Source of the DNA: a phage | Length of the DNA: 64,000 nt | Reading direction: 5' to 3' (one strand) | Assembly (NCBI GenBank): GCA_012338575.1 | Contig: GCA_012338575.1_3616.1 | Part shown: piece by piece, positions 1 to 64,000 of the stretch | Position numbering within the stretch: the stretch's first letter is position 1 | How the letters are laid out: every line of letters begins with the position of its first letter | The notes under the pieces: generated by a model | Databases searched by the model: none | Told to the model about the DNA's origin: nothing | What the model saw: the letters and a program-made list of their open reading frames with translations, nothing else | Program-made: the position numbers and the translations under genes

Positions 1-13
1 AAAAAAAAAATTA

Positions 14-41
14 TTGACACGCTGCAAAATTAAAGTAAACT
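14..41 (+). promoter_or_regulatory. sigma70-like promoter (TTGACA, 16 bp, TAAACT)
   Basis: TTGACA 14-19, TAAACT 36-41; leader hairpin GGCGGGAA-tgtt-TCCCGCC precedes SD of CDS 90-485. Confidence 0.4.
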
Positions 42-89
42 AGACACAAAAGGCGGGAATGTTTCCCGCCAACACAAAGGAAAAAGATC

Positions 90-485
90 ATGAATAAGAA
101 CGTACGCCGCATCATGAACGAACTGGCAAACGATGAAAAAATTATTGATATGCATTTGGTCAACATTTGCCGCCGTTGTGTAACATATAACAACCGCGCC
201 GCAAAAGCGCGTGAGATGAACGCAAAAGGCACCTTAAAGCCCTTTCAGGTGGTTGTAAAATCTATAGCTAATGCAGCAGGCCAGGCGCATGACCACAACA
301 ACGAGAGCACTAATATTGATCCGTCTTACGTAATGAAACGGATCCGGACTTGCAAGAATAAAGAGCAGGTGTATAACGTCATAGATTGGCTGGACTCCAT
401 GGGCGATGTGGTTTATAATAGGTTTTCTGCAGCTATCGAGATCCAGCTTGACAGATTGGACGGGAAAGTACTGAAAACTTACTGA
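90..485 (+). CDS. hypothetical early protein (131 aa)
   Basis: ORF with SD AAGGAAAAAG 5-6 nt upstream of ATG; own promoter. Confidence 0.6.
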   Translation: MNKNVRRIMNELANDEKIIDMHLVNICRRCVTYNNRAAKAREMNAKGTLKPFQVVVKSIANAAGQAHDHNNESTNIDPSYVMKRIRTCKNKEQVYNVIDWLDSMGDVVYNRFSAAIEIQLDRLDGKVLKTY

Positions 486-486
486 G

Positions 487-530
487 TTTATTTTTAGATG
501 GCCTTGACTCCAGGGCCATCAATAAAGTAA
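487..530. repeat. conserved 44-bp intergenic element copy 1 (palindrome GATGGCCTTG-ACTC-CAGGGCCATC carrying TTGACT)
   Basis: Near-identical copies at 1106-1150 and 4861-4905, variant at 1444-1485; 10-bp stem hairpin; no U-tract after hairpin on either strand. Confidence 0.7.
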
Positions 531-564
531 CCTAACCACAGTTGAGCGGAAAGGGGGCTTAAAG

Positions 565-684
565 ATGAGTACTACACGCCAGCACACAAAGGTAACTATT
601 ATCGTTTGCATCATTGGTTACATCCTGGCGCAAATGTTGATGGGTAGCGCCAACGGTATCGCAAAATTTTTCTTAAACTTTTAA
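565..684 (+). CDS. small hydrophobic protein (39 aa, predicted single TM helix)
   Basis: ATG 565 preceded by AAAGGGGG; not in ORF track (below 60 aa); translation MSTTRQHTKVTIIVCIIGYILAQMLMGSANGIAKFFLNF. Confidence 0.4.
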   Translation: MSTTRQHTKVTIIVCIIGYILAQMLMGSANGIAKFFLNF

Positions 685-685
685 T

Positions 686-715
686 TGACAAGCTAACTTA
701 GATCAGTATACTAAC
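686..715 (+). promoter_or_regulatory. sigma70-like promoter (TTGACA ... TATACT)
   Basis: TTGACA 686-691 and TATACT about 17 bp downstream; followed by leader hairpin GGGAAAACTTCCC. Confidence 0.45.
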
Positions 716-762
716 CACATAAACGGGAAAACTTCCCAGAACACACAAAAGGAGAAAACACC

Positions 763-1104
763 ATGACTACTATGACCGCCGCAGATAAAGCTATGCAGAT
801 CGCCGCGCTGAAAAAACAGATCGCAGACCTTGAGAACAAGATCGATAACTTTGAAATCGACGAGGACAAGTACGACGAAAACTATGATGAATGGTTAGAC
901 GAGATCTACGGCGAAATTATGATCGGAAACATTTCTTTTCTTCCGTCGCGTATCCTCAAGGAGCTAGATCCTATCGCTTACCGCTGCGGATTTAGCGACT
1001 ACATCGACAGCCTGGATATTGAGGACGATGAAGAATACCAGGAATTACAGACAGAGTTGGAAGAAGCAAAAGAAGAGCTTGCGGAGCTGGAAGAAAACGA
1101 GTAA
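763..1104 (+). CDS. hypothetical acidic early protein (113 aa)
   Basis: ORF with SD AAAAGGAG; strongly acidic C-terminal half. Confidence 0.6.
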   Translation: MTTMTAADKAMQIAALKKQIADLENKIDNFEIDEDKYDENYDEWLDEIYGEIMIGNISFLPSRILKELDPIAYRCGFSDYIDSLDIEDDEEYQELQTELEEAKEELAELEENE

Positions 1105-1105
1105 G

Positions 1106-1150
1106 ATTATTTTTAGATGGCCTTGACACCAGGGCCATCAATAAAGTAAA
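1106..1150. repeat. conserved 44-bp intergenic element copy 2
   Basis: GATTATTTTTAGATGGCCTTGACACCAGGGCCATCAATAAAGTAAA. Confidence 0.7.
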
Positions 1151-1193
1151 CTTTATACTGTTAACACTGAACTAATGCATAGGAGTTAAAACC

Positions 1194-1439
1194 ATGGCCG
1201 CACTAATTACCAAATATTACGCCCCTACCAACACCAAAAGCGCCCGTATCATGGTAAAAGGCTTCGGACGTAAAAAGGTTTACACCTGGGATTATTCCCT
1301 AGACATGGAAGACAACTACACCAACGCGATGACCGATTTTATTAATGAACTAAATAAGCAGATCTTAACCAATTATAAGGTTACCGACATCGCCTATGTT
1401 GGGGAAGGTGGGATCTGTTTTGTCGGTATTGTCAAATAA
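1194..1439 (+). CDS. hypothetical early protein (81 aa)
   Basis: ORF with SD AGGAG upstream. Confidence 0.55.
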   Translation: MAALITKYYAPTNTKSARIMVKGFGRKKVYTWDYSLDMEDNYTNAMTDFINELNKQILTNYKVTDIAYVGEGGICFVGIVK

Positions 1440-1443
1440 GCTG

Positions 1444-1485
1444 TTTTTTCGGTGGCCCTGGTGGCAGGGCCATCTATAAAGATAG
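1444..1485. repeat. variant copy of intergenic palindromic element (GGCCCTG-gtgg-CAGGGCC)
   Basis: Same architecture (T-run, GC palindrome, ATAAAG) as the 44-bp element but diverged. Confidence 0.5.
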
Positions 1486-1515
1486 TTTATTAACACCATG
1501 AAAGGAGAAAGTAAC

Positions 1516-1869
1516 ATGATCAGCGGGGCTAGTTTTATTATTGGCGCTATTGCTACGGCTTTAATTGTAAACAAGATCCAATCTAAAAACGAGAAAGAGA
1601 GCAACGCGCTCACAGAATACCCATTTTGGGTATTCAACGACAATGAAGACTATATTATCAAGTACAAGGATGAGAAAGGAGACCAGGTAACACCGCGACC
1701 GATCCCGGCTTACAAGATGCAAGAAACACTATACCGCCTAAAGGCTGGAGGCGCAAAAATCGTAGACTTTTGGGGATATGATTGCAAGGATCAGGAGGTT
1801 ATAAAACGGCGTATCCGGGCGATTCAGGCAAATATTGAAGTTAGCAAGGGGGGAATATATGAAGATTAA
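1516..1869 (+). CDS. hypothetical protein with N-terminal hydrophobic segment (117 aa)
   Basis: ATG 1516 follows SD AAAGGAG at correct spacing; track ORF starts 18 nt earlier inside the SD. Confidence 0.55.
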   Translation: MISGASFIIGAIATALIVNKIQSKNEKESNALTEYPFWVFNDNEDYIIKYKDEKGDQVTPRPIPAYKMQETLYRLKAGGAKIVDFWGYDCKDQEVIKRRIRAIQANIEVSKGGIYED

Positions 1870-2056
1870 TTTTGAGAAGATTGTAAAGCGATCTCATGAT
1901 TCCGAGGAGTTGCCGGAACGCCGCCAGCGCAACAATAAACTGAATAAGCCAAAAAGATTTGGGAAGATCTGGCGGAATCATTATGATCGTAAATTGCCGG
2001 GCCTACTTTTGGAACGTGAACGACAAGCGGAACGATACCGCCACAAAGGCAAATAG
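1859..2056 (+). CDS. small basic protein (65 aa)
   Basis: ATG 1859 after GGGGGG; overlaps stop of upstream gene; Arg/Lys-rich. Confidence 0.45.
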   Translation: MKINFEKIVKRSHDSEELPERRQRNNKLNKPKRFGKIWRNHYDRKLPGLLLERERQAERYRHKGK

Positions 2057-2063
2057 CAACCAA

Positions 2064-2090
2064 CGCCCCGCCATTGTGCGGGGTTTTTTA
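2064..2090 (+). terminator. rho-independent terminator
   Basis: CCCCGC-cattgt-GCGGGG followed by TTTTTT. Confidence 0.7.
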
Positions 2091-2238
2091 TTTCTATCCT
2101 ACGAATAGCGCCCCTGGTTGGCCCCACAAACGCCACAAAAGCCCCTACCTATGCAATCCCCTTTATTAACCTGAAAACATCACCCAGGGCCGTTTTATGG
2201 TGTTAAAAAATATCATTGACAGTGATTTTATTTAAAGC

Positions 2239-2267
2239 TTGACACCTTGGAATAGTCCGGATATACT
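2239..2267 (+). promoter_or_regulatory. sigma70-like promoter (TTGACA, 17 bp, TATACT)
   Basis: TTGACA 2239-2244, TATACT 2262-2267. Confidence 0.5.
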
Positions 2268-2302
2268 AACCACATCAAAGCAAGAAGGAAGGAGTAAACG
2301 CC

Positions 2303-2563
2303 ATGCGTAAATTAAAAAATTTTGATAAAGTTGATGTTGTCCTGAATAATTTTTACTACTGCAATAACAAGGCCATTTGGTGGCGTGATAGTTCCACCGA
2401 TAAAGTCAAGGCGCGCTTTCTCCAGGGGCACTGGCAAGGCCGTCCAGTGATTAAAATCATGGGGCAATTGGTAGCGTTTAAAAATTGCCGCCGTGTTGAT
2501 GACGTTGAAGAGATTTTAAGCATTTTGCGCCACAATAATTTAAAAAATAGTGTTGACAAGTAA
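2303..2563 (+). CDS. hypothetical early protein (86 aa)
   Basis: ORF with SD GGAAGGAG. Confidence 0.55.
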   Translation: MRKLKNFDKVDVVLNNFYYCNNKAIWWRDSSTDKVKARFLQGHWQGRPVIKIMGQLVAFKNCRRVDDVEEILSILRHNNLKNSVDK

Positions 2564-2580
2564 ATCTCGATAAGTATACT
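2553..2580 (+). promoter_or_regulatory. sigma70-like promoter (TTGACA, 16 bp, TATACT)
   Basis: TTGACA 2553-2558 overlapping stop of upstream gene; leader hairpin GGCGGGAAAACTTCCCGCC follows. Confidence 0.5.
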
Positions 2581-2637
2581 TAAACACACAGGCGGGAAAA
2601 CTTCCCGCCACTAACAAAGAAAATAGGAGAAAATATC

Positions 2638-3261
2638 ATGACCACCGTTAACATTACCACAGGTTACAATTTATCTTTCGACGTGCTGACCGATGAACAA
2701 AAAGAAAAAGCTATTGAAATGGTCCGCGAAAGAGAAGAACACAGCGGGGATAACTTTTTTGCAGAAAGTGTAATTGAAGACTATAAAGAACATATCTTTC
2801 CAGAGTATGGCCTTGAAGATACCAAGGTACATTGGTCCGGATTTTGGTGCCAGGGTGACGGCGCGTCAATCAGTGCGGGAAACGTGGATTTAGAAAAATT
2901 CTTGCGTAAAGTCAAGTCTCTGACTAAATTCCGCTCAATTCGTCACTTGTTCGGCACAATGCACGATGGCGAACTATCCGCAAGTGTTGAGCGTGATCCA
3001 TATAGCCGCTATAGTCACGAAAACACTGTAAGCGGGTACATCGATACTACATGGCTAGATCTGACCGCCAAACAAGAAAACAAAGTGGAAGACCTGGAAG
3101 AACTGATCACCGAGACGGTACGGGAGCTATCCCGCAAGGTTTACGTAGACCTGGAGGAGGCCTATCTAGAACAGTTCACTACCGAAAACCTGATCGGCCT
3201 TATTGAGGCCAATGATTGGCGGTTTGATGTGGATGAATATGGAGAGATGAGTTTTTCATAA
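2638..3261 (+). CDS. hypothetical early protein (207 aa)
   Basis: ORF with SD ATAGGAGAAAA; largest early ORF, acidic. Confidence 0.6.
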   Translation: MTTVNITTGYNLSFDVLTDEQKEKAIEMVREREEHSGDNFFAESVIEDYKEHIFPEYGLEDTKVHWSGFWCQGDGASISAGNVDLEKFLRKVKSLTKFRSIRHLFGTMHDGELSASVERDPYSRYSHENTVSGYIDTTWLDLTAKQENKVEDLEELITETVRELSRKVYVDLEEAYLEQFTTENLIGLIEANDWRFDVDEYGEMSFS

Positions 3262-3269
3262 ATAAAGTG

Positions 3270-3297
3270 TTGCAATAATCTAAAAACCTGCTATATT
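3270..3297 (+). promoter_or_regulatory. sigma70-like promoter (TTGCAA ... TATATT)
   Basis: TTGCAA 3270-3275, TATATT about 16 bp downstream; leader hairpin GGGGGCAA-gacg-TTTGCCCC. Confidence 0.4.
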
Positions 3298-3351
3298 AAA
3301 ACTCAAGGGGGGCAAGACGTTTGCCCCACACAAAACAAAGAGGAAAACATT

Positions 3352-3732
3352 ATGAAAAACACTACTAAAGCTATTGACACCGTTATGTTTAACCTGGTTA
3401 CCTTTCGCGAGGATATGAAAGATCTTCCACGTGAAACAGTGTGCGATCACATTGAAAACTATCGCAAACTAATCAAAGAGTTGCCTTTAAAACGTGACCA
3501 GTATGCGGCTAACGCTATGCTCAACGCCATGATCAAAAAGATGATTCAGTGTGATTTAACCCTGGCCTATGATTATGCAGGTGGTCGTTTTGCAGTATAC
3601 AATCAGCCCGTGCCTGGTATGGGCACCACTGAAGAATTGCACGCGCTCAATCTAAAACAAGACGTGTGGGATAGTATGCCCCGCGTGGTGGTGTGGGCAG
3701 AAAGCGGAAAGATTTACGGCGATAATTTTTAA
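3352..3732 (+). CDS. hypothetical early protein (126 aa)
   Basis: ORF with SD AAGAGGAAAA. Confidence 0.55.
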   Translation: MKNTTKAIDTVMFNLVTFREDMKDLPRETVCDHIENYRKLIKELPLKRDQYAANAMLNAMIKKMIQCDLTLAYDYAGGRFAVYNQPVPGMGTTEELHALNLKQDVWDSMPRVVVWAESGKIYGDNF

Positions 3733-3742
3733 TCAGGTAACA

Positions 3743-3768
3743 GGCGGCATATTTGCCGCCTTATTGTT
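3743..3768 (+). terminator. rho-independent terminator
   Basis: GGCGGC-atattt-GCCGCC then TTATTGTT. Confidence 0.55.
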
Positions 3769-3796
3769 AAACAGAACTGCAAAAGAGGTACATAGA

Positions 3797-4168
3797 ATGG
3801 AATTTATTATTTTGGCCGTATTAGTTGCCTTGTTTAACGCCTGGATCGCTGGCAAGATGGGTAGATCCGCCTTTTTATGGTTTATTATATCTATTTTCCT
3901 GGGGGTGGTTGCAACTATTGTACTTGTTATCCTTGCAATTGTTGACAAAGGCGATAATAGAAAGGGTAAAGTATTTTCCGACCTGTATGACGCGCAAACA
4001 TTTGTCAACGCCTATTATAGTGATCTTCCAGTCTCCCTACGCTGCAGCCTTGCACAACAGGTTTTCGATGAAGCTAAAACCAGAGATCACGCCCATGAGA
4101 TTTGTTTAACTGAGGCGGATCGCCTATTTGAGAGGAATAGAAAATATGTGGGCCAGCCGTTTAAATAA
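3797..4168 (+). CDS. membrane protein (two predicted TM helices at N-terminus)
   Basis: ATG 3797 after AAAGAGG; MEFIILAVLVALFNAWIAG... hydrophobic. Confidence 0.5.
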   Translation: MEFIILAVLVALFNAWIAGKMGRSAFLWFIISIFLGVVATIVLVILAIVDKGDNRKGKVFSDLYDAQTFVNAYYSDLPVSLRCSLAQQVFDEAKTRDHAHEICLTEADRLFERNRKYVGQPFK

Positions 4169-4391
4169 TACCACGTTAATTAATCCCTTTGATGAAGATT
4201 TGAAGCCAGCCGCCTGGCGTGATGGATTCAATAACGAACGCTTTATTTTCAGGCCTGATCTTAAGGAATTTTGTAACAATGGATCGAACAACGACAGAGA
4301 TAATTTTTCTTGTGATGTGCGTGGTGATGGTACTCCTGGGGGCCATTGTAAACCACGTCACTACTACCAGGATGAAAGGGGGAGACGATGA
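4146..4391 (+). CDS. hypothetical protein (about 82 aa)
   Basis: ATG 4146 after GAGAGGAA; overlaps upstream stop. Confidence 0.4.
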   Translation: MWASRLNNTTLINPFDEDLKPAAWRDGFNNERFIFRPDLKEFCNNGSNNDRDNFSCDVRGDGTPGGHCKPRHYYQDERGRR

Positions 4392-4507
4392 CAACCAAGG
4401 ATAAGCCCCGCACCGATAAGGTGCGCCGGGTTATGGTATGGCTTGAGATCATCGCCCTTGAAATATTGTTAGGCGTAGGGATGTATTTTATCGCTGTAAG
4501 TAACTGA
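4388..4507 (+). CDS. small membrane protein (39 aa)
   Basis: ATG 4388 after GGGGGAGACG, ATGA-type overlap with upstream gene; not in ORF track. Confidence 0.4.
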   Translation: MTTKDKPRTDKVRRVMVWLEIIALEILLGVGMYFIAVSN

Positions 4508-4648
4508 TAACGGCCCCCGATCCCTGGGGTCCTAACTTTTTCAAAAAATTTTTCTTCCGGGGTGTTGCAATCCGGTCCGAAATATGGATAATAATAATCA
4601 ACGGGGAGCTAATCCCCACCAACACAAAAACCAGAAAGGAGAAACAAA

Positions 4649-4849
4649 ATGAGCAACAATATCCGCGTTATTAACTTCAAAAAAGAAGAAAAAATTGCCG
4701 TGCTGATTGACGGTCAAGAAATCTTCAAGGGCTATTATGAAGATCATCAAACTGCGATTAGTATCACTCGCGTGATCGGTTACCATAATTTCTACCCCCA
4801 AGGCGCTGAGGCAGCAGTAAAACGAATCAAAGAGATTGTAGGCCTGTAA
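4649..4849 (+). CDS. hypothetical early protein (66 aa)
   Basis: SD AGAAAGGAG; preceded by promoter-like TTGCAA..ATATGGATAATAA and leader hairpin GGGGAGCTAATCCCC. Confidence 0.55.
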   Translation: MSNNIRVINFKKEEKIAVLIDGQEIFKGYYEDHQTAISITRVIGYHNFYPQGAEAAVKRIKEIVGL

Positions 4850-4860
4850 AATTTATTTTT

Positions 4861-4905
4861 AGATGGCCTTGACTCCAGGGCCATCAATAAAGTAAATTTA
4901 AACCC
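4861..4905. repeat. conserved 44-bp intergenic element copy 4
   Basis: TTTATTTTTAGATGGCCTTGACTCCAGGGCCATCAATAAAGTAAA. Confidence 0.7.
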
Positions 4906-4942
4906 TGTTAAAATACCACGCAGTTAACAAGGAGTGATAGAC

Positions 4943-5242
4943 ATGTTTATCCAGGCTAATAATCTTTATTTCTTTGATGGTCAGATCGTAGATGGTGTGG
5001 AAGTGGAGATCACCGGGTGCCCTGGCGGTCAGGCTATGACTTTTCGGAATAATGCCTTTAATGATTCTCATATCGTTATGAGAATGGAAGTTACGAAGCT
5101 GGATGACAAGAAAACACTTATTGACTATTCTGTGAAAGATCATCCAGACTACCACATGATCTATGGTGATTTGTGCATTGTTGACCGTGACAAGGTGAGC
5201 GGCATTGTGATCGCTATTGTGAACGATGTTTTCTCAAACTAA
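4943..5242 (+). CDS. hypothetical early protein (99 aa)
   Basis: ATG 4943 after AAGGAG. Confidence 0.55.
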   Translation: MFIQANNLYFFDGQIVDGVEVEITGCPGGQAMTFRNNAFNDSHIVMRMEVTKLDDKKTLIDYSVKDHPDYHMIYGDLCIVDRDKVSGIVIAIVNDVFSN

Positions 5243-5259
5243 TTTCAACAGGTGATTTT

Positions 5260-5610
5260 ATGAAAGTTAAATTATATTACCTTAATGAGCTTAACCCCCT
5301 TGCCCAGGTCCGCGCCCTAGCTAATACCTTGATTTGTGAGAAATCTGTATATTGTGTTGAGCTTAACGCTATGCGTGAACGTCTCAAAGGTGGTTACTTT
5401 AATATCCATGCTGCAATCAACGGCCTGAATATGGAATTTATCCGTTTACGTAACAGCCGCCGGAATCTGGCAAGAATGGAACAAGATCCGGCCCACCTTC
5501 GTAAGCTGGTTATTGAAAATCATCTGATGTTTAATGCCGAGGGTGATTATTACCATTTTCACCGCAAACGCTGGTACCGTGGCGGCAATACAGGCAAGAA
5601 TGCAAAATAA
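5260..5610 (+). CDS. hypothetical early protein (116 aa)
   Basis: ORF with SD AGGTGA. Confidence 0.5.
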   Translation: MKVKLYYLNELNPLAQVRALANTLICEKSVYCVELNAMRERLKGGYFNIHAAINGLNMEFIRLRNSRRNLARMEQDPAHLRKLVIENHLMFNAEGDYYHFHRKRWYRGGNTGKNAK

Positions 5611-5646
5611 GGCCCCAGGCAGGGCCTACAGCGACCTAAACACTAG

Positions 5647-5680
5647 CAGGCTATGCAATCGCATAGCCTTTATTGTTTTG
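5647..5680 (+). terminator. rho-independent terminator
   Basis: AGGCTATGC-aatc-GCATAGCCT followed by TTTATTGTTTT. Confidence 0.7.
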
Positions 5681-5811
5681 ACGTTACAACGGCCCTAGGG
5701 CGCTTAAAAAATTTTTAAAGAAGTACTTGCATCATTCCCGACAATATGGATAATAAGAGTTGTCGAGGGGGAGGCCTCCAATCATTGACCAGATAGATAG
5801 GAGTTAAAATC

Positions 5812-6096
5812 ATGGCTATTGTTACCGCTGGCGATGTAGTAGAAATGGAAGCAAAATACTTAAAAGCGGGTATGCATATCCTACGGAATGATCAAGAGTT
5901 ATTATTAACGATGGTTGACTATAATCACGGCCAGGATTATCCAAGCATCGACTACTTTTTTGAGTATGTTGATGAAGAGTTGAAAGAGGATGAGGCCTAT
6001 TGCGGTGAGTTCTGCAACTTCTTTTGTCCTGATGAGGTTGTAAAGGTTATTTATCAACCTGGCGTAGCTTTCCCGCTGCACGCTATCAATAAATAA
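5812..6096 (+). CDS. hypothetical early protein (94 aa)
   Basis: SD ATAGGAG; upstream promoter-like TTGCAT..ATATGGATAATAA. Confidence 0.55.
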   Translation: MAIVTAGDVVEMEAKYLKAGMHILRNDQELLLTMVDYNHGQDYPSIDYFFEYVDEELKEDEAYCGEFCNFFCPDEVVKVIYQPGVAFPLHAINK

Positions 6097-6160
6097 ACCT
6101 GGCGGGGCCGAAAAGGCCCCTACAGCATAAAATTATGAAAATAAAGAGAGGTAAATCATC

Positions 6161-6394
6161 ATGATGGAACAAATTAAACGCACCGAGGCTATTAATGGCA
6201 ATGTGATCTATTTTGTTAGCAAAAACGAAAAAGGCGTACCATATGCGGCGGTAATAGTACAACCTGACGGCGATTATTGGTTTACTGTGTACGGCGCTTA
6301 TTCTTTTGGGCGTCCAGTGCATGATAAAATTTTGAAAGTAGCGAACCCTACCGGGAAGAATATCACAGCAGAAAAATTTTTTGAAAATAGTTGA
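6161..6394 (+). CDS. hypothetical early protein (77 aa)
   Basis: SD AAAGAGAGG. Confidence 0.55.
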   Translation: MMEQIKRTEAINGNVIYFVSKNEKGVPYAAVIVQPDGDYWFTVYGAYSFGRPVHDKILKVANPTGKNITAEKFFENS

Positions 6395-6469
6395 CATGAC
6401 CATATAAGACTGTAATATATAAATCAGAGGGGGCAACGAACCCCACCAACTACAAAGAGGATAAAAATC

Positions 6470-6649
6470 ATGGCTATTATTGCAAAGACTGAGATCGTAG
6501 GCTTAGATTCTATTCTCCTCGCATATGAGGAAGCTATAGAAATGTATGTGGTTTCCTATGGTGAGTATATCCGTGAATATAAATCTATTGATCTGGCTTT
6601 TGAATGTTATATCCGCCAGGTTAATAAAGCGTACGATGATTATCGTTAA
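6470..6649 (+). CDS. small protein (59 aa)
   Basis: ATG 6470 after ACAAAGAGGATAAAAATC; own promoter TTGACA..TAATAT; below track threshold. Confidence 0.45.
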   Translation: MAIIAKTEIVGLDSILLAYEEAIEMYVVSYGEYIREYKSIDLAFECYIRQVNKAYDDYR

Positions 6650-6735
6650 AATAGTTTGACAACAGCCATCTTACAAAGCATAATACATAAGGCGGTGGAA
6701 TGGTCCGCCACCTGGAACAAAGAGAGGTAAAAATC

Positions 6736-7011
6736 ATGGCTATCATCGAAAAAGTAAACGTTCCGACTACTTACAATAAAGGCTATAACGGCTATAAAAA
6801 CTATAATCAGTGGAACGTTGCACTGTGGATCAATAACGACGAAAGTTTATACTTCTTTGCCCTGGGCCTGATTAATGAGTGTGGCAATAAAGACGCGGCA
6901 GCTGATTTGATGGTTTACCGCTTGAAAGAAGATGGGATCACTCATACGCCTGATGGGGTGCCTTACAATAAAACTAACATCCGCGCCGCTATGGTTGGAA
7001 TGCCTCACTAA
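6736..7011 (+). CDS. hypothetical early protein (91 aa)
   Basis: ATG 6736 after AGAGAGG; promoter TTGACA 6655-6660 with CATAAT. Confidence 0.55.
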   Translation: MAIIEKVNVPTTYNKGYNGYKNYNQWNVALWINNDESLYFFALGLINECGNKDAAADLMVYRLKEDGITHTPDGVPYNKTNIRAAMVGMPH

Positions 7012-7081
7012 TAGCCGCCTTACCCTGGGGCTGTGGTAGCGGCCCCATGAATAAGGTTACTAACAGAAGAGAATAAACACC

Positions 7082-7186
7082 ATGAAACAGAAATTAATCG
7101 ATGCAGTGATCTTGGTTATTGCCCTGGGTATTGGCCTGATTGCAACCATGTCTAATATGATCTTGTCTTCCAACGGTATCGGGTGA
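7082..7186 (+). CDS. small membrane protein (34 aa)
   Basis: Hydrophobic mini-ORF MKQKLIDAVILVIALGIGLIATMSNMILSSNGIG; weak SD; speculative. Confidence 0.3.
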   Translation: MKQKLIDAVILVIALGIGLIATMSNMILSSNGIG

Positions 7187-7195
7187 GGTTGGCAA

Positions 7196-7411
7196 ATGAT
7201 CACTAACAAAACAGGCAAAACAGAATTTTTACGCAACTTACAGATCGGCAAGCCTGAGATCTGGTACTGCACTAAAACACCGCGTGACGAAATGAAAGAC
7301 TTCACCGCCACGCTGCAACGGGTAAAGATATCTATCACGCAGAAAAAGGCCTTACTAGTGGTGGAAGGGGAGATCCCCCAAACCGTTGTTATAGTTGAGC
7401 GTACCGCATAG
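7196..7411 (+). CDS. hypothetical protein (71 aa)
   Basis: ORF with SD GGTGAGG. Confidence 0.45.
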   Translation: MITNKTGKTEFLRNLQIGKPEIWYCTKTPRDEMKDFTATLQRVKISITQKKALLVVEGEIPQTVVIVERTA

Positions 7412-7502
7412 TTTAATTTATACCGATACCCGAAAATTAACCAACAAATCATAAACAGGCGGTTACCGCCGCCTTAAACGTAGCAGAAAGAGGATAGACA
7501 CA

Positions 7503-7793
7503 ATGAAAAAGATGATCGCAGTGGTTGCCCTGGTTGTTGGACTTAGTGCGCCTGCAATGGCTAATGAGCTGGCAAAAGAGGTTAATCTAACGGATATTCA
7601 TGCCGTCAATCGAATCGGGGTTACTTATCGCTTATGCCTTGCCACTAAAACTTTTAATGACGGTACAACAGAGTACTACGGATTCGAGGGTATCCGGTGC
7701 GGTGAACTTGCTCGCGACCTTAAGGAAGATCCAGACCTGGAAGATTTGCCGATGACGGTAAACGGTAAAGCTTACGTAAACCGCCAACAATAA
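7503..7793 (+). CDS. secreted/periplasmic protein with signal peptide (96 aa)
   Basis: N-terminus MKKMIAVVALVVGLSAPAMA is a classic signal peptide with AxA cleavage motif; SD AGAGGA. Confidence 0.6.
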   Translation: MKKMIAVVALVVGLSAPAMANELAKEVNLTDIHAVNRIGVTYRLCLATKTFNDGTTEYYGFEGIRCGELARDLKEDPDLEDLPMTVNGKAYVNRQQ

Positions 7794-7809
7794 GTAAGGG
7801 CGATGTAAA

Positions 7810-8001
7810 ATGAATACTGAACAAGTTAGAAAGGTATTGGCGGTACTGCGTTATCATAATCATAAAAAGGTGATAGACGATCCTGATTATGTAGATTCAA
7901 GCCTGGAAGAAGACACGCTACAAGCTATAGGCCATATGCAAGAATTGCTTAAACGCATGACAGAGAAAAACCGACCGGACTACATAGGGGGTAAAATATG
8001 A
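7810..8001 (+). CDS. hypothetical protein (63 aa)
   Basis: ORF with SD AAGGG. Confidence 0.45.
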   Translation: MNTEQVRKVLAVLRYHNHKKVIDDPDYVDSSLEEDTLQAIGHMQELLKRMTEKNRPDYIGGKI

Positions 8002-8309
8002 TCGCTATTACGCCAACCGTTTTAGATTGGTATCGGCAACGCATAGCGCCTCCACTGGCTATCTTCAAAGATGCGGAAGCAAAACAACGCCGGATCTCAA
8101 TACATGAGATCATCAACCTTAACGCTGGAGGCACACCATACCGCCCAGGGCCTGGCCGTGAGATGGACAATACATTGGCGATCCTGAAGATACGCCGTAA
8201 ACGGTCCTCCCTTACGCTGGATTCATTACACACAATGCAGTCTCCGTTCCAGGTGACTGGGAAACGGATCGCCAGGTCCTGGACAAAGGCCAATGACCGG
8301 ACCGTATAA
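7998..8309 (+). CDS. hypothetical protein (103 aa)
   Basis: ATGA overlap with upstream gene; SD GGGGG. Confidence 0.45.
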   Translation: MIAITPTVLDWYRQRIAPPLAIFKDAEAKQRRISIHEIINLNAGGTPYRPGPGREMDNTLAILKIRRKRSSLTLDSLHTMQSPFQVTGKRIARSWTKANDRTV

Positions 8310-8527
8310 ATAAAAAGTGTTTTGGTACTGATTTTGGGGTTGACTTGTTCGGCCCCTTTTGCTATTCTTATTAAACGGGCGGCACTTGGGAACAGGGGGA
8401 GACAATCACCAGGCCTGCCTGTCATATAAGAACTATAAAAACCGTTGACATCTGCCAGGGGGTGGGGTAACATTTATCTTGAAGGGGCAAAGGTGCCCAC
8501 ACAACAACCAGAAGAGAGGAAAACACT

Positions 8528-8800
8528 ATGTCAAGCTGGATTAATCAAGAAGTCGAATCACGTTTTAATGCTATTTGGGATCTCATCGAAAAAGAAGACG
8601 GCACATCAAGCCCCTACCTCAACAATTTGGAATTCCATTTTGTGGAAGCGATGAACGCAGAACATGATCACGAAGGTGGTGCGGACGAGTTCGCTAAAGG
8701 GTATGGCTTCAACAATGCCAACGAAATGATCGAGGCGGTTGTACTCCAGGCTGAGGAAGATTATCAATTAAAAACGCTTGAATTCTGCCGCCGTAAGTAA
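8528..8800 (+). CDS. hypothetical acidic protein (90 aa)
   Basis: SD AGAGAGGAAAA; two upstream TTGAC(T/A) promoters. Confidence 0.55.
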   Translation: MSSWINQEVESRFNAIWDLIEKEDGTSSPYLNNLEFHFVEAMNAEHDHEGGADEFAKGYGFNNANEMIEAVVLQAEEDYQLKTLEFCRRK

Positions 8801-8860
8801 TAAGATAATGACACGGGCCGGGAGGCCCACTAATCAGAACCACACAAAGAGGTAAACATC

Positions 8861-9124
8861 ATGAAACGTCTTGATCAGCTTAAACTAGTTCAGTACATGG
8901 CCTACAAAGTTCTTGAAGTCCAAAAAGGTAGCAAAAAAGAGGTTTGCGAGAAAGCATATAAGATCTTTACCCGTAAAAAAGATGATTGGATGTTACGCCA
9001 GACCAAAAAAGCCGATATCCTGGGATACCTGGAAGAAGAGATCCGACTTGAAGAACAAGAAGAGATCCGCCGTAGTGAGGCAGATTATCAGGCAGCTTGG
9101 GAAAACTGGATGAGCAACAAATAA
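8861..9124 (+). CDS. hypothetical protein (87 aa)
   Basis: SD AAAGAGGTAAA; leader hairpin GGGCCGGGAGGCCC. Confidence 0.55.
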   Translation: MKRLDQLKLVQYMAYKVLEVQKGSKKEVCEKAYKIFTRKKDDWMLRQTKKADILGYLEEEIRLEEQEEIRRSEADYQAAWENWMSNK

Positions 9125-9190
9125 TACAACAAGTTACATGGTCAGGGGCAATAAAGCCCCTTGATCGCATAAAAATTATGCTATCCTTGG

Positions 9191-9219
9191 TTGACAAGGA
9201 TCGGCAGTTTTGCTATATT
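9191..9219 (+). promoter_or_regulatory. sigma70-like promoter (TTGACA, 17 bp, TATATT)
   Basis: TTGACA 9191-9196, TATATT 9214-9219. Confidence 0.55.
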
Positions 9220-9267
9220 CTTTTTGAAGGGAAGTTGTAAGAAAATTAACTAAGAGGTAAAAACACC

Positions 9268-9687
9268 ATGAACATTAAATCTAATAATCCGGCATATAGC
9301 TTTGATAACGCTTTTTGTCACGGTCCGGCGGCGAAAGGATTCGAAATCGATGGTAAACTAATTATTGTCAATGTTGACGGGGAAGAGGTTGCAGTATATC
9401 CGGTGGCAGACGTAAAAAGCCGTTTACAATGCCGCATTGATGTTACCGCCTATCAGCTTGATCCGGTCCGCATAGTTGCCCTGGTCTTGGAAGAAGAAAT
9501 TAAAGCCATGCACCATAGCAACAGATTTATTGGTGACGCGCAGGATAATATGAAAGTATGCCGCCATAAAGTTAATGAAGTGCTTAAAGAGTACGGCTAT
9601 AAAGATCTTATGATCAAACGTGAGGAAAAATTCCGCTACCGTAACGACCTGGCAAATCGAATCTATGAAATATACGAATCATTATAA
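9268..9687 (+). CDS. hypothetical protein (139 aa)
   Basis: SD AAGAGGTAAAA. Confidence 0.55.
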   Translation: MNIKSNNPAYSFDNAFCHGPAAKGFEIDGKLIIVNVDGEEVAVYPVADVKSRLQCRIDVTAYQLDPVRIVALVLEEEIKAMHHSNRFIGDAQDNMKVCRHKVNEVLKEYGYKDLMIKREEKFRYRNDLANRIYEIYESL

Positions 9688-9705
9688 TTTCTTAACTAAA
9701 CTATC

Positions 9706-9733
9706 AGGGGCTTTAAAAGGCCCCTTTCTTTTT
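9706..9733 (+). terminator. rho-independent terminator ending the rightward early block
   Basis: AGGGGC-tttaaaag-GCCCCT followed by TTCTTTTT. Confidence 0.65.
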
Positions 9734-10329
9734 GTCTGTATTTCTCCTACCACAAACGGCCCAGCCTGGCAAGTGGAATAATTGACTAGCCATCAATCCC
9801 ACACACTGTACAAATATACATGGAAAATAACTATTGCATAATTTTTCATTGTGTGGTAGCAAGTCCATTTTTACCCGTTTTCTCTCTCAAAATTGCACGT
9901 AATGCCGCTATTGCACAAAATTTAACCTGATGCACATCTTCAATATCTTGTCAACAACTAAAAATCTTTATAAGTCATACACTTACACACTCACAAAAGC
10001 GTGTTCTACGTGAAAAATCGAGTATAACTATAGCCGCCAGATCTCAGAATTTACGTACGCTCACCATTCTATAGTCTGCTAAGTATTTATTCCAACCATG
10101 GAATAACGGAATAGTCAATACCTGCATAAAATAATTATTCGTGTAAACTGCATAACATAAATCAGCTTATGTGTCAACATTCTTGGTAAACAGTCCGAAA
10201 TTGTAACGGTAAGTTATAATAAACAGAGAAATCTTTAGTCGTCTAATGTTTACTGTACATAACTATACTGACTGGAATCATTAGATGACTAAGAGAAAGA
10301 TAAGAAATAATTAACAATACAATTATTTT

Positions 10330-10520
10330 ATCTGTAACAATAAGGCAACTATGCAAACGAATATTATGGCGCGACGGAGTCGCGACATAATATAAAAGCA
10401 GTAACCATCACCCCCGTGATAGTTTGTCTGCAATCTATTAATCAGATCATAGTTGCCTTGTATTCAGTTAATCATGACATAACAAGCAAGGCAACTATAG
10501 ATCTGCTAATAGTTGCCCTG
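10330..10520. repeat. four copies of 12-bp motif ATAGTTGCC(T/C)TG in alternating orientation
   Basis: aaggcaactatg (10334), atagttgccttg (10451), caaggcaactat (10489), atagttgccctg (10509). Confidence 0.6.
10362..10392. repeat. 31-bp near-perfect palindrome
   Basis: TATTATGGCGCGAC-gga-GTCGCGACATAATA. Confidence 0.6.
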
Positions 10521-11359
10521 CTTTTATATTATGTCATAGGAACGCCCGAAGGGGTGACCTAGTCACCTGGCATAGCCAGCGAAAGATTATTAACTTGTTA
10601 ATTGTTAACTTGCTAATTGTTTTCATGCAAACGAATGTCATGGCTTATCCTATCTGTGTAAACAGTTAAGGTGTAAACTATCCAGGCGTAAACAGTCTAT
10701 GCGGGAACAATCTATACGTGAACAGTGAAACATGAAATAATAACAGTCGTTATTGTGTCGAAAGTGTATAAGGTGTATAAGGTGTCAGACAAGTTTTTCT
10801 CCTCTTTGTCAAGTGCTGCATGAAAATTTACAAACTGGTATGGTAGCATTTTTGCGGCCCTGTTTACATTCAGCGATGTATGTATAACCCTTGTTGTGTG
10901 GGCGTTTAGACGTCTGGACGGTCAGAAGTCCGCAGGTTAATATCTAATCTATTGGCTGCTAACTATATCCCACACAAATAGTAAGAAATATAATTGTTAT
11001 GTGCGTAAACGGTAACTCATGTTATCAATCCCTGTATGTATCGCCAGTGGTGCGCATAATGGGTATTATGTTAAATTGCCCGTAATGATAACTATTCTCA
11101 CAATGATAGGTATTCTCATTCAACCACATCAGATAGCTTGCAAATGTTGTGCCACTGTGTGAACGGCCTCGCCTATTAATTTGCCTCACTACCTCGATAT
11201 TTGAGAATTGTTATAAGAATGAGAAGTATTCCCATTCCGTCCGCCTGGCAGCACTCCTGTAGGTCCTGCAAGGACTCTAGCTGAAAGCTAGACCCTTCGG
11301 GCCTCCCTGTAGGTCAGGTCAAAATCGGGGTAGAACTGGGCCTATTTAGATATTTCTGG

Positions 11360-11505
11360 CTGGCTCTTCAGACATGTGTGGGAAAAGCCGACCCCTCCGG
11401 CGGCGGGGAGGGGGTCAATTAAAAAATTTACGTGGTGTATGAAGCGCTCTTCAGGTAAGGCATGTATTATGGGATGAAACCCTCTTCAGGTAAGGATATT
11501 TGTGG
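11360..11505. repeat. repeated CTCTTCAGG(TAAGG) motif cluster with GC hairpins
   Basis: ctcttcagac (11367), ctcttcaggtaagg (11447, 11487), more copies at 11883 and 12543; hairpin GACCCCTCC-ggcggc-GGGGAGGGGGTC. Confidence 0.5.
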
Positions 11506-12254
11506 GTGTGATATTTGCTGGAAAGCCAGATATGACGGGACTCCCGGCGGGGCAGGGGTAGTACAGACAGGGAAAATATGGGGGATGTAGTTGGGTGAAT
11601 TGATCAGACAGGTAGGGTATGGAATATGTTACAAGTATGTTAAATATGGAGGTCGAATATCTGTAGGATTTGTGTGTAAAATCAAAGACTTAAGTGGTGT
11701 TGTGGTATTTTCTATAAATAATTCAAGTTTAATAGGTAATATTTGCCTCTATCCACTTTGTGTGGTAAACAGATTCAGATGAGATTGGTTTACAAGTGTA
11801 TACATAATATACAAATTAAAGATACAAGAAACCCCCCTCCCCCTTCGGCTACCATTCACCTTTTCCTCTGACTGGTACTTAAACACTTATTCAGACTCTT
11901 CAGGTTATCACCCATATATCATATGGCAGTGACTGGTGTCCTCCGGCCCCTCTTTCGTCACCCGTCCGCTTCGCCATGCTAATGCCATAGCCAATGGTTC
12001 GGTTGTTCACCCTGTTCACTCAGGTGTATCTCCATACCCCTTCAAACCGAAGAGAACAGAAAACCCGAATTACTCGGTAAAAGAAAAGAGAAGAACTTAA
12101 TTTTATCAGGATAGGCAAGAATGTCAAGGCATGACTGCTCACTAAACAAGCAAACAGTCATGTGTGGGAGGTAAGTGATTGTGGTGGTAGGAAATTTAGT
12201 TGAAAGATGTGTTATAGGTGCTTCCAGCACTTTAGCCGGGCAGCTAATTGTGTG

Positions 12255-12470
12255 TCAGTCCAGCGGTTCATCCTCTACTTCACTGAAATCAATGTTCATG
12301 GTCTCTTCCCAACCATCGATCTCAGCACAAGAGTGGAGTTCTTTAGGGTTTACTCCCAAAGCCTCAGCAACAGAGTCTATATTTAACACCTCTGGCAGGT
12401 ATGATTCATCGAATTCAAGGTAAATCAGGCCACGAGTGTTGTCAGCTCCACCAAATATTTCTATCTTCAT
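12255..12470 (-). CDS. hypothetical acidic protein (71 aa), last gene of leftward block
   Basis: ORF with SD GAGGAG before ATG. Confidence 0.5.
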   Translation of the reverse strand: MKIEIFGGADNTRGLIYLEFDESYLPEVLNIDSVAEALGVNPKELHSCAEIDGWEETMNIDFSEVEDEPLD

Positions 12471-12591
12471 GAAATCTCCTCTGGAAATGAGAGTGTGAAC
12501 TGGGTTTTATACGTTCCAATGCACAGGAATTATGCACGTTTGCCTCTTCAGGCCATGCTTTAGCATGAGGAACCTGTGTGGGCTCGGTGCT

Positions 12592-12903
12592 TCATAGTCT
12601 ACCACCTCTGAACTCTTCGTGCTCAGGCATAATAGAGAACCAGATATCTACGATGTCTTCCCACGTTAGGTCATCAGCCTCAGGATCTACCTGGAGCGGG
12701 AGCGAAGATGGAGAACCTTCAGAATCGAAGTTTTCCTCTTGCACTGGCTCAGTCAAGGGACATATAGTCACTCCTTTGGATGTCTCTTCAGATGCATGTG
12801 TGTTTATCATGTTCCACCCGTGAGTATTCCGGCAACAGCCGCTATGGACGTAATGATCATCAGGATCACCACCAAAACTTCGGACAATGTTTTCATTGTG
12901 CAC
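12592..12903 (-). CDS. hypothetical protein (103 aa)
   Basis: ORF in leftward array. Confidence 0.4.
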   Translation of the reverse strand: MHNENIVRSFGGDPDDHYVHSGCCRNTHGWNMINTHASEETSKGVTICPLTEPVQEENFDSEGSPSSLPLQVDPEADDLTWEDIVDIWFSIMPEHEEFRGGRL

Positions 12904-13057
12904 TCCATATTCTCCAGACTATGTGTGGATACTATCACTGGAGCGGCAATGTGTCAACAGAAACGCCGCGAGGGTTTGGTTAAAATCCGAGCGTATGGTG
13001 ATTTGGGTCAAAACGGACGTGCGTTCTCGCTACGCTCGAAATGAAAAATATATACAC

Positions 13058-13378
13058 TTAGAGCTTTTTGCGGTCCAGAACCTGCTTACGTTGAATAAAG
13101 TGCATAAACGTCTCAGCCCATGAGCAATTCTGATACTCTCGGTACTTATGCATTGCCTGACGGCTCACACCGTATTCTGCAGCAAATGTGGAGACACGTA
13201 GAAAATCTGGCAGATCATCATCTTCAAAATATACAGTGCTGAGAGCAATATCGTTATCGTCGTATAGAACAATTTTCATAGATGATACCTCAAGATGTTG
13301 GTGGTTTAGGAAAACAGCCAAATTCTTTCTAAAGCGCTCTATAATGAGATTATCTGTACAAGGTATGCAATCGTGCAC
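13058..13378 (-). CDS. hypothetical protein (106 aa)
   Basis: ORF in leftward array. Confidence 0.4.
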   Translation of the reverse strand: MHDCIPCTDNLIIERFRKNLAVFLNHQHLEVSSMKIVLYDDNDIALSTVYFEDDDLPDFLRVSTFAAEYGVSRQAMHKYREYQNCSWAETFMHFIQRKQVLDRKKL

Positions 13379-13434
13379 CAGATAAAGAAAAGGACGCCAC
13401 AGAGCGTCCTAGGTGTCTTAAATTTGATATTTTG

Positions 13435-13746
13435 CTATACCCATGAGGGCTTATCAAGGTTGGAGTAGCTGAAAGGTGTCAAAAGGTGACTGTCAAAATC
13501 TCTCAAACTATCCAGATCTTTTTCCTCGTCCTGACACCATCTGTGCCTACATTTATTGTTGTAGTGCATGGAATGCATAGCGTTCTGCAACTTAACAGGC
13601 ACAAGTGATTCAGGGGTAGATAGTATTGTTGGGTATGCCAGAACCACCTCAAACAGTGGAAACACATCGAAACTAAAGTCTACCTCTGCAGAGGTTGATG
13701 GCATGTAGGAGTATTTAGCCGCCTTTGTAGACATAATCCACCCCAC
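13435..13746 (-). CDS. hypothetical protein (start uncertain)
   Basis: ORF overlapping 3' end of upstream gene; start may be internal Met. Confidence 0.3.
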   Translation of the reverse strand: MGWIMSTKAAKYSYMPSTSAEVDFSFDVFPLFEVVLAYPTILSTPESLVPVKLQNAMHSMHYNNKCRHRWCQDEEKDLDSLRDFDSHLLTPFSYSNLDKPSWV

Positions 13747-14069
13747 ACAGGTTTGATAATACCTTCACCGAATAACTCTTCATATCTAATCTTATCCGGA
13801 TCCCACTCCTGGATAATTTCGAAGACAATATCCAACCCTGGGATAATCACTTCTCCAGTGTCAAGTTTGGCAAGAACAAAACCAGAAGGCTGAATGGTTT
13901 CCCAGTTTCTACGATTGGAATAGAAGACCTCGAAAATATCACCGACCTTGATCTGTTGATCAAGATGCTCAAGGTTCTCTTTCATACGGATGCAGCGGAT
14001 TTTTCGTGCAGGCCATAGACCACCTGCATCACGTTCATTCAATTCTTTTACAGTGATCGGTATACCCAT
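13680..14069 (-). CDS. hypothetical protein (129 aa)
   Basis: ORF in leftward array. Confidence 0.45.
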   Translation of the reverse strand: MGIPITVKELNERDAGGLWPARKIRCIRMKENLEHLDQQIKVGDIFEVFYSNRRNWETIQPSGFVLAKLDTGEVIIPGLDIVFEIIQEWDPDKIRYEELFGEGIIKPVWGGLCLQRRLNTPTCHQPLQR

Positions 14070-14091
14070 CTCAAATCTCCTTCATAGATAG

Positions 14092-14116
14092 TAAAAAGAG
14101 GGGCCCAAGCCCCTCT
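14092..14116 (-). terminator. hairpin terminator (leftward)
   Basis: GAGGGGC-ccaa-GCCCCTC flanked by A-run/T-run. Confidence 0.5.
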
Positions 14117-14124
14117 CTTTGTCA

Positions 14125-14430
14125 TTATTCTACAGAGCGTTTGAACAGAATGTCTGCCTCGGACATGTGCTCAACCTCTTCTTCGATTTTAGCTCGACGT
14201 TTTTCAGCCTCATATCGAATATCGAACTCGGTAGCCACCAGAGATTTGATGAATTTAGGAGAATACAGATGATCCTGCTTCTCAACAAGAATGATATCCT
14301 TGATGGCATCTTTCAGATCTTTAATCTGAAGTTGGAGTTCCACCAGTTCTTCGATTGTTTTGCGAAGGCGATCACGCTCTGCAGTGTCAGAAGGAAGAGA
14401 GGTGAACAGTTCAACTTTAGATTTAGCCAT
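14125..14430 (-). CDS. coiled-coil protein (101 aa)
   Basis: ORF; heptad-like charged sequence. Confidence 0.45.
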   Translation of the reverse strand: MAKSKVELFTSLPSDTAERDRLRKTIEELVELQLQIKDLKDAIKDIILVEKQDHLYSPKFIKSLVATEFDIRYEAEKRRAKIEEEVEHMSEADILFKRSVE

Positions 14431-14458
14431 AGTAAGAGTCTCCTTATGTTGTTTTAAA

Positions 14459-14710
14459 TTAACGTTCTACAAAAATACCGTTCAGTTCAATAACCAGGAA
14501 TTTCTGGTCTTCACTATCGTCTCGTGCCAGCACCTCACAGACGTATCGGTCATCCCCATCATCATCGCAGTCAAATACAAGACTGAGGACTTTATCATGA
14601 TAAACCTTCGCCACTACCGCCTCGTAAGTATTGCCGATTGTGAATCCAAGATAATCTCCGATGCATTTGACAACAACATGGTCGCCAGCATTCAAGTCAA
14701 TCTTCGTCAT
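14459..14710 (-). CDS. hypothetical protein (83 aa)
   Basis: Start at internal ATG preceded by AAGGAG. Confidence 0.45.
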   Translation of the reverse strand: MTKIDLNAGDHVVVKCIGDYLGFTIGNTYEAVVAKVYHDKVLSLVFDCDDDGDDRYVCEVLARDDSEDQKFLVIELNGIFVER

Positions 14711-14865
14711 TACTGCGCTCCTTGGGTAATAATACTGTATGTAAAACTTTAACCAGAGATGTGAATAACGCCCCAAAACACACCGACAGCGCTAAAACAG
14801 ACAAGGCCATCATTAAAGCTTCAGTAAAATCAGTCACTCCTCACCTCTTGTTAGTCACTATACTG

Positions 14866-15129
14866 TCATTTATCCTTGCCGTCAAGAACTTTTTTAAATC
14901 TTTCAGGTATATCGCCTGTTCTTAGATAGTTCATGACCTCACAAGGTTCCCACTTGAATTTCTTACAGAGCAGGGCGGCTGAGATTGTTTCATTGCGAAA
15001 AGAAAGGATATTAATATCCCACTCTGAGAACCCCAACTTCCGAAGGGTAGCTACAGAAATCCTCACCGCAACCCAGCAGCAAAAACATGCAACAAACGCC
15101 ACTGCTACAACCCACATCAGTATGTTCAT
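14866..15129 (-). CDS. membrane-anchored protein (87 aa)
   Basis: N-terminal hydrophobic helix MNILMWVVAVAFVACFCCWVAV. Confidence 0.45.
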   Translation of the reverse strand: MNILMWVVAVAFVACFCCWVAVRISVATLRKLGFSEWDINILSFRNETISAALLCKKFKWEPCEVMNYLRTGDIPERFKKVLDGKDK

Positions 15130-15218
15130 ACAAGCACCTCACTGAAATACAAGACACAGTGTTAAGGTTACAGACCAGCAAATAATTAACAGTGCCGTTG
15201 CAACCTTGGCAAGATTTA

Positions 15219-15506
15219 TCATAGTGCCTCTAAGATTTCATACCCTTCGGGTCGGAATACAAGCCACTCCGTGGCTCCGTTTGGTCGATACGCTTTATAC
15301 AGAACAACCTGATCTCGGCACATGCACATAGCTACATAGTTTTCATCCACACCTGCAGCCTGCATTGCAGCTTCTTCTCCGGCAACTGCTTTGCTTACAA
15401 CCTCCTTAGTTGGCAGGTGTGCGATCAGCTCGTCACCATCATTAATTCCAAAATGGCTGAGTTCTCCATTGGTATCTTTAATCTTAATCTTAACCAGATC
15501 TTTCAT
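15219..15506 (-). CDS. hypothetical protein (95 aa)
   Basis: ORF in leftward array. Confidence 0.45.
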   Translation of the reverse strand: MKDLVKIKIKDTNGELSHFGINDGDELIAHLPTKEVVSKAVAGEEAAMQAAGVDENYVAMCMCRDQVVLYKAYRPNGATEWLVFRPEGYEILEAL

Positions 15507-15835
15507 TAGTCTTCCTCCAGGTTCAAAGGCCCTAAGATTTCATATGCCAGATTAGAAGTTACCAGAGGGTCTTCTGCATCTTTAGTATTGTACCACCCAT
15601 GAATAACCAGAGTCCCACTTTGTTTCATGTCCAACTGGAACTCTTCTGCCGTTTCCTCATCCAGCTCCAAGATTTCCATAAGGTATTTGATGTTAGGAAG
15701 GTATGCAGCTGTTACAGTTCCCTCCACCAAACCTTCGGGCCAACCTACATCTGGATGACAAGTAGGAACCAGGTTGGTCAGCTTAATGGTGTACGCTTTT
15801 TCTGCACGAGCCTTCAGTAACGGGTCAATCTTCAT
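15506..15835 (-). CDS. hypothetical protein (109 aa)
   Basis: ORF, start/stop overlap with neighbours. Confidence 0.45.
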   Translation of the reverse strand: MKIDPLLKARAEKAYTIKLTNLVPTCHPDVGWPEGLVEGTVTAAYLPNIKYLMEILELDEETAEEFQLDMKQSGTLVIHGWYNTKDAEDPLVTSNLAYEILGPLNLEED

Positions 15836-16185
15836 TATTCGTTCTCCTCTGTGGTGCCTGCTTCCAGTAACAAGTTAAGAATATCTTCTGCACAAGGCTC
15901 ATAGAACTCTTGGCCTTCATTATCAATGATTCGGTAGTCATCCCCGCGAATAATCAGAGGATCACTCTCAAAATTATCGAGACCTTTAACAACGACAACA
16001 CGATCGATTGCCATCATTGTAAGAACTTTATCGACATCTTCCTCTGCTACACCGTACTGCAGCAGAATGTCTTTAGTAGGAGGAACAGCATCCACCACAA
16101 CACCGTTACCAAAACCTTCCGGAAGTTCAGCTAAAATATCTTCCGGAACCACATTAACATCAAAACCAGTAATTTCTACTTTCAT
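15835..16185 (-). CDS. small acidic protein, possible distant member of paralog family A (116 aa)
   Basis: N-terminus MKVEITG...; acidic. Confidence 0.45.
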   Translation of the reverse strand: MKVEITGFDVNVVPEDILAELPEGFGNGVVVDAVPPTKDILLQYGVAEEDVDKVLTMMAIDRVVVVKGLDNFESDPLIIRGDDYRIIDNEGQEFYEPCAEDILNLLLEAGTTEENE

Positions 16186-16446
16186 TTACAGCACCTCTTC
16201 GTCAACTACTTCATAAAAATGGCCTGGGATTGCAATAGCGTTCTCACCTTCACCTACAAACACAGTTCCGTCAAGAATCAACATCATAAGAATTTCTGGA
16301 ATATCCTCTTCCGGAACGTTGCCAAAACCTTTAATCAGCGTGTAGGTTGGAAGATTTACCTCTAAGATGTCACCATCTTTAGAGCGGAAATCAACACCAT
16401 CCTGAATCTCTGCCATTTCAAGGTTTTTCAGTTTAATCTTCATCAA
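16186..16446 (-). CDS. small acidic protein, paralog family A (86 aa)
   Basis: MMKIKLKNLE... ends FYEVVDEEVL. Confidence 0.5.
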   Translation of the reverse strand: MMKIKLKNLEMAEIQDGVDFRSKDGDILEVNLPTYTLIKGFGNVPEEDIPEILMMLILDGTVFVGEGENAIAIPGHFYEVVDEEVL

Positions 16447-16522
16447 TCAGTCTCCTGTCTTGTTAAGATGAAGGTATTATTTCACACAGGGTTGGTGTTG
16501 TCAACACCTGTGTGCAAGAAAA

Positions 16523-16918
16523 TTACTGAAACAGTGCGGATAAATTACCTTCTGGTGGGAACTTATCTGCCAAAAACGGTGTTAGCACAGTAGCCTTCTG
16601 AAGATCTGGGGTCCACTCGTTGTTCAGAACATCCCAGTAGTACGCAATGTTGCTGTGTGGGTGCCGCATTACGAACTTTTTCCCTTCGTAATCATCTGAA
16701 ACCTCTACAGAAGAAATAACAACAGAATCTTCAAGGGTTTCTTCATAGAAAGATCCGCCTTCAAATTTCCAACGAGATGCAAGAGCCCCTGCCTTGAACG
16801 CTGCAGATAAAGGACTGTCGGCAAGAACATACATTTCTTGCACTCTGTCGCTGCGATCTTTGCTTCTTACATTGTATACAGTATCTGAGCTATACTCAAC
16901 ACGGTATAGTCTTACCAT
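16523..16918 (-). CDS. hypothetical protein, paralog family B (131 aa)
   Basis: Shares KKFVMRHPHSNIAYYWDVLNNEWTP motif with 18725-19123 (VFVIVHPDSRVKHYWNARTKTWTP). Confidence 0.5.
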   Translation of the reverse strand: MVRLYRVEYSSDTVYNVRSKDRSDRVQEMYVLADSPLSAAFKAGALASRWKFEGGSFYEETLEDSVVISSVEVSDDYEGKKFVMRHPHSNIAYYWDVLNNEWTPDLQKATVLTPFLADKFPPEGNLSALFQ

Positions 16919-17250
16919 TACCGCACCTCCTCAATAACTTCCACATCTGAACCTACCACAAATGCAAAAGGACAGGTTTCATGAAAGACATCCGGATCGC
17001 CGCCAAGCTTGCTAACAATCTCTCCACCACTAATAAACACAAGCTCACCGATATTCATAAGATTGCTGAAATAGTACCCATAATGATTAAAGAATGCAGC
17101 AGGGTCAGGTAGACTAGTGGCCTCAAGCACTACATCGGTTGAGGTTACTTTCTTATCATAACCTCTCGCCTTTTGAGATGCGAGATCTGCAGAATCCTCA
17201 GGCGACCGGAGATGCACAGGAATTGTTTCACCAATAAAGCGTACTTTCAT
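16918..17250 (-). CDS. small acidic protein, paralog family A (about 110 aa)
   Basis: Starts MKVRFIGE (internal ATG after GGTGA), ends SDVEVIEEVR. Confidence 0.45.
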   Translation of the reverse strand: MKVRFIGETIPVHLRSPEDSADLASQKARGYDKKVTSTDVVLEATSLPDPAAFFNHYGYYFSNLMNIGELVFISGGEIVSKLGGDPDVFHETCPFAFVVGSDVEVIEEVR

Positions 17251-17254
17251 ATTA

Positions 17255-17518
17255 TCACCCAACAACCATAACTTCAAAAGGGGTCATGAACGAATAAACG
17301 GCATCATCATCTGCTTCAAGGAATGCTCCCAAAGACTTCATGTCTGAGCCCTTGACAAATACAAGGTTTTGATCAAAAGCTTCTTGAGGATCAATCCGAT
17401 ACATATTTCGTAGAATATCGCTTATCTCCTCATCAAGAGGTGAGTATGCTGTGCACGTTTTTCCGATCAAGCTTTGAGAATCAGGGTATCCACCTGAAGT
17501 TTTAAAATAAACAATCAT
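17255..17518 (-). CDS. small acidic protein, family A-like (87 aa)
   Basis: LVFVKGSDMKSLGAF resembles family A core. Confidence 0.45.
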   Translation of the reverse strand: MIVYFKTSGGYPDSQSLIGKTCTAYSPLDEEISDILRNMYRIDPQEAFDQNLVFVKGSDMKSLGAFLEADDDAVYSFMTPFEVMVVG

Positions 17519-17609
17519 ATAGTATCACCTCTGGTAAGAGATTGGGATTCCTTTCCCACAAATAATTACAAACCTTCCTTATCGAGGAAGTATGCTAATC
17601 CAAGCAGGA

Positions 17610-17879
17610 TTATTCCTCTACAATCTCATACACATCCGGAGTTACAATCAACTCTTCTCCGTTACCCGGTGCAACAAACACCACCATTCCTTCAGGTGTG
17701 TGCTTTTTAGCCATCTCGATAACATCTTCTCGCAGAGCTGGCTCCATCAGATCAAAACCTTCACCTAGGGCATCACGAACCACCTTCATATAGTCAACTG
17801 GTTGTGCTTCGACAATCATGCCTTCAACCAGTCCACAGTTTTTGTCTGCCAGCTCAGTTTTGAATAATTTAATTTTCAT
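17610..17879 (-). CDS. small acidic protein, paralog family A (89 aa)
   Basis: MKIKLFKTELAD... ends DVYEIVEE. Confidence 0.5.
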   Translation of the reverse strand: MKIKLFKTELADKNCGLVEGMIVEAQPVDYMKVVRDALGEGFDLMEPALREDVIEMAKKHTPEGMVVFVAPGNGEELIVTPDVYEIVEE

Positions 17880-18016
17880 TTAGAGGTCTCCTCAATTATT
17901 TGATATTAATAGCCGTAACCTAACACATTAACTACAACTGCGATTGCAAACATAATTTCAAAGCATGCAATCTCTACATTCGGGACTAATTTCTTAATCA
18001 TGCCCATTGTAGCACC

Positions 18017-18334
18017 TCATTCTCCAAAGTCAATCTTTACTTTGCCTTTCCCTTTACCTTTCTTTCCACCGCATTTAGCCAGCTGACGTGCTGCAACATC
18101 TACCATACGGTCAGTTGCCTCGTAAGCATCACTACCTTTAGCCTTGGCAATAACTTCTTTTCCAGAATTGTCAAAAATGAGCGCCATAACTTCCTGGTGA
18201 TCATTTTCAACTTTTACACTCACACGTGCATAGTTGGCAGAGGGGTGCAAACGCTCCAGCTTAGACATTTTGTGGGAAATGAAAGACACCATACCTTCAG
18301 TGATTTCTACGTTGCCAGTGATTTCAATTTGCAT
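18017..18334 (-). CDS. hpf: ribosome hibernation promoting factor / RaiA-family homolog
   Basis: MQIEITGNVEITEGMVSFISHKMSKLERL...VKVEND...DAYEATDRMVDVAARQLAK matches recalled E. coli HPF (MQLNITGNNVEITEALREFVTAKFAKLEQY...VLKVEK...DMYAAIDGLIDKLARQL) along its length. Confidence 0.7.
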   Translation of the reverse strand: MQIEITGNVEITEGMVSFISHKMSKLERLHPSANYARVSVKVENDHQEVMALIFDNSGKEVIAKAKGSDAYEATDRMVDVAARQLAKCGGKKGKGKGKVKIDFGE

Positions 18335-18416
18335 AACGTGTTCCTTTTAAAGAAGAGGGAACCAAACCCTCTTTGAAAACAATGATACTAAATCTGAAGC
18401 GTTGTGTCAACAGTTT

Positions 18417-18707
18417 TTACAGCTTGTTGTCGATAGTTTTTAAAATATCCACAGCAAGATCTGCCATTTTTCGAACATACTCTGCAAACTCAACAGGATC
18501 CTTGATCAAAGAATTCACAGGGTCGTACCCTAGAGCGTTTAAAATGGCTGCAGCATCTACAACCTTCTCATCATTTGCGAAGATCTCTCCGTCAAACTTG
18601 TAGGTCCATTTTGAGTCAACCTTAGCAGAGCAGGGTTTGTCCATGCTTGTTACACCATCGTCTTTAAACTCTCCTGCGTTATCAATATTTAGAATTAAAT
18701 CCATCAT
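18417..18707 (-). CDS. hypothetical protein (96 aa)
   Basis: ORF in leftward array. Confidence 0.45.
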   Translation of the reverse strand: MMDLILNIDNAGEFKDDGVTSMDKPCSAKVDSKWTYKFDGEIFANDEKVVDAAAILNALGYDPVNSLIKDPVEFAEYVRKMADLAVDILKTIDNKL

Positions 18708-18724
18708 GGTGACACCTCACTGTT

Positions 18725-19123
18725 TCAGTTTAGCCTTTCTTCAACAACCCCATAACTTGGGGCAGAGTCAAGAGCTTTCTGGTTTAAAAGTGGAGTAGCA
18801 GAATCTGCAAACGGTGTCCAAGTTTTTGTTCTGGCATTCCAGTAATGCTTCACTCTGGAATCTGGATGCACTATAACAAAAACTTTTTCACTTGTCAACA
18901 CATTAATTTCTTCTACACCCTTGCTGATAATTTCTCCGTCATAGCCCCCAGTCTGGTATCCTTCGTACCAGGTTCTTGCATAGGCATAGCCAGCCTGCCA
19001 GCATGCAGCCTCCTCCGAGGTGGAGACTACGTAGAAGTCTTTCTCAAATTCTGGAATACGCCCTTGCTTTACGCTCCAAGCCCCGCGAATTTTCATTGTA
19101 ACTTTAAACAGTTTATTTTTCAC
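18725..19123 (-). CDS. hypothetical protein, paralog family B (132 aa)
   Basis: See 16523-16918. Confidence 0.5.
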   Translation of the reverse strand: MKNKLFKVTMKIRGAWSVKQGRIPEFEKDFYVVSTSEEAACWQAGYAYARTWYEGYQTGGYDGEIISKGVEEINVLTSEKVFVIVHPDSRVKHYWNARTKTWTPFADSATPLLNQKALDSAPSYGVVEERLN

Positions 19124-19135
19124 AACGGTTACCCA

Positions 19136-19390
19136 TCACAGCTCTACAATATCTGCATCTGACCCTACCCCAAAGGCATAGTAGGACTCTTCCCCGAAAT
19201 AATATTCAGGTGCACCAGCGGTGATCAGGTCTGATCCCAAGATAAACACCACGTTGTGGCCTACATAACCGTGATGTTGCCGCACAGGATCATCCCACGG
19301 CAACCCTTCAAAGTATACCGCAGGAACGACCTTTCCATTCAGGAAGGATTGTCCCAAGTAGACGTTAGAATCAAGAATTTTAACCTTCAT
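19136..19390 (-). CDS. small acidic protein, paralog family A (84 aa)
   Basis: MKVKILDSNVYLGQ...GSDLITAGAPEYY...DADIVEL. Confidence 0.55.
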   Translation of the reverse strand: MKVKILDSNVYLGQSFLNGKVVPAVYFEGLPWDDPVRQHHGYVGHNVVFILGSDLITAGAPEYYFGEESYYAFGVGSDADIVEL

Positions 19391-19607
19391 GATCGTCCTC
19401 CACTACCTCTACATCCTCACCTAGGGCAAAGTTGTAGGTCCACTGACTGTCAAAGCATTCCTGAGATGCACCAGCGGCAATAAGATCTGCTCCTTTTATT
19501 TTTAAAAGGTCAGGGTAATCTTCGTTAGGGACAGCAGTAAACACTTTTCCTACTAAAGGCTCCTGACCAATATAGAAGCTTGAATCTAAAACTTTAACTT
19601 TCATCAA
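19380..19607 (-). CDS. small acidic protein, paralog family A (75 aa)
   Basis: MMKVKVLDSSFYIGQ...GADLIAAGASQE...DVEVVEDD. Confidence 0.55.
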   Translation of the reverse strand: MMKVKVLDSSFYIGQEPLVGKVFTAVPNEDYPDLLKIKGADLIAAGASQECFDSQWTYNFALGEDVEVVEDDHEG

Positions 19608-19891
19608 CGGTCTCCATCAGGTGGTTGTGGGACGTAAACACTGTTACGAATATCGTCCGCAGTATAGTAATAAGTGTCTCCAACCCTATCTCTGGCTGCA
19701 ATGTACTCTGCTATACCAATAAGTGCCATTGATTTGGTGGCGTATCTTCCCAACTCGTTAGCTCCCCAGTAGAATTTAGACCAATAGGGAATAAGACCGA
19801 ACAAATATACCTTTTGACGAACTTCCCAGTAAGTGCCTTTCCCGACAAGTTTAAACTCAACTTCACCACTGTTAATCTTTTTCATTATCAA
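19604..19891 (-). CDS. hypothetical protein (95 aa)
   Basis: ORF, overlapping stops/starts. Confidence 0.45.
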   Translation of the reverse strand: MIMKKINSGEVEFKLVGKGTYWEVRQKVYLFGLIPYWSKFYWGANELGRYATKSMALIGIAEYIAARDRVGDTYYYTADDIRNSVYVPQPPDGDR

Positions 19892-20184
19892 TCTCCCTCT
19901 ACCGTGGTCGGATTGTCAGTAAGAAATTGAGCATTAGCTGGAGGCACGCCTGACATTTTCCACACAACCATAAGTTTGTAACCAGGCACTCTATTAAGCG
20001 CAGATCGAGTAGAGTTTGTGCACGTATACTTTCGCTTTCCAAACCCGTTCTCCATCATAATCCAGTACCCAGTATCTTTGTCACCAGGTATTGGTAGACC
20101 ACCTTCATCAACCCACTGAATGGACCACGGCACGATGGCTACAGCTTTATATTTAAACTTTTTAAACCACTCAAAAAGTTTCAT
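19888..20184 (-). CDS. hypothetical protein (98 aa)
   Basis: ORF in array. Confidence 0.45.
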   Translation of the reverse strand: MKLFEWFKKFKYKAVAIVPWSIQWVDEGGLPIPGDKDTGYWIMMENGFGKRKYTCTNSTRSALNRVPGYKLMVVWKMSGVPPANAQFLTDNPTTVEGD

Positions 20185-20279
20185 AATTCAGCCTCGCATA
20201 GACATAATCACTATAAACAGGCAAACAATGAATCCGAATGCCACGCCACCCATAAACGTTAATATTGATGCAATCATAG

Positions 20280-20465
20280 TCAATCAGCCTCGCTTGGCAA
20301 CTCTTCTACCTTAACATGCCGAAAAGTGTTACCGTAATGGTTGATCCAGGACATCAGCTCACTTTCTTGCTCTTCCTCTGAGATGGACTCTCGAATGCTG
20401 ACAAGTTTTAAGAAAACCCAATCACAATCTGCACCCATTCTACCAGACAGACAATAATGCTTCAT
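20280..20465 (-). CDS. hypothetical protein (61 aa)
   Basis: ORF in array. Confidence 0.35.
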   Translation of the reverse strand: MKHYCLSGRMGADCDWVFLKLVSIRESISEEEQESELMSWINHYGNTFRHVKVEELPSEAD

Positions 20466-20484
20466 AAAAACCCTCCACCCTGGT

Positions 20485-20685
20485 TTAGAATACTGCCTCT
20501 TTTAATGATCCAAGGAGCAGCAGGTGTGAAATCTGATCCACATTCATGGTAGATTCAATCTCCTCTTTTTTGAAAGGTTCTCGGCAAAACAGAACTACAT
20601 TTGGGTTTTCGCTACGCACTATATAATACAGATCGTTCAAATCATTCTCATAGTAGGTATTAAATTTAAGAATTTTGTCACTCAT
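20485..20685 (-). CDS. hypothetical protein (66 aa)
   Basis: ORF in array. Confidence 0.4.
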   Translation of the reverse strand: MSDKILKFNTYYENDLNDLYYIVRSENPNVVLFCREPFKKEEIESTMNVDQISHLLLLGSLKEAVF

Positions 20686-20969
20686 TTTCTAATCCTCTTC
20701 TTAGATTTTTGGGGAGAAACGCTTTCTGCAATACGAGACAAACGTTCTTCTGAAGCCTTGCCTATTCCAGGTTTTTTGAGTGGATTATCTTTATGACCAC
20801 AATCCAATTGGATATTGGATACCTCTCCAACCTTGTAAGTTAATTCTAGCAAAAGGTTGTCGTCCTTGTCAAATGTTCTTACGATAAATTTTTTATCGTT
20901 CTCCTGAACTTCATATCTGGTACCTGCAGTATACAGCATGGTGCCATCAGTGTAGGATATCCAAATCAT
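20682..20969 (-). CDS. hypothetical protein (95 aa)
   Basis: ORF in array. Confidence 0.45.
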   Translation of the reverse strand: MIWISYTDGTMLYTAGTRYEVQENDKKFIVRTFDKDDNLLLELTYKVGEVSNIQLDCGHKDNPLKKPGIGKASEERLSRIAESVSPQKSKKRIRK

Positions 20970-21313
20970 TGCACCTCCTTCTGCTGCAACAGCATTAACT
21001 CTTTGTTGGAAATCTTTACTGCTGTCTTTATTGTTCCATCTTCACGGAACCACGACCAGAATTCTACAGTGTCACCACTATCAAGCAAGGCATGACCATG
21101 GTAAAAATCCTTGTCCTTAGACAGTTTCTCATCTATATCTGCATCGACACATTCGTGATCCATAGCATTTTGCCTGAATGCATCGGTTATGCCAATGCAT
21201 GCCTTGCTCTCAAGACTAGTATATCCAATATCTTTTAATTCAGTTTCCCAAGTCCAGTATCCTACAAAAGCTACAACAGCTACCCACATTAATATCGATT
21301 TAATCTTTGGCAT
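20966..21313 (-). CDS. membrane-anchored/secreted protein (115 aa)
   Basis: N-terminal hydrophobic segment ILMWVAVVAFVGYW. Confidence 0.45.
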   Translation of the reverse strand: MPKIKSILMWVAVVAFVGYWTWETELKDIGYTSLESKACIGITDAFRQNAMDHECVDADIDEKLSKDKDFYHGHALLDSGDTVEFWSWFREDGTIKTAVKISNKELMLLQQKEVQ

Positions 21314-21373
21314 TCTCTCTACCTCTTTCTTAGTTTATTTAGTTATGGCACATCCTTTGTGCCTTATTGCACA

Positions 21374-21835
21374 CTACTTAAACAACAGTTCAAGATAGTG
21401 CAAAATTAACAGAAGTTGAATTACGCCTAGCACAACGGCAAGTATGTTAATCTTAGAATCAAAAAACTTCTTAACTTTTACCCTAAAAGGCTCCTTAATG
21501 TCCTTTACGATCCTATTTATAGATGATTTCATATCCCTGATTACCATCCTGAACATTAGAGACGGATCTTCCTTCTCTGTAACAGAATCGAAAACATACT
21601 CTCTTCGGTCATAAGGACCTCCAGATCTGCGTATTAACCTCTCCACAGAGACCTCGTACGACACACCTGTAACGTAATCATCTATGACAAGGAGTGACGG
21701 GTCTTTATCGTCCAAGGGTATCAAAGTTATCTTTCCAGATTTTGTTAAAATTTCTCCTTTTTCAAGCAAGGTGTACCAATGCTCTCTACCAAGATTGTTG
21801 AGGCACGTTTTTACATATTTAACAAACATCGTCAC
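21374..21835 (-). CDS. hypothetical protein with C-terminal TM helix (153 aa)
   Basis: C-terminus INILAVVLGVIQLLLILHYL. Confidence 0.45.
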   Translation of the reverse strand: MTMFVKYVKTCLNNLGREHWYTLLEKGEILTKSGKITLIPLDDKDPSLLVIDDYVTGVSYEVSVERLIRRSGGPYDRREYVFDSVTEKEDPSLMFRMVIRDMKSSINRIVKDIKEPFRVKVKKFFDSKINILAVVLGVIQLLLILHYLELLFK

Positions 21836-22035
21836 CCCTCATCGCACGTCTGATATAACCACTCTATAAAATCTTGATACCATTCGCCCTCAGAGCGCTC
21901 CGTAGGCCAATAATCTTCACCCTCTCGTGCATTAAAATCTGAGTATTCAACTTTCCACTCCTTTACCAGCTCGTGGAGAAGGTTTTCAGCCTGCTCTAAA
22001 GATTTATTTTTTACCATTGCTGTCTCCTTTTTCAA
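21832..22035 (-). CDS. hypothetical protein (67 aa)
   Basis: ORF in array. Confidence 0.4.
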   Translation of the reverse strand: MKKETAMVKNKSLEQAENLLHELVKEWKVEYSDFNAREGEDYWPTERSEGEWYQDFIEWLYQTCDEG

Positions 22036-22236
22036 GATAGTTATACATCAGAACTACACCACCTAAGATGGCTACCAGTAACAATACCCCAGATAGCATC
22101 TCAATAAACATGGCTTGAAACACTGGAAGGTCTCCCTAAGTTAACGCACCATTTTAAATACATGCTCTTTTCCCATAAAGGTGCCTGGCTAAGATCTGCG
22201 TAGAACGCAATCTCTTTAAGAACAGTATAAACAGTT

Positions 22237-22473
22237 TTAGGTGCGGTCTCCATCCCTACTCTCCTTTTTCTCCTTACGAATATTCTTGTAGTAATCAACT
22301 AGGCACATTATTACGATGAAGATAACAATAGGCCAAAAAGGTGCAGCAGTGATGATGGTGATAAAATCATCAAACTTCACCTTTCGTCTAGACACGATGC
22401 ATATACCTGTCAAGAATACCGCTGTTATAACGGCTATTACCAGGTAACCTATTAGCACAACATTTATACTCAT
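22237..22473 (-). CDS. small membrane protein (78 aa, two predicted TM helices)
   Basis: Hydrophobic segments VVLIGYLVIAVITAVFLTGICIV and ITAAPFWPIVIFIVIMCLV. Confidence 0.45.
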   Translation of the reverse strand: MSINVVLIGYLVIAVITAVFLTGICIVSRRKVKFDDFITIITAAPFWPIVIFIVIMCLVDYYKNIRKEKKESRDGDRT

Positions 22474-22491
22474 TAGCCCTCCCTTTGTAGG

Positions 22492-23037
22492 TTAAATTGT
22501 ATACTGCAGATGGTTGCTGATGGTGTCAAGAAAATTATCCCGTTCTTTCTCAGAGTTTTCACGGGTGTATCTGAAAAACATATCGAGAATAACCTTATTG
22601 ATATATTCCAGCTCCTCTGTGTTCAGGTACTTAGCAGGGTCTACAATGACATCCCAAGTCTCATACAGACCGCACTCATGATACCCCCAACGCTGCTCAA
22701 TTGTCAAGCTGAGTGGCAAATCTTTACCGTCACAAACAACCTTCCATCTACAAATGCTGGTATCTGGGCGTATCTGTGCACGGTATACCTGTACAAAATC
22801 CAGTTTGAATTTGAGGTACTCGTCATACAATTTAAGCACAAAGCTCTCGATTTGGGGAGACACTTTTGCAGCAAACTGTGCGTATTTATACTTGCACTGG
22901 ATGATCTTTCTGCGTTTTGCAGTTAAATTTTTTGCAGCCAGTTGTTCTTCAGTATATCTCCATCTACGATCAACAAACGCAACAGGGTCTTTGTCCCCAT
23001 AGAGGTCTTCCCAGTTAATCAGAAGCATACCTGTCAC
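22492..23037 (-). CDS. hypothetical protein (181 aa)
   Basis: ORF in array. Confidence 0.5.
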   Translation of the reverse strand: MTGMLLINWEDLYGDKDPVAFVDRRWRYTEEQLAAKNLTAKRRKIIQCKYKYAQFAAKVSPQIESFVLKLYDEYLKFKLDFVQVYRAQIRPDTSICRWKVVCDGKDLPLSLTIEQRWGYHECGLYETWDVIVDPAKYLNTEELEYINKVILDMFFRYTRENSEKERDNFLDTISNHLQYTI

Positions 23038-23267
23038 TCCTCCACAACTTCAAGGCCTTTGCCGCCTCGTTCTGGTAGATTACTTAAAGACAGGTAATAC
23101 GTATAGTCAGGAGAGATCCTGCCAGACTCTGCACCTGCAGCTAATAAATCTTTTCCCTTAACCATGACAACATTCTCGTTTGCAGATAGCTGTTTTGCTT
23201 CCACAATTTTACCAACACAGTCAACCAAGGAAGGGTACCCTAAATCTGTAAGAAATTTAACTTTCAT
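23034..23267 (-). CDS. small acidic protein, paralog family A (77 aa)
   Basis: MKVKFLTDLGYP...GKDLLAAGAESG...GLEVVEE. Confidence 0.55.
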   Translation of the reverse strand: MKVKFLTDLGYPSLVDCVGKIVEAKQLSANENVVMVKGKDLLAAGAESGRISPDYTYYLSLSNLPERGGKGLEVVEE

Positions 23268-23306
23268 GCTACCTCCTACTTATACCGTCCCTGGTAAGAT
23301 AAATTA

Positions 23307-23705
23307 TTACTGAACAGAGCGCGGAGCTGGGAAGGATAACTCTTCTAAAGAGAAGATTTCATTTCCCACAATCCATGTTGCCGGATCATCTGGGTTGACT
23401 GGATAGATAATCATCACCTCGTCCGTGTTACATACCCGCTTTTTACCTGTGGAGTTATCAGCAACCAGCATACGAGGTTCTTCAGAAATACACAGGTAGC
23501 CTCCTCGGCCCACTGTTCCTTCCACAGGGTCTTGTCCTTTGATCACGATGATTATCTTCTCTCCTGAGGTGATATTACCTTGCACACTCACCGTTTGACC
23601 AACTTTAGATGTGCCGAACTTGGTGGTTTCAAACATTAAATCTCGAATTACTGTTGCATAGTCTCCAGACACTTTCTTACCTTCTTTAGTGATCTCAATC
23701 TTCAT
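23307..23705 (-). CDS. hypothetical protein (132 aa)
   Basis: ORF in array. Confidence 0.45.
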   Translation of the reverse strand: MKIEITKEGKKVSGDYATVIRDLMFETTKFGTSKVGQTVSVQGNITSGEKIIIVIKGQDPVEGTVGRGGYLCISEEPRMLVADNSTGKKRVCNTDEVMIIYPVNPDDPATWIVGNEIFSLEELSFPAPRSVQ

Positions 23706-23968
23706 ACACTGGGCTCCTTAAATGAATCTATGTAATCAATTAAATCCCAAGCATCCCTATGACCTGTCAGAGGGTATACTTCTCCAAGAGGGATCATAGC
23801 AATAAGTCTATCAAAAACCCAATCTGGGCGCAACATTTTATGGTGATACTCCCACTCACCTTCTACAGATTTTTTCTGAGTAATCAGGATCTCTGTGTAG
23901 TGTTTCGCCTGTCTTGAGTAAATTGAAAATGACTTGTACATAAATGACCCCCTTGTTGAGAACAACAA
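23702..23968 (-). CDS. hypothetical protein (88 aa)
   Basis: ORF in array. Confidence 0.45.
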   Translation of the reverse strand: MLFSTRGSFMYKSFSIYSRQAKHYTEILITQKKSVEGEWEYHHKMLRPDWVFDRLIAMIPLGEVYPLTGHRDAWDLIDYIDSFKEPSV

Positions 23969-23975
23969 TACATAA

Positions 23976-24260
23976 CTACCAGGTTACTGTCAAGTAGGCA
24001 ACCGTGTTATTTTTCTCTGGAGAGATGCCAACAACATCTACCTGCAGACCTCCTGCCCTCAAATCCCCAACAATATGCGGGAAGTAATCTGAGAGATGTG
24101 AGGGTAGATTTATCGAAAATCCGCATCCCAGAAAGCCTGCTAACGCTTTATTTTGTATCTCCCCTACAATCGCATCATAAATGGAGTTAAGCTCGTCAGG
24201 GAGCGTTACAGGACGTTTTAGCGCTAACTGGTGCAACTTGTCCTTAGCACTCATTTTCAT
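23976..24260 (-). CDS. hypothetical protein (about 94 aa)
   Basis: Internal ATG preceded by GAGG chosen as start. Confidence 0.4.
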   Translation of the reverse strand: MKMSAKDKLHQLALKRPVTLPDELNSIYDAIVGEIQNKALAGFLGCGFSINLPSHLSDYFPHIVGDLRAGGLQVDVVGISPEKNNTVAYLTVTW

Positions 24261-24790
24261 TTCAAATCTGCCTCTGGTGGTGCCAACCACATAAACGGCG
24301 GCAAGTCTAAACGGTTTTTCTTATCCCACACAAAATATGCATATGCTTGCCCGTCAGTTCTGCCGTTTGATTGAAATGATGGACGCTTAGATATTGTGAT
24401 CACAGTAGTAGGTGCATTATCAAGCCACCATTCAAATCTGGCTTTGCTTTCCAGAAAATTAAGACGCAAAAGCATAATAACTACGTCAGCATCTTTCAAC
24501 GCCTTGTCTACAAACTCACGAGCCAGGCTGTATGGTGGGTTGGTGATAATACAGTCAACATGGTTGTATTCTGTATTCAGATAGTCAACACCTTCTTGTA
24601 TTTCTCCCCATGCAGATCCTAACGGCATACGGGAGTAGAACACACCTGAGGCACTATTCCTGCAAGGCTCTAAGTAGGTCCAGTCTTCTGGGAACGGAAT
24701 AAGGTCATACAGCCCTTCTGCACACCACTCCGGTGTCACATACTCATCGTAGGCGTTACGTTGTTCATCAGGTTTTCTAGCACAAGTCAT
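24257..24790 (-). CDS. DNA N6-adenine methyltransferase-like (NPPY motif)
   Basis: IITNPPY catalytic motif and upstream acidic SAM-region; 177 aa. Confidence 0.55.
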   Translation of the reverse strand: MTCARKPDEQRNAYDEYVTPEWCAEGLYDLIPFPEDWTYLEPCRNSASGVFYSRMPLGSAWGEIQEGVDYLNTEYNHVDCIITNPPYSLAREFVDKALKDADVVIMLLRLNFLESKARFEWWLDNAPTTVITISKRPSFQSNGRTDGQAYAYFVWDKKNRLDLPPFMWLAPPEADLK

Positions 24791-24807
24791 GCAAATCTCC
24801 AGATCAT

Positions 24808-24830
24808 AAAAGCCCTCCGAAGAGGGCTTT
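24808..24830 (-). terminator. hairpin terminator (possibly bidirectional)
   Basis: AGCCCTC-cgaa-GAGGGCT flanked by AAA and TTT. Confidence 0.5.
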
Positions 24831-24841
24831 AGAATTAATGT

Positions 24842-25891
24842 TTAAGCTTCTTCGACAATTCCTGCACCCAGGATTTTTTCATTGAGCTCTTTTGCTGTTT
24901 TAATAATATTGTCCACCAGACGCTTGCGAGTCTTATCTTTCACCTTAACCTCTTCACCGCCGTTCAGAGTAGTCTTCAATTGAGACAGAATATCCTGAAG
25001 TTCGACGACAGAGAATCGCTGCAGATCTTCTGAAGTAATTTCACCCAGGGCGATCCGGACGGTCTCGCCACTTTCCATCTGCAGATTCAGGAACACAGTG
25101 TGAACATCATCTTTCATACCATTTGCTTTTGCAGACTCAACAGCATGAACTAACTCATCTAAAGATGTGCATTGGTGAACCTCTGGCAGGCCTGCTTCGC
25201 CTAGCACACCCTCTTCATCACTTTTTGCCAAAAGCTTTTTCGGTTTCTGTCCATTCTGAATGCGCTGAATGTTTTCATCGTCCAGAATGATAGCACCAGT
25301 TCTAGATGCCAGCTCTTCTCCATCTAACCACACTTCACCGCCAGCTGTGATGGATGCGATCTCATCTTCTGTCAGCACCCCACCGTAGTATTTTTCGATC
25401 AGGCGTTCAAAACGTTTTTTCCAGTAGCTGACTTGAGTATTCATGTTCACACCGTTACCATAAGTGCCACCTTGATAGTAGTGGAACATAAACTCTGTGT
25501 CCGGAGCCACAGTACGTTCTTTACAACCAAGCCATAAGATTGTTCCAGCAGAGCAGCACATCCCTTCAGCATGTGCAACAACGCTTGCCTGAGACTCTCG
25601 GAATGCCTGCAGATAAGCCATTGCAATGTGCACGCAACCCCCAGGGCTATTGATGATCACCCTAATGCTTTCTTCCGGCTGAGCCATACGGATCGTCTGC
25701 AGACGAGACATATGATCTTGTAAGTCTTCCAAATCGTCGATATAAAGAACGTGGTCAACAACAGGTGTTGGGTAGCTGTATGTTTCCATGATACCGCCCG
25801 GCATACCAAACATTTTATTACTCATAGGTTCGAAACCGTTCTGTTTTTCTTTCATGCCGTGTACCATGGTGCTGCGAGGTGTTAAATTCAT
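24842..25891 (-). CDS. ClpP-family serine protease homolog with long C-terminal extension
   Basis: INSPGGCVHIAMAYLQAF...GMCCSAG...MFHYYQGG aligns with recalled ClpP INSPGGVITAGMSIYD...GQAASMG...MIHQPLGG (Ser and His conserved); 349 aa vs about 207 for ClpP. Confidence 0.65.
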   Translation of the reverse strand: MNLTPRSTMVHGMKEKQNGFEPMSNKMFGMPGGIMETYSYPTPVVDHVLYIDDLEDLQDHMSRLQTIRMAQPEESIRVIINSPGGCVHIAMAYLQAFRESQASVVAHAEGMCCSAGTILWLGCKERTVAPDTEFMFHYYQGGTYGNGVNMNTQVSYWKKRFERLIEKYYGGVLTEDEIASITAGGEVWLDGEELASRTGAIILDDENIQRIQNGQKPKKLLAKSDEEGVLGEAGLPEVHQCTSLDELVHAVESAKANGMKDDVHTVFLNLQMESGETVRIALGEITSEDLQRFSVVELQDILSQLKTTLNGGEEVKVKDKTRKRLVDNIIKTAKELNEKILGAGIVEEA

Positions 25892-25951
25892 GAGAAATCC
25901 TTAATATTGGAAGTTGAAAGCTATTTATTTAAACCTGATTCACATTTACCT

Positions 25952-26263
25952 TTATTTAGCAATCACTATAGAGTACTTACGATTGTCAGAAGCATCACAG
26001 CTCAATGATTGCCAGTCTACCACATACCACGTATCATTGTCAACAATTACTTTATCGCCTGTTCTGTAGCAGGTGCTGCTTTCAATAATCCGAGACTCGA
26101 TAAAGAATCTGTGTCGGCGCTCACGTAGCAACGCTAAGTTGATTATATTACCACCACTGTCCTTGATCCATACATTCTTGGATCCTTTATATGCCAAAAT
26201 TGTCTCGCCGTTATAGACAAACAGGCAGTATATTTTATTCAGTCTCTCTTGTATTGTAGCCAT
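25952..26263 (-). CDS. hypothetical protein (103 aa)
   Basis: ORF. Confidence 0.45.
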   Translation of the reverse strand: MATIQERLNKIYCLFVYNGETILAYKGSKNVWIKDSGGNIINLALLRERRHRFFIESRIIESSTCYRTGDKVIVDNDTWYVVDWQSLSCDASDNRKYSIVIAK

Positions 26264-26361
26264 ACTATCTCCCTCTCTTGTCAGATAATAATATCTAAAG
26301 CTTTACCTGTTTGTCAACAACTGTTTTAGATATTTAAGGGTGGAATAACCACCCTTCTGCA

Positions 26362-27150
26362 TTACTCGGAAACAGGGGTCCAAATATGATTTGCACGATC
26401 CTCAATAAGATTGAGTGCGATCTGACGGCCCAACCCGGAACGAACGACATCGTCTGGACTATCAAAGCTGATCATTCCAACCTCAGGATCTGGATGACGA
26501 GTAAAGAAATCCGTCACCCATGCAAGGCCAGATTTACCAGGGATGTCACGTTGGCTATTATCGCCCATAATTACAAGGGTGGCCTGATCAGAGATCCTTG
26601 TGATAATTGACAACATTTCTTCAGGGTTAGTTTGCTGTGCCTCGTCAATCAGGACAAAGCACCGCTCATCGAAACTACGACCACGAATGCTTTCAACTTC
26701 ACAAATCTCGATACGGCTGTTCTGACCGTCTCCCAGCATTGCGGCAAAAGCACCTTTGCCAACACGACGACAAATCGTGTCCATCATGCTACGAAGGTAA
26801 GGCCAAAGCTTCTGCATTGACGTTCCCGGTTTGTATCCGCTTGATTTTCCGGTCTGTACATAAGGACGTGCAACAATGATCTTATCAATCTCATTCTTAC
26901 GCAGAAGATCACCTGCATATGCAGATGCCATGAATGTCTTACCGGATCCAAACACACCGTTTACAATAATAATCTTACGTGACCCTAGATAATCAAGATA
27001 CTTTTGCTGCTTTTTATTCATCGGTCGGAGAGCTGGAGCGGTGTGCTCTCGTTCGTCAGCAAATTTCTCAGCAGCTTTACGCAGGCGATCAGATTTGCGA
27101 GCCTCTTTAGCTTCATCACGCATGCGTTTTGTTTCTTTAGCTCGACCCAT
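26362..27150 (-). CDS. phoH: PhoH-like ATPase
   Basis: Walker A GVFGSGKT, RGRSFDERCFVLIDEAQ and GDNSQRD motifs typical of PhoH. Confidence 0.7.
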   Translation of the reverse strand: MGRAKETKRMRDEAKEARKSDRLRKAAEKFADEREHTAPALRPMNKKQQKYLDYLGSRKIIIVNGVFGSGKTFMASAYAGDLLRKNEIDKIIVARPYVQTGKSSGYKPGTSMQKLWPYLRSMMDTICRRVGKGAFAAMLGDGQNSRIEICEVESIRGRSFDERCFVLIDEAQQTNPEEMLSIITRISDQATLVIMGDNSQRDIPGKSGLAWVTDFFTRHPDPEVGMISFDSPDDVVRSGLGRQIALNLIEDRANHIWTPVSE

Positions 27151-27188
27151 GTTGGGACTCCTTTCAGATTGAGATGTGTCTGGAACTT

Positions 27189-27539
27189 TTACTGCAACAG
27201 TTTTTCAATAGCCGCTTCCATGCTGCTTGCAACAGCCTGAACTCGGATATTCATCTCTTCTTGGTGGATCAGCTCCTTAAGCTCTTTAATGGTAAATTCT
27301 TTAGAGAAACCCTCCACCATAATCTTGTGCAAGGCTTCTTGCGTGTCTACTTGCAAGAACTTTTCCAGTTTGTTGGCAGAGGCTTCTAAATCAGCCCGAA
27401 TACGAGGGTCATCTGTGCGATTCAGCATTAGGCGTAAACCATCAAGATTAGTGGAAATAGCGTCTGCATGTTGAGTAACTAACCGTGGCAAAATGAGATC
27501 TACAAACTTATTAGCCAAATCGATACGTTCTTGTGTCAC
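27189..27539 (-). CDS. hypothetical protein (116 aa, GTG start)
   Basis: ORF. Confidence 0.45.
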   Translation of the reverse strand: MTQERIDLANKFVDLILPRLVTQHADAISTNLDGLRLMLNRTDDPRIRADLEASANKLEKFLQVDTQEALHKIMVEGFSKEFTIKELKELIHQEEMNIRVQAVASSMEAAIEKLLQ

Positions 27540-27649
27540 TGTTGCACCCCCTCTTCATCTTCATGATGTTTCTTTTCACGCTTGTGTTTTTTCTTAAGCT
27601 CAAGCGCAATCTCTTTCTTGTACGCCTTCTTCAAGGCTTTTTTAGCCAT
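27536..27649 (-). CDS. small lysine-rich protein (37 aa)
   Basis: ATG after AGGAGG (6-nt spacer); MAKKALKKAYKKEIALELKKKHKREKKHHEDEEGVQQ; stop overlaps downstream GTG; not in ORF track. Confidence 0.45.
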   Translation of the reverse strand: MAKKALKKAYKKEIALELKKKHKREKKHHEDEEGVQQ

Positions 27650-27711
27650 TTGGCACCTCCTCTGCTTTCATTACGACAATTATAACCAACTTAACAAAGC
27701 TTTGTCAACAA

Positions 27712-28185
27712 CTAGTCTACCTGAACCCAACCGCCTGATACTTTTTTAAACATTCTTTGGTTATCACTACCTCGGAACGGTTTCTTGGTTGGTAAATCTT
27801 TTACATACTTACCGTCAATGATGATATCAGCCAGTTTAAGAACATCACTAGAGATATGGTCAAATGTGAACCCAGTATATACAAGAATAGTTTTCTTGTC
27901 ACCAAATTTTTCCTTAATTTTCTCCATCAGGCTAATAATATCTGGCTCATTATAGTATGCTAAGGGTTCTCCACCCAGCAGAGAGATACCGCACACAGAC
28001 GGGTTATCTAAATCTGACAAGATTTTTTGCAAGTCTTCTTCAGTGAACTCCCTCCCCTTATCTTTTGACCAAAATGCCTGATTAAAGCAACCAGGGCAAG
28101 CGTGTGGGCACCCAGATACCCACAAGGCAGTTCTAATACCTGGCCCTTCGGTGTAAGATATTTCTGTGTATCCGACAATGTTCAT
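27712..28185 (-). CDS. nrdG: anaerobic ribonucleotide reductase activating protein (radical SAM)
   Basis: GPGIRTALWVSGCPHACPGCFN matches recalled E. coli NrdG GPGTRCTLFVSGCVHECPGCYN (CxxxCxxC cluster). Confidence 0.8.
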   Translation of the reverse strand: MNIVGYTEISYTEGPGIRTALWVSGCPHACPGCFNQAFWSKDKGREFTEEDLQKILSDLDNPSVCGISLLGGEPLAYYNEPDIISLMEKIKEKFGDKKTILVYTGFTFDHISSDVLKLADIIIDGKYVKDLPTKKPFRGSDNQRMFKKVSGGWVQVD

Positions 28186-28298
28186 AGATACTCCGCATCA
28201 CATTTAGGGCAATGCCAGATAAAATCGTCTAGTGCCTTGCACCAACGAAGATTGCAACTACAGCCGCACTTGCAAATTTTATAAATACCTGTAGACAT
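28182..28298 (-). CDS. small Cys-rich zinc-ribbon-like protein (38 aa)
   Basis: ATG after AGGAGG; MSTGIYKICKCGCSCNLRWCKALDDFIWHCPKCDAEYL (8 Cys); stop overlaps nrdG start (ATGA); not in ORF track. Confidence 0.5.
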   Translation of the reverse strand: MSTGIYKICKCGCSCNLRWCKALDDFIWHCPKCDAEYL

Positions 28299-28350
28299 AC
28301 TGTACCTCCTTAGTTTATAGCATGTTTAAGATATGTGTATCTTTCTACGA

Positions 28351-29283
28351 TCATTTACCACAAATCTTCTTGTATACCTCTTCTACCGTGTCAAACACTT
28401 CAGGCCTGTAGTAGAAAAACTCAGTGCTACCGTCAAATTTTACAGGAAAGTTTATTTTATACTTGCTGAAGGCCTTATGCACAGATTTTTCTAAATCTAC
28501 CATGTTTTGAGTTGATCCGCTCCACGTTTTTACTACGTGAAGAGTGTGGACACCTGCGCCAGATTTACGAGCACTGTTAAGCACCTCATTTTTCCTCCTG
28601 TGCATTTTAACGCATACACCGATTTTCATAAGTGTTGGCACTTCTAAGTCATCAACCATAATGTAGAGTTTACCGTACTCATGAGATAAGAATCCATTTT
28701 GTGCGCATTTACAGCAGCCACGACCACTTTTTAGGTTATTAGGTTTAGCAGACCACTTATACCCACAAATTTTGCACCTACATTGCACTTTTGTGTTATC
28801 ATTGGTAATTTTCTCTAATATTTCTATGTCTGGGTTGGCTTTGTGGATAATTGCAGCATGCTCCTTATGGGTTAACGCTTGACTTTGCCCACGTCTTAAG
28901 TCATAGCACTCTGGGCAGCCGTTTCTTTGGTATAAGTGGTTTTCAGGGTATTGTTCAAACACACCGTGTTCAGGGCAAACAATTTTTACAGGCGTTCTCA
29001 TGTTCGCATATTTGACTAATGAGTAATCGTACTTGTCCCCATGAGCAGCCATAGCCTCTTTTATGAACTCTTCAGTGTTCTTTTTCGCTGACCCACCACA
29101 CCTTGGACAACCATGCTTCTTGAAAGCATGTGCCACAGGGGTTTGCCAGAACTCACCGTGCTCAGGACAAATTATACACACAGGTGTCTTGTTGTTTTTA
29201 TACTCCACTTTGAAGTAATCATATTTGTCACCATGTATAGTCTGAGCTTTTTCTATAAACTCTTCGGTTGTTAGTCTCCTCAT
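28351..29283 (-). CDS. free-standing homing-endonuclease-like protein (GIY-YIG/T5orf172-like C-terminal domain, duplicated N-terminal zinc-ribbon repeats)
   Basis: Two tandem repeats of HGDKYDY...CPEHG.F...GCP.C; C-terminus GKLYIMVDD..LMKIGV...GSTEFFYY resembles GIY-YIG-like T5orf172 pattern (family assignment from memory). Confidence 0.5.
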   Translation of the reverse strand: MRRLTTEEFIEKAQTIHGDKYDYFKVEYKNNKTPVCIICPEHGEFWQTPVAHAFKKHGCPRCGGSAKKNTEEFIKEAMAAHGDKYDYSLVKYANMRTPVKIVCPEHGVFEQYPENHLYQRNGCPECYDLRRGQSQALTHKEHAAIIHKANPDIEILEKITNDNTKVQCRCKICGYKWSAKPNNLKSGRGCCKCAQNGFLSHEYGKLYIMVDDLEVPTLMKIGVCVKMHRRKNEVLNSARKSGAGVHTLHVVKTWSGSTQNMVDLEKSVHKAFSKYKINFPVKFDGSTEFFYYRPEVFDTVEEVYKKICGK

Positions 29284-29323
29284 TACCAGACCAGACCCTT
29301 CCGCTATTCACTTTATATTGCAT

Positions 29324-29350
29324 ACTATAGAAAAGAGGAATAGAAGTCAA
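29324..29350 (-). promoter_or_regulatory. sigma70-like promoter for the endonuclease-like gene (TTGACT, 15 bp, TATAGT)
   Basis: On minus strand TTGACT (29350-29345) and TATAGT (29329-29324). Confidence 0.4.
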
Positions 29351-29382
29351 TAAAAACAAAAAATGAGAGCATCCTTGCTCTC
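29351..29382 (-). terminator. rho-independent terminator after nrdD
   Basis: GAGAGC-aaggat-GCTCTC followed by ATTTTTTGTTTTT on minus strand. Confidence 0.65.
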
Positions 29383-29393
29383 AATCTCTTTCC

Positions 29394-30671
29394 TTATTTA
29401 CTCAACGGACACCAGTCTACATTCCCAACATGTTTAACACGTTCGATAACCTCTGCTTGTTTACCTGTGTTATACGGTCTACTGTTCGGGCTGGAGAGAT
29501 AGCCAGACACTCTTCGGATCACTGAGATATATTGTTCATCGTGGCATCCGCACGCAGGGCAGCAGAACCCTTTAGCTGTTGCACTGAACTCACCAGAGAA
29601 ACCACACTTAAGACATTTATCCACAGGTTGGTTAATACCAAAATACATAATGTGTTTATACCCGAAGTCAACAAGAGCCTCTAAAGCATCTAAGTTGTTT
29701 TTCAGATTTGGTGTCTCTACATATCCGATGTTGCCACCAGAGGAGATCATAGCAAAACCTTCCTCATACGCCCACTTATCAAAAGGAGAGCTATTGATCC
29801 ATACTGGCTGATGGAAACTGTTGGTGAGATATTCATGCTCGTGCTTCAACACTTCAGGATATTCACGATCCAGACAGGTTGCAGCTTTATAGCATAGACT
29901 CTCAGAAGGGGTGCCGTACAAGCTAAACGCTAGTCTACTTTCCTTCTTGTATCGCTCACAAGCATCTCTCATGTGCTGAAGGATTCCAAGAGCTAAAGCC
30001 TTGTCACCCTCTCTGCCCAAAATCTGACAGGTTTCATACACACCGATATACCCAATACTGATGGAAGCGTACCCGTCATAGAAGAGTTTATCAATACTCT
30101 CTTCAGGATCCAGGCGGGCAAGAGCGCCTTCACACCACATGATGGGGTTCTGCCCTGCCTTTGTTCCTTTTAGACGGTTAACCCTTACAAGGTGAGCCTC
30201 GTATGCAAGATCCAAGTATTCGTCAAGAACCGCAAAGAAATCAACACCTTCCGTCTTAGCTTTTGCCGCAATCATTGGCAGGTTAAGGCTAACAACACCC
30301 AAGTTGAATCTGCCAAGGTATTTCTCCTCACCTGTTTCCAAGTCATTGTATTTGCTAAGAAAACTCCGGCAACCCATGCTCGTTACTTTGCCATCTGTCG
30401 AGCCTGTCACTTTTCTATTTAGTGGTACAGATACGAAGTCAGGGTAGATACGTTCTGCACAGCATTCCAGAGCTAATCGTTTCAAATCATAGTTAGGATC
30501 CCCAGGGTTCATGTTGACACCCTCTTCCAGGAAGAACAGCACTTTAGGGAACACAGGTGTAATACGTTCTTCACCAAGACCCATTTTGTGGACTTTCAAG
30601 TAGTTTTTGGTAATCATTCTACCAAAGACCGAGGTATCCAGTCCTAAACTTAATGTGATAAAAGGGGTTTG
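29394..30671 (-). CDS. nrdD: anaerobic ribonucleoside-triphosphate reductase, exon 2 (glycyl-radical domain)
   Basis: Begins QTPFITLSLGLDTS (cf. recalled E. coli QTPFVTFGFGLGTS); contains GDPNYD, C-rich zinc site and RVSGYL glycyl-radical motif. Confidence 0.8.
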   Translation of the reverse strand, partial: QTPFITLSLGLDTSVFGRMITKNYLKVHKMGLGEERITPVFPKVLFFLEEGVNMNPGDPNYDLKRLALECCAERIYPDFVSVPLNRKVTGSTDGKVTSMGCRSFLSKYNDLETGEEKYLGRFNLGVVSLNLPMIAAKAKTEGVDFFAVLDEYLDLAYEAHLVRVNRLKGTKAGQNPIMWCEGALARLDPEESIDKLFYDGYASISIGYIGVYETCQILGREGDKALALGILQHMRDACERYKKESRLAFSLYGTPSESLCYKAATCLDREYPEVLKHEHEYLTNSFHQPVWINSSPFDKWAYEEGFAMISSGGNIGYVETPNLKNNLDALEALVDFGYKHIMYFGINQPVDKCLKCGFSGEFSATAKGFCCPACGCHDEQYISVIRRVSGYLSSPNSRPYNTGKQAEVIERVKHVGNVDWCPLSK

Positions 30672-30928
30672 CGGTCCCCACCCTTATGTTTCCACAAGGC
30701 CAGACTATCTCTTGCCTGAAATCACACCGTGTGATTCTTAATCAGACCTCTGCGTTTCGGAATCTTCCATAATCCCTACACCAAAAGGTTAGTCGTTACA
30801 ACCGCCTCACTCCTTGTGAAGCTAGTCACGGGATTGGCATAGCTTTCGCCTTAGCGTTCCCCGTTAGCCAGCGATCAGCTGACCCCTCATACTGAGGTTA
30901 GCAGAGTTTTAAAACGGCCAGTTTGTTA
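30672..30928 (-). mobile_element. group I intron (ORF-less, td-like core) interrupting nrdD
   Basis: 257 nt with no ORF; exon 1 ends in T, intron ends in G; contains AACGGGGAAC, CAATCCCGTG, AACGACTA, CCGAAACG, GATAGTCTGG strings recalled from the T4 td intron core; splicing restores a 712-aa NrdD. Confidence 0.75.
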
Positions 30929-31789
30929 ACCGTTGACAGAAGTTAACGTATTGATTTGATAGAGCAAAGTCTGCATGCTGTCAAATACGTCTTTATCTGT
31001 CATTTGCATTGCAACAGTTTCGGCATCTGGCAACCAATGTTCCTGGCAAAATTTAAGGTTCTTCTCATAGGTTGCTTCAACATACTGTGCCAGATAATGA
31101 TCAATATGGCTCATAGTCTGACCACCATATTGAGCACTAGCTACCGCACTGGAGATTTGGCTAAGGATTGTTGTTGCAACCCCTATTGACTTCGGCTTAC
31201 TGACATGAGCGTTACCAATGTTGAATCCGTTTTCCAACATATCTGGATAGTTTACCAAACAACAGTTTGTTAACGGACTGATCAAGTAGTCAAGATCATG
31301 CACATGGATGAAGCCTTTATTGTGCTCTTCTGAGACACGGTCTGGCAGGATCTGTGTTGATGCAAGGTGTTTGCTAAGGATGCCTGCAAGCAGGTCACGA
31401 TGAGTGTGTACATGATTGGTAGGCTTATTTGCGTTTTCTTTTGTAAATTCATCACAAGTGCGATCCAAGAAGCCACTAATATCTGCAAGCAGTTTTCCAC
31501 CTGCCTCTCTGTTATTATCTCTTGTCTGCCTATACTGGATGTATTCTCTGGCTGCACATTTTAAACCCATATCCATAAGAGCGTCTTCAACAAGGATATG
31601 GATATTTTTTACAGAGATCGTGCACTGGTCGGTTGGTAGATTGTTAGCAACAACTTCATTAACCGCGCAGGCGATCCGGTAAGCTTCTTCTTCAGTATGT
31701 CCAGACTCAAGTAAGGCGGACTCTGCCGCCTTGATCACCTTAATTCCGTTATAGACCTCTTCTCTGCCGTCCCGTTTTACAACTTTCAC
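30929..31789 (-). CDS. nrdD: anaerobic ribonucleoside-triphosphate reductase, exon 1 (ATP-cone and N-terminal half)
   Basis: MKVVKRDGREEVYNGIKV ATP-cone; HDLDY, GFNIGNAHVSKPKSI; ends ...NTLTSVNG as in recalled E. coli ...NTLHTANG. Confidence 0.8.
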
Positions 31790-32064
31790 TTTTTCTCTCC
31801 AAAATCATTCTTAACAAAAGAGATGAAATCGTCGGCACCACCTACATGGACACTATCAAGATCGCTTTCTAAGAAGATCTGCGGTAACGTTCTTGGGACG
31901 ATTGGACTACACTTCTCAATAAGCTCTTCTTTTGTGTATCCATCTCCAAGTGTCTTATATACAAAAGGCAGACCTTTACTGACTGCAAATTCTTTTGCTC
32001 TTACACAATGTGGGCAGTCATCTTTACCGTAAATAATAAAGAAAAAAGATTTTTCACAGCTCAT
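31786..32064 (-). CDS. glutaredoxin-like protein (CPHC active site)
   Basis: YGKDDCPHCVRAKEF thioredoxin-fold motif; ATGA overlap with nrdD start. Confidence 0.65.
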   Translation of the reverse strand: MSCEKSFFFIIYGKDDCPHCVRAKEFAVSKGLPFVYKTLGDGYTKEELIEKCSPIVPRTLPQIFLESDLDSVHVGGADDFISFVKNDFGEKK

Positions 32065-32067
32065 ATA

Positions 32068-33156
32068 TTAAAACTCCCAAATTTCTTCTTCAGCGTCGTT
32101 AACAGTTGTGTTGACTCGGTAGTCGGTGTTCGACATTTCCTGGTTAGCCGTCTGTTGCAATGAAGGTTTCATCCACACCTGCATAAACGGTAGCGGGTCC
32201 TTTGTTGGCGGCACAAAATCTTTGTCGATGTCGTAGTAATCATAAATCGGTGAGCAGTTATAGTCAACCCATTCTTTAAGCAACGGTGAGTTAAGACCTA
32301 TAATCGCTCTTCCTTCGCTGAAAATATAGTCACTCCAACCGTACTCCTTGGTTCGTACTTCATCAAGAATCTCTTTTAACTCTCCCTTTATCTCAAGGAA
32401 GCTTTTCTCCCATGCTGGATCATTAAGCAGGATATCAATGATGGCAAAATCACCTTTCGAATGCAGCATTTCGTCAAGCATGATTTTTTGAACAAGCTGC
32501 GCCACCTGAACAAAAATACCCTGTTCAGCTACTGCGAAAGTGCATGCAAAACTTGCAATAAACTCAATACTTTCTAGAGCTAAAAGTGCAAAAAGCGCTC
32601 TAAGAATGCATTTCCGCACAGTATCTTCTTCAACACTAGAAGGATCCAGTCGATATTTTGCACCAATAATCTCAAGCTCTTGCATGTATTTGACAATAAC
32701 TCCAGATCTGCTCAGTACGTTCTGGTTTTCCTGAATCTCTTCTATAATCTCCCGAGCATTAGGAAGGCATTGTCTAACAATCTCTGAGTAGGTTAGTGCG
32801 TGAAGAACTTCAATCTCTGACTGTTTCATCAATAGAGTGAAAAGCTCACTATTAGTGATGAATGGTGAAAAGAGGCAGATGATCGATCTTGCCGCAACGC
32901 TATCAGCCTCCCATTGCCACATCAAGGTCTGCACCATCACGTCATAAGTTGACTTGGAGCATGTTACAAAATCTGAAATAGATTGCGACAAATCCACTTC
33001 ATCCTCTGCCCAGTCTTGTTCTTTTTGTTTTTTGTACAGTTCGAACAGTTGTGGATATTTTTTGTTAATAGAGTCGTACATACCCATTTGCTGTCCTAAA
33101 AACAGCGGATAGTCACCAGTTTTATGAGCAGTGTTCTCAGCATTAAATACAGCCAT
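32068..33156 (-). CDS. nrdB: ribonucleotide reductase class Ia beta subunit
   Basis: 362 aa; position after nrdA; di-iron/tyrosyl radical protein-like composition and C-terminal EEEIWEF tail. Confidence 0.7.
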   Translation of the reverse strand: MAVFNAENTAHKTGDYPLFLGQQMGMYDSINKKYPQLFELYKKQKEQDWAEDEVDLSQSISDFVTCSKSTYDVMVQTLMWQWEADSVAARSIICLFSPFITNSELFTLLMKQSEIEVLHALTYSEIVRQCLPNAREIIEEIQENQNVLSRSGVIVKYMQELEIIGAKYRLDPSSVEEDTVRKCILRALFALLALESIEFIASFACTFAVAEQGIFVQVAQLVQKIMLDEMLHSKGDFAIIDILLNDPAWEKSFLEIKGELKEILDEVRTKEYGWSDYIFSEGRAIIGLNSPLLKEWVDYNCSPIYDYYDIDKDFVPPTKDPLPFMQVWMKPSLQQTANQEMSNTDYRVNTTVNDAEEEIWEF

Positions 33157-33195
33157 TATTCTACCTCTAAGACAGGGGCCGAAGCCCCTTTAAAA

Positions 33196-35511
33196 TTACA
33201 GTGCACAGCTTTCGCAATACGGATCTTCAACTGAACTATCTGCAATCAAAGGATAGTTCTTTCTGGTTTCATCTTCAGCTTGTTTCTTGGCATGAAGTTC
33301 CTCTGCCAAGGAGTCACCAGCACCAACTCTGGAGTTTAAATAATACCATGTCTTCATCCCGAATTTAGTGGCACGGATAAGGTACCCTAGCTGCTCCTTC
33401 ATTGAAATTTTACCATCTTTCAACTTGGTGTAGTCTATGTATAAATCCGCGCTGATTGCCTGGCCTGTGAATTTTTGAATCACAGCGTACATATCGATCA
33501 TATCGTTAGTATCAACGTCCCAAGCCGAAGTGTAATACTCTTTCAGCTCATCGTATTCAGGAACGATAAACAGCACCTGCCCTTGTGGCGATTTTTTAAA
33601 GATAATGTGCTCACGGACAGGATAAACCCCGTTAGTGGTGTTTGTTGCCAGCGAAGAGCTTTCATTAGGCATATATGCTTCAAGAACGCTATTACGTAGC
33701 CCACCGTTTTCAATGATTTCTTTACGTAACCCTTCCCAATCCTGTTTAAGAGAAGGATCTTTCACCACGCTATCGACCTCTTTGTTATAGGTGTCGATTG
33801 GTAACCAACCTTCTGGATATTTTGTTTTATGCATCCACTCGCAGACACCACGCTCTTTTGCCAACCGTAAACTTGCCTTATGCAAGCTGTAGCTGTGAAG
33901 TTCTGCAAGATCGTGAACAAGCTGTTTACTTTCAGGAGATCCGTAAGTAATCTTGTGGCTGGCAATAAAATGTGCAACGTTGGTAAGGCCAACCCCGATG
34001 GATCTGCGTTTTTTAACAGTGCTCTCCATATTTTCATACGGATATGTCATGATTTCCATAACATTGTCAATCATAAGCACCGTGTAGTATGCAACATCCT
34101 CATACTCTTCTGGAGTAACCCTTCCAGCTACAAGGGATGACAGGAAGCACAATGCAACTTCGCCGTCATCAACATCGTGCTTGAAGATATTACGCATATC
34201 TGAATAGCCTTTTGTCGGGAGGGCTATTTCTGCACACAGGTTACTTGAATAGATCACATCTTTAAAAGGTGTATGTCTATTCATCTCGTCTGTCCAGTAT
34301 ACGTACAGCCTTCCAACCTCAGTACGCTGCGTGATCAGCTCAACAGCAAGATCTCTAGCTCGGATCCATGTTTTAGGAATACTATCATCTTTAGCTATAC
34401 GATCAACCTCTGCATCAAACTCCTCCATAGACATGGTGAAGATACCTTCATGCAGTTGAGGCGCGTGCTTATAAGAAACAAGCATCCAATCTAAATTCTT
34501 AGCCACACGGTTGATAAACGACCTATTAATACCTATAGAGTAGTCCATGGTGTTGATTCTTTTTGAAGCAACAGTCATAGGGTTTCTCAAACGGATTAGC
34601 TCATCAATCTGCGGGTCTAGTGCAAGAAATGATACTGTTGCAGAACCGCCACGTGATTGTTGTCTGTTCTCCTTAACCCCAGCATCAATACCTCGATAAT
34701 ATGGAATCTTACCCATATGTTTAATAGTGTTACCACGAACACCATCGCCTGCAGATCTTGATGATAAATAGTAGCCGATACCTGCTTGGTTAACCGTCAT
34801 TGTGTACGCAACTTCACGTGCCACACCAATAGATTTTGCTGTATCGTCAGCTTTTATTACACAACAAGATGCATACCCTGTCTTACCTGTGCGCAGCCCG
34901 TTTAAGTACGGTGTCGGGGCATTGATCTTTAAGTCGGACAGATAAGTGTATAATTTTACAACATCGTTGATACGACGTTCTTTCGGCATATTCTTCATGA
35001 CAGCCATTGCTATCCCCATAAACATCATCTGAGGAGATTCAAACAAGGTGTCTTTAAGAGTATCCTTGATCCCGTATTTGTCGCGAAACTGTTTAAGGAC
35101 TGCATAGCCATAACCGAGATCTTTACTGTGATCAATAACAGTGCCTAAAGTGTTTAACTCGGTAAAGCTATAACCCATATCCTCCCAATACCCTTTCTCA
35201 ACCATGTCGTTGTAAAATGATGGTAAGGAAGGGATCTTTGTAAACCCTCCAAAAGCCTCTTTATAAATCTGACCAATAAGAACACGACCAGCCATACGGG
35301 AATGTGCTTCGTCTTTACGGCTAACACAGGAGTCTATAATAGCTTGGTTAACTTCTTTGGTTGTACATCCATCATACAGTCGTTTGTATGCATCCAGTGC
35401 AATATGTGACCAATTGCCGTTACCGTCGTCACCGAAAATAGCTGCCTTATTTAAACGTTCTGGATCGAATGCCACTTCACATCCGTTACTTTTAATTACC
35501 TTGGTGATCAA
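33196..35511 (-). CDS. nrdA: ribonucleotide reductase class Ia alpha subunit
   Basis: 771 aa; N-terminal ATP-cone (VIKSNGCEVAFDPERL); catalytic NLCAEIALPT motif. Confidence 0.85.
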   Translation of the reverse strand: MITKVIKSNGCEVAFDPERLNKAAIFGDDGNGNWSHIALDAYKRLYDGCTTKEVNQAIIDSCVSRKDEAHSRMAGRVLIGQIYKEAFGGFTKIPSLPSFYNDMVEKGYWEDMGYSFTELNTLGTVIDHSKDLGYGYAVLKQFRDKYGIKDTLKDTLFESPQMMFMGIAMAVMKNMPKERRINDVVKLYTYLSDLKINAPTPYLNGLRTGKTGYASCCVIKADDTAKSIGVAREVAYTMTVNQAGIGYYLSSRSAGDGVRGNTIKHMGKIPYYRGIDAGVKENRQQSRGGSATVSFLALDPQIDELIRLRNPMTVASKRINTMDYSIGINRSFINRVAKNLDWMLVSYKHAPQLHEGIFTMSMEEFDAEVDRIAKDDSIPKTWIRARDLAVELITQRTEVGRLYVYWTDEMNRHTPFKDVIYSSNLCAEIALPTKGYSDMRNIFKHDVDDGEVALCFLSSLVAGRVTPEEYEDVAYYTVLMIDNVMEIMTYPYENMESTVKKRRSIGVGLTNVAHFIASHKITYGSPESKQLVHDLAELHSYSLHKASLRLAKERGVCEWMHKTKYPEGWLPIDTYNKEVDSVVKDPSLKQDWEGLRKEIIENGGLRNSVLEAYMPNESSSLATNTTNGVYPVREHIIFKKSPQGQVLFIVPEYDELKEYYTSAWDVDTNDMIDMYAVIQKFTGQAISADLYIDYTKLKDGKISMKEQLGYLIRATKFGMKTWYYLNSRVGAGDSLAEELHAKKQAEDETRKNYPLIADSSVEDPYCESCAL

Positions 35512-35738
35512 TTTGCTTCCTCCACTTCATTAACGTATTTATCAAGGCAGGTATCAGTATCTTGCTGGATAAAGGTATCCTCTTCTACAGAGATATTTAT
35601 AATTTTACCTGTATACTCGTCATAATAAACATCATCATACATTTTAATATCGTTTGTCAGACCGTTGAACCAAAGCCAACCAACATATTCTGCCCGACTT
35701 GCAAAACCAAGATCCTTCCACTTGGAGTTATGACTCAT
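35508..35738 (-). CDS. hypothetical protein (about 76 aa) coupled to nrdA
   Basis: Internal ATG after AAGGTGG; stop overlaps nrdA ATG. Confidence 0.45.
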   Translation of the reverse strand: MSHNSKWKDLGFASRAEYVGWLWFNGLTNDIKMYDDVYYDEYTGKIINISVEEDTFIQQDTDTCLDKYVNEVEEAN

Positions 35739-35748
35739 CTTCACCACC

Positions 35749-36249
35749 TTAGCTTTCAATACCGAATAATTTTTCCAGGCGATGCAGATCTTCAAAATTG
35801 AAAGGTTCATCAACAATATGAATATCTTCAGCCTTTTCAGATTGTTTTGTATACTTTCTTACATTAACACGATCCTCTACAGGGATATCATACGGAAGAT
35901 CTTGAACAAGCATTGCCTCACCGGGTGCTTTATCTACATCTAAAATATCTACACCGTTATACATTTGTGGGTATCTAAAGTCTGCACGCATGACACCAGC
36001 AAATACATCTGCCTTTCGATAATGTGTTGGCTTATTTCTGCATCGAACGTTTTTTCCACGAAGAACATCAATACTTTTTAAATCAAACCCTACGGCAAAG
36101 AGTGCAGCTCGGAGACCGTTTCGTGTGCGAACGTTAAACCCGGGAACGGTAGATAGGAAATCTAAAGTAACTGAAATAAATGTCTTTTTAGGAATCATAA
36201 CATTACTCATATCTGTCTCCATTTCTGGCTCACCAACAAAGTGAGCCAT
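35749..36249 (-). CDS. hypothetical protein (166 aa) in nucleotide-metabolism operon
   Basis: ORF; no family recognised. Confidence 0.45.
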   Translation of the reverse strand: MAHFVGEPEMETDMSNVMIPKKTFISVTLDFLSTVPGFNVRTRNGLRAALFAVGFDLKSIDVLRGKNVRCRNKPTHYRKADVFAGVMRADFRYPQMYNGVDILDVDKAPGEAMLVQDLPYDIPVEDRVNVRKYTKQSEKAEDIHIVDEPFNFEDLHRLEKLFGIES

Positions 36250-36308
36250 TATTATAGATTATCTGATAGTATTAGTCAACACAGAAGTTACCTATCGCTG
36301 TGATAGGA

Positions 36309-37292
36309 TTAACCTTTCACGAAGTGGTTATTAAGCAGTTGTCTGTGCTGAACCCACCCACAAAAGTTGGCAGACCAGAATTTACCATCACGGTCTTGAT
36401 GGGTTACACCTTCCTGCCAAACACAGCTGTCTTGTGTGATTTCACATGAAGATAGATAGTAGTTTAAACGTTCCATTGCGTTATCGTGATCCATAGGTGT
36501 TGCCTGGTGCTCGTAAGGGCTTGCATGAATACGATCCCCACCAATCAATTTTTTAGCCACACTGTCTGCCTTTTCAAACGTGCTGTCAATATTTCGATAA
36601 GATACTTGTGCACAGCAACTAGCACTGATAGACAGAGCTTCTTTAGTATCGAGGATGCAGAGCTTTCCTTCTGTGTCACGTACAGCGTAGTTAAACTCTC
36701 CGTCCAAATAAACGTGCTCTACATATGGGGTGTGCCATTGACCCGGTTTAAGGATCTCAGAGGTGCTATTCACAAGAGCTTCCCACATGCAATTAGCCAA
36801 CATCTGAATCGTAGGATCCGCATCGTGCCAGCAACGGAGGTGGAAAAAATTATTCCACTCGGTGCTTGTTACAACTGTTTTCATGCGTTGAAAAGGCTCC
36901 ACTAAGCGGTTACATACTTGCTTATGGTAACCAGCAAGGGCGAACTTCTCTGCATGCCAAGCGGCGTTTTTTGCAGCTTCTTTCCAAAATTCTTCAGGAG
37001 TTAACTCCATGTCAGTGTACTCTACACGGATCTTTTGATCGTGTTCCCCACCATCTTCCATCCCTCGCTTATTTGCACCGAAGCGAACTGGCATTGCAGG
37101 ATTCTCCACAATCTGTTGCAGCATCTTGCCGACAGGAACTGCACGGGAAGACATGGCGTTTCGGCTGAATACTCGATGCGTCATAAGCTCTGAGTGAATA
37201 ATTCGAGGATACTCTAGCTCAAAAGTGGTGATGCGCTTACCTTTCTCGGAAATGCTGTCAGCAATGATCTTTGCAGTGCACAGTTTTAGCAT
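36309..37292 (-). CDS. putative flavin-dependent thymidylate synthase (ThyX-like, divergent)
   Basis: ELMTHRVFSRNAMSSRA resembles ThyX RHRx7S signature but with T in first position; 327 aa is longer than typical ThyX. Confidence 0.4.
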   Translation of the reverse strand: MLKLCTAKIIADSISEKGKRITTFELEYPRIIHSELMTHRVFSRNAMSSRAVPVGKMLQQIVENPAMPVRFGANKRGMEDGGEHDQKIRVEYTDMELTPEEFWKEAAKNAAWHAEKFALAGYHKQVCNRLVEPFQRMKTVVTSTEWNNFFHLRCWHDADPTIQMLANCMWEALVNSTSEILKPGQWHTPYVEHVYLDGEFNYAVRDTEGKLCILDTKEALSISASCCAQVSYRNIDSTFEKADSVAKKLIGGDRIHASPYEHQATPMDHDNAMERLNYYLSSCEITQDSCVWQEGVTHQDRDGKFWSANFCGWVQHRQLLNNHFVKG

Positions 37293-37492
37293 TATTTAGC
37301 TCTCCTTGTTTTAATTTTGGAAATTTCGTCTGGGTTTATGTTGGCCTTAAATGCAAGGTATCTGTTGAACATATCGGAGCACATGTCTTGGGTGATCCTG
37401 GAGGCATACACCAGCTTACCTCCCAGATCATACACCTCTAGCCAGTCACCGTATCTGACTACAGGATCGCCACCTTTAGAACATCTGCCCAT
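37292..37492 (-). CDS. hypothetical protein (66 aa)
   Basis: ORF; stop overlaps downstream start. Confidence 0.45.
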   Translation of the reverse strand: MGRCSKGGDPVVRYGDWLEVYDLGGKLVYASRITQDMCSDMFNRYLAFKANINPDEISKIKTRRAK

Positions 37493-37493
37493 T

Positions 37494-38087
37494 TCAAATA
37501 CCTTCTAAAAACTTTCCTATTTTATACCAGCTGTTAGCGGTATAGTCAACACTGACCTTTAACTCCTCGAATTGCTCATAAGGCGTATCTTTTAGGATTT
37601 TAATAACTTCAGGTCGTGAAGCGAATTGGTTCAGGTATTCATGCCTGTCGTCAATTATAACATCTACAGCCACATTTCCTTTGAAATGTGTGGCGTAGAA
37701 GCCGTGACCCTGGGTGTGATCGTCCAGATCCATAAAATCACTGGTCCAACGCTTTAAGAACCTTGATTTAGATGCAAGGTGACCTTTCTTGCATACCGAG
37801 ATAAATGCAAGCTTGTGACCACGAGCCACCAAATCTTTCATAACCTCAATAGCCCCCTCTTCGGGCTTAAGAAAGTCGTAGAGGAACGGGTCACTCCAGA
37901 AATCAAAAGGCCCTATGATGTTTTCTTTGGGGCGATCAGGCCAATACTTTGACAGATCGTAATACATTAACCCATTAGAAGGTTTAGCGACTGTCTTACT
38001 GGCTGGACCATACAAACGCTCCAACCACTCCCACCATGCTGTTCCTGAGTCTACCAGTGTCAGATCTACATCAATTCCGATTAACAT
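37494..38087 (-). CDS. HAD-superfamily phosphatase (possible 5'(3')-deoxyribonucleotidase)
   Basis: N-terminal IGIDVDLTLVDSG matches HAD motif I (DxDxT). Confidence 0.45.
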   Translation of the reverse strand: MLIGIDVDLTLVDSGTAWWEWLERLYGPASKTVAKPSNGLMYYDLSKYWPDRPKENIIGPFDFWSDPFLYDFLKPEEGAIEVMKDLVARGHKLAFISVCKKGHLASKSRFLKRWTSDFMDLDDHTQGHGFYATHFKGNVAVDVIIDDRHEYLNQFASRPEVIKILKDTPYEQFEELKVSVDYTANSWYKIGKFLEGI

Positions 38088-38698
38088 TCTTCTTGGGCCT
38101 CTTTAGCATCAATATACTTGCACACAATCTCCGATGCACACTCCCAAGGTGCACCTTCAGGGTTTACAACATCAAACTCAACCCCTTTTATTCCGTTATT
38201 TTCCAGACTTAGATAGGTTCTGGAATCATTTCCCCAGTCATATCCGACACGGTGAATACGGAACAACAACAGATCTCCACCTGTGCTGTATGCGTACTCA
38301 CTAAGGCATGCCAGCTCCTCTTTGAATCCACCATCGGAGTAAACAACAACCCCTTTACCTTTAGGGAAATCTTTCTTCAAGGATGTGACTGCGGCCTTAC
38401 CGAAAGCATCTTCACCAAAGATAGGTTTAATCAGATTTTCACTACAATGGATCATCCATTCTCGCGGAGAAACATGCTTGCCGTCTATCATTAAGAAAGG
38501 GCAAGGATCTTCTTTGTAGTGGCGGTCATAAAGTGCATTCCAGAGTTGAGGAGTTACACCAGCTGCCTTAATTGCCACACTGAAGAGCATCTCCTTAACC
38601 TCACGGTGGTGTGAGTTAGGAATAGCTTCCAACAAGAGATCTGCAATGTGGTCCTTACCACTGCTTGGTGGGGCGTTAAGAACAATAATATCCATCAA
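38081..38698 (-). CDS. deoxynucleoside monophosphate kinase-like P-loop protein
   Basis: IIVLNAPPSSGKDHIADLL resembles recalled T4 gp1 IFLSGVKRSGKDTTADFI. Confidence 0.5.
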   Translation of the reverse strand: MMDIIVLNAPPSSGKDHIADLLLEAIPNSHHREVKEMLFSVAIKAAGVTPQLWNALYDRHYKEDPCPFLMIDGKHVSPREWMIHCSENLIKPIFGEDAFGKAAVTSLKKDFPKGKGVVVYSDGGFKEELACLSEYAYSTGGDLLLFRIHRVGYDWGNDSRTYLSLENNGIKGVEFDVVNPEGAPWECASEIVCKYIDAKEAQEEC

Positions 38699-38898
38699 AA
38701 ACCTCCGTGGTATTCTTCAACTGCATCAATAATACTTTTACACTTATCTACCAGCTCGTTAGCCACTACAGCATCGTCTTCCCAAACAGCCTCTTCAATC
38801 TGATCAAGCAATGATCGCATTTTATCCATCATTTCTGGGATAAAGTTTTCTGAAAAGCTGTCTGGAACTGTTAACTTTAGTGTCATTGCGGTCTCCAA
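38695..38898 (-). CDS. hypothetical acidic protein (67 aa)
   Basis: ORF. Confidence 0.4.
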   Translation of the reverse strand: METAMTLKLTVPDSFSENFIPEMMDKMRSLLDQIEEAVWEDDAVVANELVDKCKSIIDAVEEYHGGF

Positions 38899-38913
38899 TC
38901 ATACTATTCGTTA

Positions 38914-39372
38914 TTAGAAGTTTGTTTTTACACGTCCCTTTTCATCTACCTCATTGTTAGCTAAAAGCGTTACAAAGTCTGTGAAACGGACATGAAGAAC
39001 TCTTTTCTTGTCAAGGTATCCTAAAGCCACCCCTGAAAAATTTAGCATCAAGGGGGCTAAAGAAGCTCTAGCACTGAAATGCTGTTGTTCTACTCTTCCA
39101 ACACCTTTAGTGTAGGATGGGTTAAGATTGTAAGTTCTGAATCCCAGTTTTGTTGGAGCTTTAGAATTAAAAACAACTTTATAGCGTTTCTTACTCAACT
39201 TATGCTCCAGGATAATAATTCCCTTATCACCCTTGATAAGTTGAAAATCTGTAAAGTGCTCTTTTAAGACGAAAGGTAGTGCCAGTCCCATAGCCTGGCC
39301 TCTTTGTACCGCTGTCTCACCAAAAGCTTTTGCATCAGTAAGTTCTTTGGTCAAGTCTATGCTTTTGATCAT
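38914..39372 (-). CDS. hypothetical protein (152 aa; start uncertain)
   Basis: ORF overlapping 3' end of upstream methyltransferase gene. Confidence 0.4.
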   Translation of the reverse strand: MIKSIDLTKELTDAKAFGETAVQRGQAMGLALPFVLKEHFTDFQLIKGDKGIIILEHKLSKKRYKVVFNSKAPTKLGFRTYNLNPSYTKGVGRVEQQHFSARASLAPLMLNFSGVALGYLDKKRVLHVRFTDFVTLLANNEVDEKGRVKTNF

Positions 39373-40153
39373 ACCGGGTCTCCAAAATGTATTGTAGTTC
39401 TTTCTTGCCTATACTCTTCATTCCAGCAGTCTTACCTGCTTCTTCTTGAAAAGAAGAATAGCATTCAGCAAACACTCTGTCAACACCGTCAACTAAAGAT
39501 TTTATGAAATATGTAGATTCTTCAGATTTTGGATCATCATCACCCAATACTTTTCCAGCGTTATACCCAACACGTCTTACACAGAAGTCGTAGTCATCCG
39601 GTGTGCTAAAAGAAAATAACTTATTCTCTCCAATATCTACAGGATCCCTATTGCACTCCTTCTTCTCCCAAATTTGGAAAACACATGGCACGTCATAAGG
39701 TTTGCCATTAAGTAAAAACGAGTTCTTAGGGCACCTTTCGCTGTAGACAAGGTGCATAGACATGTCCAGTTTGTTTGAAAAAAATATTTTTTCAAATGTC
39801 CGTGGCAAGATGAAGGCTATAGCCCCGCCAAGCTCTAGCAATGATGCACAATGGTTAAAGAATTTGCAAGCTAAAGATGAATTCTTACCAAACGGTGGGT
39901 TACCTATGAAGACATCTGCCTTGGGGTGCACCTCCAAGAAGTTTGCCTGGATGCACGGTGTTGGTCCTTCAAATTCAGGATCTGGTACTAAATCGTACGA
40001 CAGTATCTCTGAAAATAGTTTTGAAAAAGAACCTCTTCCAGCAGAAGGCTCAACGTATGCACAATTCCCATACTTATCTTTTACTTTACCAACAAGATAT
40101 TCTGCATACTCAGGGTTTGTGTAATATTTGTCGTTGGACTCTTTCTTACTCAA
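39335..40153 (-). CDS. DNA adenine methyltransferase (gamma-class-like, NPPF motif)
   Basis: SAM-binding EPSAGRGSF and catalytic VFIGNPPFG motifs. Confidence 0.65.
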   Translation of the reverse strand: MSKKESNDKYYTNPEYAEYLVGKVKDKYGNCAYVEPSAGRGSFSKLFSEILSYDLVPDPEFEGPTPCIQANFLEVHPKADVFIGNPPFGKNSSLACKFFNHCASLLELGGAIAFILPRTFEKIFFSNKLDMSMHLVYSERCPKNSFLLNGKPYDVPCVFQIWEKKECNRDPVDIGENKLFSFSTPDDYDFCVRRVGYNAGKVLGDDDPKSEESTYFIKSLVDGVDRVFAECYSSFQEEAGKTAGMKSIGKKELQYILETRYDQKHRLDQRTY

Positions 40154-40162
40154 AGTGCCTCC

Positions 40163-40190
40163 AAAAGGAAAAGGGAGGCTTGCGCCTCCC
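40163..40190 (-). terminator. rho-independent terminator (leftward)
   Basis: GGGAGGC-gcaa-GCCTCCC followed by TTTTCCTTTT on minus strand. Confidence 0.65.
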
Positions 40191-40198
40191 TATACTTG

Positions 40199-41182
40199 TT
40201 AGATTATCTGAATCAGGGTGTTTTTCATCTCTTCTCTGGTACGGATGTTGTTACGATCACGAACAACAGATCCACAACCTTCACAGCGGTATGTTTTAAA
40301 TGCACTCAGCTGAGTATATGCCAAAGCTTCTTCCTCGTGAAGGTGTTCTCCACCACAGCGTGGGCAACGAACCTTTGGCTCCTCGTCCTGGTAGTACAAT
40401 GACATGTTTGGGTGCTGCTTAGCAAACGGGCGAGCCAGCAAATACAGTCCTTCCAGAGACAGGATATCACCAACATTATACTCCCGCATCTGTTTAAATG
40501 CCTCAAGATCACCATGGACACACTTGATCCACATTTCAAATGTGTGATCAATCAGTTTCTGTCGGGCCAGTTGGAAGTATTTGCATGCATACTCCAAAGT
40601 GTTTGCATTCAAACGAAATGCCTTTTTGATCATTTTAAGGGTGTCAACATCTTTGTAGGGGCTTGTTGGAGGCAACCCGTGAAATGCAAATCGTTGGTTG
40701 GCCCACCCGCAGTCAAAACCTGAATTGTGGGCTACTGCGACATCGCATTTATCCAGATAATACCACAAATCCTGAATCAATTCGAGATCATTGTGAATAT
40801 CCTCATCCCACATTTTGTAATCTGGAAGAGCGCAATCAACCACACTAGGGCTGTCTAACCACTTACCTGCGAAAGTTAGCATATAGGGCATAACTTCAAT
40901 ACCACAGGTTTGAATGTTGGTCTTATAGTGCCCAAAGAACCAGCCGTTTGTTGGGGATGTCTCTGTATCATACACCCAAACTTTAGCACCTTTGTGCTCT
41001 TCAAGGAAGCGCTCCGTTGCCTCTCCTACAATCTCTGACATATTCTCTTGTGCACGTTTAAGCTGTAGTCGGATCCAGCTCTCACGTGACTCACGGCCTA
41101 AAAATTCACGAGCAATTTGTCTATTAGTGTATCCCTGTTGCTTTAGTGTTAAAATTTGCTCAAGAGTTAACTTTGTCATCAT
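40199..41182 (-). CDS. putative DEDD-type 3'-5' exonuclease with N-terminal HTH and C-terminal zinc ribbon
   Basis: VWVYDTETSP and HNSGFD exonuclease-like motifs; N-terminal LKQQGYTNRQIAREF HTH-like; C-terminal CPRCGG...CEGCG. Confidence 0.45.
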   Translation of the reverse strand: MMTKLTLEQILTLKQQGYTNRQIAREFLGRESRESWIRLQLKRAQENMSEIVGEATERFLEEHKGAKVWVYDTETSPTNGWFFGHYKTNIQTCGIEVMPYMLTFAGKWLDSPSVVDCALPDYKMWDEDIHNDLELIQDLWYYLDKCDVAVAHNSGFDCGWANQRFAFHGLPPTSPYKDVDTLKMIKKAFRLNANTLEYACKYFQLARQKLIDHTFEMWIKCVHGDLEAFKQMREYNVGDILSLEGLYLLARPFAKQHPNMSLYYQDEEPKVRCPRCGGEHLHEEEALAYTQLSAFKTYRCEGCGSVVRDRNNIRTREEMKNTLIQII

Positions 41183-41194
41183 CGTTAAGATTCC

Positions 41195-41416
41195 TTAGTA
41201 AAACTGAAGAATGTCTTTTAAAGCGAAGTCACGATATTCGCCCTTGTCTACATCGAAGGCACGCATCAACCACTGCTCTTCTTTATGATACTCTGTAGAG
41301 CCAAACCATAAATTAGGCTCAGTAACGCAGCGATCTGCAACAACACCTTTCCAGTTACGGTATTTCATCCTGATCAGGACTGAGTCGCAAGGATTGAATA
41401 CCTTTTTCATCCCCAT
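41195..41416 (-). CDS. hypothetical protein (73 aa)
   Basis: ORF. Confidence 0.4.
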   Translation of the reverse strand: MGMKKVFNPCDSVLIRMKYRNWKGVVADRCVTEPNLWFGSTEYHKEEQWLMRAFDVDKGEYRDFALKDILQFY

Positions 41417-41960
41417 AGAAATCTCTCTCCTCAGTTTTCTTTATAAACTCTTGCATGTAGAACTCAATAGCCTCATGCTTGGTGCACTCCGGATCAATGA
41501 CAAGATTGAGATCTGATTCTGCTCGTGCAATAATCGTAGCTTTAGAGCATCTCCTCAAGAACTTTGTCATATCATCTCTGTAGTTTTTGTGGAGCGGGAA
41601 GTCGCTGTAGTCTTTCTCCAAATAGTCAGCCATCCGGCGCAACGCCTCTGATAAACTGCAATCTGTATACTCGTTACAGTATTTCATCCAGTATTTAAGC
41701 ACATACCCCTCAAAGGTATTAGTGCATTGAGACAAAACACCCCTGCAACGACCAGTCAGATGATCATGATCTAAACAAGGCTTACGAAGTGGCTCGCACA
41801 AGATCGGATCAAGACCATCCTGCTCCTCTGACAATTCTTTTCGAAAGTTGGCTATGTCCTTAGAATCTTTTAACCACCCGTTATGAACTGGAGCTTTGAC
41901 AGCTTTCTTTCTTATTTTACGCTTTGCGATAATCCCTCCAGATGAGCCCTGCCTATCCAA
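41355..41960 (-). CDS. endonuclease VII-like (HNH-related) nuclease
   Basis: CLDHDHLTGRCRGVLSQCTN matches Endonuclease-7 signature (DHDH.TG..RG.LC..CN). Confidence 0.6.
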   Translation of the reverse strand: MDRQGSSGGIIAKRKIRKKAVKAPVHNGWLKDSKDIANFRKELSEEQDGLDPILCEPLRKPCLDHDHLTGRCRGVLSQCTNTFEGYVLKYWMKYCNEYTDCSLSEALRRMADYLEKDYSDFPLHKNYRDDMTKFLRRCSKATIIARAESDLNLVIDPECTKHEAIEFYMQEFIKKTEERDFYGDEKGIQSLRLSPDQDEIP

Positions 41961-42541
41961 TAAGCATCTGCGAGATCGGCCTTACCTTGTACCAAATTGA
42001 TCCCGTCTAGGAACCCAGGTTCAGATACTTCGCAGGCCTTAACCATCAACTTTTTATCCATTGTAACAGGTTTCTTCACAGTATGCTCTTTACCTGTCTT
42101 TTTGTCAAGCTTTTTCTTCTCCTCAAAAGCAAGTTCTTCAGGAAGATGACTACGAGCAAACTTTTTGGCAGTTGTTGGTGTCACTGTGTGGACCTTAAAC
42201 AGGCCGTCATTTTCACAATCAGCTAAGGCATCCCAAAGCATAATTTCAAGACCGTAAAACAACCCAGCCAGTTCACGTGTGGCATCCCCGCGTGATCCAA
42301 AGGAAAGCCCTTCCATAACCACGGTGTCAACGTGATGCGTGTGGATATAATATCTGACCTGTTTGCAGATCCAGTCAATACGCTCAGCAGCTGTTGCAAA
42401 AGAAACCGTCCCTGGTTTCTTCTCTTTTGCAGATGAGCTTTGAGTTCGTAACACAACCTTATGAACAGGCTTTCCATCGTCCCATACAACGCAAGCTGTG
42501 TGTGTCAACGACTGGTCTATGGATAATAGACGCTCTCTCAT
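41912..42541 (-). CDS. putative RuvC-like Holliday junction resolvase
   Basis: N-terminal LSIDQSLTHTACVVWD and internal EGLSFGS, C-terminal DAYWIG resemble RuvC catalytic acidic motifs (weak). Confidence 0.4.
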   Translation of the reverse strand: MRERLLSIDQSLTHTACVVWDDGKPVHKVVLRTQSSSAKEKKPGTVSFATAAERIDWICKQVRYYIHTHHVDTVVMEGLSFGSRGDATRELAGLFYGLEIMLWDALADCENDGLFKVHTVTPTTAKKFARSHLPEELAFEEKKKLDKKTGKEHTVKKPVTMDKKLMVKACEVSEPGFLDGINLVQGKADLADAYWIGRAHLEGLSQSVK

Positions 42542-42873
42542 GCTTCCTCATCCTCCTCTCCTTCATCAGGAGCATAAGCCTTATCTTTGAACAAGACGAG
42601 AGAGCAAAGCTTAACATCTGTTTCCACACTGGTGAACATGCATAACCGCTCGCCCTCAATCAGTTCACAATCCTCTTTTAAAACAGCAGACCATACACGG
42701 TCATCTGCGTAATCATCAGTGTACAGGATGTATGAAATGGTGTCATCTTCATACAACCGCCACATACCTGTGGCAACAACGAATGTATTTTTTGTTTTAA
42801 GTGTCCCTGTTGTATGATCATCCTCAAAAACAGCTTCCATAATTGCACTATCTACAGAATTTTTAGTCATCAA
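42538..42873 (-). CDS. hypothetical acidic protein (111 aa)
   Basis: ORF. Confidence 0.45.
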   Translation of the reverse strand: MMTKNSVDSAIMEAVFEDDHTTGTLKTKNTFVVATGMWRLYEDDTISYILYTDDYADDRVWSAVLKEDCELIEGERLCMFTSVETDVKLCSLVLFKDKAYAPDEGEEDEEA

Positions 42874-44009
42874 ATTGCTCCAACATTTCTAAGAACGTTA
42901 ACAAGTTTTGTTTGATCATTGAATGTTCGCTTCATATACAAACAGTCAAAAATTATACTCATCCATTGACCTACGGAAATTCTACGATCAACACCATTGA
43001 AGTCAGTATACTTAACAACACCTTTCGGGAACCACTTCTTGTACTGATCAATAATAGCCACCCACATCTCCTTTGGAGTGCTGCACTGAGACAGCAGGTA
43101 GAATGCTGAGGCATCCCCGAACTTACCCTTACCGATAAGTCCTTGATACGGCTTAATATTGTCGGCAGAGTCACCACACAGCATTTGGTATCCGAAGAAC
43201 AGCATTCCGTAACCACCAACCTCTCCATTAGGCTTCATGAAGATGTTCCCCATACCGTTATCGATCAGCATAGGGGTTTCCCTTACAAAATCTCCCTTAT
43301 CGTTTCGCATGGGATCGAACACAAGCCCCGGTAGTGTTCTTTGGTCCTTATCAATAGAGATAATAAACTTGTTGAACTTACCTGTTTTTTGGTAGTGGTT
43401 CCAACCTTCAAATTGCTGGATAGCTAACCAGTCGTCAGCCTCGATACCGTTGATCACTTGAGCATTGTACTGCTTTTGGAGATACTGTCTTGCATCTCCA
43501 AGCAGCAGTGGTCGAAGAGTATTGTTACGGTTGGCTTTATATCTTTCCGGCATTGGGAGATCTAGTCTGAAGTTACCTGTGCCTCCCAGCACCCCAACGC
43601 ACCGATCTTCCGGAATACCGAGATAATTAAGGACTGCATTAGCTTTACACTTAATTGTGTGCAAGCAGTTCTCTACAGGATCTGGGGTTTGGATATCCAA
43701 GACATCGAAATCTTCTCGTGTCCACGGAATAAACTCCTTGCCAGCCTTTTTACATGCAGCTTCACGGTTGGTATTCTCAGCTTTTAACCAACCACCAACG
43801 GTGTTCTTCTGCCGCCCCCAGAACTCTGTTCGTGTTTTAAACATCTTCTTACGTCCGGAGGCTTTGTGTGTTACCTCAATTGTCCTTTTTTCACAACTTG
43901 CTGCAGCTTGATATGCAACCTGATCGAAGTCATAATAAACTATAGCGTCAGGTTCAAGAAGATCAGTCAGACAATCTATGGACTCAATAAGTGGATATTC
44001 TCTACTCAA
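42870..44009 (-). CDS. 5'-3' exonuclease / flap endonuclease (FEN-like)
   Basis: GIEADDWLA, IISIDKDQRTL and GDSADNIKPYQGLIGKG motifs typical of the 5' nuclease family. Confidence 0.6.
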   Translation of the reverse strand: MSREYPLIESIDCLTDLLEPDAIVYYDFDQVAYQAAASCEKRTIEVTHKASGRKKMFKTRTEFWGRQKNTVGGWLKAENTNREAACKKAGKEFIPWTREDFDVLDIQTPDPVENCLHTIKCKANAVLNYLGIPEDRCVGVLGGTGNFRLDLPMPERYKANRNNTLRPLLLGDARQYLQKQYNAQVINGIEADDWLAIQQFEGWNHYQKTGKFNKFIISIDKDQRTLPGLVFDPMRNDKGDFVRETPMLIDNGMGNIFMKPNGEVGGYGMLFFGYQMLCGDSADNIKPYQGLIGKGKFGDASAFYLLSQCSTPKEMWVAIIDQYKKWFPKGVVKYTDFNGVDRRISVGQWMSIIFDCLYMKRTFNDQTKLVNVLRNVGAI

Positions 44010-44310
44010 AGACCCTCCTGTTAGTTATTCTGCAAGATGGTTGGATGCTGTAATGGAATGCATCATCACTCTCTGCAATAAGTGACTCAACATCCCAATA
44101 CTTTTCAAAAAGGAACGGATTAGACCCCCAGTGGTAGGTTATTTTCATCAAGGAGTCTGGTATCATATAACCACAGATCTTAATTACATCGCCCGGTTGA
44201 ATTGTGTTTTCATGAAGGTTTTTTGCCTTCTTCAGAATCATACCTTTGTGATTCTCATTTGCATACAACTGGACGATATCTTTATCTTCAACAATGAAAA
44301 TTTTAAGCAT
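44002..44310 (-). CDS. hypothetical protein (102 aa)
   Basis: ORF. Confidence 0.45.
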   Translation of the reverse strand: MLKIFIVEDKDIVQLYANENHKGMILKKAKNLHENTIQPGDVIKICGYMIPDSLMKITYHWGSNPFLFEKYWDVESLIAESDDAFHYSIQPSCRITNRRVFE

Positions 44311-44369
44311 ACCTAGTTCTCCTAGTTAATAAATAGTTAACTGATAATATCAGATCAGAGACTCATTTG

Positions 44370-44663
44370 TCAAGACTTTTTAGTCTTTCTCGGAGAGCTT
44401 TTTGTTGATCTTTTTCTTTTGTGGTAAATTCCAAGTGCAGCATTTTCTTGGGCACACGTTTTAACGGTTTTTAGATCAGATCTTTCAGCTTTAGGTAGAT
44501 TAAGCTCCCACCAACCCAACCAGTAAAGCTCTGATTCTGACAGCTGCTCAGATTCAGCCTTCCGATACAAGGCTTGCATACCTCTGATGATATCGTCCAA
44601 AGGTGTATCGAATACAAAAGCTGTCTTATCAAATTTCTCTTTTACAGGTTTCTTAGCCATCAA
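44370..44663 (-). CDS. hypothetical protein with basic C-terminal tail (97 aa)
   Basis: ORF. Confidence 0.45.
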   Translation of the reverse strand: MMAKKPVKEKFDKTAFVFDTPLDDIIRGMQALYRKAESEQLSESELYWLGWWELNLPKAERSDLKTVKTCAQENAALGIYHKRKRSTKSSPRKTKKS

Positions 44664-45117
44664 GGTAACCCTCTATCCACGAAAAGTCAGTCTTCCATTC
44701 TGGAACTTTACTAAGCTCACGCCACTCTGCAAAGCAGTCTCGGTAATAGGCCTCTGCCATACCCTTGGTGATCTTATTCACCTTAGCTAACTGACTAACT
44801 GCCTGAGCATACTTCCCACGGATATTTGCTAACCCAGGATGCACCGATGTGTGACAATCCGGGCACAACGCTATCAGTCCGACAAGCCGGATCACTCCCT
44901 CTTCGAAAGTGTAAAGTTCATGACACTCCACTGGGTGTTTGCTTCCTTTACCGCCGCACACCTCACAGGTGTAGTTGGCTTCTCTATAGCACTTCTTGCG
45001 GATCTTATCCCACTCACTCTTCTTCACAGCGTTTCGGAGGTTATTATACCAAGCTGTTTCTGGGATCAGTTGCACAATAAGCCTGCGTTCAGACTTCATT
45101 AAACGTCCGTCTTCCAC
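44653..45117 (-). CDS. zinc-binding protein (HNH-like Cys/His cluster)
   Basis: CEVCGG...HPVECHE...CPDCH arrangement. Confidence 0.35.
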   Translation of the reverse strand: MEDGRLMKSERRLIVQLIPETAWYNNLRNAVKKSEWDKIRKKCYREANYTCEVCGGKGSKHPVECHELYTFEEGVIRLVGLIALCPDCHTSVHPGLANIRGKYAQAVSQLAKVNKITKGMAEAYYRDCFAEWRELSKVPEWKTDFSWIEGYLDG

Positions 45118-45126
45118 GTATTCTCC

Positions 45127-45333
45127 TCACTCAAAGAAATGGGTGCGAGGACAAGATCCAGCCTCGCCTTGTTTCACAAGCTCGTAGAGCTCACCTTGAC
45201 TTGTCTCATAAAGGCAAATACGTTTACCATTGTCCCGATATACATCGACAAGATACGCTGTTTCACCTGCAAACACGACACCACAGGCCAGACATGCTGC
45301 CATGAACAAAATTGCCAACAGAAAGTCTTTCAT
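45127..45333 (-). CDS. small secreted protein (68 aa, signal peptide)
   Basis: MKDFLLAILFMAACLACGVVFA hydrophobic leader. Confidence 0.45.
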   Translation of the reverse strand: MKDFLLAILFMAACLACGVVFAGETAYLVDVYRDNGKRICLYETSQGELYELVKQGEAGSCPRTHFFE

Positions 45334-45396
45334 GGTTAAACCCTCCTAAACATTTTATGAGGTAACAATACCACGTCCGTGTGGTTATGTCAATGA

Positions 45397-45867
45397 TCAA
45401 TCAAGGACAACACCGCCTGACTTTTTAAACACCTCGATCAACTTCTCAATCTTCTGTTCATGCTGACCATATCCAGCACCAGGCAACGAAGCCCAGCGGG
45501 AACGGCATTTATGGATAGCCTCGTGGATACGCCCTTCGTCAATGTCGGCGAGAGCCTTGCACTCACGGATCAGTTGCAACGCAATCTTGTCCTGACTGGC
45601 AGGGCCAAAATCTGGCAATCCTAACTGTTCCATGTAGTGTTTAGCAAACTTCTCCAAAACCTGGTAACGCCCAGCAGCGGAGGAGGTAAGTTTAGCATTT
45701 AGCTTAACGTAAACACCGGGATGCTTGCTGTAATCGCTGAACAGCTTGCCTCCGACTATGACATCGTATCCCCGATCCTTGGTAGGTTGTCTACCATTAT
45801 CTGTGCCTTCCGAATATGCGATCATATCCAAGAAAGCCTTTCGTTGAACATTTTTATCAAGTTTCAT
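45397..45867 (-). CDS. endolysin, lambda R-like lytic transglycosylase
   Basis: QRKAFLDMIAYSEGTDNGRQ...YDVIVGG...AGRYQ...WASLPGAGYGQHE is near-collinear with recalled lambda R (QRKAFLDMLAWSEGTDNGRQ...YDVIVGG...AGRYQ...WASLPGAGYGQFE). Confidence 0.85.
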   Translation of the reverse strand: MKLDKNVQRKAFLDMIAYSEGTDNGRQPTKDRGYDVIVGGKLFSDYSKHPGVYVKLNAKLTSSAAGRYQVLEKFAKHYMEQLGLPDFGPASQDKIALQLIRECKALADIDEGRIHEAIHKCRSRWASLPGAGYGQHEQKIEKLIEVFKKSGGVVLD

Positions 45868-46009
45868 TTTTCATACTCTCCAGTTCACTCATAACGAGCC
45901 CCGATCAGCACCACTGTGTGGTGTGGCTAGGTTGCACAGTTCATACATCAGGGCATATGTAGGTGCAAATTGAAAACACTTATTCAATTGGCTACTAAAC
46001 ATACCTAAA

Positions 46010-47293
46010 TTATTCCAGCACCTCCCAAGTGTCTGGGTTAACATTTCGGACGCAGATACCGACAGGGAATTGGTAGTTGTTGTCTTCTGTCCTTGCTTGA
46101 TATTTGAAGGTGACAAACTTGCCGATCATTTCCTGCATTCTGTCATAGCTACGCTCCTCGTGCGTACCTTTCATCTTCATTTTAACAACAATACCTTCCT
46201 TGTCAACACAGATAAGAACACCTTCATCATTCTTATCTTTCTCAACGTCAATAACTTTCACCTCTGCGTCGTTGAACTTTTTCCATTTCAATGCTTCAGA
46301 TGTTCGCTGACCGTACTCGTATTTACCGCAGAAATTACGCATGATAGTACCTTCATATCCTTCGGACATGAATATACCAACAGATTCTTCGCAATGATCA
46401 ACTGTGTACGCAAGCTCTGCGTCAACAACCTTGATATGGTCAAGCATCAGAGTGGTAACGGTATCCTCTGCATCCATAAGATCCTTGCAGCGTCCAGACT
46501 CTGTTTCTGGATCCCACCACACCTTGTCGCTAGGAATATCAAAAATGTGATACTCAAGATCGTAGCTACAGTACCCACCGTAACGCAAATCATCACGAAC
46601 AGGCTCAACATCGACAGGAATATCTACCTTGTTGAAGTTTTTGTATGTTGATAAGCCTGCCTTAATTGCGGCATGACGGCGTTTTTTATCTGCCTCATAG
46701 TCTTTATCGATCTCGGCCTGAATCTCTTCCTGTGTGCGCCACCGTTTAGCAAGAGACACTATTTTCTGCAAAGGAAGACCATGAATGTATAGTTCCCCAT
46801 CAAGTTGTTTAATCCCAGTGGTAGAATGGAAAGAACGAAGTTGCTCTAAAAGCTTTCCTTGAATAGGGTAGGACTTATTACCACGGGAAATAAATTTAGG
46901 CTCACCATTTTGGAAAACAACAAGCAGACGAAGGCCATCTAACTTACGCAAGATCCAGCAAGGTAGTTTAAGTGCCTTGCCACGCTTCAGGTAGTCATGC
47001 ACCAGCATGGGTAAAAGATCAACACCCTGCTCGCAATCTTCCATGTTTTCAACATACCCCAGACGGACTTGTTTTTCCCACTTGCTGATAGCCTCAAGCT
47101 CGGCCTGTTGCTCAGCGGTAGTCTCATTGGCACGACCTACGTTCTTAGGTGTGCATACCGTCTCTTTGTACTGCAATTTACCGTCAAGCTTGCCAAACTC
47201 TACGATAACCTTTTCGCCATCAGTGAATACTTTCCACTGTTGGTAGCTGCCATCTTTGTTCAGTGCGTACAGTGTTGTTTTGATTTGATGCAT
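46010..47293 (-). CDS. ATP-dependent DNA ligase-like nucleotidyltransferase
   Basis: Motif I RKLDGLR (KxDGxR), motif IV EGTIMR, motif V LKWKKF. Confidence 0.6.
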   Translation of the reverse strand: MHQIKTTLYALNKDGSYQQWKVFTDGEKVIVEFGKLDGKLQYKETVCTPKNVGRANETTAEQQAELEAISKWEKQVRLGYVENMEDCEQGVDLLPMLVHDYLKRGKALKLPCWILRKLDGLRLLVVFQNGEPKFISRGNKSYPIQGKLLEQLRSFHSTTGIKQLDGELYIHGLPLQKIVSLAKRWRTQEEIQAEIDKDYEADKKRRHAAIKAGLSTYKNFNKVDIPVDVEPVRDDLRYGGYCSYDLEYHIFDIPSDKVWWDPETESGRCKDLMDAEDTVTTLMLDHIKVVDAELAYTVDHCEESVGIFMSEGYEGTIMRNFCGKYEYGQRTSEALKWKKFNDAEVKVIDVEKDKNDEGVLICVDKEGIVVKMKMKGTHEERSYDRMQEMIGKFVTFKYQARTEDNNYQFPVGICVRNVNPDTWEVLE

Positions 47294-47562
47294 TACTCGG
47301 CCTCTTCCTTAAAAATTTTAAACATCTCTTCTTTACTCATTACCAACCAGTCTCCCATAAAGTCAACTAGCCAATCTCCCTGGTACAAGACAAGGTTACC
47401 AAAAGGCTCGACAAGCTCACACATGCGACGAAGATCTCTGGTCCGAACAGGTGACGATGTAAACACACCTGTATCAATCCACCGTTGCAGATCAGATACT
47501 GATGAAGAGCTTCCGTCAAACTGGTGGGCTTCTACAGGTTTAGCAAGATTAAATAACGGCAT
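47293..47562 (-). CDS. hypothetical protein (89 aa)
   Basis: ORF. Confidence 0.45.
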   Translation of the reverse strand: MPLFNLAKPVEAHQFDGSSSSVSDLQRWIDTGVFTSSPVRTRDLRRMCELVEPFGNLVLYQGDWLVDFMGDWLVMSKEEMFKIFKEEAE

Positions 47563-47857
47563 TGCAGTCCTCCTTCTGTAGTAGGTCTTTTATAGGATAA
47601 ACAAGTAAGTGTGGATCGGAATAACGTATAGTCTTATTCTGCCACACTATGAACTTTATTACAACCAAATTTACAATATCTTTATCACCATGTAGCCCAA
47701 CACACACATTTGTCCATATTTTGTGGTTGAAGATCTTGCTATCGATGTAGATTTTAGTGTCAAACTTATCTTCCATTCTACCTATAAGTTTGATCAGCTC
47801 CTTCATCTGGTCGCCAAACACAGCATCTTTTTCAAGATCTCTGGAATGCTTGTACAT
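47549..47857 (-). CDS. hypothetical protein (102 aa)
   Basis: ORF. Confidence 0.45.
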   Translation of the reverse strand: MYKHSRDLEKDAVFGDQMKELIKLIGRMEDKFDTKIYIDSKIFNHKIWTNVCVGLHGDKDIVNLVVIKFIVWQNKTIRYSDPHLLVYPIKDLLQKEDCNAVI

Positions 47858-47887
47858 AACTAACTACCTCGCTGCATACTTTCCATA

Positions 47888-47912
47888 ATAAGTAAAGCCG
47901 GGATCACCCGGC
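47888..47912 (-). terminator. hairpin terminator (leftward)
   Basis: GCCGGG-tgat-CCCGGC followed by TTTACTTATT on minus strand. Confidence 0.5.
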
Positions 47913-47919
47913 TATGTTG

Positions 47920-48633
47920 TCAAATATACTCTGTTACATCCTTGAAGCTCGAAGGCTTCATAATCTTACCTTTGCTGTCAAGGAATATAATAACTTTATT
48001 GCCGTTGTAGAACTCCTCTTTAGCAACGAAACCTTCGTAGCGACCACCAAAACGACGCTCAAGATCTTTAATCTCCAACTCGATGAGTTGTTCAGCAGGC
48101 ATATCTGCACTGGCACCGTGTGAATGCCGTAGATGGTTGATCCGCGCAAACTTACTGTCATTAGATTTGAGAACCTTCCGCATCATCCCACACACATCCC
48201 CGCTAAGCTGGAACAGCAAAGCTGTTGATAACTCCGCTAGTCGGTAAGCAGACGCTTTTTGCTTTGGTGTGTTTTTAGCAGCGATCAGTGTATCATAGAA
48301 CTCCCCAATCTTAAACTTAATATCTCGCGAATTATCAAACAGACTTGTCCACTTTTCGTAGTTATCGTTGACAAGATAAGCGGCATAACTTGTAACAACG
48401 TGCAGATCACAGGCCTCTTTTAGCAGGTGATCTCCACCATCACCTTTCTCCAACTCTTCAAGAACCTCATTAAACTCTTCTTCAATAAAACTGAGCTGGA
48501 GTTCGAATGGTGTGTATGATTTTTTCACTTTAGCTGCTACACGGTTCCAATTTTCCACCCAACTGGCAGACCAAAGGTAGTTTTCTGGCTGAGACAGTTT
48601 TTCCAGGTTGTCGATCAGTTTAGTATTTAGCAT
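47920..48633 (-). CDS. possible MazG-like nucleotide pyrophosphohydrolase
   Basis: FIEEEFNEVLEELEKGD...LKEACDL acidic helix pattern reminiscent of MazG EExxE motifs; weak. Confidence 0.35.
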   Translation of the reverse strand: MLNTKLIDNLEKLSQPENYLWSASWVENWNRVAAKVKKSYTPFELQLSFIEEEFNEVLEELEKGDGGDHLLKEACDLHVVTSYAAYLVNDNYEKWTSLFDNSRDIKFKIGEFYDTLIAAKNTPKQKASAYRLAELSTALLFQLSGDVCGMMRKVLKSNDSKFARINHLRHSHGASADMPAEQLIELEIKDLERRFGGRYEGFVAKEEFYNGNKVIIFLDSKGKIMKPSSFKDVTEYI

Positions 48634-48647
48634 TAAAAGGTCACCTC

Positions 48648-49409
48648 TTACAGTTCCATAAAGTTTTCTACAGTTTCAATAAATGCTTTATCAGAGAAAG
48701 CGTCAACAGCACCGTTAAACCATACAGGGATCCCGCGATCCTCATATTGATAAAGGTCGCTACGTGAAATGCCACTTCCATCTGCACTCTGCGAATCATA
48801 CTTGTTTACAATCAGCAGTTTTGTGCCTTTACAAGTAGCAGGAAACAATTCCCAGTTAAAATTAATAACTGTGTTAGAACAACCTACCAGGATCACCATA
48901 TCATTGCTGGTAAGAGATGTCAACAGGTCATACATGTCTGTATACTTAGGAGCAACCTCACCGAAGAACACTACATTGGGCTTAACCCAGGTATACTTGC
49001 CTGTATCTACCTCCGTGTACCCTATATTTTTAATTACATCATTACCTTCAGCATCTTCATAGGTGATTTCAGGCAAATACCCGTGGACATGTAAAATATC
49101 TTCATGTTTTACACCAGCACGCTCCAGCAAATCATCTACATTGGTGGTCAGGTTGATCACACGACCAGACCAGCGGGAATACCACTCAGCGATCCGGAGA
49201 TGTGCAAGGTTAGGATCAACACTGCCCAGAGCTACACGACGTGCATTGTAAAAGTCATGCACCTTATAGTAGTTCTTGGCGAAGGTGTGGATGTTGCACA
49301 CCTCATCTATGCTGAAATTCTCCCACATTGCAGTACTACCAGATCGGAAAGTGGGAATACCAGATTCAGCGCTCAAACCAGCACCGGAGATAATAATCAG
49401 TCGTCGCAT
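48648..49409 (-). CDS. Sir2-family NAD-dependent deacylase-like protein
   Basis: ISGAGLSAESGIPTFR (GAGxS..GIPxFR), TTNVDDL (cf. TQNxDxL) and HVHG motifs. Confidence 0.7.
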   Translation of the reverse strand: MRRLIIISGAGLSAESGIPTFRSGSTAMWENFSIDEVCNIHTFAKNYYKVHDFYNARRVALGSVDPNLAHLRIAEWYSRWSGRVINLTTNVDDLLERAGVKHEDILHVHGYLPEITYEDAEGNDVIKNIGYTEVDTGKYTWVKPNVVFFGEVAPKYTDMYDLLTSLTSNDMVILVGCSNTVINFNWELFPATCKGTKLLIVNKYDSQSADGSGISRSDLYQYEDRGIPVWFNGAVDAFSDKAFIETVENFMEL

Positions 49410-49417
49410 AAGTGCCC

Positions 49418-49768
49418 TCAGTAGATGTTTTGTTTAATCTCTATTCCAAACTTTTTAAACGAGTCAGCTGCAAGCATGAATTTACGAGCCGCTGATGGAT
49501 TAGAAGTATGTACGAAAATCTTCACGTTGTCAACCACGGGAGGCTTACCGAATACAAATTTTTCCTCCAACATGGATAGGCAATCGTATCCTTCGAATAC
49601 TTCTCCTAGGTCGTTGTCCATATGCCACTCAGAAACGCGTCTGTAGAGCTTTCCCTTATCGTTAATAAAATCCATAAACTCGGAGGAATTCTTCAGCCAA
49701 ACAGCGTCTGGGAGCCCGTAATTTGACGGATCTCTTAAGTCATCTAGCCACACAATCAACTTCTTCAT
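49418..49768 (-). CDS. hypothetical protein (116 aa) between Sir2-like and ligase-like genes
   Basis: ORF; no family recognised. Confidence 0.45.
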   Translation of the reverse strand: MKKLIVWLDDLRDPSNYGLPDAVWLKNSSEFMDFINDKGKLYRRVSEWHMDNDLGEVFEGYDCLSMLEEKFVFGKPPVVDNVKIFVHTSNPSAARKFMLAADSFKKFGIEIKQNIY

Positions 49769-50700
49769 TGCATATAGTTCTCGTTGTGGAAATAGTAATC
49801 AAGTATCTCACGGCGTTCCTGCTCCAGGAGGCAGTTCCACACATCCTCTGTGTAATTGCTACGAATGAAGTTTACCATGCCGTAAAACTCTTCGTCAACA
49901 CGTTTAAAGATATCATCATCCCAAATCTTCCAAGCTTTACCCCTCATTACGGCCTTCCGTGCCAGATAGTATGGAGACTTGATCTTCAGCTGCAGATCAT
50001 AAGGGTAGTAAGGCTTACGAATCATATACCCTTCACCTCTTGTTTCTGCAGCTAATTCTTTTGCATAGCTGAACGGAATTTCACGCACAGTGTGAGGACG
50101 TTTTGCACCAAGGTATTTGGCAATCCCATCTAAAGCTGCTTCTGGTAGCATTATTCCAGAATCATTATATCTGCAACCTATCAAATATGCGCCATGATCT
50201 TCCTGAACAATATGCGGATCTGAAGGGTGACAAATTTCAAACATGAATGTCATGTTTTCATTGCCCATAACCTTCTTGATAAGATCTAAATTACCACATT
50301 GCTCTTGGATGGTTTCCTTTGCAAGGTTACAATATGGAGAATCAAGAGACCCGGTTGTTGAGAACAATAGTTCACCTTTATGAGATGATACCACACCGAG
50401 GAATCCGTTCTTTTTCTCTACCGCAGTAACAAGTTTACTGTCCGGTAGGTTGGTGGAGTTTTCTCCTAAGTTGAATACTTTTGTGAAAGGCCATGCCACA
50501 ACATTCCCCTCATTGCCAACAACAATACCTCGGCACTCCAGTAAACGCGGAGACAAATGCCACAGATTGTTGTAGAATACTTTTCTGGCATATTTATAGA
50601 TCTTTAATCCAAGATCTGGATAATACCGACTGGTTACAAGACCTTTGTCTACTAGGTCATCTGCATTAAAATACTTCATCATACGTTCCTCATTTGTCAT
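49765..50700 (-). CDS. RNA-ligase-like nucleotidyltransferase (Rnl2-like motifs)
   Basis: Motif I EKKNGFLG (KxNG), motif IV GEGYMIRKPYYPYD (cf. recalled T4 Rnl2 EGYVLKPCYP), motif V LKIKSPYY. Confidence 0.5.
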   Translation of the reverse strand: MTNEERMMKYFNADDLVDKGLVTSRYYPDLGLKIYKYARKVFYNNLWHLSPRLLECRGIVVGNEGNVVAWPFTKVFNLGENSTNLPDSKLVTAVEKKNGFLGVVSSHKGELLFSTTGSLDSPYCNLAKETIQEQCGNLDLIKKVMGNENMTFMFEICHPSDPHIVQEDHGAYLIGCRYNDSGIMLPEAALDGIAKYLGAKRPHTVREIPFSYAKELAAETRGEGYMIRKPYYPYDLQLKIKSPYYLARKAVMRGKAWKIWDDDIFKRVDEEFYGMVNFIRSNYTEDVWNCLLEQERREILDYYFHNENYMQ

Positions 50701-50800
50701 TTTGTCAGTCTATCCTGCCACACAAATAACCTAGTGTCAACACTTGAAATTAACAAAACAGTTAGGTATACTATCATTAAAATTAAAACGGAGGATTGCT

Positions 50801-51211
50801 ATGTCTAAAATGCTATATATCGTGCGTGGTCTGCCAGGGTCTGGCAAATCAACACTGGCAAATGCGCTATCTTTAGAAGGTCTGTATCCACATTTTGAGA
50901 ACGACATGTTCTGGTATGACGATGACGGCAATTACAACTGGGATGCAAGTAAAGTAACACTCGCAGCAAAATGGTGCAAAGATAACGTAGAAGATATGAT
51001 GCGTATGGGATACGACCGTATCGTGGTAAGTAATACGTTTACAAAAGAAAAACATGTGCAGGAATATGTTGACATGGCAATCAGTCACGGGTATAGTTAT
51101 ACCGTGATCGTGGTTGAAAACCGCCACGGTAATAAAAGCATTCATGATGTTCCAGACAAGGTTGTGGATCGTATGGAACGCCAGCTTAAAAACTGCATTA
51201 AACTTAAATGA
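50801..51211 (+). CDS. P-loop polynucleotide-kinase-like kinase
   Basis: ATG 50801 after GGAGG; LYIVRGLPGSGKSTLAN resembles recalled T4 Pnk kinase IILTIGCPGSGKSTWA. Confidence 0.5.
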   Translation: MSKMLYIVRGLPGSGKSTLANALSLEGLYPHFENDMFWYDDDGNYNWDASKVTLAAKWCKDNVEDMMRMGYDRIVVSNTFTKEKHVQEYVDMAISHGYSYTVIVVENRHGNKSIHDVPDKVVDRMERQLKNCIKLK

Positions 51212-51218
51212 GGAATGT

Positions 51219-51773
51219 ATGAAATACTTTGTAACAAGCGACACACACTTTCTCCACCAGCGGGTCATGGAGTTTGATTCATGTCAAAAACACAGATCTC
51301 AGTATGATCACAATCTTGACAGTATGAATGCGGGAATCATCGCCGAGTGGAACTCTGTTGTGTCACCTGCAGACACTGTGTTTCACTTGGGAGATATTGC
51401 GTGCACTAATGATAAGAATATCAACAAATTGCTCCCAGATGTTCTAAATATGTTGAACGGACATATTATTCTTGTTCGTGGTAACCATGACACAAGGACG
51501 ACTGTCAGAATTATGAAAGAGTTCGGTCATGATGTTGTAGATTATTACGAGCTTCGCCACAACAAGAATTTGATCTGTATGAGCCATTACCAGTTTGCAA
51601 AGTGGAACAGAAAGCCTCACGGATCAGTCCAACTGTTCGGTCATGCTCACGGAACCACACAGCAGTTGTTTGGCAGGCAGTTTGATGTCGGTTGGGATGT
51701 GTGGGGGAGACTCTTACCATTAGAAGAGGCATACCGTATTGCAATGAGTCTTGCTATTGACAGCGGGGAGTAA
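51219..51773 (+). CDS. calcineurin-like metallophosphoesterase
   Basis: ATG 51219 after GAGGAA; motifs SDTHF, HLGDI, LVRGNHD, GHAHGT. Confidence 0.6.
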   Translation: MKYFVTSDTHFLHQRVMEFDSCQKHRSQYDHNLDSMNAGIIAEWNSVVSPADTVFHLGDIACTNDKNINKLLPDVLNMLNGHIILVRGNHDTRTTVRIMKEFGHDVVDYYELRHNKNLICMSHYQFAKWNRKPHGSVQLFGHAHGTTQQLFGRQFDVGWDVWGRLLPLEEAYRIAMSLAIDSGE

Positions 51774-51820
51774 TCCCTGCTATTTTAAAGAAAATTGCCA
51801 CACAAGGAGAATCAGGAGAT

Positions 51821-52171
51821 ATGAAAGATGGGGATAAGCTGCTATATCTTAAAGTCCCCCTTGAAATACTGTCTATGTCAAAAGTTTTGAATGACACAAC
51901 TGGGGAGGCTGTTGTTCTTGACTTATATGACAAGATCGTATACTGCTACCTGCACAACTGGTATAAGCTTGGAGGAAATTCACGCTTCACACCAAGCACA
52001 AGGAAAATTGCAGCAGATGTTGGGATAAAGAAAACAAAAGCAGCAGCGTGCGTTAAAACTTTAGAATGTGCAGGAGTGGTTGAAATATCCACACAAGGGA
52101 GAGGTAAAAGATGTACATTTTCCAAAGTTTTGCCACCAGAAGAGGTTATTCGAATGTCAACAACTGGTTAG
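51821..52171 (+). CDS. putative DNA-binding protein (HTH-like)
   Basis: TRKIAADVGIKKTKAAACVKTLECAGVV helix-turn-helix-like segment; adjacent to tandem palindromic repeats. Confidence 0.4.
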   Translation: MKDGDKLLYLKVPLEILSMSKVLNDTTGEAVVLDLYDKIVYCYLHNWYKLGGNSRFTPSTRKIAADVGIKKTKAAACVKTLECAGVVEISTQGRGKRCTFSKVLPPEEVIRMSTTG

Positions 52172-52242
52172 ACCAGTAAAAACTTAAATATCTGTACTAT
52201 AAGGATTCGTATGTTTTATGTTCGCTCTGGAACAGAGGTCAG

Positions 52243-52286
52243 TAACTGTCCGTGATACGGACACTAACTGTCCGTGATACGGACAC
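52243..52286. repeat. perfect tandem duplication of 22-bp unit TAACTGTCCGTGATACGGACAC (each with palindrome GTCCGT-gat-ACGGAC)
   Basis: Two identical adjacent copies; followed by AT-rich GTAC-repeat region 52320-52410. Confidence 0.8.
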
Positions 52287-52429
52287 ATAAAGAATATAAC
52301 TAAAATAACTAAATAATAAAAAATAAAAGATCTAGTACTTATGGTACTAAGTACATATACTTAACTTATGTAGAATATACTAGATCCTAAGTACCATGTT
52401 TTAAAATTATTACTTACTATAGGTAGTGT

Positions 52430-52700
52430 CGGCCCTTCATTGGCACTCGCCTACGAGGGGCGAGATGCCGGGCCTCCTTGGTGCACACAATAACAGAAGT
52501 GCATACATGCAGGTCTGTTAACATGTGTGGGAGCGAAGCGATAGCGCAGGCCAAAGGCCGAGCACTGATGTGGACCACCGACGAAAGCTTGCCAGCTCCG
52601 TAAGGAGTCGGTTGAGAGTCTCCCGCGCGAGCTTGGATGAAGTTTATGTGTGGAAACTGACAAGAAGGCCCCTAAATCGCTCCACAGCTATATGAACTAT
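52430..52700. other. GC-rich hairpin-dense non-coding region (candidate structured RNA)
   Basis: No plausible ORF; long hairpin GGCCC..GGCA-CTCGCC-tacgagg-GGCGAG-a-TGCC-GGGCC and several palindromes in otherwise AT-rich DNA. Confidence 0.35.
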
Positions 52701-52789
52701 ACCAGGTAATGCAATCGCACCAGTTTGATAGAAAAGCTCGTTACAAAGTGATACAGTGAGTTTTTCTATAACTTGAAGAGGAGGCAGCT

Positions 52790-53368
52790 ATGGGTTCACG
52801 CAAAGATGACCGTGAAAAGATTGCAAAACGTTATCAGAATGAAGAACAGATGGAGAAAACTTTCAAGTGGAAGCCTGGTTTCCAGCGTAATCATTCTAAC
52901 GCTCGTGATCGTAAGCATCCGGATAAGTGGCTAACACCGCCAAATGATGGCATGCAGGTTGGTGATGAGAAGGAGATGTCACCTGGAAAAGATGGCAACT
53001 ACATTCGCACTAAGGAAGCTGGTCCAAAGGATGACAGCTATCTTGTAGATAAGGTTCTTAATGGTATTGATGTAGATGTTGACACTGCACGAAACCTTTT
53101 TCTTGGTTGGTATCGTACAGGGTTTTTCGACATCAAGGCTATTCGTCGTGTTTGCGATATTAAAAAGTCTGCCTATGATGATGACTCCCTACATCGCACT
53201 CTGAGACAATACTCAGAGAGATACGGTCATCCAGTTATCACTCTTGACGATATTAACGAAGTGATGTATCATGCAGAGGTTGTTGCAGGTAGATTCGGTG
53301 ATGCATATCTAGATATCCTTTCTGCAAAGGATGAGGTAATGTTAAATAAGATTTACTATGAACGCTGA
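52790..53368 (+). CDS. hypothetical protein (192 aa)
   Basis: Strong SD GAAGAGGAGG. Confidence 0.6.
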   Translation: MGSRKDDREKIAKRYQNEEQMEKTFKWKPGFQRNHSNARDRKHPDKWLTPPNDGMQVGDEKEMSPGKDGNYIRTKEAGPKDDSYLVDKVLNGIDVDVDTARNLFLGWYRTGFFDIKAIRRVCDIKKSAYDDDSLHRTLRQYSERYGHPVITLDDINEVMYHAEVVAGRFGDAYLDILSAKDEVMLNKIYYER

Positions 53369-53567
53369 GGGGTGCTTAATGAACAATCCGGTAGCAAAGA
53401 ACTGTACTAAGTTTAATAAGTCTGCGATTCACACTGACAGGAAAAAGGGCTGGTCTCCTGACATTGACGAGGAGCTTGAGAGTTACTTTGAAGACCTGGT
53501 CACTAATGCAGATGAGGTTGCGATTAAAGAATACGCAGACAGGAAGGATAAGGCCGGAATCTGTTGA
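53358..53567 (+). CDS. hypothetical protein (69 aa)
   Basis: ORF overlapping upstream stop. Confidence 0.4.
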   Translation: MNAEGCLMNNPVAKNCTKFNKSAIHTDRKKGWSPDIDEELESYFEDLVTNADEVAIKEYADRKDKAGIC

Positions 53568-53643
53568 CAAAAATAGTGTTACCTGATAAGATCTGCAATA
53601 TGATGTGATGCAATTTTAACTTACGAGGTCTACAGGTAATGCT

Positions 53644-53886
53644 ATGTTTAAGGTTAAGCTCGTTTTTCGTTCCATGAATGAGGATTATTTAGAAGATGAA
53701 GGTGAATTTCGTGCACTGGATGATGCAATAGATTTTGCCAACGACTTAGCTTGTATGAATACAGGTTATGGGCTATGTTGTTGGGATGGTGGTGTTCAGA
53801 TCGGTGATAGCAAGATCTTCTACTTCTACCCTGAGCCTGATAACAAACAAATTAAGTATGTTTTATTTATTTGTGCTTTACAATGA
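53644..53886 (+). CDS. hypothetical protein (80 aa)
   Basis: ORF. Confidence 0.45.
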   Translation: MFKVKLVFRSMNEDYLEDEGEFRALDDAIDFANDLACMNTGYGLCCWDGGVQIGDSKIFYFYPEPDNKQIKYVLFICALQ

Positions 53887-54176
53887 GGTTGTTTTCGTGT
53901 ATCATGATGAATATCCAATTTAAAGATGAATTTGATGGCTTTATCTCCGGATGCTTTGAAACAGGGTTCGGAGAAGACTGAGTTCCCTTAGAGGGCTTGA
54001 TAGTGCACCACACTTAAAATGGTAGGGGCAGCCAGCACATGACGATGTGACCCCAGCCAACCTGTAATAAGGTCGAGCCTGAGCGCGGTAATGGGTATAG
54101 CTGGAAAACCCACTTGTTGGGTCTTGCTGGTCCAGGACGCTGGACAAGTCGCAGGGAATACCACCCTGCGGCGAAC

Positions 54177-54205
54177 TTGACAATCAGTATTTGCTATGAT
54201 AAAAT
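54177..54205 (+). promoter_or_regulatory. sigma70-like promoter (TTGACA, 17 bp, TAAAAT)
   Basis: TTGACA 54177-54182, TAAAAT 54200-54205. Confidence 0.5.
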
Positions 54206-54233
54206 CCACCTATCACGTGATAATGGAGGAAAC

Positions 54234-54572
54234 ATGGCGGATACAACTAAAAAGCGTCGCCGTAGAGGCAGACCTCTGAAAGAGGAGTCCAACGCCATTC
54301 AGCTAGAGAAGAACATCCTTGATATGAAGGAATCTTTTATAGCGATGGTTCCAGAAGCTCACAAAGTTTTAAGAGAGCTGATGTTGGACCCGAAAACCAA
54401 ACAAAATATTCGTCAAAGCATTGCAGAGTATGTTCTTGATAAGGCAGACCGAATGCAGGAAGAATATGATGAGATGTTTGGTGAAGAGGAAGAGGTGGTA
54501 GTAGAAGAGGCTGAAAAACCAGCACCTTTTATGCCATTTACCACAGAAATACAGCCTGTTGGCAATAGTTAA
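54234..54572 (+). CDS. hypothetical protein with basic N-terminus and acidic C-terminus (112 aa); possible DNA-binding/small terminase-like
   Basis: ATG 54234 after GGAGG; KKRRRRGRPLKEE N-terminus. Confidence 0.45.
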   Translation: MADTTKKRRRRGRPLKEESNAIQLEKNILDMKESFIAMVPEAHKVLRELMLDPKTKQNIRQSIAEYVLDKADRMQEEYDEMFGEEEEVVVEEAEKPAPFMPFTTEIQPVGNS

Positions 54573-54581
54573 AATATTTTC

Positions 54582-54610
54582 TTGACAAACTTTGCTTAAC
54601 AGTGTAATAT
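54582..54610 (+). promoter_or_regulatory. sigma70 consensus-like promoter upstream of tRNA cluster
   Basis: TTGACA 54582-54587, 17-bp spacer, TAATAT 54605-54610. Confidence 0.6.
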
Positions 54611-54668
54611 TGTAAACATGGTCTCCCACCTTTTCTGGCGGCTAAGGTGTAAAAGAAAGCCACCCAGT

Positions 54669-54743
54669 GCCCTGTTAGCTTAGTGGATAAAGCAGCGGCC
54701 TTCTAAGCCGTTGACACTGGTTCGAGTCCAGTACGGGGTGCCA
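54669..54743 (+). tRNA. tRNA-Arg (anticodon TCT)
   Basis: Manually folded cloverleaf: acceptor GCCCTGT/ACGGGGT, D-arm GCTT-AGTGGATA-AAGC, anticodon loop CTTCTAA, T-arm ACTGG-TTCGAGT-CCAGT, CCA encoded. Confidence 0.8.
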
Positions 54744-54873
54744 AGTTCTTTTTAATGTAGCTTACTTTAGCAGAGTAAATCTTCGGCAAGTGGCGGTAAC
54801 CACTTTACCGATACCTCATAGTTAGTGGTGAGAACACTAGCTATTTTAAAAAGAATTTAAATATTAGTATTTA

Positions 54874-54961
54874 GGTGAGTTAATTCCGTAGGGGTAGCGG
54901 GGCAGACTGTAAATCTGTTATCATTGCGATTCGGGTGGTTCGACTCCATCACTCACCACCA
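54874..54961 (+). tRNA. tRNA-Tyr (anticodon GTA), long variable arm
   Basis: Acceptor GGTGAGT/ACTCACC, anticodon loop CTGTAAA, T-loop GGTTCGACTCC, CCA encoded; 85 nt plus CCA. Confidence 0.8.
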
Positions 54962-55075
54962 AATTTATATTTTTAAATGCATAAATCATACAGGTAATGG
55001 CATTGATATTTATCGTCGTTTATACTAGTCACTAACTGCTCGAAAATCAGTGTCATTATCAGTATTGTTTATAAA

Positions 55076-55166
55076 AGAGGGTAGGGAGCAATGGTGCTCA
55101 AGCGGTCTTGAAAACCGTCCCGTTGAGGATGACTCGATGATGGTTCGATTCCATTATCCTCTGCCA
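55076..55166 (+). tRNA. tRNA-Ser (anticodon TGA), long variable arm
   Basis: Acceptor AGAGGGT/ATCCTCT, anticodon loop CTTGAAA, T-arm GATGG-TTCGATT-CCATT, CCA encoded. Confidence 0.75.
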
Positions 55167-55264
55167 TATTGTTGACCTTGTAATTAAGCGAAAGCCGGAA
55201 GCAGAACCGGATTATCAAATGTTACAGTCGTCATCGCCGACTAGCAACATGGTCAACATACTGA

Positions 55265-55361
55265 GCTAGGTAAGCCCTTTGGCAAGGGCGAGGATTTTTA
55301 ATCCTGAAAATAGACGAGGTAGTCGTTGAATACATAGGTGGTTCGATTCCATCACCTAGCA
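55265..55361 (+). other. aberrant tRNA-like element (canonical acceptor, D- and T-arms; anticodon region replaced/expanded)
   Basis: Acceptor GCTAGGT/ACCTAGC, D-arm GCCC-TTTGGCAA-GGGC, T-arm GGTGG-TTCGATT-CCATC, but middle is AGGATT-TTT-AATCCT hairpin plus about 30 extra nt; no encoded CCA. Confidence 0.4.
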
Positions 55362-55368
55362 CCTTTTT

Positions 55369-55444
55369 GCTGATGTAGCACAATTGGTAGTGCAATTGAT
55401 TTGTAATCAATAGGTTGCAGGTTCAAGTCCTGCCATCAGCACCA
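55369..55444 (+). tRNA. tRNA-Thr (anticodon TGT)
   Basis: Acceptor GCTGATG/CATCAGC, D-arm GCAC-AATTGGTA-GTGC, anticodon stem ATTGA/TCAAT loop TTTGTAA, T-arm GCAGG-TTCAAGT-CCTGC, CCA. Confidence 0.85.
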
Positions 55445-55445
55445 T

Positions 55446-55520
55446 GGCCCTGTAGCTGGAAGGTTCAAGCAAGCGACTCATAATCGCCAGACGGTGGTTC
55501 AATTCCACCCAGGGCCACCA
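55446..55520 (+). tRNA. tRNA-Met (anticodon CAT; elongator or Ile2-type)
   Basis: Acceptor GGCCCTG/CAGGGCC, anticodon loop CTCATAA, T-arm GGTGG-TTCAATT-CCACC, CCA; paired 1:72 argues against initiator. Confidence 0.75.
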
Positions 55521-55531
55521 AATAGTAAATA

Positions 55532-55608
55532 CTCCGCGTAGCTCAGCTTGGTAGAGCGCCTGATTTGGGATCAGGAGGTCGAGTGTTCGAATCACTCCGT
55601 GGAGACCA
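55532..55608 (+). tRNA. tRNA-Pro (anticodon TGG)
   Basis: Acceptor CTCCGCG/CGTGGAG, D-arm GCTC-AGCTTGGTA-GAGC, anticodon stem CCTGA/TCAGG loop TTTGGGA, T-arm GAGTG-TTCGAAT-CACTC, CCA. Confidence 0.85.
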
Positions 55609-55654
55609 CTTTCAGTTATACTTTAAACATATACAAACAAAAGGAACCTTTAAA

Positions 55655-55924
55655 ATGTATACACTTAAAATTGTAGAGCGTGTAAATCCAACCCATACCG
55701 TAGATTTTCGTGACGATTTCAATCCTCTGGCTGTAAATCTTCGAGAGTCATATCATGAACTCAGCTGCGATGCAGTGGTGGTCTTTTTTGAAGACAACTC
55801 TGAAGGGGCAGTAGCTTGTGTTGTTGATAGTGAGCAGAAGTTTTATATTTACAGAGATGTAGATGCATACTTGATGAATGAAAATGCAGTTACTGTTAGA
55901 ATCATCCACCGAGTGCCTCGATAA
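55655..55924 (+). CDS. hypothetical protein (89 aa)
   Basis: ATG 55655 after AAAGGAA; track ORF start lies inside tRNA-Pro. Confidence 0.5.
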   Translation: MYTLKIVERVNPTHTVDFRDDFNPLAVNLRESYHELSCDAVVVFFEDNSEGAVACVVDSEQKFYIYRDVDAYLMNENAVTVRIIHRVPR

Positions 55925-55977
55925 GTATTAGTCTCCTTTTAGTTAGTTTCGATCTATTTAGGTTACTCAATTTTAAC

Positions 55978-56011
55978 CCGCCCCGTTAGCTGTATAGCTG
56001 CGGGGTTTTTT
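55978..56011 (+). terminator. rho-independent terminator
   Basis: CCCCG..AGCTGTATAGCT..CGGGG followed by TTTTTT. Confidence 0.65.
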
Positions 56012-56029
56012 CGTTTCTGGAGCCTTAAA

Positions 56030-56428
56030 ATGATTTCAGGTTTAACATGGCTGAGTAGGTATAGAGGGATCATAAAAGGTTTAGTTTTTGCAGCGGCTAT
56101 AGGTACAGCTTATCTTGGGGCCGTGTATTGGTTTAACTCTAAGCTTAATGATGCCTACCAAGAGGGTGTGTCAGCAACAGAGTTAAAGTGGGAACGGATC
56201 CTTGATCAGCAACAAAAGCAGGCCGACAAAATTAAAATGGGCCACGCAGAGGAGGTTAAAAACCTTGAAAAATCTCTTTCTGACCTACAGGATAAATTAA
56301 ACATGGCTGAGAAGGCAGGTAAAGAAAAGCAGATTATCTACCTCCAATCACCTGAAGGTAAGAAGTCAACACTCCCTGATCAGCTTATAGATATTTATAA
56401 TGAGAGTATCAATCAGGAGGATCGATGA
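56030..56428 (+). CDS. i-spanin (Rz-like inner-membrane spanin)
   Basis: N-terminal TM helix LVFAAAIGTAYLGAVYWF then periplasmic coiled-coil; immediately precedes lipoprotein gene. Confidence 0.55.
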   Translation: MISGLTWLSRYRGIIKGLVFAAAIGTAYLGAVYWFNSKLNDAYQEGVSATELKWERILDQQQKQADKIKMGHAEEVKNLEKSLSDLQDKLNMAEKAGKEKQIIYLQSPEGKKSTLPDQLIDIYNESINQEDR

Positions 56429-56712
56429 GAGTTGCTACACTGTTTATTGCGTGCTTGTTATTATGTGGGTGTGCAACCAGTGTTGAGAAAGAATACAAGA
56501 TTGACCCTCCAGATGTAGGAAGGTTGATTGTTAAACCCCCGGAAGGTGCCATGAAACCACCTGCTAAAGCTATACCTTTAAAGAAAGGTGCGCCAGATGC
56601 GGTGAATTCTGGCATTATGAGGGATAATAATCTGTCTTGTAGCAATGATAGAGCTAAATTGATCATTTTGCAAGACTATATTAGAACACTGTTTCCAAAG
56701 GAGAGAGGTTAA
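56425..56712 (+). CDS. o-spanin (Rz1-like outer-membrane lipoprotein)
   Basis: Signal peptide MRVATLFIACLLLCGC with lipobox Cys; Pro-rich mature part; ATGA overlap with i-spanin. Confidence 0.55.
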   Translation: MRVATLFIACLLLCGCATSVEKEYKIDPPDVGRLIVKPPEGAMKPPAKAIPLKKGAPDAVNSGIMRDNNLSCSNDRAKLIILQDYIRTLFPKERG

Positions 56713-57137
56713 TGTCTAAGATTTACGGACCGTGTTCTGAAAAGCAGAAGATGATCCTCGAAAACGATGCAGATATTTTGGTAATCGGCGGTGCCGCAGG
56801 GTCTGGCAAGTCGTTCCTTTTGCAGTTGATGCCGCTTAAAATTATTGATGACCCCCACAGCTCTGTGGTTATGTTCCGAAGAACAACTCCACAGTTGGAG
56901 GGTGAGGGTGGACTATGGCCTAAAGCAGTAGCTATTTATAGTGATCTGCCTGAAAACATTAAGCCAAAGTTCAGAGAGAAGGATCATAAGTTCATTTTTC
57001 CACGGTTTGATCCTAACACTGGTAAGTGGGATAGAAGCAAAAAGGGAGCTGTTGTAAAATACTGCCACATGGAGTATGTACAAGATAAGCTTAACCATCA
57101 AGGGCTTGAGTACACCATGGTTTGCTTCGATGAGGGT
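56712..57137 (+). CDS. terminase large subunit, exon 1 (ATPase Walker A/B)
   Basis: Walker A GGAAGSGKS, Walker B MVCFDEG; reading frame hits stop at 57138-57140 inside intron. Confidence 0.75.
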
Positions 57138-57456
57138 TAATTTGTAGCTCTCGTAAAACCTCCCTAATTGCGGGGAAATCTTTATTATTGACACCACCAA
57201 CCTGTTATGGTAACATGATAGAGGCTTCGAAGAGAGATCGAAGGTATGGTAACAGTGTGTTAATTTAGATAATCCGCAGCGAAGCATCCGAGGGGATGAA
57301 CGTTCAACGACTAGTCGAAAGACGTAGAATCAAGCGATTCGAAACGGGAGGGTAAGCGGTTGTTGTCGCTTATAAGATATAGTCTGGTCTGCATGGAGAC
57401 ATGCAGCTGCCTGAAAATGGCGGGGCAAGACTAGCGACCTTGCCCGAACATAAACG
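57138..57456 (+). mobile_element. group I intron (ORF-less, td-like) interrupting terminase large subunit gene
   Basis: 319 nt without ORF; begins TAATTTG after exon T, ends ...GAACATAAACG; contains AGTCTGGTCTGCATGGAGACATGCAGCTG, AACGACTA, CGAAACG strings recalled from T4 td intron; splicing 57137/57457 is in frame. Confidence 0.75.
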
Positions 57457-58578
57457 ACACAATTCGAATGGGAGCAGATAGACTACCTGATGTCTCGTCT
57501 GCGATCTCAGTCAAAGTATCCATCAAGGATGGTTATCAGCTGTAACCCCGATTCAGAACACATGCTTGCCAAACTGGTTAGATGGTGGTTGGACGATGAA
57601 GGGTATCCAGATCCGGAGAAATGCGGTAAGAAAAGATATTTTATCCGACGCGACGGTGAATTTATTTGGGGAGACTCTAAGGAAGAGTTGATAGAGAAAT
57701 ACACCACGGTTAACGGACTGGGTGTAGAGATCAAGCCAAGACCGTTGTCATTCTCGTTCATAGGCGCAACAATATTCGATAATCCTGTCTGTTTGAGAGA
57801 CAACCCAGAATACCTTGCTTTCCTTGAAGGCCTGCCAGAACTTGAAAAAGCCCAGCTTCTTCATGGCAACTGGTTTGCAAAGCCTGAGGGTGCAAACTAT
57901 TTTCAAAGATCTTTCCTTCGTGATGCCGATAGAGTACCCCTTGGATCAGTATCTTGCAGGGCATGGGATAAGGCAGGAACCGAGAGAACTTCCGGTAATA
58001 AATTTCCTGACTTTACCGCCAGTGTTAAGGTAAGTAAAGATAGCGACGGCTTTTATTACCTGTCCGGTGATTATTGTCCTGAGAACGTGGATGACGGGAG
58101 GTATTCCACAGGTCTGGAAGGTAAGTTCTGTAAAAAGGCTGGTGAACGAGATGTGATCATCAGGAAACAGGCGCAGTTTGATGGTGATGATTGTATAATC
58201 GTATTCTCTGTGGACCCCGGTCAGGCAGGTAAGAGTGAGTTCTTAACATCCTCCAGATCCTTGCTTGCCGAAGGGTTTAGGGTTGAAGAAGACCCAATGC
58301 CTTCCAACAAATCTAAACTGACAAGGTTCTCACCTTTTGCCAATCTTGCCCAACAAGGAATGGTTAGGATTGTAAAATCCAGTTTCCATCCTGATACTCT
58401 GGAAGCATTTCTGACTGAACTTGAAAAATTCAACGGGGAAAGATCAACATTTAACAGGAAAGACGACTGGGCCGACTGTGTAGCTTCTGCGATTAATTTC
58501 CTGGAGAAAGAGGAGGTAGCACTTCCTTGTGTGATTCCATCAATCTCATCACCTTCTATGTTCAAGCGTTTTATCTAA
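57457..58578 (+). CDS. terminase large subunit, exon 2 (nuclease domain)
   Basis: Frame open from 57457 (TQFEWEQIDYLMSRL...); 373 aa C-terminal part; followed by terminator. Confidence 0.7.
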   Translation, partial: TQFEWEQIDYLMSRLRSQSKYPSRMVISCNPDSEHMLAKLVRWWLDDEGYPDPEKCGKKRYFIRRDGEFIWGDSKEELIEKYTTVNGLGVEIKPRPLSFSFIGATIFDNPVCLRDNPEYLAFLEGLPELEKAQLLHGNWFAKPEGANYFQRSFLRDADRVPLGSVSCRAWDKAGTERTSGNKFPDFTASVKVSKDSDGFYYLSGDYCPENVDDGRYSTGLEGKFCKKAGERDVIIRKQAQFDGDDCIIVFSVDPGQAGKSEFLTSSRSLLAEGFRVEEDPMPSNKSKLTRFSPFANLAQQGMVRIVKSSFHPDTLEAFLTELEKFNGERSTFNRKDDWADCVASAINFLEKEEVALPCVIPSISSPSMFKRFI

Positions 58579-58628
58579 GTGTTGCCAATCTTAATTAGAT
58601 GTGGTAGAATAGAGTAATCGGAGATACT

Positions 58629-58656
58629 AGCCCTCTAACACGAGGGCTATTTTGTT
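58629..58656 (+). terminator. rho-independent terminator
   Basis: AGCCCTC-taacac-GAGGGCT followed by ATTTTGTT. Confidence 0.6.
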
Positions 58657-58680
58657 ATACTGTTTTGAGGGGTAAAGCTT

Positions 58681-60237
58681 GTGTCCAAAAAGAACCGCAG
58701 GAAACACAACGCCACAGCCAAAACTGTGAATAAATCTGGGAACGCAGGCGCACCAACTCATAATGTTCGTATGAGTGAGATCGGTTCTGGCGCACTTTCC
58801 CAAATTATGGCAGAATCGCAATCTATGATGGTTGAGGAATTGCGTTGGCCTCAGCTGATTGCCACAGTGGAGACTATGAAATGTGATTCCACAGTTGCTA
58901 CTGCCTTAGATACAAAATATGTTTTCATCACGAAAGCATTCAATGATTTTAAGATCCTTTATAATGTTAAAAGTGAAGACTCTAAGAAAGCTGCCGAGCT
59001 TATAGAGTATTCTTTGCGTAATTTGGCAAACCAACAAACTCTTCGAGATATTGCAAGAAGCGCAGCTACCTTTAACGAGTATGGTTTTTCACTGTTTGAG
59101 AAAGTATACCGCAGAGAGAAAGAAGGTAAATATGCCGGGATGCTTCTTATTGATAAAATTGCATTCCGACCTCAGGCCAGTTTGTCCAGATCAGAGCCGT
59201 TTGTCTTTGACAAGAATAGTAGAACACTGACAGGTATTTATCAGTCACCTAATGCATTTCTAAACACTCAGAATGCACGCTGGGCTGGACCTCTTGCTGC
59301 AATGCCTTCAAAAGGCTTTAATGAGCCTGAAATTTTCATCCCTGCTAAAAAGCTTATGCTCATGACCCTGTCAGGAACAGAATCTAACCCTGCAGGTGTG
59401 TCACCTATGATAGGTTGCTACAGATCTTTCCGTGAGAAAGTTCTGATTGAAAACCTTGAGGTTGTTGGCTGTTCCAAAGACCTTGGTGGTGTGCTTGAGC
59501 TGAAAATTCCTTCCAATATTTTGAACAAGGCCAGCATTGACCCGAATTCAATGGAAGGGAGAATGGTTGCAGATCTTATGCTTGACGCAGCAAATGCCCA
59601 TAGTGGGGAGCAAAGTTTCTTTATACTTCCGTCTGATAGAGATAAGTCTGGTAAAGAGCTTTACTCCATGACCCTGAAGGGGGTTGATGGTATGGGTAAG
59701 CAGTATTCGACTAAAGATTTGATTGATGCCCGTAAGAAGGCGATTCTTGACCGTTTCGGTGCTGGCTTTATTAACCTCGGTAACGATAACGTTGGATCCT
59801 TCTCTCTGTCTGAGTCAAAACAGTCTATCCATGGTCATTTTGTTCAGCGTGATATAGATATTATCACTGAAGCCTTCAATAAGGATCTTATTCCACAGCT
59901 TCTGGCATTGAATGGTATCATCCTTGAAGATGATGATATGCCTAAACTGAAACCTGGTCTGATTGAAGAGGTGGACATGGAGAGCTTCTCCAAGTTTGTC
60001 CAGAGGATCGGTGCTGTAGGTTACTTGCCAAAAACTCCTGCAGTAATTAATAAGATTCTTGAAGTAGGCGGGTTTGATGAAAGATTTGACGAGGACATGG
60101 ATCAGGAAGAGCTGATGAAGCTCTTGGGCCAGGACATCAGTAGGGCTGGTGATGGAATGGCTGCAGGATCCACTGGTAACGGCACTTCTAAGATGTCATC
60201 AACCAGAGATAATTCCATATCCAACATGGAAAATTAA
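58681..60237 (+). CDS. portal protein (GTG start)
   Basis: 518-aa ORF immediately after terminase with SD GAGGGG; size and position typical of portal. Confidence 0.6.
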   Translation: MSKKNRRKHNATAKTVNKSGNAGAPTHNVRMSEIGSGALSQIMAESQSMMVEELRWPQLIATVETMKCDSTVATALDTKYVFITKAFNDFKILYNVKSEDSKKAAELIEYSLRNLANQQTLRDIARSAATFNEYGFSLFEKVYRREKEGKYAGMLLIDKIAFRPQASLSRSEPFVFDKNSRTLTGIYQSPNAFLNTQNARWAGPLAAMPSKGFNEPEIFIPAKKLMLMTLSGTESNPAGVSPMIGCYRSFREKVLIENLEVVGCSKDLGGVLELKIPSNILNKASIDPNSMEGRMVADLMLDAANAHSGEQSFFILPSDRDKSGKELYSMTLKGVDGMGKQYSTKDLIDARKKAILDRFGAGFINLGNDNVGSFSLSESKQSIHGHFVQRDIDIITEAFNKDLIPQLLALNGIILEDDDMPKLKPGLIEEVDMESFSKFVQRIGAVGYLPKTPAVINKILEVGGFDERFDEDMDQEELMKLLGQDISRAGDGMAAGSTGNGTSKMSSTRDNSISNMEN

Positions 60238-60304
60238 AAATTATCAACACAGGGGGTTGCAAAACCTCCTTTGGCGTGATAAAATAATCCACATGGGGAA
60301 TAAG

Positions 60305-60724
60305 ATGCCACAGGAAGAAATGATTTCCTACGAAATCATCTACGAACCTGACACTAAAGATGCTCACGGTGAGTGGATGAGTAAAGACACCATCAAAAAG
60401 GCTAAAGATAATTGGGACGCAGCATACGCCGCAGGCCTAGTTTCTGAAAACCTTTTTCACTTGACCTCTACAGATGCTTTCACTATTGAAAAGACGTGGA
60501 TTCAAGAAGAGTTTGATGTTGTAGTAATTGGCACTGAGCAGGTCATCAAGGCTGGCTCTTGGGTTGCTAAAGTTAAATACAATAATCCTGAACTATGGGA
60601 AGCTAAGAAGGCTGGCATTGTTGGTGGCCTAAGCATTCAGGCAACAGGTAATGTTGATGAAGAAACTGGTGAAATTACCAACGTAAACTTCGGGATCAGT
60701 GTTGTAGAAGAGGGCAATGAATAA
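60305..60724 (+). CDS. head morphogenesis protein (function unclear)
   Basis: ATG 60305 after GGGGAA; between portal and scaffold genes. Confidence 0.45.
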   Translation: MPQEEMISYEIIYEPDTKDAHGEWMSKDTIKKAKDNWDAAYAAGLVSENLFHLTSTDAFTIEKTWIQEEFDVVVIGTEQVIKAGSWVAKVKYNNPELWEAKKAGIVGGLSIQATGNVDEETGEITNVNFGISVVEEGNE

Positions 60725-61701
60725 TGTCTGAAAAAACGATTACTATTAAAGAGAAGGGGATTGCCCTGTGCCACAAGGCGCAAGGCTATAGCGCTAACAA
60801 TAGACCTGTATCTCTTTTGATGAAGAGTGATCTTAAGCCTGAGCAGTTAACAGACGATATTGTTAAGGCACTTCGCCAAGTTACTGTGGAGCTTAGTTTT
60901 GAAGAATACCTGCGTCGTTTCTTCGATATGTGGTATGATGATGCTAAAGCACTTGCACACATGCTTGGTTTTGAGATTGAAGAGGAGGCTTGGGCTAAAG
61001 AGCATCCTGATTGGGAATGGGCGCAAGCTGACGCAGAGTCTTGTATTGCATGGCTGGAAGAGCGTTGTGATAACGTGACCATTCATAAGGCTGCAAAAGA
61101 AGGCAAGCAGCTTAGTGTGGTAGATCAGTACAGCCTGTTAAAAACACAACAGATTTTTGAACAAGTAACCGCTGATCTCTTCGATAAAGAAGGGAACCTG
61201 ATCAAGGCGGTACAGGAACCTGCTGAGGTGGATAAAACTACCGAGGTGGATGATGTTGCAAAATCCGCAAATACCGAGGAGAATCCGGTGGACGTAACCA
61301 AAACTAAAGAGTATCTGGATCTGCTGAAGCAAGTAGAAGAGCTGAAAGCAACCCAGAGTAAAGCTGAAGAAATCATCAAGGCCCAGGTTGAAGTTGAAAA
61401 AGCTAAAATGCTGACTAAGGCTCAAGCTTTAAGCTTTGTTGGTGAAGAAGATCACGCAACCCTGGTTGACTTCATGCTGGAAAAAGCTAACGAACCTATC
61501 GTAGCTATGCTGGAGAAAGCTCAAGCAAAAATTGAAGAGCTGGAAGCAGAGGTGCATAAAACTAAAGAAGAGTTTGCCACCACTGAACATGGTAATGATG
61601 GCGAACCTGTTGTGGATGATATTGCAAAATCCGCAGAAGAAATTCTTGCTGAAAACGTTGCAAAAGCACTTGCTCGTGCACGTGCAGAATCTAACAAATA
61701 A
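60724..61701 (+). CDS. putative scaffolding protein (acidic coiled-coil, internal VDD(V/I)AKSA repeat)
   Basis: Ala/Glu/Lys-rich helical sequence; located directly upstream of decoration and capsid genes. Confidence 0.5.
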   Translation: MSEKTITIKEKGIALCHKAQGYSANNRPVSLLMKSDLKPEQLTDDIVKALRQVTVELSFEEYLRRFFDMWYDDAKALAHMLGFEIEEEAWAKEHPDWEWAQADAESCIAWLEERCDNVTIHKAAKEGKQLSVVDQYSLLKTQQIFEQVTADLFDKEGNLIKAVQEPAEVDKTTEVDDVAKSANTEENPVDVTKTKEYLDLLKQVEELKATQSKAEEIIKAQVEVEKAKMLTKAQALSFVGEEDHATLVDFMLEKANEPIVAMLEKAQAKIEELEAEVHKTKEEFATTEHGNDGEPVVDDIAKSAEEILAENVAKALARARAESNK

Positions 61702-61721
61702 GACATTAACGGGGGAAATAA

Positions 61722-62111
61722 ATGATTACCGCTCAATATTCTGATATCGTGCTCGGCAAAGTTGATTCTAGCGATGCTGGCTACAATTTTAAAGAGATGG
61801 AAATTACACTGACAGAGCACCATCATGCTGGTACTGTTGTAACAAAAACTGGCACTATCGCTAACGATGATGGCTCAGACGTTTATGGCGTTCTCGTAGA
61901 CCGAGCTCTGGTAAAAGATGCAGGAAAAGTTCATCTCGCTGAGCCTCTGCAAACAGGTCAGAAATATAAACTGGTTGTTGCAGTTCATGGTGTTACCTTT
62001 GCAAAAGATAAGCTGCTGGGGTCTAACGGTGAAGCAGCTAAGCAGGCTGTTCTTGAAAAGCTGGAAGCTCTGGGTAACAAAGTTCACGTCCAGACTCTTG
62101 GTGAAGAGTAA
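61722..62111 (+). CDS. putative head decoration protein
   Basis: 129-aa ORF between scaffold and major capsid genes (lambda D-like position); highly expressed codon usage. Confidence 0.4.
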   Translation: MITAQYSDIVLGKVDSSDAGYNFKEMEITLTEHHHAGTVVTKTGTIANDDGSDVYGVLVDRALVKDAGKVHLAEPLQTGQKYKLVVAVHGVTFAKDKLLGSNGEAAKQAVLEKLEALGNKVHVQTLGEE

Positions 62112-62159
62112 GTCCTAAATTGTTCGGGAAAATATTTAAGTTTTACTTTGGAGAAATAA

Positions 62160-63167
62160 ATGATTACTCGTAAAGATGAATTTGGCATTGTTGATTTAGG
62201 TGCTACTCTGGACCTTGTTCCGCGTCAATTCCGCCTGATTACTGGTATGGATCTGTTCGAAACTCGTCTCGGCACCTCAACAATTGCTCAGATCGAGCGT
62301 GTTGATGAAGTTGTAACAGACATTCCGGCACGCCGTCGTGGTGGTGAGCGTAACTACGTTGGTAATGAACGTGCTCAGGTTAAAAACCTGAACATCCCGT
62401 TCTTCCCTCTGGATAAAGGCATCACTGCTGCAGATGTTCAGAACTTCCGTCGTTACTTCACTCCTGATGCTCCGAAAACTGTTCAGGACGTAGTAACCCG
62501 CGTTGTTCGCCGTATCCGTGTTTCCCATGAAGCACTGCGTGAGAAAGCGCTGTTCCAGGCTATTCTGGGTAAATCCTATGCACCTGGTGACGCTACCTGC
62601 CAGTATGACTACTACACTCTGTGGGGTGTGGATCAGAAGTCTGTTGAGATTGACCCTGCAAAAGCAGATCAGGACCCTATGGAGGTTCTGGAAGAAGCTC
62701 GTCTGCACATCGCACTGCAAGCTGGTGATAACGCAGCTGGCTATCGCATCGTAGCCCTGTGCTCACCGGAGTTCTTCAGTGCTGTTACCCATCACCCGCT
62801 GGTAGAACTGGCATACACCTATTACGGCTCTGCTCAGGAACCTCTGCGTCGCCGTCTGGGTGCGGGTGGTCAAGACAGCGTATACCGTGTGTTTGAGCAT
62901 AAAGGTATCACCTTTATCGAAGATATCTCTGGCAATATTCCTAAGAAAGAAGCTCGCATTCTGCCGATGGGTATTGATCAGATGTTCCAGCTGCACTTTG
63001 CTCCGGCAGACGATGTTAACGAAGCAAACACTCCAGCACAGGAACTGTACATGTGGTATAAACACTCTGCATACCTGCGTGAAGAGAAGATTGAATCTGA
63101 AACTTCCATGCTGGCAGTTAACACCCGCCCAGAGCTGGTTGTTAAAGCAACTCTGAAAGGTGACTAA
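62160..63167 (+). CDS. major capsid protein (lambda E-like family likely)
   Basis: 335 aa (lambda E about 341); strongly biased high-expression codons (CTG, CGT, GGT); followed by the strongest terminator in the window. Confidence 0.6.
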   Translation: MITRKDEFGIVDLGATLDLVPRQFRLITGMDLFETRLGTSTIAQIERVDEVVTDIPARRRGGERNYVGNERAQVKNLNIPFFPLDKGITAADVQNFRRYFTPDAPKTVQDVVTRVVRRIRVSHEALREKALFQAILGKSYAPGDATCQYDYYTLWGVDQKSVEIDPAKADQDPMEVLEEARLHIALQAGDNAAGYRIVALCSPEFFSAVTHHPLVELAYTYYGSAQEPLRRRLGAGGQDSVYRVFEHKGITFIEDISGNIPKKEARILPMGIDQMFQLHFAPADDVNEANTPAQELYMWYKHSAYLREEKIESETSMLAVNTRPELVVKATLKGD

Positions 63168-63189
63168 TCACTAATGTGATTCATCCCAT

Positions 63190-63225
63190 ATGGGGAGGGG
63201 GTTCTCCCCCTCCCCTTTTTATTTA
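63190..63225 (+). terminator. strong rho-independent terminator
   Basis: GGGGAGGGGG-ttct-CCCCCTCCCC followed by TTTTTATTT. Confidence 0.85.
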
Positions 63226-63248
63226 TTAGGGTTTAACAGGAGTGTCCC

Positions 63249-64000
63249 GTGAAGAGAGCCGTATATCCAGTTGAGTATGATCCTCTATTAAGAGTTTTCA
63301 ACAATCAGTTAAGTTTTTATCAATTTTTAGCACAATATAACCCAGAAATCAATGTTGGTTTATCAGCCCTGCTGCCACCAACAGAATTCGTTATCGGCAG
63401 TGTTCACTATCCATGTAGAACGATTGTAGACTTCTTCGAGAAGATTGCAAAACACACAGGTCTGCCAATTGATACTGGTATTTCAACTATCCGTATGGGT
63501 GTTATTCTTCTGTTCTTCACAGAGAACCTTGATGAAAGCACTTTAACACTACAAAGCGGGGATGTCAATATCACACTCACCCCGTCGGTGTTTAAAGAGG
63601 TAGATGCTGCTTTCCAAGTTTCCGTGGCAGAGGGCCATTTATGGGACCCTGTAGGGATGCCTAAAAAAGTGACCATAAACGATGAGCAATGCAACATTGT
63701 TTATGAAGAAGATACCCAAACTTTCACCATTGAGTGGCCTAAGAAACGTTCTCAGGTTGTAAATCTTGGGCTGGTCTCTACGATAGCTCCACCGCCTGAA
63801 CCAGAGCCGGAGCCGCCTGTAGGTCCTACTGAACCTGGTGGTGACGGTGAAGTTACTGTAGCAGATCCTCAAGATGTGACTGTATCCTCTTCCTCATTTG
63901 TAGCCATTGAGAATAAGGATGAAATCCTTAAACAGGCTGCAGCTCTTAACAACGAAGATGACAAAAGTGGTTCAAAAGATGCACTCCAAACCTTCGCTAA
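63249..64000 (+). CDS. structural-module protein, 3'-truncated by window end (GTG start)
   Basis: Open frame from GTG 63249 after AGGAG to window end (over 250 codons), absent from ORF track because it has no stop; Pro/Glu-rich linker PPPEPEPEPPVGPTEPGG. Confidence 0.55.
   Translation, partial: MKRAVYPVEYDPLLRVFNNQLSFYQFLAQYNPEINVGLSALLPPTEFVIGSVHYPCRTIVDFFEKIAKHTGLPIDTGISTIRMGVILLFFTENLDESTLTLQSGDVNITLTPSVFKEVDAAFQVSVAEGHLWDPVGMPKKVTINDEQCNIVYEEDTQTFTIEWPKKRSQVVNLGLVSTIAPPPEPEPEPPVGPTEPGGDGEVTVADPQDVTVSSSSFVAIENKDEILKQAAALNNEDDKSGSKDALQTFA

Follow-up and report, generated by a model that had tools for sequence, protein, structure and literature searches.

A ligase, kinase and phosphoesterase gene set conserved across phages as a predicted RNA heal-and-seal module of an rV5-like Vequintavirus

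Three neighboring genes in a 64,000-nucleotide stretch of phage DNA (hereafter the window) raise the question of whether this phage can mend broken RNA and, if so, how its equipment relates to known repair systems. The window derives from an rV5-like Vequintavirus (rV5-type E. coli phage) with 99.9% identity to phages phiWec189 and PDX, and near-identical genomes already carry annotations of the three genes, which makes them an ordinary finding for the present window. A sequence-only reading had described an RNA ligase-like gene divergent from genes for a Pnk-like kinase and a metallophosphoesterase. All three open reading frames were found as described, every motif quoted for them was located in the translations, and the Pfam matches agree with the products named (RNA_lig_T4_1, AAA_33 and Metallophos/Metallophos_2, respectively, all far above chance level). 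The same holds for the separate DNA ligase at 46010-47293, which matches DNA_ligase_A_M and DNA_ligase_OB_2. The central features are:

49765..50700, minus strand: predicted Rnl1-type ATP-dependent RNA ligase (311 aa)
50701..50800, no strand: divergent intergenic region (100 bp) with promoter-like elements
50801..51211, plus strand: stand-alone P-loop kinase of the polynucleotide 5'-kinase clade (136 aa)
51219..51773, plus strand: small calcineurin-type metallophosphoesterase (184 aa), putative RNA 3'-end healing enzyme

The preferred start codons of the kinase (ATG at 50801) and the phosphoesterase (ATG at 51219) match those of annotated relatives.

The ligase matches Pfam RNA_lig_T4_1 (PF09511) over the whole profile (positions 1-227; E=9e-15, 55.5 bits with the cut-off at 28.3) and carries the motifs EKKNGF (residues 95-100), EGYMIRKPYYPYD (223-235) and LKIKSPYY (238-245). 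Its catalytic Lys96 (in KKNG) and G99, E155 of motif III, E223-G224 of motif IV and K239/K241 of motif V are invariant among 41 sequences of the family, and K96, G99, E155, E223, G224, K239 and K241 align with the essential residues K99, G102, E159, E227, G228, K240 and K242 of the T4 enzyme. Also conserved are R57, K74 and F76, the counterparts of the Rnl1-specific T4 residues Arg54, Lys75 and Phe77, while the position of T4 Lys119 is taken by an invariant Thr116 (in STTG); all four T4 residues are reportedly essential according to mutagenesis by the Shuman laboratory. Though the ligase had been called closest to Rnl2-type enzymes, its RNA_lig_T4_1 match and the comparison of family profiles place it in the Rnl1/Trl1 clade, and its fold is nearest to that of T4 Rnl1. 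We rejected an Rnl2 assignment because there is no match to RNA_ligase (PF09414) or T4_Rnl2_C and the fold is not closest to T4 Rnl2; nor does the protein qualify as a Pnkp-type (Rnl4) ligase domain. It most likely joins RNA ends as an ATP-dependent Rnl1-type enzyme, as predicted from these family features. The ligase does not qualify as a full-length equivalent of T4 RnlA with its C-terminal tRNA-specificity domain of roughly 120 aa: it scores 38 bits against a cut-off of 242 for the T4 RnlA equivalog family TIGR02308, the profile alignment of its family to T4 Rnl1 stops at T4 residue 284, and the stretch of ca. 70 residues after motif V (K241) is about half as long as the C-terminal domain of T4 Rnl1. 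This short region and the substitution of Thr116 for Lys119 count against a heal-and-seal function.

Databases have taken over the T4 gp63 name "RNA ligase and tail fiber protein attachment catalyst", and the ligase might accordingly be read as mainly a tail fiber attachment factor (the second activity of gp63) whose linkage to the kinase and phosphoesterase is incidental. We find this scarcely credible. None of the nucleotidyl-transferase residues varies within a large family, a sign of selection for catalysis; the gene lies among early and nucleotide-metabolism genes and not among tail genes, and its linkage to a kinase is near-universal.

The kinase (AAA_33 match with E=1e-10) has the P-loop GLPGSGKST at residues 10-18, and both the GxxGxGK(S/T) signature (residues 10-17) and D35, a putative general base that aligns with the general base D35 of T4 Pnk, are invariant in its family; further landmark positions are N78, equally invariant, and R108. 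Single-sequence PDB searches returned nothing useful for the ligase or the kinase, and PDB relatives of both were reached only through profiles built from diverse homologs. For the kinase, the top sequence-profile and fold matches are polynucleotide kinases, and a T4-type PNK of a Streptomyces phage finds it directly when used as query (E=6.6e-7). Most likely, it is a member of the polynucleotide 5'-kinase clade, with phosphorylation of 5'-OH RNA as its predicted activity. The position of the acceptor-binding Arg38 of T4 Pnk is W38 here and variable across the family, and that of Asp85 is the invariant Asn78; both differences count against a heal-and-seal function. Against the PADLOC defense models, the kinase showed no more than weak P-loop matches, and there were none for the other five proteins encoded at the locus, which are the ligase, the phosphoesterase and three accessory proteins introduced below.

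The phosphoesterase scores over the Pfam cut-offs of Metallophos_2 (E=1.4e-6) and Metallophos (E=6e-6), matches phrog_547 with E=7.5e-51, and contains the motifs SDTHF (DxH), LGDIA (GD), GNHD and GHAHG (GHxH) as well as the motif IV histidine in MSHY. Across 8 diverse homologs, the residues D8/H10, G58/D59, G88/N89/H90, H123 and G141/H142/H144 never vary. Its family profile finds aq_1665 (1XM7) with E=2e-17, followed weakly by GpdQ, Rv0805 and Icc, and no lambda-phosphatase or Pnkp phosphatase at E<=0.1. As points against a heal-and-seal function we note that aq_1665, the sole close solved relative, has no assigned function and that the more distant GpdQ and Rv0805 act on small phosphodiesters. 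A HAD protein encoded at 37494-38087 was considered as a T4-type 3'-phosphatase and rejected as an NT5C-type deoxynucleotidase.

Whether the three genes belong together was surveyed on 80 viral contigs (IMG/VR) with a relative of the ligase. The small kinase is present at 51 of these loci, 46 of which also encode the phosphoesterase, whereas the phosphoesterase is absent from all 16 loci with a T4-type kinase-HAD-phosphatase (Fisher p=2e-11, uncorrected for phylogeny), as would be expected if it supplies the 3'-phosphatase that the small kinase lacks. Kinase and ligase genes are separated by a median of 284 nt, 68 of 69 such pairs share a strand, and the trio stays contiguous, in the order MPE-LIG-KIN, LIG-KIN-MPE, KIN-LIG-MPE or LIG-MPE-KIN depending on the lineage. 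Phage records with a tblastn match number 765 for the ligase and 622 for the kinase, with nearly the same counts per genus. The module is widespread, with 600 to 760 phage genomes across phages of Escherichia, Pseudomonas, Vibrio, Klebsiella and Acinetobacter. The N-terminus of the phage family phrog_8238 matches the kinase and its C-terminus the ligase, which indicates that fused kinase-ligase forms exist; no phosphoesterase segment was matched in this family even at E<=10. In a large protein collection with at least 4,379 relatives of the ligase and at least 7,771 of the kinase, the best 120 of each search were all stand-alone proteins and gave no sign of fusions. The functional linkage proposed earlier thus draws strong support from co-occurrence, adjacency and complementary distribution, uncorrected for shared ancestry.

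Together with the intact catalytic motifs and the assigned families, this linkage makes RNA end healing and sealing, as originally suggested, the best reading of the locus. We consider it probable that the trio is a multi-polypeptide RNA heal-and-seal module of this rV5-like phage. The analysis establishes the families and folds, the intact catalytic motifs, the layout of the operons and a linkage that is conserved between phage lineages, whereas the substrates, the order of steps and the counter-defense purpose are inferred. Defenses that cut tRNA or mRNA are common and include PrrC, RloC, PARIS, retron-linked PtuAB, Cas13 and toxin RNases. A metal-independent host ribonuclease would first cut an RNA, most plausibly in the anticodon loop of a tRNA, and leave 2',3'-cyclic phosphate and 5'-OH ends. 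The metallophosphoesterase would then open and subsequently remove the 3'-terminal phosphate, the small Pnk-like kinase would add a phosphate to the 5'-OH, and the Rnl1-type ligase would join 3'-OH and 5'-phosphate via a Lys96-AMP intermediate.

The trio has company that the earlier reading did not include: the ligase gene heads an operon of four genes (ligase-cREC-Sir2-MazG-like). The additional features are:

49418..49768, minus strand: cREC (cyclic-phosphate-processing receiver-like) protein (116 aa; PF20274 with E=1.5e-14; phrog_1479)
48648..49409, minus strand: Sir2-family protein (253 aa; Pfam SIR2 with E=7e-28; phrog_2162 with E=1.5e-108)
47920..48633, minus strand: MazG-like nucleotide pyrophosphohydrolase (237 aa; phrog_671 with E=4.6e-21)
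47896..47913, minus strand: intrinsic-terminator-like hairpin (AGCCGGG-TGAT-CCCGGCT with T-rich tail; from the terminator scan)
51762..51789, plus strand: terminator-like hairpin that overlaps the stop codon of the phosphoesterase gene (stem of 8 bp and GTAA loop, followed by ATTTTAAA)

The cREC start overlaps the ligase stop (ATGA), and in phages PVP-SE1 and Mydo the cREC gene sits between ligase and kinase. The Sir2 protein carries the motifs for NAD binding and catalysis (GAGLSAESGIPTFR, TTNVDD and HVHG) but no Cys4 zinc module (three cysteines in total, none in CxxC pairs). The MazG-like gene, the last of the operon, has no Pfam match for its product and is annotated as nucleotide pyrophosphohydrolase in phages Murica and PVP-SE1. 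Directly 3' of it, the terminator-like hairpin at 47896..47913 closes the ligase-cREC-Sir2-MazG unit, and that at 51762..51789 likewise closes the two-gene kinase-phosphoesterase unit; terminators are annotated at the equivalent places in Murica, and the latter hairpin was not called by the terminator scan because its T-run is short.

These accessory genes are the basis of a different, yeast-type pathway modeled by Iyer and Aravind. In this scheme, cREC would open the cyclic phosphate so that a 2'-phosphate is left, the kinase would phosphorylate the 5' end, the Rnl1/Trl1-like ligase would seal the break with the 2'-phosphate left at the junction, Sir2 would transfer this phosphate to NAD+ as Tpt1/KptA does, and the MazG-like enzyme and phosphoesterase would clear ADP-ribose by-products. 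We regard this pathway as unlikely: Sir2 and cREC are present at only 8 and 6 of the 80 loci compared to 52 with the phosphoesterase, so most phages would run the module without Sir2, and Phapecoctaviruses keep cREC and the MazG-like gene in the absence of Sir2. No sirtuin is known to remove 2'-phosphates from RNA, which also counts against it. The notion that the zinc-less Sir2 of Vequintavirinae is an NAD+-dependent RNA 2'-phosphotransferase, a Tpt1/KptA analog within a eukaryote-style tRNA ligation pathway, likewise strikes us as unlikely; if true, it would add a new kind of catalysis to the sirtuin fold. Sir2, cREC and MazG (the latter at 9 of the 80 loci) are confined mainly to Vequintavirinae and their relatives; the core module is ligase, kinase and phosphoesterase, with cREC, Sir2 and the MazG-like protein as lineage-specific accessories of uncertain role. 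Within the preferred heal-and-seal scheme, the cREC protein of Vequintavirinae might assist the phosphoesterase at the 3' end.

Another possibility is that kinase, phosphoesterase, Sir2, cREC and MazG-like protein wage a metabolite warfare over NAD+ and ADP-ribose, with the ligase a mere neighbor in a counter-defense island. Genes for Prs-like, NAMPT-like and Macro proteins adjoin the trio in many lineages and correspond to NARP1 and NARP1-AP, an experimentally demonstrated counter-defense, the distant solved relatives of the phosphoesterase hydrolyze small phosphodiesters, and the cREC, Sir2 and MazG families have been discussed within an NAD-ADPr network (Iyer et al. 2022). We hold this explanation to be improbable. 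No NAMPT-like or Prs-like genes were found within the window. As a further point against a heal-and-seal function, NAD-reconstitution genes adjoin the module at 28 of the 80 loci, so the kinase or the phosphoesterase may have a nucleotide-metabolite role.

A cluster of seven tRNA genes, including an atypical 97-nt tRNA, lies 2.9 kb downstream on the same strand, and the ligase and PNK of Streptomyces phage relatives are embedded in tRNA arrays. Such proximity would fit a module that serves the phage's own RNAs (tRNA precursors, RNA circularization or maturation) or mends collateral damage by phage nucleases, without any counter-defense. However, tRNA genes occur within 6 kb at only 20 of the 80 loci and are absent around most loci with the small kinase, no intron-like interruption was seen in the anticodon loops of the window's tRNAs, and no splicing endonuclease is annotated in relatives, which leaves this explanation very improbable. 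The link to the tRNA cluster drawn previously is weak, and we rejected tRNA proximity as a general property of the module.

How does the module compare to characterized systems? T4 is the only phage known to us with experimentally shown heal-and-seal repair, in which Pnkp and Rnl1 counter PrrC. There, the 3'-phosphatase is a HAD domain fused to the kinase, whereas its candidate counterpart in the window is a separate calcineurin-type metallophosphoesterase next to a bare 136-aa kinase domain in which Arg38 has no counterpart. The ligase falls 63 aa short of T4 Rnl1, has ca. 70 residues beyond motif V where the T4 enzyme has ca. 130, and carries Thr at the position of Lys119. Compared to bacterial Pnkp-Hen1 (Clostridium thermocellum Pnkp; Capnocytophaga Pnkp1-Rnl-Hen1), the window has three separate ORFs on two strands and no single trifunctional polypeptide, a phosphoesterase without lambda-phosphatase-like match and a ligase without the Pnkp-type (Rnl4) domain, and the 72 kb of phage Murica that are homologous include no annotated Hen1. 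We rejected membership of ligase and phosphoesterase in this system; the label "Pnkp-like" given to the locus stands as an analogy of activities but fails for ligase class, phosphoesterase class and single-polypeptide architecture. Fungal and plant Trl1 (ligase-kinase-CPDase), which acts with Tpt1, differs in that the window's proteins are separate and include neither a 2H domain nor Tpt1/KptA.

The gene set exists and is conserved among phages, but a role in RNA repair had already been predicted for it in print: Iyer, Burroughs, Anantharaman and Aravind (2022, Viruses 14:1977) made this prediction for the neighborhood of phage V5, in a sirtuin-centered type 2 "prototyped by Escherichia phage V5 and Proteus phage Mydo". 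Their locus and that of the window are one and the same and belong to a single phage genus, and all six type 2 components (sirtuin, T4-like tRNA ligase, cREC, nucleotide kinase, MazG and the optional calcineurin-like phosphoesterase) lie within 47920-51773. While these authors centered the system on Sir2 and called the phosphoesterase "occasional", our weighting is the opposite, with ligase, kinase and phosphoesterase as the widespread core. We found no published experimental work on module proteins of rV5-like or Pakpunavirus phages in the literature. If confirmed, the module would be a second, T4-independent architecture of phage RNA repair, phosphoesterases of the aq_1665 type would gain a function, and phages that escape RNA-cleaving defenses would become predictable; many phages that carry it are therapy candidates.

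The divergent layout, highlighted as a feature of the locus at the outset, turned out to be no principle of design but a Vequintavirus-specific rearrangement, the only case in which any of 69 kinase and 52 phosphoesterase neighbors lies on the opposite strand; outside Vequintavirus, the module genes are co-directional. A shared divergent promoter between 50701 and 50800 is plausible but only half-supported. On the plus strand, a consensus scan found the promoter-like TTGAAA-17-TATACT at 50744-50772, followed by the Shine-Dalgarno sequence GGAGGA (50791-50796) ahead of the kinase. On the minus strand, the scan found no sigma-70-like promoter for the ligase operon, and reading by eye revealed a perfect -35 element (TTGACA, 50740-50735) with a poor -10 (CAGGAT). 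The -35 elements of the two strands stand back-to-back in this region, where the GC skew also switches sign.

The ligase, kinase and phosphoesterase genes of the window would together heal and seal RNA ends, and in this respect the sequence-only reading that proposed a split Pnkp-like repair set is right in outline. The three open reading frames and their quoted motifs lie where that reading had placed them and the separate DNA ligase is confirmed, but half of the leftward unit had been missed, with cREC, Sir2 and MazG-like genes following the ligase in this order before a terminator:

46010-47293, separate DNA ligase, confirmed by Pfam
47913-47896, minus strand, GC-rich hairpin terminator directly following the MazG-like gene
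Minus strand, MazG-like pyrophosphohydrolase gene, 14 nt after Sir2 (phrog_671, E = 5e-21)
48648-49409, minus strand, Sir2 gene, 8 nt after cREC (E = 7e-28)
Minus strand, cREC ("cyclic-phosphate processing receiver") gene, start overlapping the ligase stop (PF20274, E = 1.5e-14)
49765-50700, minus strand, ligase, 311 aa
50744-50772, plus strand, promoter-like site of the rightward unit, upstream of kinase and then phosphoesterase
ATG 50801 to 51211, plus strand, kinase, 136 aa, best start with GGAGGA six bases ahead
ATG 51219 to 51773, plus strand, phosphoesterase, 184 aa, best start 7 nt past the kinase stop
Plus strand, hairpin over the phosphoesterase stop codon that ends the rightward unit, an annotated terminator in phage Murica

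Rather than being closest to Rnl2-type enzymes, as had been claimed, the ligase is of the Rnl1 type. It matches Pfam RNA_lig_T4_1 (E = 9e-15) and the T4 gp63/Rnl1 family of PHROGs (phrog_562, E = 4e-66), gave no match to the Rnl2 family PF09414 in the Pfam search, and a profile of nine diverse homologues found T4 Rnl1 (2C5U; E = 3e-26, T4 residues 46-284) ahead of Rnl3-type enzymes (1e-5 to 1e-7), with no Rnl2 chain among its solved-structure matches. Residues R57, K74, F76, K96, G99, E155, E223, G224, K239 and K241 are invariant in a 41-sequence alignment and align in order with T4 R54, K75, F77, K99, G102, E159, E227, G228, K240 and K242, whereas an invariant Thr116 takes the position of T4 Lys119. 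The C-terminal domain, which confers tRNA specificity on T4 Rnl1, is much reduced, given that only 70 residues follow motif V compared to ca. 130 in T4; the threshold of the NCBIfam T4 RnlA equivalog is not reached.

The kinase matches Pfam AAA_33 (1e-10), and while searches with the single sequence were uninformative, its family profile found T4 polynucleotide kinase as best match over the entire kinase domain (1LTQ, E = 3.6e-6), followed by Capnocytophaga Pnkp1 (7e-6) and the Clostridium thermocellum Pnkp kinase domain (2.7e-3). The P-loop and D35, which aligns with the general base of T4 Pnk, are invariant in the family, but Arg38 of T4 Pnk has no conserved counterpart and its Asp85 is replaced by an invariant Asn78. 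A T4-type PNK of a Streptomyces phage finds the window kinase directly (E = 6.6e-7). We conclude from these alignments that the kinase belongs to the polynucleotide-kinase clade, with RNA ends as its putative substrate.

The phosphoesterase exceeds the Pfam cut-offs of both Metallophos_2 and Metallophos. All five metallophosphoesterase motifs are invariant in its family. Among solved structures only Aquifex aq_1665 is close (1XM7, E = 2e-17), a product of structural genomics without known function; GpdQ, Rv0805 and Icc are weak matches, and neither lambda phosphatase nor Pnkp phosphatase is among the profile's solved-structure matches. The enzyme is therefore not of the Pnkp/lambda-phosphatase type. 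A HAD-fold protein among nucleotide-metabolism genes (37494-38087, minus strand) was considered as a PNKP-type 3'-phosphatase and rejected as an NT5C-type 5'-deoxynucleotidase (E = 4e-6).

Functional linkage of the three genes, as had been proposed, is well supported across phages. Phage records with tblastn matches numbered 765 for the ligase and 622 for the kinase, with near-identical counts by genus (Escherichia 199/198, Pseudomonas 177/173, Vibrio 83/89, Klebsiella 37/36, Acinetobacter 24/24), and seven annotated representatives (Seunavirus, Phapecoctavirus, Mydovirus, Pakpunavirus, Thalassavirus, Otagovirus and an Acinetobacter phage) carry all three genes co-directionally within ca. 3 kb. 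When ORFs of 80 IMG/VR loci encoding ligase relatives were searched with family HMMs, the small kinase was found in 51, 46 of which also encode the phosphoesterase. Another 16 of the 80, mostly Streptomyces-phage-like, instead carry a T4-type kinase-HAD phosphatase fusion (AAA_33 + HAD_PNKP) and never the phosphoesterase (Fisher p = 2e-11, a statistic that ignores phylogeny), as expected if the phosphoesterase supplies the 3'-end healing that the bare kinase lacks. The trio is contiguous though permuted in order among lineages, and the two ends of a 737-position PHROG match the kinase (N-terminal) and the ligase (C-terminal). In the IMG/VR loci, kinase and ligase are a median of 284 nt apart and share a strand in 68 of 69 cases, as do phosphoesterase and ligase in 51 of 52. 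The sole exception for both is an rV5-like locus, and the divergent layout is thus a lineage-specific rearrangement. In the stretch ca. 50000-52200, GC skew is negative up to the divergent intergenic region and positive from precisely this point on, which is also the boundary between a leftward replication/nucleotide-metabolism block and a rightward tRNA/lysis/structural block; the change of sign could be a simple gene-orientation effect or mark a replication origin. The third rightward gene (51821-52171) encodes an HTH_36 protein annotated as "replication initiation protein" in relatives.

The cREC, Sir2 and MazG-like genes are accessory: cREC is present in only 6 of the 80 loci, Sir2 in 8 and the MazG-like gene in 9, and all three are essentially limited to Vequintavirinae and Phapecoctavirus. 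The operon Sir2 (48648-49409, minus strand) keeps NAD-binding and catalytic motifs but has three cysteines only and no CxxC...CxxC zinc module, and is therefore unlike classical protein-deacylase sirtuins. A NAMPT-like gene occurs in 28 of the 80 loci and a Prs-like gene in 23, often alongside a Macro protein; the window has neither a NAMPT-like nor a Prs-like gene. Among phage loci with the trio, Prs-like and NAMPT-like genes adjoin it in L002 (637-3199), L004 (220-2767), L005 (8322-11832), L006 (Vibrio phage Athena, 9753-12759), L007 (8906-13491) and L008 (Acinetobacter phage KissB, 12765-14843), and a Macro-domain "phosphatase" often lies between or beside them. These genes correspond to NARP1/NARP1-AP, an experimentally validated counter-defence operon for NAD+ reconstitution (Adps, Adpp, Namat), which often places the module in a counter-defence neighbourhood; a counter-defence role of the trio fits. 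The same setting also lends weight to a rival reading, in which NAD-derived metabolites would be the substrates of kinase or phosphoesterase. In KissB, a true Rnl2-type ligase (PF09414 + T4_Rnl2_C; 11659-12762) is additionally encoded next to the Prs-like and NAMPT-like genes, and in Athena an extra lambda-phosphatase-like metallophosphoesterase (NinI-like, 249 aa; 5938-6687) lies upstream of the Rnl1-type ligase. In some phages, a single region therefore brings together several enzymes for RNA-end processing.

For RNA healing and sealing, the functionally closest pathway is T4 Pnkp and Rnl1, from which the window differs by a separate metallophosphoesterase in place of the T4 HAD phosphatase. 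This substitution is common to bacterial Pnkp, yet ligase type, phosphoesterase type, fused architecture and Hen1 all set the trio apart, making "Pnkp-like" a loose label. Neither trio nor neighbourhood is new: Iyer et al. 2022 described this exact neighbourhood and proposed that the sirtuin strips 2'-phosphates in a KptA-like manner. Our survey leaves their basic prediction unchanged and shifts the emphasis to the phosphoesterase as core and the sirtuin as occasional element. Literature searches found no experimental characterization of the trio proteins; the phosphoesterase of the aq_1665 type and the operon Sir2 lend themselves to biochemical testing.

The proposed tie to the tRNA cluster is weak, since only 20 of the 80 related loci have tRNA genes within 6 kb and this closeness is thus not a conserved module feature. 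In the window, the tRNA genes are:

54669-55608, seven tRNA genes: Arg-UCU, Tyr-GUA, Ser-UGA, atypical 97-nt Lys-UUU-like, Thr-UGU, Met-CAU, Pro-UGG
54874-54958, plus strand, tRNA-Tyr(GUA), Rfam 39 bits, missed by ARAGORN
55265-55361, plus strand, atypical 97-nt tRNA, Rfam tRNA model 35.5 bits, anticodon loop UUUUUAA (Lys-UUU)

Known tRNA-cleaving systems act on several of these isoacceptors; Lys-UUU is the target of PrrC and PARIS. P2-OLD targets tRNA-Thr(U). The atypical tRNA, left unassigned by ARAGORN ("tRNA-???", 4-base anticodon), has a 26-nt insertion in its variable region and is kept in other rV5-like phages under inconsistent annotation (tRNA-Lys in Mangalyan, "tRNA-OTHER Asp|Gly" in Murica, the same ARAGORN oddity in locus L011). 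With its long arm, this tRNA-Lys(UUU) might resist nuclease attack and stand in for the PrrC/PARIS target. The stretch 54744-54958 (plus strand) differs from Murica and Mangalyan by 127 nt inserted between tRNA-Arg and tRNA-Tyr, and the acceptor and anticodon stems of tRNA-Tyr show changes that are paired (compensatory).

A 2.8-kb query around the trio matches Escherichia phage phiWec189 at 99.9% identity, PDX at 99.8% and over 100 further rV5-like phages of the Vequintavirus genus at 93-98%. Their records label the ligase "RNA ligase (1) and tail attachment protein", the kinase variously "ATPase", "polynucleotide kinase" or "3'-phosphatase, 5'-polynucleotide kinase", and the phosphoesterase "phosphoesterase". 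Around 20 unannotated "Campylobacter phage" GenBank records (MG065644-MG065690) match E. coli rV5-like phages at 97-98% identity in this region, and their host labels look doubtful.

Follow-up and report, generated by a model that had tools for sequence, protein, structure and literature searches.

A conserved iteron-like array beside a winged-helix gene is a candidate replication origin in rV5-like phages

The DNA analysed here, referred to as the window, is a stretch of 64,000 nucleotides from a phage (NCBI GenBank assembly GCA_012338575.1, contig GCA_012338575.1_3616.1). The 1.2 kb around the repeat array described below match 119 phage records at 86–98% identity, all of them rV5-like E. 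coli myoviruses of the genus Vequintavirus, including navn, FFH2, V18, and rV5 itself. Records labelled Campylobacter phage are among these matches and are also classed as Vequintavirus. The + strand carries, in order, genes for a P-loop kinase-like ATPase, a metallophosphoesterase, and a 116-aa protein, followed by a gene-free stretch of 618 nt (52172–52789). Further downstream are the gene of a 192-aa protein with no assigned function, small ORFs, a tRNA cluster, lysis genes, and the terminase large subunit gene. Both genes flanking the module are restricted to the genus Vequintavirus. A sigma-70-like promoter is predicted ahead of the 116-aa gene, and the homologous site is annotated in the rV5 RefSeq record as promoter P76. 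The features of the locus are listed in Table 1.

Table 1. Features at and around the repeat array (positions in the window)
Feature	Position	Strand	Basis
Predicted sigma-70-like promoter, TTGACA-18-TATTTT with upstream TG, preceding the winged-helix gene	51757–51786	+	Consensus scan
116-aa winged helix-turn-helix protein, putative origin-binding initiator	51821–52171	+	Pfam, PHROGs, AlphaFold
Hypervariable 22-nt block directly upstream of the array	52221–52242		pi 0.285 in bin 52221–52245
Two 22-bp iteron-like units, each with palindrome TGTCCGT-GAT-ACGGACA	52243–52286		Repeat detection
Putative DNA-unwinding element with ATAACTAAA short repeats and an A-rich tract	52287–52331		GC minimum; repeat detection; pi
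Conserved AT-rich block with two GATC, four GTAC motifs, and ACTTAACTTATG (52359–52370)	52328–52416		Sequence, GTAC statistics, pi
Second variable spot, right-hand edge of the conserved module	52417–52425		Alignment blocks
GC-rich non-coding block, ~57% GC at its core, possibly a structured RNA	52426–52700	+	Codon periodicity, folding

The array starts 72 bp past the stop codon of the 116-aa gene. An earlier note on this DNA had claimed a perfect tandem 22-bp repeat at this place, and TAACTGTCCGTGATACGGACAC indeed occurs twice without a mismatch, as found by Tandem Repeats Finder (period 22, 2.0 copies, 100% matches, and a score of 88, the highest in the window) and by a second repeat search. 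The palindrome claimed for each unit is also present, with 7-bp arms, at 52247–52263 and 52269–52285. When up to two mismatches are allowed, TGTCCG-N5-CGGACA has five matches in the window and is exact only in the two array units. Neither the remainder of the window nor that of the FFH2 genome contains another TGYCCG-N5-CGGACA with up to one mismatch. Some relatives' records already carry a plain repeat_region annotation at the array.

The 45 bp that follow the units (8.9% GC) are the most AT-rich within the 64-kb window, and its 100-bp GC minimum (19% GC) also begins at 52287. Tandem Repeats Finder reports a period of 8 with 3.1 copies at 52296–52321. The AT-rich stretch had been described as carrying AGTACT, GGTACT, AGTACA, and AGTACC, and all of these are present, with GTAC at 52335, 52344, 52351, and 52391. 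GTAC is scarce in the window overall (1.8 per kb), and the four copies in 60 bp (52335–52394) form the densest cluster in the 64 kb, against a Poisson expectation of ~0.009 such windows. The motifs of the AT-rich block do not recur elsewhere in the window, including its other intergenic regions. The GTAC-rich segment is a set of motifs and no hairpin; a hairpin or cruciform reading was rejected since the folding is no better than that of shuffled sequence (z ~-1.2). A long-range inverted repeat pairing 52181–52198 with 52350–52367 loses its complementarity in the most divergent relative and was taken as chance. The two GATC sites of the module (52329–52332 and 52383–52386) are not enriched against the window average of 5.8 per kb. 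Neither the DnaA box (TTWTNCACA) nor the IHF consensus (WATCAANNNNTTR) has a match in the module. Four DnaA-box matches clustered at 28475–29625 lie inside coding sequence and were set aside.

The intergenic region of the window was compared with that of 17 relatives, that is, in 18 Vequintavirus genomes. The array consists of two units in the window and in navn, three in five phages, four in ten, and six in one. The units are spaced by 21/21/22 bp, which corresponds to two helical turns, and follow the consensus CTG(T/C)CCG-N5-CGGACAC. The usual four-unit array is composed of A (TGTCCGTGATACGGACA), B (TGTCCGTCACGCGGACA), C (TGCCCGTAATACGGACA), and D, which equals A. Different phages keep different subsets of these units, so units appear to have been lost and gained repeatedly, a pattern that indicates repeated unequal exchange.

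Sequence diversity was measured as pi in 25-nt bins, with the third codon positions of the two flanking genes as a yardstick. Over the repeats and the AT-rich block (52246–52395), pi is 0.004–0.022, compared with 0.075–0.08 at the third codon positions; it is 0.005–0.019 for the units and about 0.01 for the 45-bp tract. At the right-hand edge it reaches 0.053 (bin 52396–52420) and 0.060 (bin 52421–52445). Because of this low pi and the hypervariable flanks, the repeats and the AT-rich block are best seen as a single, sharply bounded unit on which purifying selection is strong. Reading ACTATAGG (52417–52424) as a T7-like promoter was discarded, as these positions are among the most variable spots of the alignment.

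A scan of the gene-free stretch on either strand found no sigma-70-like promoter and no intrinsic terminator, and the tables of promoters, putative late promoters, and terminators in the rV5 paper have no entry in the homologous interval. The units do not have the form of terminators, as they are followed by TAAC or ATAAAG and not by a U-tract. Rfam searches of 52100–52850 at gathering and permissive thresholds returned only noise, the best match being rli43 with 21 bits against a 100-bit threshold.

These observations bear on a purely regulatory reading of the array, in which the 116-aa protein would be a transcription factor whose sites affect nothing but transcription and have no role in replication. 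The sites might block read-through from the early promoter to genes further downstream, or control a hidden phage-specific promoter in the AT-rich block. Dyad-symmetric sites beside a small winged-helix gene are a typical repressor-operator pair, and most GenBank records name the 116-aa protein 'putative transcriptional regulator'. However, the window phage has no sigma-70-like promoter between the gene and the array or within 450 bp downstream of the array, and the AT-rich block, unlike a promoter class, has no motif in common with the window's other intergenic regions. Moreover, there is one site per genome in the window and FFH2, the number of units drifts between two and six, and the AT-rich block is as conserved as the repeats and is the AT extreme of the window, neither of which a simple roadblock needs.

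The claim that a helix-turn-helix protein is encoded upstream holds, and the protein is of the winged type. Its match to Pfam HTH_36 (E 2.3e-5) falls just below the cut-off, with 24.5 bits against 25, and that to DUF6945 is also below, with 24 bits against 28; Phage_rep_O has no match in it. Among the PHROGs, the protein belongs to phrog_12838, 'replication initiation protein', and has weaker matches to the N-terminal 70–80 residues of the much longer initiator families phrog_8102, 428, and 270. AlphaFold predicts one winged-helix domain and, after it, a short C-terminal helix. The mean pLDDT of this model, which is described as confident, is 81 after the addition of distant HTH_36/DUF6945 homologues and 59 with five near-identical sequences. 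An N-terminal extension is present that is typical of DnaD-NTD and RepA_N. As modelled, the protein is a single-domain winged helix of the HTH_36/DnaD-N/RepA_N class, as used by origin-binding proteins, and a second domain recruiting a helicase or helicase loader is absent from the model. The fold alone cannot tell an initiator from a regulator.

The 116-aa family is almost confined to Vequintavirus, with five clusters in a search of 5.8 billion sequences. Among 1.84 billion representatives, 14 matches were obtained at E up to 1e-3, and the distant ones are HTH_36/DUF6945 proteins. A protein scan of the IMG/VR viral contigs found no relative. The iteron pattern has two matches in IMG/VR, and the one that was examined falls within unrelated, coding-like DNA.

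Small terminases often bind repeated sites via an N-terminal helix-turn-helix, and the pac site of P1 is GATC-rich. In line with both, the module might be the pac site at which headful packaging begins, with the winged-helix protein acting like a small terminase subunit or an accessory factor that marks the first cut. The phages in question have circularly permuted genomes and use headful packaging (PMC8407724, PMC13211470). Neither a small terminase subunit nor a pac site is annotated in the records examined, the site is single in the window and FFH2, and it lies 4.4 kb upstream of the terminase large subunit gene on the same strand. On the other hand, the winged-helix gene follows a sigma-70 promoter and has early and RNA-repair genes as neighbours, and the tRNA and lysis genes separate it from the terminase. 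The model has a single winged helix and no oligomerisation domain, and the sequence relatives of the protein are the N-terminal domains of replication initiators and not terminases. In the other genera discussed below, the module is placed in a divergent early-promoter region beside NAD-salvage genes. A packaging role is therefore considered very unlikely.

The units could also act at the RNA level. In this reading, they would fold into hairpins in the 3' UTR of the winged-helix transcript that increase its stability, define a processing site, or serve as a protein-binding site, possibly in concert with the GC-rich structured segment further downstream. A 7-bp hairpin is possible in each unit (-6.4 kcal/mol and z = -5.2 when folded as single-stranded DNA), and the array is probably transcribed because no terminator lies between it and the gene. 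The + strand of the GC-rich block also folds better than shuffled sequence, with z = -3.3. In contrast, the recurrent T-to-C change in the left arm (TGCCCGT vs ACGGACA) is uncompensated and places a C-A mismatch in the middle of the stem, and none of the units is followed by a U-tract. Strict 21–22-bp phasing and the equal conservation of the AT-rich tract are characteristic of duplex DNA sites, and the homologous arrays of the other genera lie upstream of the TTGACA hexamer of the gene, so they would not be transcribed from that promoter. With these points taken together, RNA hairpins are regarded as a highly improbable explanation.

Within the GC-rich block, a consensus helix at ~52631–52707 keeps 11 of its 18 pairs, via one-sided G-U-compatible changes, and a covariation analysis of 52416–52740 found no compensatory double changes and no excess over shuffles. 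Coding potential was rejected, as substitutions are even over the three codon positions and codon periodicity is absent. Small ORFs are annotated in this block in rV5 and some other records. It is uncertain whether the block is part of the module. Under the reading of a shared origin discussed below, its apparently structured transcript and the hypervariable block might be functional parts, for instance as a primer or a regulatory RNA.

Related phages were represented by Mydovirus, Avunavirus, Henunavirus, two Certrevirus, two genus-unassigned Vequintavirinae, and one member of Stephanstirmvirinae. All eight encode a winged-helix protein of phrog_8453 (107–128 aa), a family carried by 74 phage records, and in all eight its gene is the first one beyond a long divergent intergenic region. 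In NDO71, this protein (orf090) has a weak HTH_36 match and matches the same initiator and DnaD-like PHROGs as the 116-aa protein. The direct similarity of the 116-aa family to phrog_8453 appears marginal, as hhalign gives a probability of 63% (E 6.8e-5) when the broad profile is used and 7% (E 0.0047) with the narrow profile. Another candidate, the 118-aa orf096 of the Klebsiella phage NDO71, follows the phosphoesterase gene and is no homologue.

An iteron-like palindrome lies beside the phrog_8453 gene in six of the eight phages. It is tandem in four of these, NDO71, Av-05, FBKp34, and Hena1, in which the units adjoin the 5' end of the winged-helix gene. NDO71 has TATTCC-CGATTA-GGAATA (TCTAATTATTCC-CGATTA-GGAATA) in two copies and a degenerate one at 24-bp spacing, and Av-05 has two copies of TGTCCCC-N5-GGGGACA at 25-bp spacing. 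The Klebsiella phage FBKp34 has two copies of CCTAATTGTCCCTAAAAAGAGACA, and Hena1 has TATTCCC-N4-GGGTATA (CCTAATTATTCCC-N4-GGGTATA) in two copies and a degenerate one. In these four phages, CAATACTAACTTAT...ACTAAC comes directly after the units and is followed by an A-rich or AT-rich tract (in NDO71, AAAAACAATAAAACA) and GATC sites. LTH01 has a single TATGCC-CGTTTA-GGCATA and then an A-rich tract and six GATC sites; its short repeat differs. Certrevirus CR3 and phiTE have no clear tandem palindrome, but keep the A-rich tract and the GATC cluster, with six sites in CR3 as in LTH01. No iteron-like palindrome was found in ABPH49.

The order in the window equals that in the four phages with tandem units: the units, ATAACTAAAATAACTAAAT, and AATAAAAAATAAAAGATCT. 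The 45-bp AT-rich tract aligns with the ACTAAC repeats and the AAAAACAATAAAACA tract of the other genera, and ACTAACTTATGATC-type motifs occur in the corresponding module of NDO71, Av-05, FBKp34, and Hena1. The units themselves are related and not identical in sequence, as seen from CTAACTGTCCG..GGACAC in the window, CTAATTGTCCC..GAGACA in FBKp34, and TGTCCCC..GGGGACA in Av-05. The architecture is thus kept while the sequence of the sites changes with the adjacent protein, as a cognate protein-site pair predicts. No experimental study of these modules was found in the literature searched.

The modules of the other genera differ from that of the window in their relation to promoters. In those genera, the winged-helix gene points away from the array, back-to-back divergent sigma-70 promoters enclose the entire module, which is next to NAD-salvage genes, and a TTGACA hexamer aimed at the winged-helix gene abuts the units. 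The gene of the window points towards the array, and no sigma-70-like promoter was detected nearby. The hexamer sits at the position matching the hypervariable block upstream of the array, which may be the decayed remnant of such an iteron-abutting promoter. Iteron plasmids have an inverted-repeat version of their site at the rep promoter for autorepression of rep, an arrangement resembled by that of the other Vequintavirinae genera. By this analogy, the units in the other genera could also, or only, autoregulate the winged-helix gene. Since the TTGACA hexamer abuts the array there, the ancestral role of the units could have been autoregulation alone. The window phage has no detectable promoter there, yet its units and AT-rich block remain more conserved than coding sequence, and the conserved function therefore seems independent of a promoter. 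On balance, an array with a purely regulatory function is held to be unlikely, while deserving serious attention.

The earlier note had offered two alternatives, a cognate operator or an origin-like module. The operator is plausible for the other genera with their array-abutting TTGACA hexamer, but it is weak in the window phage, which has no sigma-70-like promoter near the array. The origin-like module fits better, given the same lack of a nearby promoter, the AT extreme adjoining the array, and a number of units (two to six) similar to the four to six of lambdoid phages. Tandem phased repeats are present, with two units at 22 bp in the window and two to six at 21/21/22 bp in the relatives, and the AT-rich tract is directly beside them. 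That the array and the winged-helix gene form a protein-site pair under selection is partly supported, because the array is conserved, single-site, and phased at 21–22 bp, and because six of the eight related phages have a comparable pairing. From these sequence features, it is judged somewhat likelier than even that 52243–52416 is the cis-acting core of a lambda-type iteron origin and that the 116-aa winged-helix protein is its cognate binding protein.

At such an origin, the 116-aa protein would be made early from its sigma-70-type promoter, and a dimer would bind to each dyad-symmetric unit. Units two helical turns apart would place the dimers on one face of the DNA, and their association may generate a wrapped complex comparable to the lambda O-some. 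The resulting strain would be relieved by opening of the adjacent 45-bp, 9%-GC tract. The phage's own replisome could then enter; according to the rV5 paper, the type phage has a gp4/DnaB-like primase-helicase and a family A polymerase. With a helicase and polymerase of its own, the phage is unlikely to depend on host DnaB loading. Binding by the protein, melting of the DNA, and initiation of replication at the module are all inferred from sequence comparison. The rV5 paper sought an origin by skew analysis and located none, and the skew switches were tied only to changes in transcription direction. One of these switches (rV5 66675–66725) is ~1.4 kb from the array.

The lambda origin contains four 19-bp imperfect inverted repeats, each of which is bound by O dimers, and Stx phages have six (PMC7466680). 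The AT-rich tract beside the iterons is the place of unwinding, and this tract together with the two nearest iterons is the minimal unit for unwinding and in vitro replication (PMC7466680). O binds as dimers via its N-terminal winged helix, and the O gene and the origin are physically linked (PMC7466680). The window is similar in its tandem dyad-symmetric sites, the directly adjoining AT-rich tract, and the linked winged-helix gene. In addition, two to six units, with a presumably viable phage carrying only two, fit the two-iteron minimum. Lambda has further palindromic motifs beyond the AT tract, and the window also has palindromic motifs past its own. In contrast, the lambda origin lies inside the O gene and the window module past the stop codon of its gene. 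The O protein has 299 aa, with a C-terminal half that binds lambda P and a C-terminal domain that recruits P and DnaB, whereas the window protein lacks such a domain. The iteron sequences of lambda are unrelated to the window units.

Iteron plasmids (pPS10, R6K gamma, F ori2, RK2, and pSC101) and P1 oriR with RepA have tandem sites of ~17–22 bp phased at ~22 bp, an adjoining AT-rich unwinding element, and a winged-helix Rep encoded alongside. The window shares the tandem sites with ~22-bp phasing, the AT-rich neighbour, and the adjacent winged-helix gene. The AT region of P1 oriR is rich in GATC and is comparable in this to the LTH01 and CR3 modules. However, plasmid Rep proteins act as monomers with two winged-helix domains on direct-repeat iterons, whereas the window has palindromic units and a one-domain protein, and the module, unlike the plasmid origins, lacks both DnaA boxes and IHF sites. 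A strictly lytic 137-kb phage is not expected to control its copy number by handcuffing.

Virulent phages also provide parallels. At T4 oriE (RepEB) and SPP1 oriL (G38P), a small early protein or a winged-helix initiator works on short repeats beside an AT-rich segment, alongside phage-encoded helicase and primase. Neither origin has a detectable sequence relation to the window module. The iterons of T4 are short direct repeats, unlike the palindromic units described here, and G38P of SPP1 is larger and works with a dedicated loader, G39P, while no loader was identified in the window phage. The phrog_8453 modules are alike in protein, with their small HTH_36-class winged-helix proteins that match the same initiator PHROGs.

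Several observations count against an origin. The 116-aa protein has no domain for recruiting a helicase or loader and has a generic fold, DnaA boxes and IHF sites are missing from the module, and the profile-profile similarity between the 116-aa family and phrog_8453 is weak. The parallel with a shared module is also reduced by CR3 and phiTE, with no clear tandem palindromes, and by ABPH49, with no palindrome. It is doubtful, though conceivable, that the module is an origin common to many lytic enterobacterial myoviruses, among them Vequintavirinae and at least one Stephanstirmvirinae phage, in which a minimal single-domain initiator of ~116–120 aa, lacking a part that recruits a helicase, would pass the opened DNA directly to a phage-encoded gp4-like primase-helicase.

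Iteron origins themselves are textbook knowledge, and the new element is a candidate origin for rV5-like phages; the literature searched reports neither an origin nor replication data for these phages or other Vequintavirinae. If the reading with such a minimal initiator is true, lambda-style origin recognition would be joined to a T7-style replisome, a combination undescribed so far, and a single-domain protein that proves sufficient as the initiator for a phage-encoded replisome could represent a new variant of the iteron origin. A defined candidate makes it possible to test how replication starts in a large lytic phage that encodes a polymerase and a primase-helicase itself, whether a single winged-helix domain is sufficient as an initiator, and whether one module operates across Vequintavirinae. 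The rV5-like phages are widely isolated and are used in the biocontrol and therapy of pathogenic E. coli. The variable number of units is a handy natural marker for strain typing, and a true origin would offer an engineering handle for phage-dependent replicons, conditional replication, and diagnostic markers.

Tandem palindromic units of 24-25 bp are also present in the Klebsiella phages NDO71 and FBKp34, the Escherichia phage Av-05, and the Erwinia phage Hena1. In all four, the units are followed by CAATACTAACTTAT repeats and then by GATC-containing AT-rich DNA, and the module adjoins the gene for a winged-helix protein of ~120 aa (phrog_8453). The module carries no annotation in the records of these phages.

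Coordinates of the features in the window and in the sequences of phages NDO71 (L023), Av-05 (L025), FBKp34 (L029), and Hena1 (L030)
Feature	Sequence	Position	Remark
22-nt variable block	window	52221-52242	directly upstream of the array
GC-rich non-coding block	window	52426-52700	directly after the AT-rich module; core ~57% GC
Terminase large subunit ORF, part 1	window	56712-57140	
Terminase large subunit ORF, part 2	window	57490-58578	
NDO71 module	L023	2445-2640	
Av-05 module	L025	899-1118	
FBKp34 module	L029	~783-832	
Hena1 module	L030	upstream of 898	

The variable block has a diversity (pi) of 0.285 among the relatives in a 25-nt bin, compared with ~0.08 at third codon positions, which puts it above near-neutral diversity, and is flanked on both sides by highly conserved stretches. 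Its position is that occupied by the promoter of the winged-helix gene in the other genera.

The GC-rich block on the other side of the array may be a structured RNA. Substitutions within it show no codon periodicity among the 17 relatives, and its + strand folds better than shuffled sequences (z = -3.3). In a predicted helix at ~52631-52707, 11 of the 18 pairs are kept through one-sided, G-U-compatible changes, and compensatory double changes in this helix are absent among the relatives. An 18-nt deletion common to rV5, A147, and Murica removes half of a hairpin at 52484-52527. A search of the Rfam families with the block gave no match. A second GC-rich stretch, at ~53950-54200, has a GC content of 50-55% against ~40% for the genome, contains no convincing ORF, and is bordered by small ORFs on one side and the tRNA cluster on the other; it could be another non-coding RNA.

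The relatives annotate a tRNA-Tyr and a 'tRNA-OTHER' in the tRNA cluster. ARAGORN reports an odd tRNA of 99 nt with a four-base anticodon at 55265-55363, and Rfam gives a weak tRNA match (39 bits) at 54874-54958 that is absent from the ARAGORN calls. Further along, the terminase large subunit gene is split by a group I intron at 57137-57456. The Intron_gpI family of Rfam matches 57128-57406 with 83.6 bits, and relative to the uninterrupted FFH2 gene the window carries 320 additional nt, with coding nt 425 and 427 on either side of the insertion.

Of the window's 11 matches to the DnaA box (TTWTNCACA), four lie within 1.15 kb at 28475-29625, two of them being perfect TTATCCACA. All four are within coding sequences or in the gaps between them, close to the genes for the anaerobic ribonucleotide reductase; the cluster is probably due to chance.

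Three distant homologues of the window's 116-aa winged-helix protein from the HTH_36/DUF6945 class (P0010, P0016, and P0017; ~150-220 aa) have acidic tails ending in APF or PPF, which resemble the tip of the C-terminus in single-stranded DNA-binding (SSB) proteins. These SSB-like tails hint at a connection between the wider HTH_36/DUF6945 family and the replisome.

Follow-up and report, generated by a model that had tools for sequence, protein, structure and literature searches.

A conserved non-coding hairpin island of an rV5-like phage, probably a structured RNA, with homologues in capsid-encoding E. coli plasmids

The stretch of DNA analyzed here (the window; 64,000 nt of contig GCA_012338575.1_3616.1) is from a Vequintavirus (rV5-like) genome. 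Between a gene for an HTH_36 protein, followed by palindromic repeats, and a gene for a 192-aa protein, it carries a GC-rich island of ~250 nt (52428-52677) that is non-coding, is conserved throughout the genus, and has homologues in E. coli plasmids; between phage and plasmid copies, two of its hairpins have changed in ways that preserve base pairing. The island is a real functional element, probably an RNA. The probability that one folded strand is the active form, most probably the plus strand as RNA, and that phage and satellite are coupled through it, is put at about one half. What appears to be new here, from sequence comparison, is the homology of the element outside phages, in plasmids encoding a capsid protein. 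Phages like rV5 are in wide use in collections for phage therapy and biocontrol of E. coli; if the RNA reading is correct, they carry a conserved structured RNA that is absent from RNA family databases.

Location, coding potential, and conservation

The GC content of the island is 0.56, compared to 0.30 in the 5′ spacer (52172-52427), 0.41 in the 3′ stretch (52678-52789), and 0.41-0.42 in both neighboring genes. The first-pass annotation, made from the sequence alone, had singled out 52430-52700 as much more GC-rich than its flanks, and this is borne out (0.55, against 0.30-0.42 around it). In 150-nt segments the island peaks at 0.587, against a mean of 0.426 over the window (sd 0.044), and comparable peaks are found only at 53945-54200 and 62612-62916. 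A self-BLAST search of the window with the island as query gave no second copy, ruling out a paralogous relationship to 53945-54200, and no tandem or direct repeats were found within it. No chromosomal E. coli matches were found for the island, for the second GC island, or for a 2.5-kb non-coding region at 9700-12250 (discussed below), and a host origin of the island was rejected on this basis.

The upstream gene (51821-52171, plus strand) encodes a 116-aa protein with an HTH_36 domain (Pfam, 2.3e-5), named “replication initiation protein” or “transcriptional regulator” in the annotation of relatives. It is followed by two palindromic repeats, CTGTCCGTGATACGGACAC, at 52246-52264 and 52268-52286, which number three to four in aligned relatives, correspond to a repeat_region in the annotation of phage nomine, and from their sequence are candidate operators or iterons. 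Next is an AT-rich spacer with inverted repeats of GGTACTAAG type (52287-52427). In a divergent IMG/VR relative, the only one of this locus in that collection, the spacer is swapped for unrelated AT-rich sequence and the island is retained from GTCGGCCC onward, the sequence immediately 5′ being unrelated. Positions 52405-52425 presumably resemble a T7 promoter; to our knowledge, no phage RNA polymerase is known for the rV5-like group. Downstream of the island, at 52730-52789 on the plus strand, is an AU-rich hairpin (AGAAAAGCTC, 52730-52739, with GAGTTTTTCT, 52758-52767), near invariant in a 14-sequence alignment and not scored as a terminator by a simple scan, and then the Shine-Dalgarno sequence (GAGGAGG, 52778-52784) of a gene for a 192-aa protein without a Pfam family (52790-53368, plus strand). 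Both flanking proteins are genus-restricted. A long plus-strand transcription unit encloses the island; it begins near 50.75 kb and continues through tRNA, terminase, and head genes, with the intron-bearing terminase gene ~4.5 kb downstream of the island; in rV5, genes 27-81, which include the flanking plus-strand genes, have been proposed to form one transcription unit (PMC3606486).

The island contains only short ORFs. The annotation of rV5 (as rv5_gp074) and of several other records lists one of them, ORF78 (52525-52695, plus strand; 56 aa, GTG start at 52525), as a hypothetical protein; 15 of 17 sequences keep its frame open, and both internal indels are multiples of three. However, it is interrupted at codon 3 in B9-1 and internally in the IMG/VR relative, its variable columns number 17, 20, and 17 by codon position, and the majority of its substitutions are non-synonymous; no frame on either strand shows third-position bias. 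Its GTG has no preceding Shine-Dalgarno sequence, the frame is not kept in the homologous plasmid segments, and most annotators have left the region empty. ORF78 was rejected as a gene on the basis of the stops and the lack of codon-position bias, and that either it or an antisense ORF makes this a small protein gene is scarcely credible. The island is non-coding, agreeing with the first-pass opinion that no reading frame is convincing; if the RNA reading holds, the type genome rV5 has a structured RNA mis-annotated as a gene.

All 119 Vequintavirus records have the island. Alone it is 95-99% identical in 84 of them, with the 651-nt region including flanks mostly at 90-95%; 3′ of ~52677 the sequence is poorly conserved. 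In the phage database its cassettes match Vequintavirus only, and a covariance model (R1) found nothing at the syntenic loci of Mydovirus BIS47, Seunavirus SSE121, and Phapecoctavirus tuntematon. A metagenome scan with a 17-mer returned 99 loci, five with the element, all close relatives; the others are chance matches.

Covariance-model searches with Rfam 15 gave no match on the island at gathering thresholds. A permissive search gave rli43 as its best result, at 21.4 bits where the gathering score is 100 and with most of the match in the AT-rich spacer; ARAGORN found no tRNA or tmRNA in the island. Known families (tRNA, tmRNA, RNase P, group I intron, C4/CI RNA, RNAI, riboswitches) were rejected, none scoring at the gathering threshold; the earlier failure to match the region to known classes is thus confirmed by the Rfam scan then suggested. 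A simple scan of both strands of 52100-52900 found no sigma-70-like promoter and no intrinsic terminator, and so did not show a discrete small RNA gene, which would be marked by a promoter and terminator of its own or by defined processed ends; this counts against the RNA reading. No Vequintavirus transcriptome study was found in the literature. Of the original proposal, a structured RNA outside known classes, the non-coding character, the lack of an Rfam match, and the pairing of two hairpins are upheld; the simple scan revealed neither promoter nor terminator.

Hairpins and paired substitutions

As plus strand, the island has a predicted folding energy of -109.4 kcal/mol (z = -3.05), and none of 200 dinucleotide shuffles was equally stable; for the minus strand, z = -2.27. 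At its 5′ end is the long imperfect hairpin recognized at first pass (GGCCC at 52431, GGCACTCGCC at 52442, GGCGAGATGCC at 52459, GGGCC at 52470), here designated H1 (52428-52477, plus strand), with outer stem GGCCC/GGGCC, inner stem GGCA-CTCGCCT/GGGCGAG-TGCC, and loop ACGAG. Directly 3′ of it is CCTTGGTGCAC, and the island has no GC-rich hairpin with a U tract directly following, so that identity as an intrinsic terminator was rejected. The palindromes GTGCAC (52481), TGCATACATGCA (52500), and GTTAAC (52517) are likewise where they had been reported. In the minimum free energy (MFE) structure, 52484-52529 (plus strand) form a second, variable-length hairpin, H2 (CACACA/TGTGTG, TAACAGA/TCTGTTA, TGCA/TGCA). 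In rV5, typing phage 5, and Murica, an 18-nt deletion results in a shorter stem, CACACATG/CATGTGTG; the IMG/VR relative has a double change from A-U to C-G at pair 82-99, a position unpaired in eight sequences.

The linker that follows (52531-52567, plus strand) includes the motif GCGAAGC (52533-52539), which we take to be an unusually stable DNA mini-hairpin, and a small hairpin, GGCC-AAA-GGCC (52549-52559), invariant in 17 sequences; sequence related to the linker (GAGCGTAGTGCGATAGCAC...) is found in plasmid cores of E2 type. The E core (52568-52629, plus strand) consists of ATGTGGA, a stem (ACCGAC, 52577-52582; GTCGGT, 52607-52612) with a 24-nt loop, and then GAGAGTCTCCCGCGCG. The loop, GAAAGCTTGCCAGCNCCGKAAGGA, is the same in phage and plasmids except at positions N and K, with one more difference, C to A, in the L085 phage copy. 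The 3′ tail (52630-52677, plus strand) ends in CCCCTAAAT (52669-52677), which also terminates most plasmid elements. TGTGTGG occurs both on the 3′ strand of H2 (52524-52530) and in the tail (52647-52653); it is 3.6-fold over-represented and clustered in regulatory regions. CCACACA sequences before ribosome-binding sites could be targets for UGUGUGG, 7 of 30 being 5′ of a plausible start compared to 8.8% for permuted heptamers, which is suggestive but weak. GGAGC (52530) and GCTCC (52679) are both present, but the conserved long-range pair that they had been thought to form was rejected: there is one compensatory change (B9-1), but the pairing does not hold in FV3, SYGMH1, L096, and the IMG/VR relative.

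Between phage and plasmid copies there are six pairing-preserving double changes in two hairpins, and almost no broken pairs. The 16 pairs of H1 are 100% paired in seven distinct sequences, with three pairs double-changed between the phage and plasmids L114/L125 and no one-sided changes; its covariation score was reached by none of 500 shuffles, and slid controls pair at 34-50%. In the E hairpin three of six pairs are double-changed, from CCGAC/GTCGG in the phage to CTGCC/GGCAG in plasmids, with 97.9% of cells paired. (This plasmid stem presumably resembles a type I-F CRISPR repeat, not seen in the phage copy.) Pairs are thus kept through two-sided changes, as in a structured single-strand element, in the comparison of phages with plasmids only, where the independent lineages are few: the phage clade and two or three plasmid variants. 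The covariation that had been named as a check is found there and not within phages, since phage stems are almost invariant, which makes a pairing test in homologous phages uninformative. An RNAalifold consensus of phage sequences likewise showed no covariation (term +0.16); the helix it favored, AGCTTGC/GCGAGCT, is not kept in plasmid copies and was dropped for the CCGAC/GTCGG hairpin, because the latter covaries. Variable columns in the phage alignment are not depleted in stems (19/86 vs. 40/164, p = 0.75), and both this and the lack of covariation within phages count against the RNA reading.

A functional strand is hinted at by several features. One-sided stem changes all lead to G.U on the plus strand, the U.G wobble of H1 is invariant on that strand, the flanking genes are on it, and some related cassettes carry cUUCGg loops; together these suggest plus-strand RNA. 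By folding energy, the plus strand is the more stable one for 12 of the 18 elements (total -2280 vs. -2216 kcal/mol), a weak preference, and the weakness of this asymmetry counts against the RNA reading.

The loops just mentioned are in cassettes of a type (D) found in the phage at a second location, 11258-11302 (plus strand), in the non-coding region mentioned above. This cassette has three hairpins (GGTCC..GGAC, TCTAGC..GCTAGA, and CCC-TTCG-GGG) and is 78% identical to the post-core cassette of plasmid L115. There are eight sequence variants (median identity 66%), six with an MFE structure of three adjacent hairpins. Close by at 11196-11219, outside the island, is a 24-mer common to all the plasmids and the phage. 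A 13-mer, ATTGCATTACCTG, just 3′ of the island (52703-52715, minus strand), occurs exactly once in the window (0.15 matches expected with at most one mismatch) and extends to 19 of 20 positions (CAGGTAATGCAATnGCACCA). Every plasmid has one copy, ~75-95 nt 3′ of the E core and co-oriented with it; the phage copy is inverted relative to the core, and most other Vequintavirus differ at two of the 13 positions. The inverted arrangement fits a double-stranded DNA site as well as RNA-RNA pairing, and to that extent counts against the RNA reading.

Plasmids carrying the element

The homologues were found in circular E. coli plasmids (13.2-13.7 kb) and in a 39.6-kb plasmid record that is probably a trimer of ~13.2 kb, in both cases in DNA without annotation, and also in 13-14 kb contigs of further E. 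coli assemblies. NZ_CP020521.1 is one of the plasmids. The plasmids encode a Rep protein, a capsid protein, and tail parts (tape measure, Dit-like protein, tail-completion protein); no terminase, portal, sheath, tube, or lysis genes were recognized among their 15-18 genes (PHROGs, Pfam), several small proteins being without assignment. Their capsid-protein clusters have ~500 member sequences, and capsid-based scans of genome and viral collections found no more distant homologues. GC content is 0.44, compared to 0.43 for the window. Compared with proteins of the window, the plasmid capsid protein has 23% identity to the product of 62172-63134 and the small protein p83 has 67% identity to that of 13058-13279 (minus strand). 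Rfam searches of five whole plasmids found nothing at E ≤ 0.1, including no C4 antisense RNA and no RNAI.

The plasmid element occupies a 2.2-2.9 kb non-coding region. It is 3′ of five to eight direct iterons and 5′ of the rep operon, between the iterons and the sigma-70-like promoters of that operon; a good plus-strand promoter was not found 5′ of it, nor were any convincing convergent promoters. The Rep protein contains a domain of HTH_36 type and is matched by PHROG families of replication initiators; the resemblance of the phage 116-aa protein to its N-terminal domain is weak (23% identity, E 2e-5 pairwise). Phage and plasmid elements have a common architecture: a 5′ hairpin, then internal hairpins that vary, a single E core, and the CCCCTAAAT tail. 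All 19 plasmid copies have one 5′ hairpin (H1 or A2) and one core (E1 or E2). H1 and E1 are the only long blocks in common with the phage; in many plasmids A2 or E2 takes their place. Covariance model R1 found exactly one E core in the window (94.6 bits) and, at 86-91 bits, one in each plasmid of E1 type; the core always has the orientation of the operon downstream of it. The location upstream of the rep promoters, and the terminator-like form of the A2 hairpin on the minus strand, count against the RNA reading.

Since they encode capsid and tail parts and lack recognizable packaging machinery, the plasmids look like undescribed satellites of rV5-like phages. Specific sequence ties to the candidate helper are the 67%-identical protein, the cassettes, the 24-mer, and the 13-mer, all in common with the Vequintavirus window; no literature on helper-dependent packaging or transfer of the 13-14 kb plasmids was found, and their dependence on a Vequintavirus may be inferred from these ties. 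If correct, this would be a candidate new plasmid-type satellite of a virulent coliphage, and the first sequence-level link between lytic rV5-like phages and this common but unstudied E. coli plasmid family.

An alternative explanation would be that the cassettes are selfish or neutral modular repeat DNA (MITE- or BOX-like), spread by recombination at TGTGTGGG junctions, folded only because the units are palindromic, and of no function to either replicon. Cassette number and order do differ between plasmids with capsid proteins of at least 92% identity, each cassette being bounded by the same 8-mer, TGTGTGGG, and related cassettes are found at a second place in the phage. However, 5,426 complete E. 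coli genomes contain no copies except in these plasmids, each replicon has exactly one E core and one 5′ hairpin in fixed order and orientation, and all 119 phage genomes have the island, with near-invariant stems and loop. This explanation therefore seems improbable.

Possible functions and related systems

If the element acts as plus-strand RNA, the phage would produce it within the long rightward transcription unit from near 50.75 kb. The covarying stem of the E core would present the near-invariant 24-nt loop between single-stranded ATGTGGA and GAGTCTCCCGCGCG, and the loop may be a recognition site for a factor, either protein or complementary RNA, acting on both replicons. The plasmid elements have this architecture, with hairpin cassettes swapped or added between TGTGTGGG boundaries. 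Phage and satellite could then be coupled through the element, for example by the satellite sensing its helper or interfering with it; in the phage transcript, the 20 nt at 52701-52720 would be complementary at 19 positions to the satellite transcript. A more specific version, possible but on balance doubtful, is that the island represents, in the helper phage, a new modular structured-RNA family mediating recognition between strictly lytic Vequintavirus and plasmid-borne, capsid-encoding satellites of a class not described before, in which the E-core loop binds a phage factor and helper infection is sensed or countered at the RNA level. The element would then be a mutable handle on how a satellite senses or exploits its helper, with the two compensatory-pair hairpins as the obvious targets.

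Function could also be at the DNA level. As double-stranded DNA, the element might be one or more protein-binding sites, either a pac region for the helper terminase or operators for a shared regulator, with the hairpins as incidental inverted repeats. The plasmids have no recognizable terminase and would therefore need a helper signal; the island is in one unit with the terminase gene ~4.5 kb downstream; and either orientation of the common 13-mer, and the excess and clustering of TGTGTGG, would suit such sites. The circular permutation of rV5 DNA implies that headfuls are packaged starting from a pac site (PMC3606486). On the other hand, a duplex site does not require pairing-preserving double changes across a 24-nt loop or a bulged 11-bp imperfect stem. 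H1 and E1 are missing from many plasmids, so neither can be a universal pac signal, and the motif that all plasmids and the phage do have in common, the 24-mer, is outside the island. On this evidence a double-stranded site is quite unlikely.

Alternatively, the element could be a single-stranded DNA signal of a replication origin, a hairpin array exposed when the repeats and AT-rich DNA beside it open, for priming or helicase loading. Precedents include the G4-type and phiX-type ssi, the G-site by oriR of plasmid R1, and ssiA/ssiB of RSF1010. The setting is suggestive: iterons before and a rep operon after the element in plasmids, with an HTH_36-type domain in Rep, and an HTH_36 gene, two to four repeats, and an AT-rich stretch before it in the phage. 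Folded DNA would covary as RNA does, the strand asymmetry of folding is weak, and GCGAAGC presumably forms a very stable mini-hairpin in DNA. Phage rV5 encodes a T7 gp4-like primase-helicase (PMC3606486). The G4-type sites (phage G4 oric; G-site of R1) are like the element as stable hairpin arrays with conserved unpaired bases, in plasmids by an iteron origin. Identity by sequence was rejected, since G4 3861-4030 gave only chance matches of 10-12 nt to phage and plasmid (E 0.38-6; for the complementary-strand origin, 10 nt and E = 6). The phage repeats are perfect palindromes, more operator-like than iteron-like; UUCG loops and plus-strand G.U pairs suit RNA better; and the cassettes are all on one strand, whereas RSF1010-type ssi sites occur as opposed pairs. 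No origin has been mapped in rV5, where skew followed transcription direction only (PMC3606486). An origin signal is considered unlikely, as is its corollary that the satellite has copied the signal to use the same host or helper primase.

Returning to the plus-strand RNA reading, several known systems offer parallels. Satellite P4 and its helper P2 share short non-coding elements, P4 can persist in plasmid form, and its gene expression is under the control of a processed structured RNA. The likeness to P4/P2 and to the P4 CI (C4-type) immunity RNA is in logic only: neither phage nor plasmid element matches C4 antisense RNA or any other Rfam family, the candidate helper is a strictly lytic 137-kb myovirus with permuted DNA and not a cos phage like P2, and the satellite candidates, unlike P4, carry capsid, tape-measure, and Dit-like genes of their own.

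The rV5-like phage PhiTE is reported to have a pseudo-ToxI RNA that mimics a plasmid-borne antitoxin RNA (PMC3475682). This is a non-coding RNA locus of an rV5-related phage with a plasmid homologue, and a precedent for RNA-level cross-talk in this phage group. ToxI is a tandem array of short repeats, whereas the island is a single composite structure with no such repeats, and there is no ToxN-like gene near it.

ColE1-type RNA I/RNA II is comparable as a hairpin-rich RNA by a plasmid origin, with stems kept by compensatory change as sequences diverge and, as in the D cassette, three adjacent stem-loops. It differs in that the plasmids here have iterons and a Rep protein, no Rfam RNAI match, and no convincing convergent promoters, and in that the phage copy is inside an operon. 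In nut/put antitermination sites, as here, a linear motif precedes a hairpin with covarying stem and fixed loop, early in a very long operon. The plasmid element, however, is upstream and not downstream of the operon promoters, and the phage copy has no boxA; a sequence that we take to resemble boxA, CGCTCTTTG, is found only in plasmid cassette B.

The island and its setting in Vequintavirus genomes

The island (52428-52677) lies inside a 620-nt gap separating two plus-strand genes, one for a 116-aa HTH_36 protein (51821-52171; named "replication initiation protein" or "transcriptional regulator" in other records) and one for a 192-aa protein without a Pfam family (52790-53368). The surrounding region has matches in 119 phage records at 80-98% identity, nearly all of them Vequintavirus phages of Escherichia (rV5, FFH2, FV3, V18, and others). 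Eighteen records labelled "Campylobacter phage" (MG0656xx) also belong to Vequintavirus, with 93-96% identity to the region in this E. coli phage; the 137.6-kb E. coli "plasmid" CP057073.1 in PLSDB is likewise a Vequintavirus genome. Upstream, an RNA-repair-like gene set adjoins the island (49765-51773: a divergent, minus-strand Rnl1-type RNA ligase, a P-loop AAA_33 kinase, and a metallophosphoesterase). In rV5, whose DNA is described as circularly permuted, genes 27-81, these included, are assigned to one long transcription unit (PMC3606486). Downstream are a tRNA cluster, after 2 kb, and a group I intron (57128-57406, 83.6 bits); the intron is presumably one of those described in the terminase gene of rV5. 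The tRNA calls conflict (54669-55608): ARAGORN alone gives a tRNA-Ser (55076-55166, not in the Rfam output) and also gives a tRNA with a 4-base anticodon (55265-55363), while a weak tRNA (54874-54958) is given by Rfam alone.

The GC enrichment reported in the first-pass annotation is real: 0.56 in the island, against 0.30 in the spacer before it, 0.41 after it, and 0.41-0.42 in the flanking genes, placing it among the three highest 150-nt GC peaks of the 64-kb window. Every hairpin and palindrome named there is present where it was placed; the proposed long-range GGAGC/GCTCC pair is disrupted in four phage lineages. Plus-strand folding beats 200 of 200 dinucleotide shuffles (z = -3.05), and minus-strand folding is weaker (z = -2.27). 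No match to Rfam families, tRNA, or tmRNA was found, in agreement with the earlier failure to assign a tRNA or tmRNA class.

The rV5 annotation places a 56-aa ORF78 within the island. Among 17 aligned homologues, stop codons interrupt this frame in B9-1 (codon 3) and, internally, in an IMG/VR relative, and most substitutions alter the residue; variable columns fall 17/20/17 by codon position, so there is no third-position bias in any frame on either strand. On these grounds ORF78 is rejected as a gene, and the original impression that no reading frame is convincing holds.

By itself, the island is 95-99% identical in 84 of the 119 records; with its flanks included (651 nt), identity is mostly 90-95%. 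The most divergent relative, the IMG/VR contig, has unrelated sequence instead of the upstream repeats and AT-rich spacer, with similarity beginning precisely at GTCGGCCC; conservation drops again beyond about 52677. In rV5, typing phage 5, and Murica, the variable-length hairpin H2 (52484-52529) is missing 18 nt, with a shorter stem retained.

A near-consensus promoter (TTGACA ... TATGAT, about 54168-54200) directly follows a second GC-rich intergenic island (53930-54180, peak GC 0.587). In two relatives this island is conserved at 90-97%, and its folding z is about -2 for either strand; it is not similar to the first island, and no counterpart in Rfam or E. coli was found.

Homologous elements on small E. 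coli plasmids

With the island as query, 5,426 complete E. coli genomes yielded four plasmids and no chromosomal match; PLSDB supplied further plasmids. They are circular, non-mobilizable, and 13.2-13.7 kb long (a single 39.6-kb record appears to be a trimer), and the match is in an unannotated stretch of 2.2-2.9 kb. The family as a whole, with members of 13-14 kb, takes in loci L114, L116-L121, L123, L125, and L127-L135 (for example NZ_CP020521.1, CP148565.1, NZ_CP035869.1, CP134895.1, and NZ_CP178698.1). According to PHROGs and Pfam, the plasmids encode a major head protein, a tape-measure protein, a Dit-like protein, a tail-completion/Neck1 protein, a Rep with an HTH_36-type domain, accompanied by iterons, two small HTH proteins, and about eight proteins without assigned function; terminase, portal, sheath, tube, and lysis genes were not recognisable by either. 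The capsid family is found in E. coli only, with 18 clusters (at least 82% identity) and about 500 member sequences, on contigs typically of 13.2-14.3 kb, one of them from a human gut metagenome. A literature search found no publication on these plasmids or tying them to rV5-like phages. Judged by gene content and by the features they share with the phage, they look like helper-dependent satellites, of an undescribed plasmid type.

Part order is identical in 19 of 19 plasmid copies and the phage copy: a single 5' hairpin (H1, at 52428-52477 in the phage, or the unrelated A2); zero to four internal hairpin cassettes; a single core, either E1 (the phage type; 52568-52629) or E2; and a tail, which for most copies ends in CCCCTAAAT. 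In the plasmids, TGTGTGGG marks the cassette boundaries; cassette number and order vary even among plasmids with capsid proteins at least 92% identical. E2 has ATGTGGA in every copy and the full GAGTCTCCCGCGCG in most, with a differing intervening hairpin. Searched with a covariance model of the E core, each replicon gives exactly one hit, in every case in the orientation of the downstream operon. The D cassette consists of three small adjacent hairpins (8 variants, median identity 66%); the minimum free energy structure is this three-hairpin fold in 6 of 8, and several end in a cUUCGg loop. A D-type copy is also found elsewhere in the window, at 11258-11302, within the 2.5-kb, nearly ORF-free region at 9700-12250.

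The covariation check proposed in the first-pass annotation gave a divided answer. Within the phages, whose sequences are too similar to be informative on pairing, stems are nearly invariant, variable columns are not depleted within them, and covariation is not above shuffles; RNAalifold gave a covariation term of +0.16. Between phages and plasmids, pairing is kept in both H1 and the E core. In H1, three base pairs differ between the phages and plasmids L114 and L125, with both partners replaced in each case: GGCA/TGCC to GTCA/TGAC, CTCGCC/GGCGAG to CTCTCC/GGAGAG, and GGCCC/GGGCC to GGCCT/AGGCC. All 16 pairs are intact in seven of seven distinct sequences, with zero one-sided stem changes; no shuffle matched the covariation score, and slid controls were 34-50% paired. 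The E-core stem is CCGAC/GTCGG in the phage and CTGCC/GGCAG in plasmids, with double changes in three of six pairs, and its 24-nt loop GAAAGCTTGCCAGCNCCGKAAGGA differs between the two only at positions N and K, plus one additional change in phage copy L085. Covariation in the stem combined with constancy in the loop is what marks a folded single strand with a loop that something reads. The covariation is convincing in kind and thin in amount, because there are few independent lineages. The element is unlikely to be a pure duplex site of the pac kind: the changes that preserve pairing speak against this, as does the absence of H1 or E1 from many plasmids. That the island is a functional, non-coding folded element is considered highly probable (roughly 0.85).

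RNA or single-stranded DNA

Of the original proposal, a structured RNA outside known classes, the fold and the lack of a class match are supported; that the element acts as RNA is somewhat better than an even bet. A plus-strand RNA is favoured because all one-sided stem changes in the element yield G.U on that strand, the U.G in H1 is invariant, D cassettes have UUCG loops, and orientation follows the flanking genes in both phage and plasmids. Neutral or contrary are the slightness of the plus-strand preference in folding energy, the lack of any promoter or terminator found flanking the island, the position of the plasmid element between iterons and rep-operon promoters with no good plus-strand promoter found upstream, and the terminator-like character of A2 on the minus strand. 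An origin-linked single-stranded DNA signal is a live alternative: repeats and an HTH_36/Rep gene adjoin the element in both replicons, but it has no similarity to the G4 complementary-strand origin.

As a plus-strand structured RNA, the element would most likely work through a putative recognition site in the E-core loop serving phage-satellite cross-talk; this specific model is itself doubtful. Searches for the E core in other phages, and at the syntenic loci in three related genera, were negative, and the element is therefore apparently limited to Vequintavirus and this plasmid family, a distribution that fits exchange between partners in a common host.

Other shared features and a second non-coding region

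GC content is 0.44 in the plasmids and 0.43 in the window. An 83-aa plasmid protein, whose gene lies between those for the capsid and Dit-like proteins, shares 67% identity with the 73-aa product, without a Pfam family, of 13058-13279 (minus strand); the plasmid capsid protein is 23% identical to the product of 62172-63134. A 24-nt motif (11196-11219, around TTGAGAATTGTTATAAGA), with TGAGAAT/ATTCTCA repeats on both sides (11095-11235), is 96% identical to a plasmid motif present once in each of nine non-coding regions compared, in opposite orientation to the cassettes. It could be a binding site for the small protein common to phage and plasmids. Just 3' of the island, the 13-mer ATTGCATTACCTG (52703-52715, minus strand) is present in all plasmid loci, extending to 19 of 20 positions over CAGGTAATGCAATnGCACCA. 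It is 3' of the E core in both replicons but inverted in the phage, so that phage and plasmid plus-strand transcripts would be complementary there.

The 2.5-kb region at 9700-12250, which probably corresponds to the "non-coding" box in the rV5 paper, is almost without ORFs of at least 60 aa (three short ones are at its right end), and E. coli genomes gave no match to it. Besides the D-type cassette, it contains GTAAACAG-type repeats (10650-10730), a G/C-rich hairpin (11390-11417), and several TGTGTGG sites, and a strong sigma-70-like promoter (12127-12100, minus strand) reads into it. TGTGTGG occurs 30 times in the whole window (for example at 3326, 8497, 8840, and 51798, and in the island at 52524 and 52647), against 8.3 expected, with clusters at 9.8-13 and 49.7-52.7 kb. 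Its complement, CCACACA, lies immediately 5' of the Shine-Dalgarno sequence of several plus-strand genes (7 of 30 sites, vs. 8.8% for permuted heptamers).
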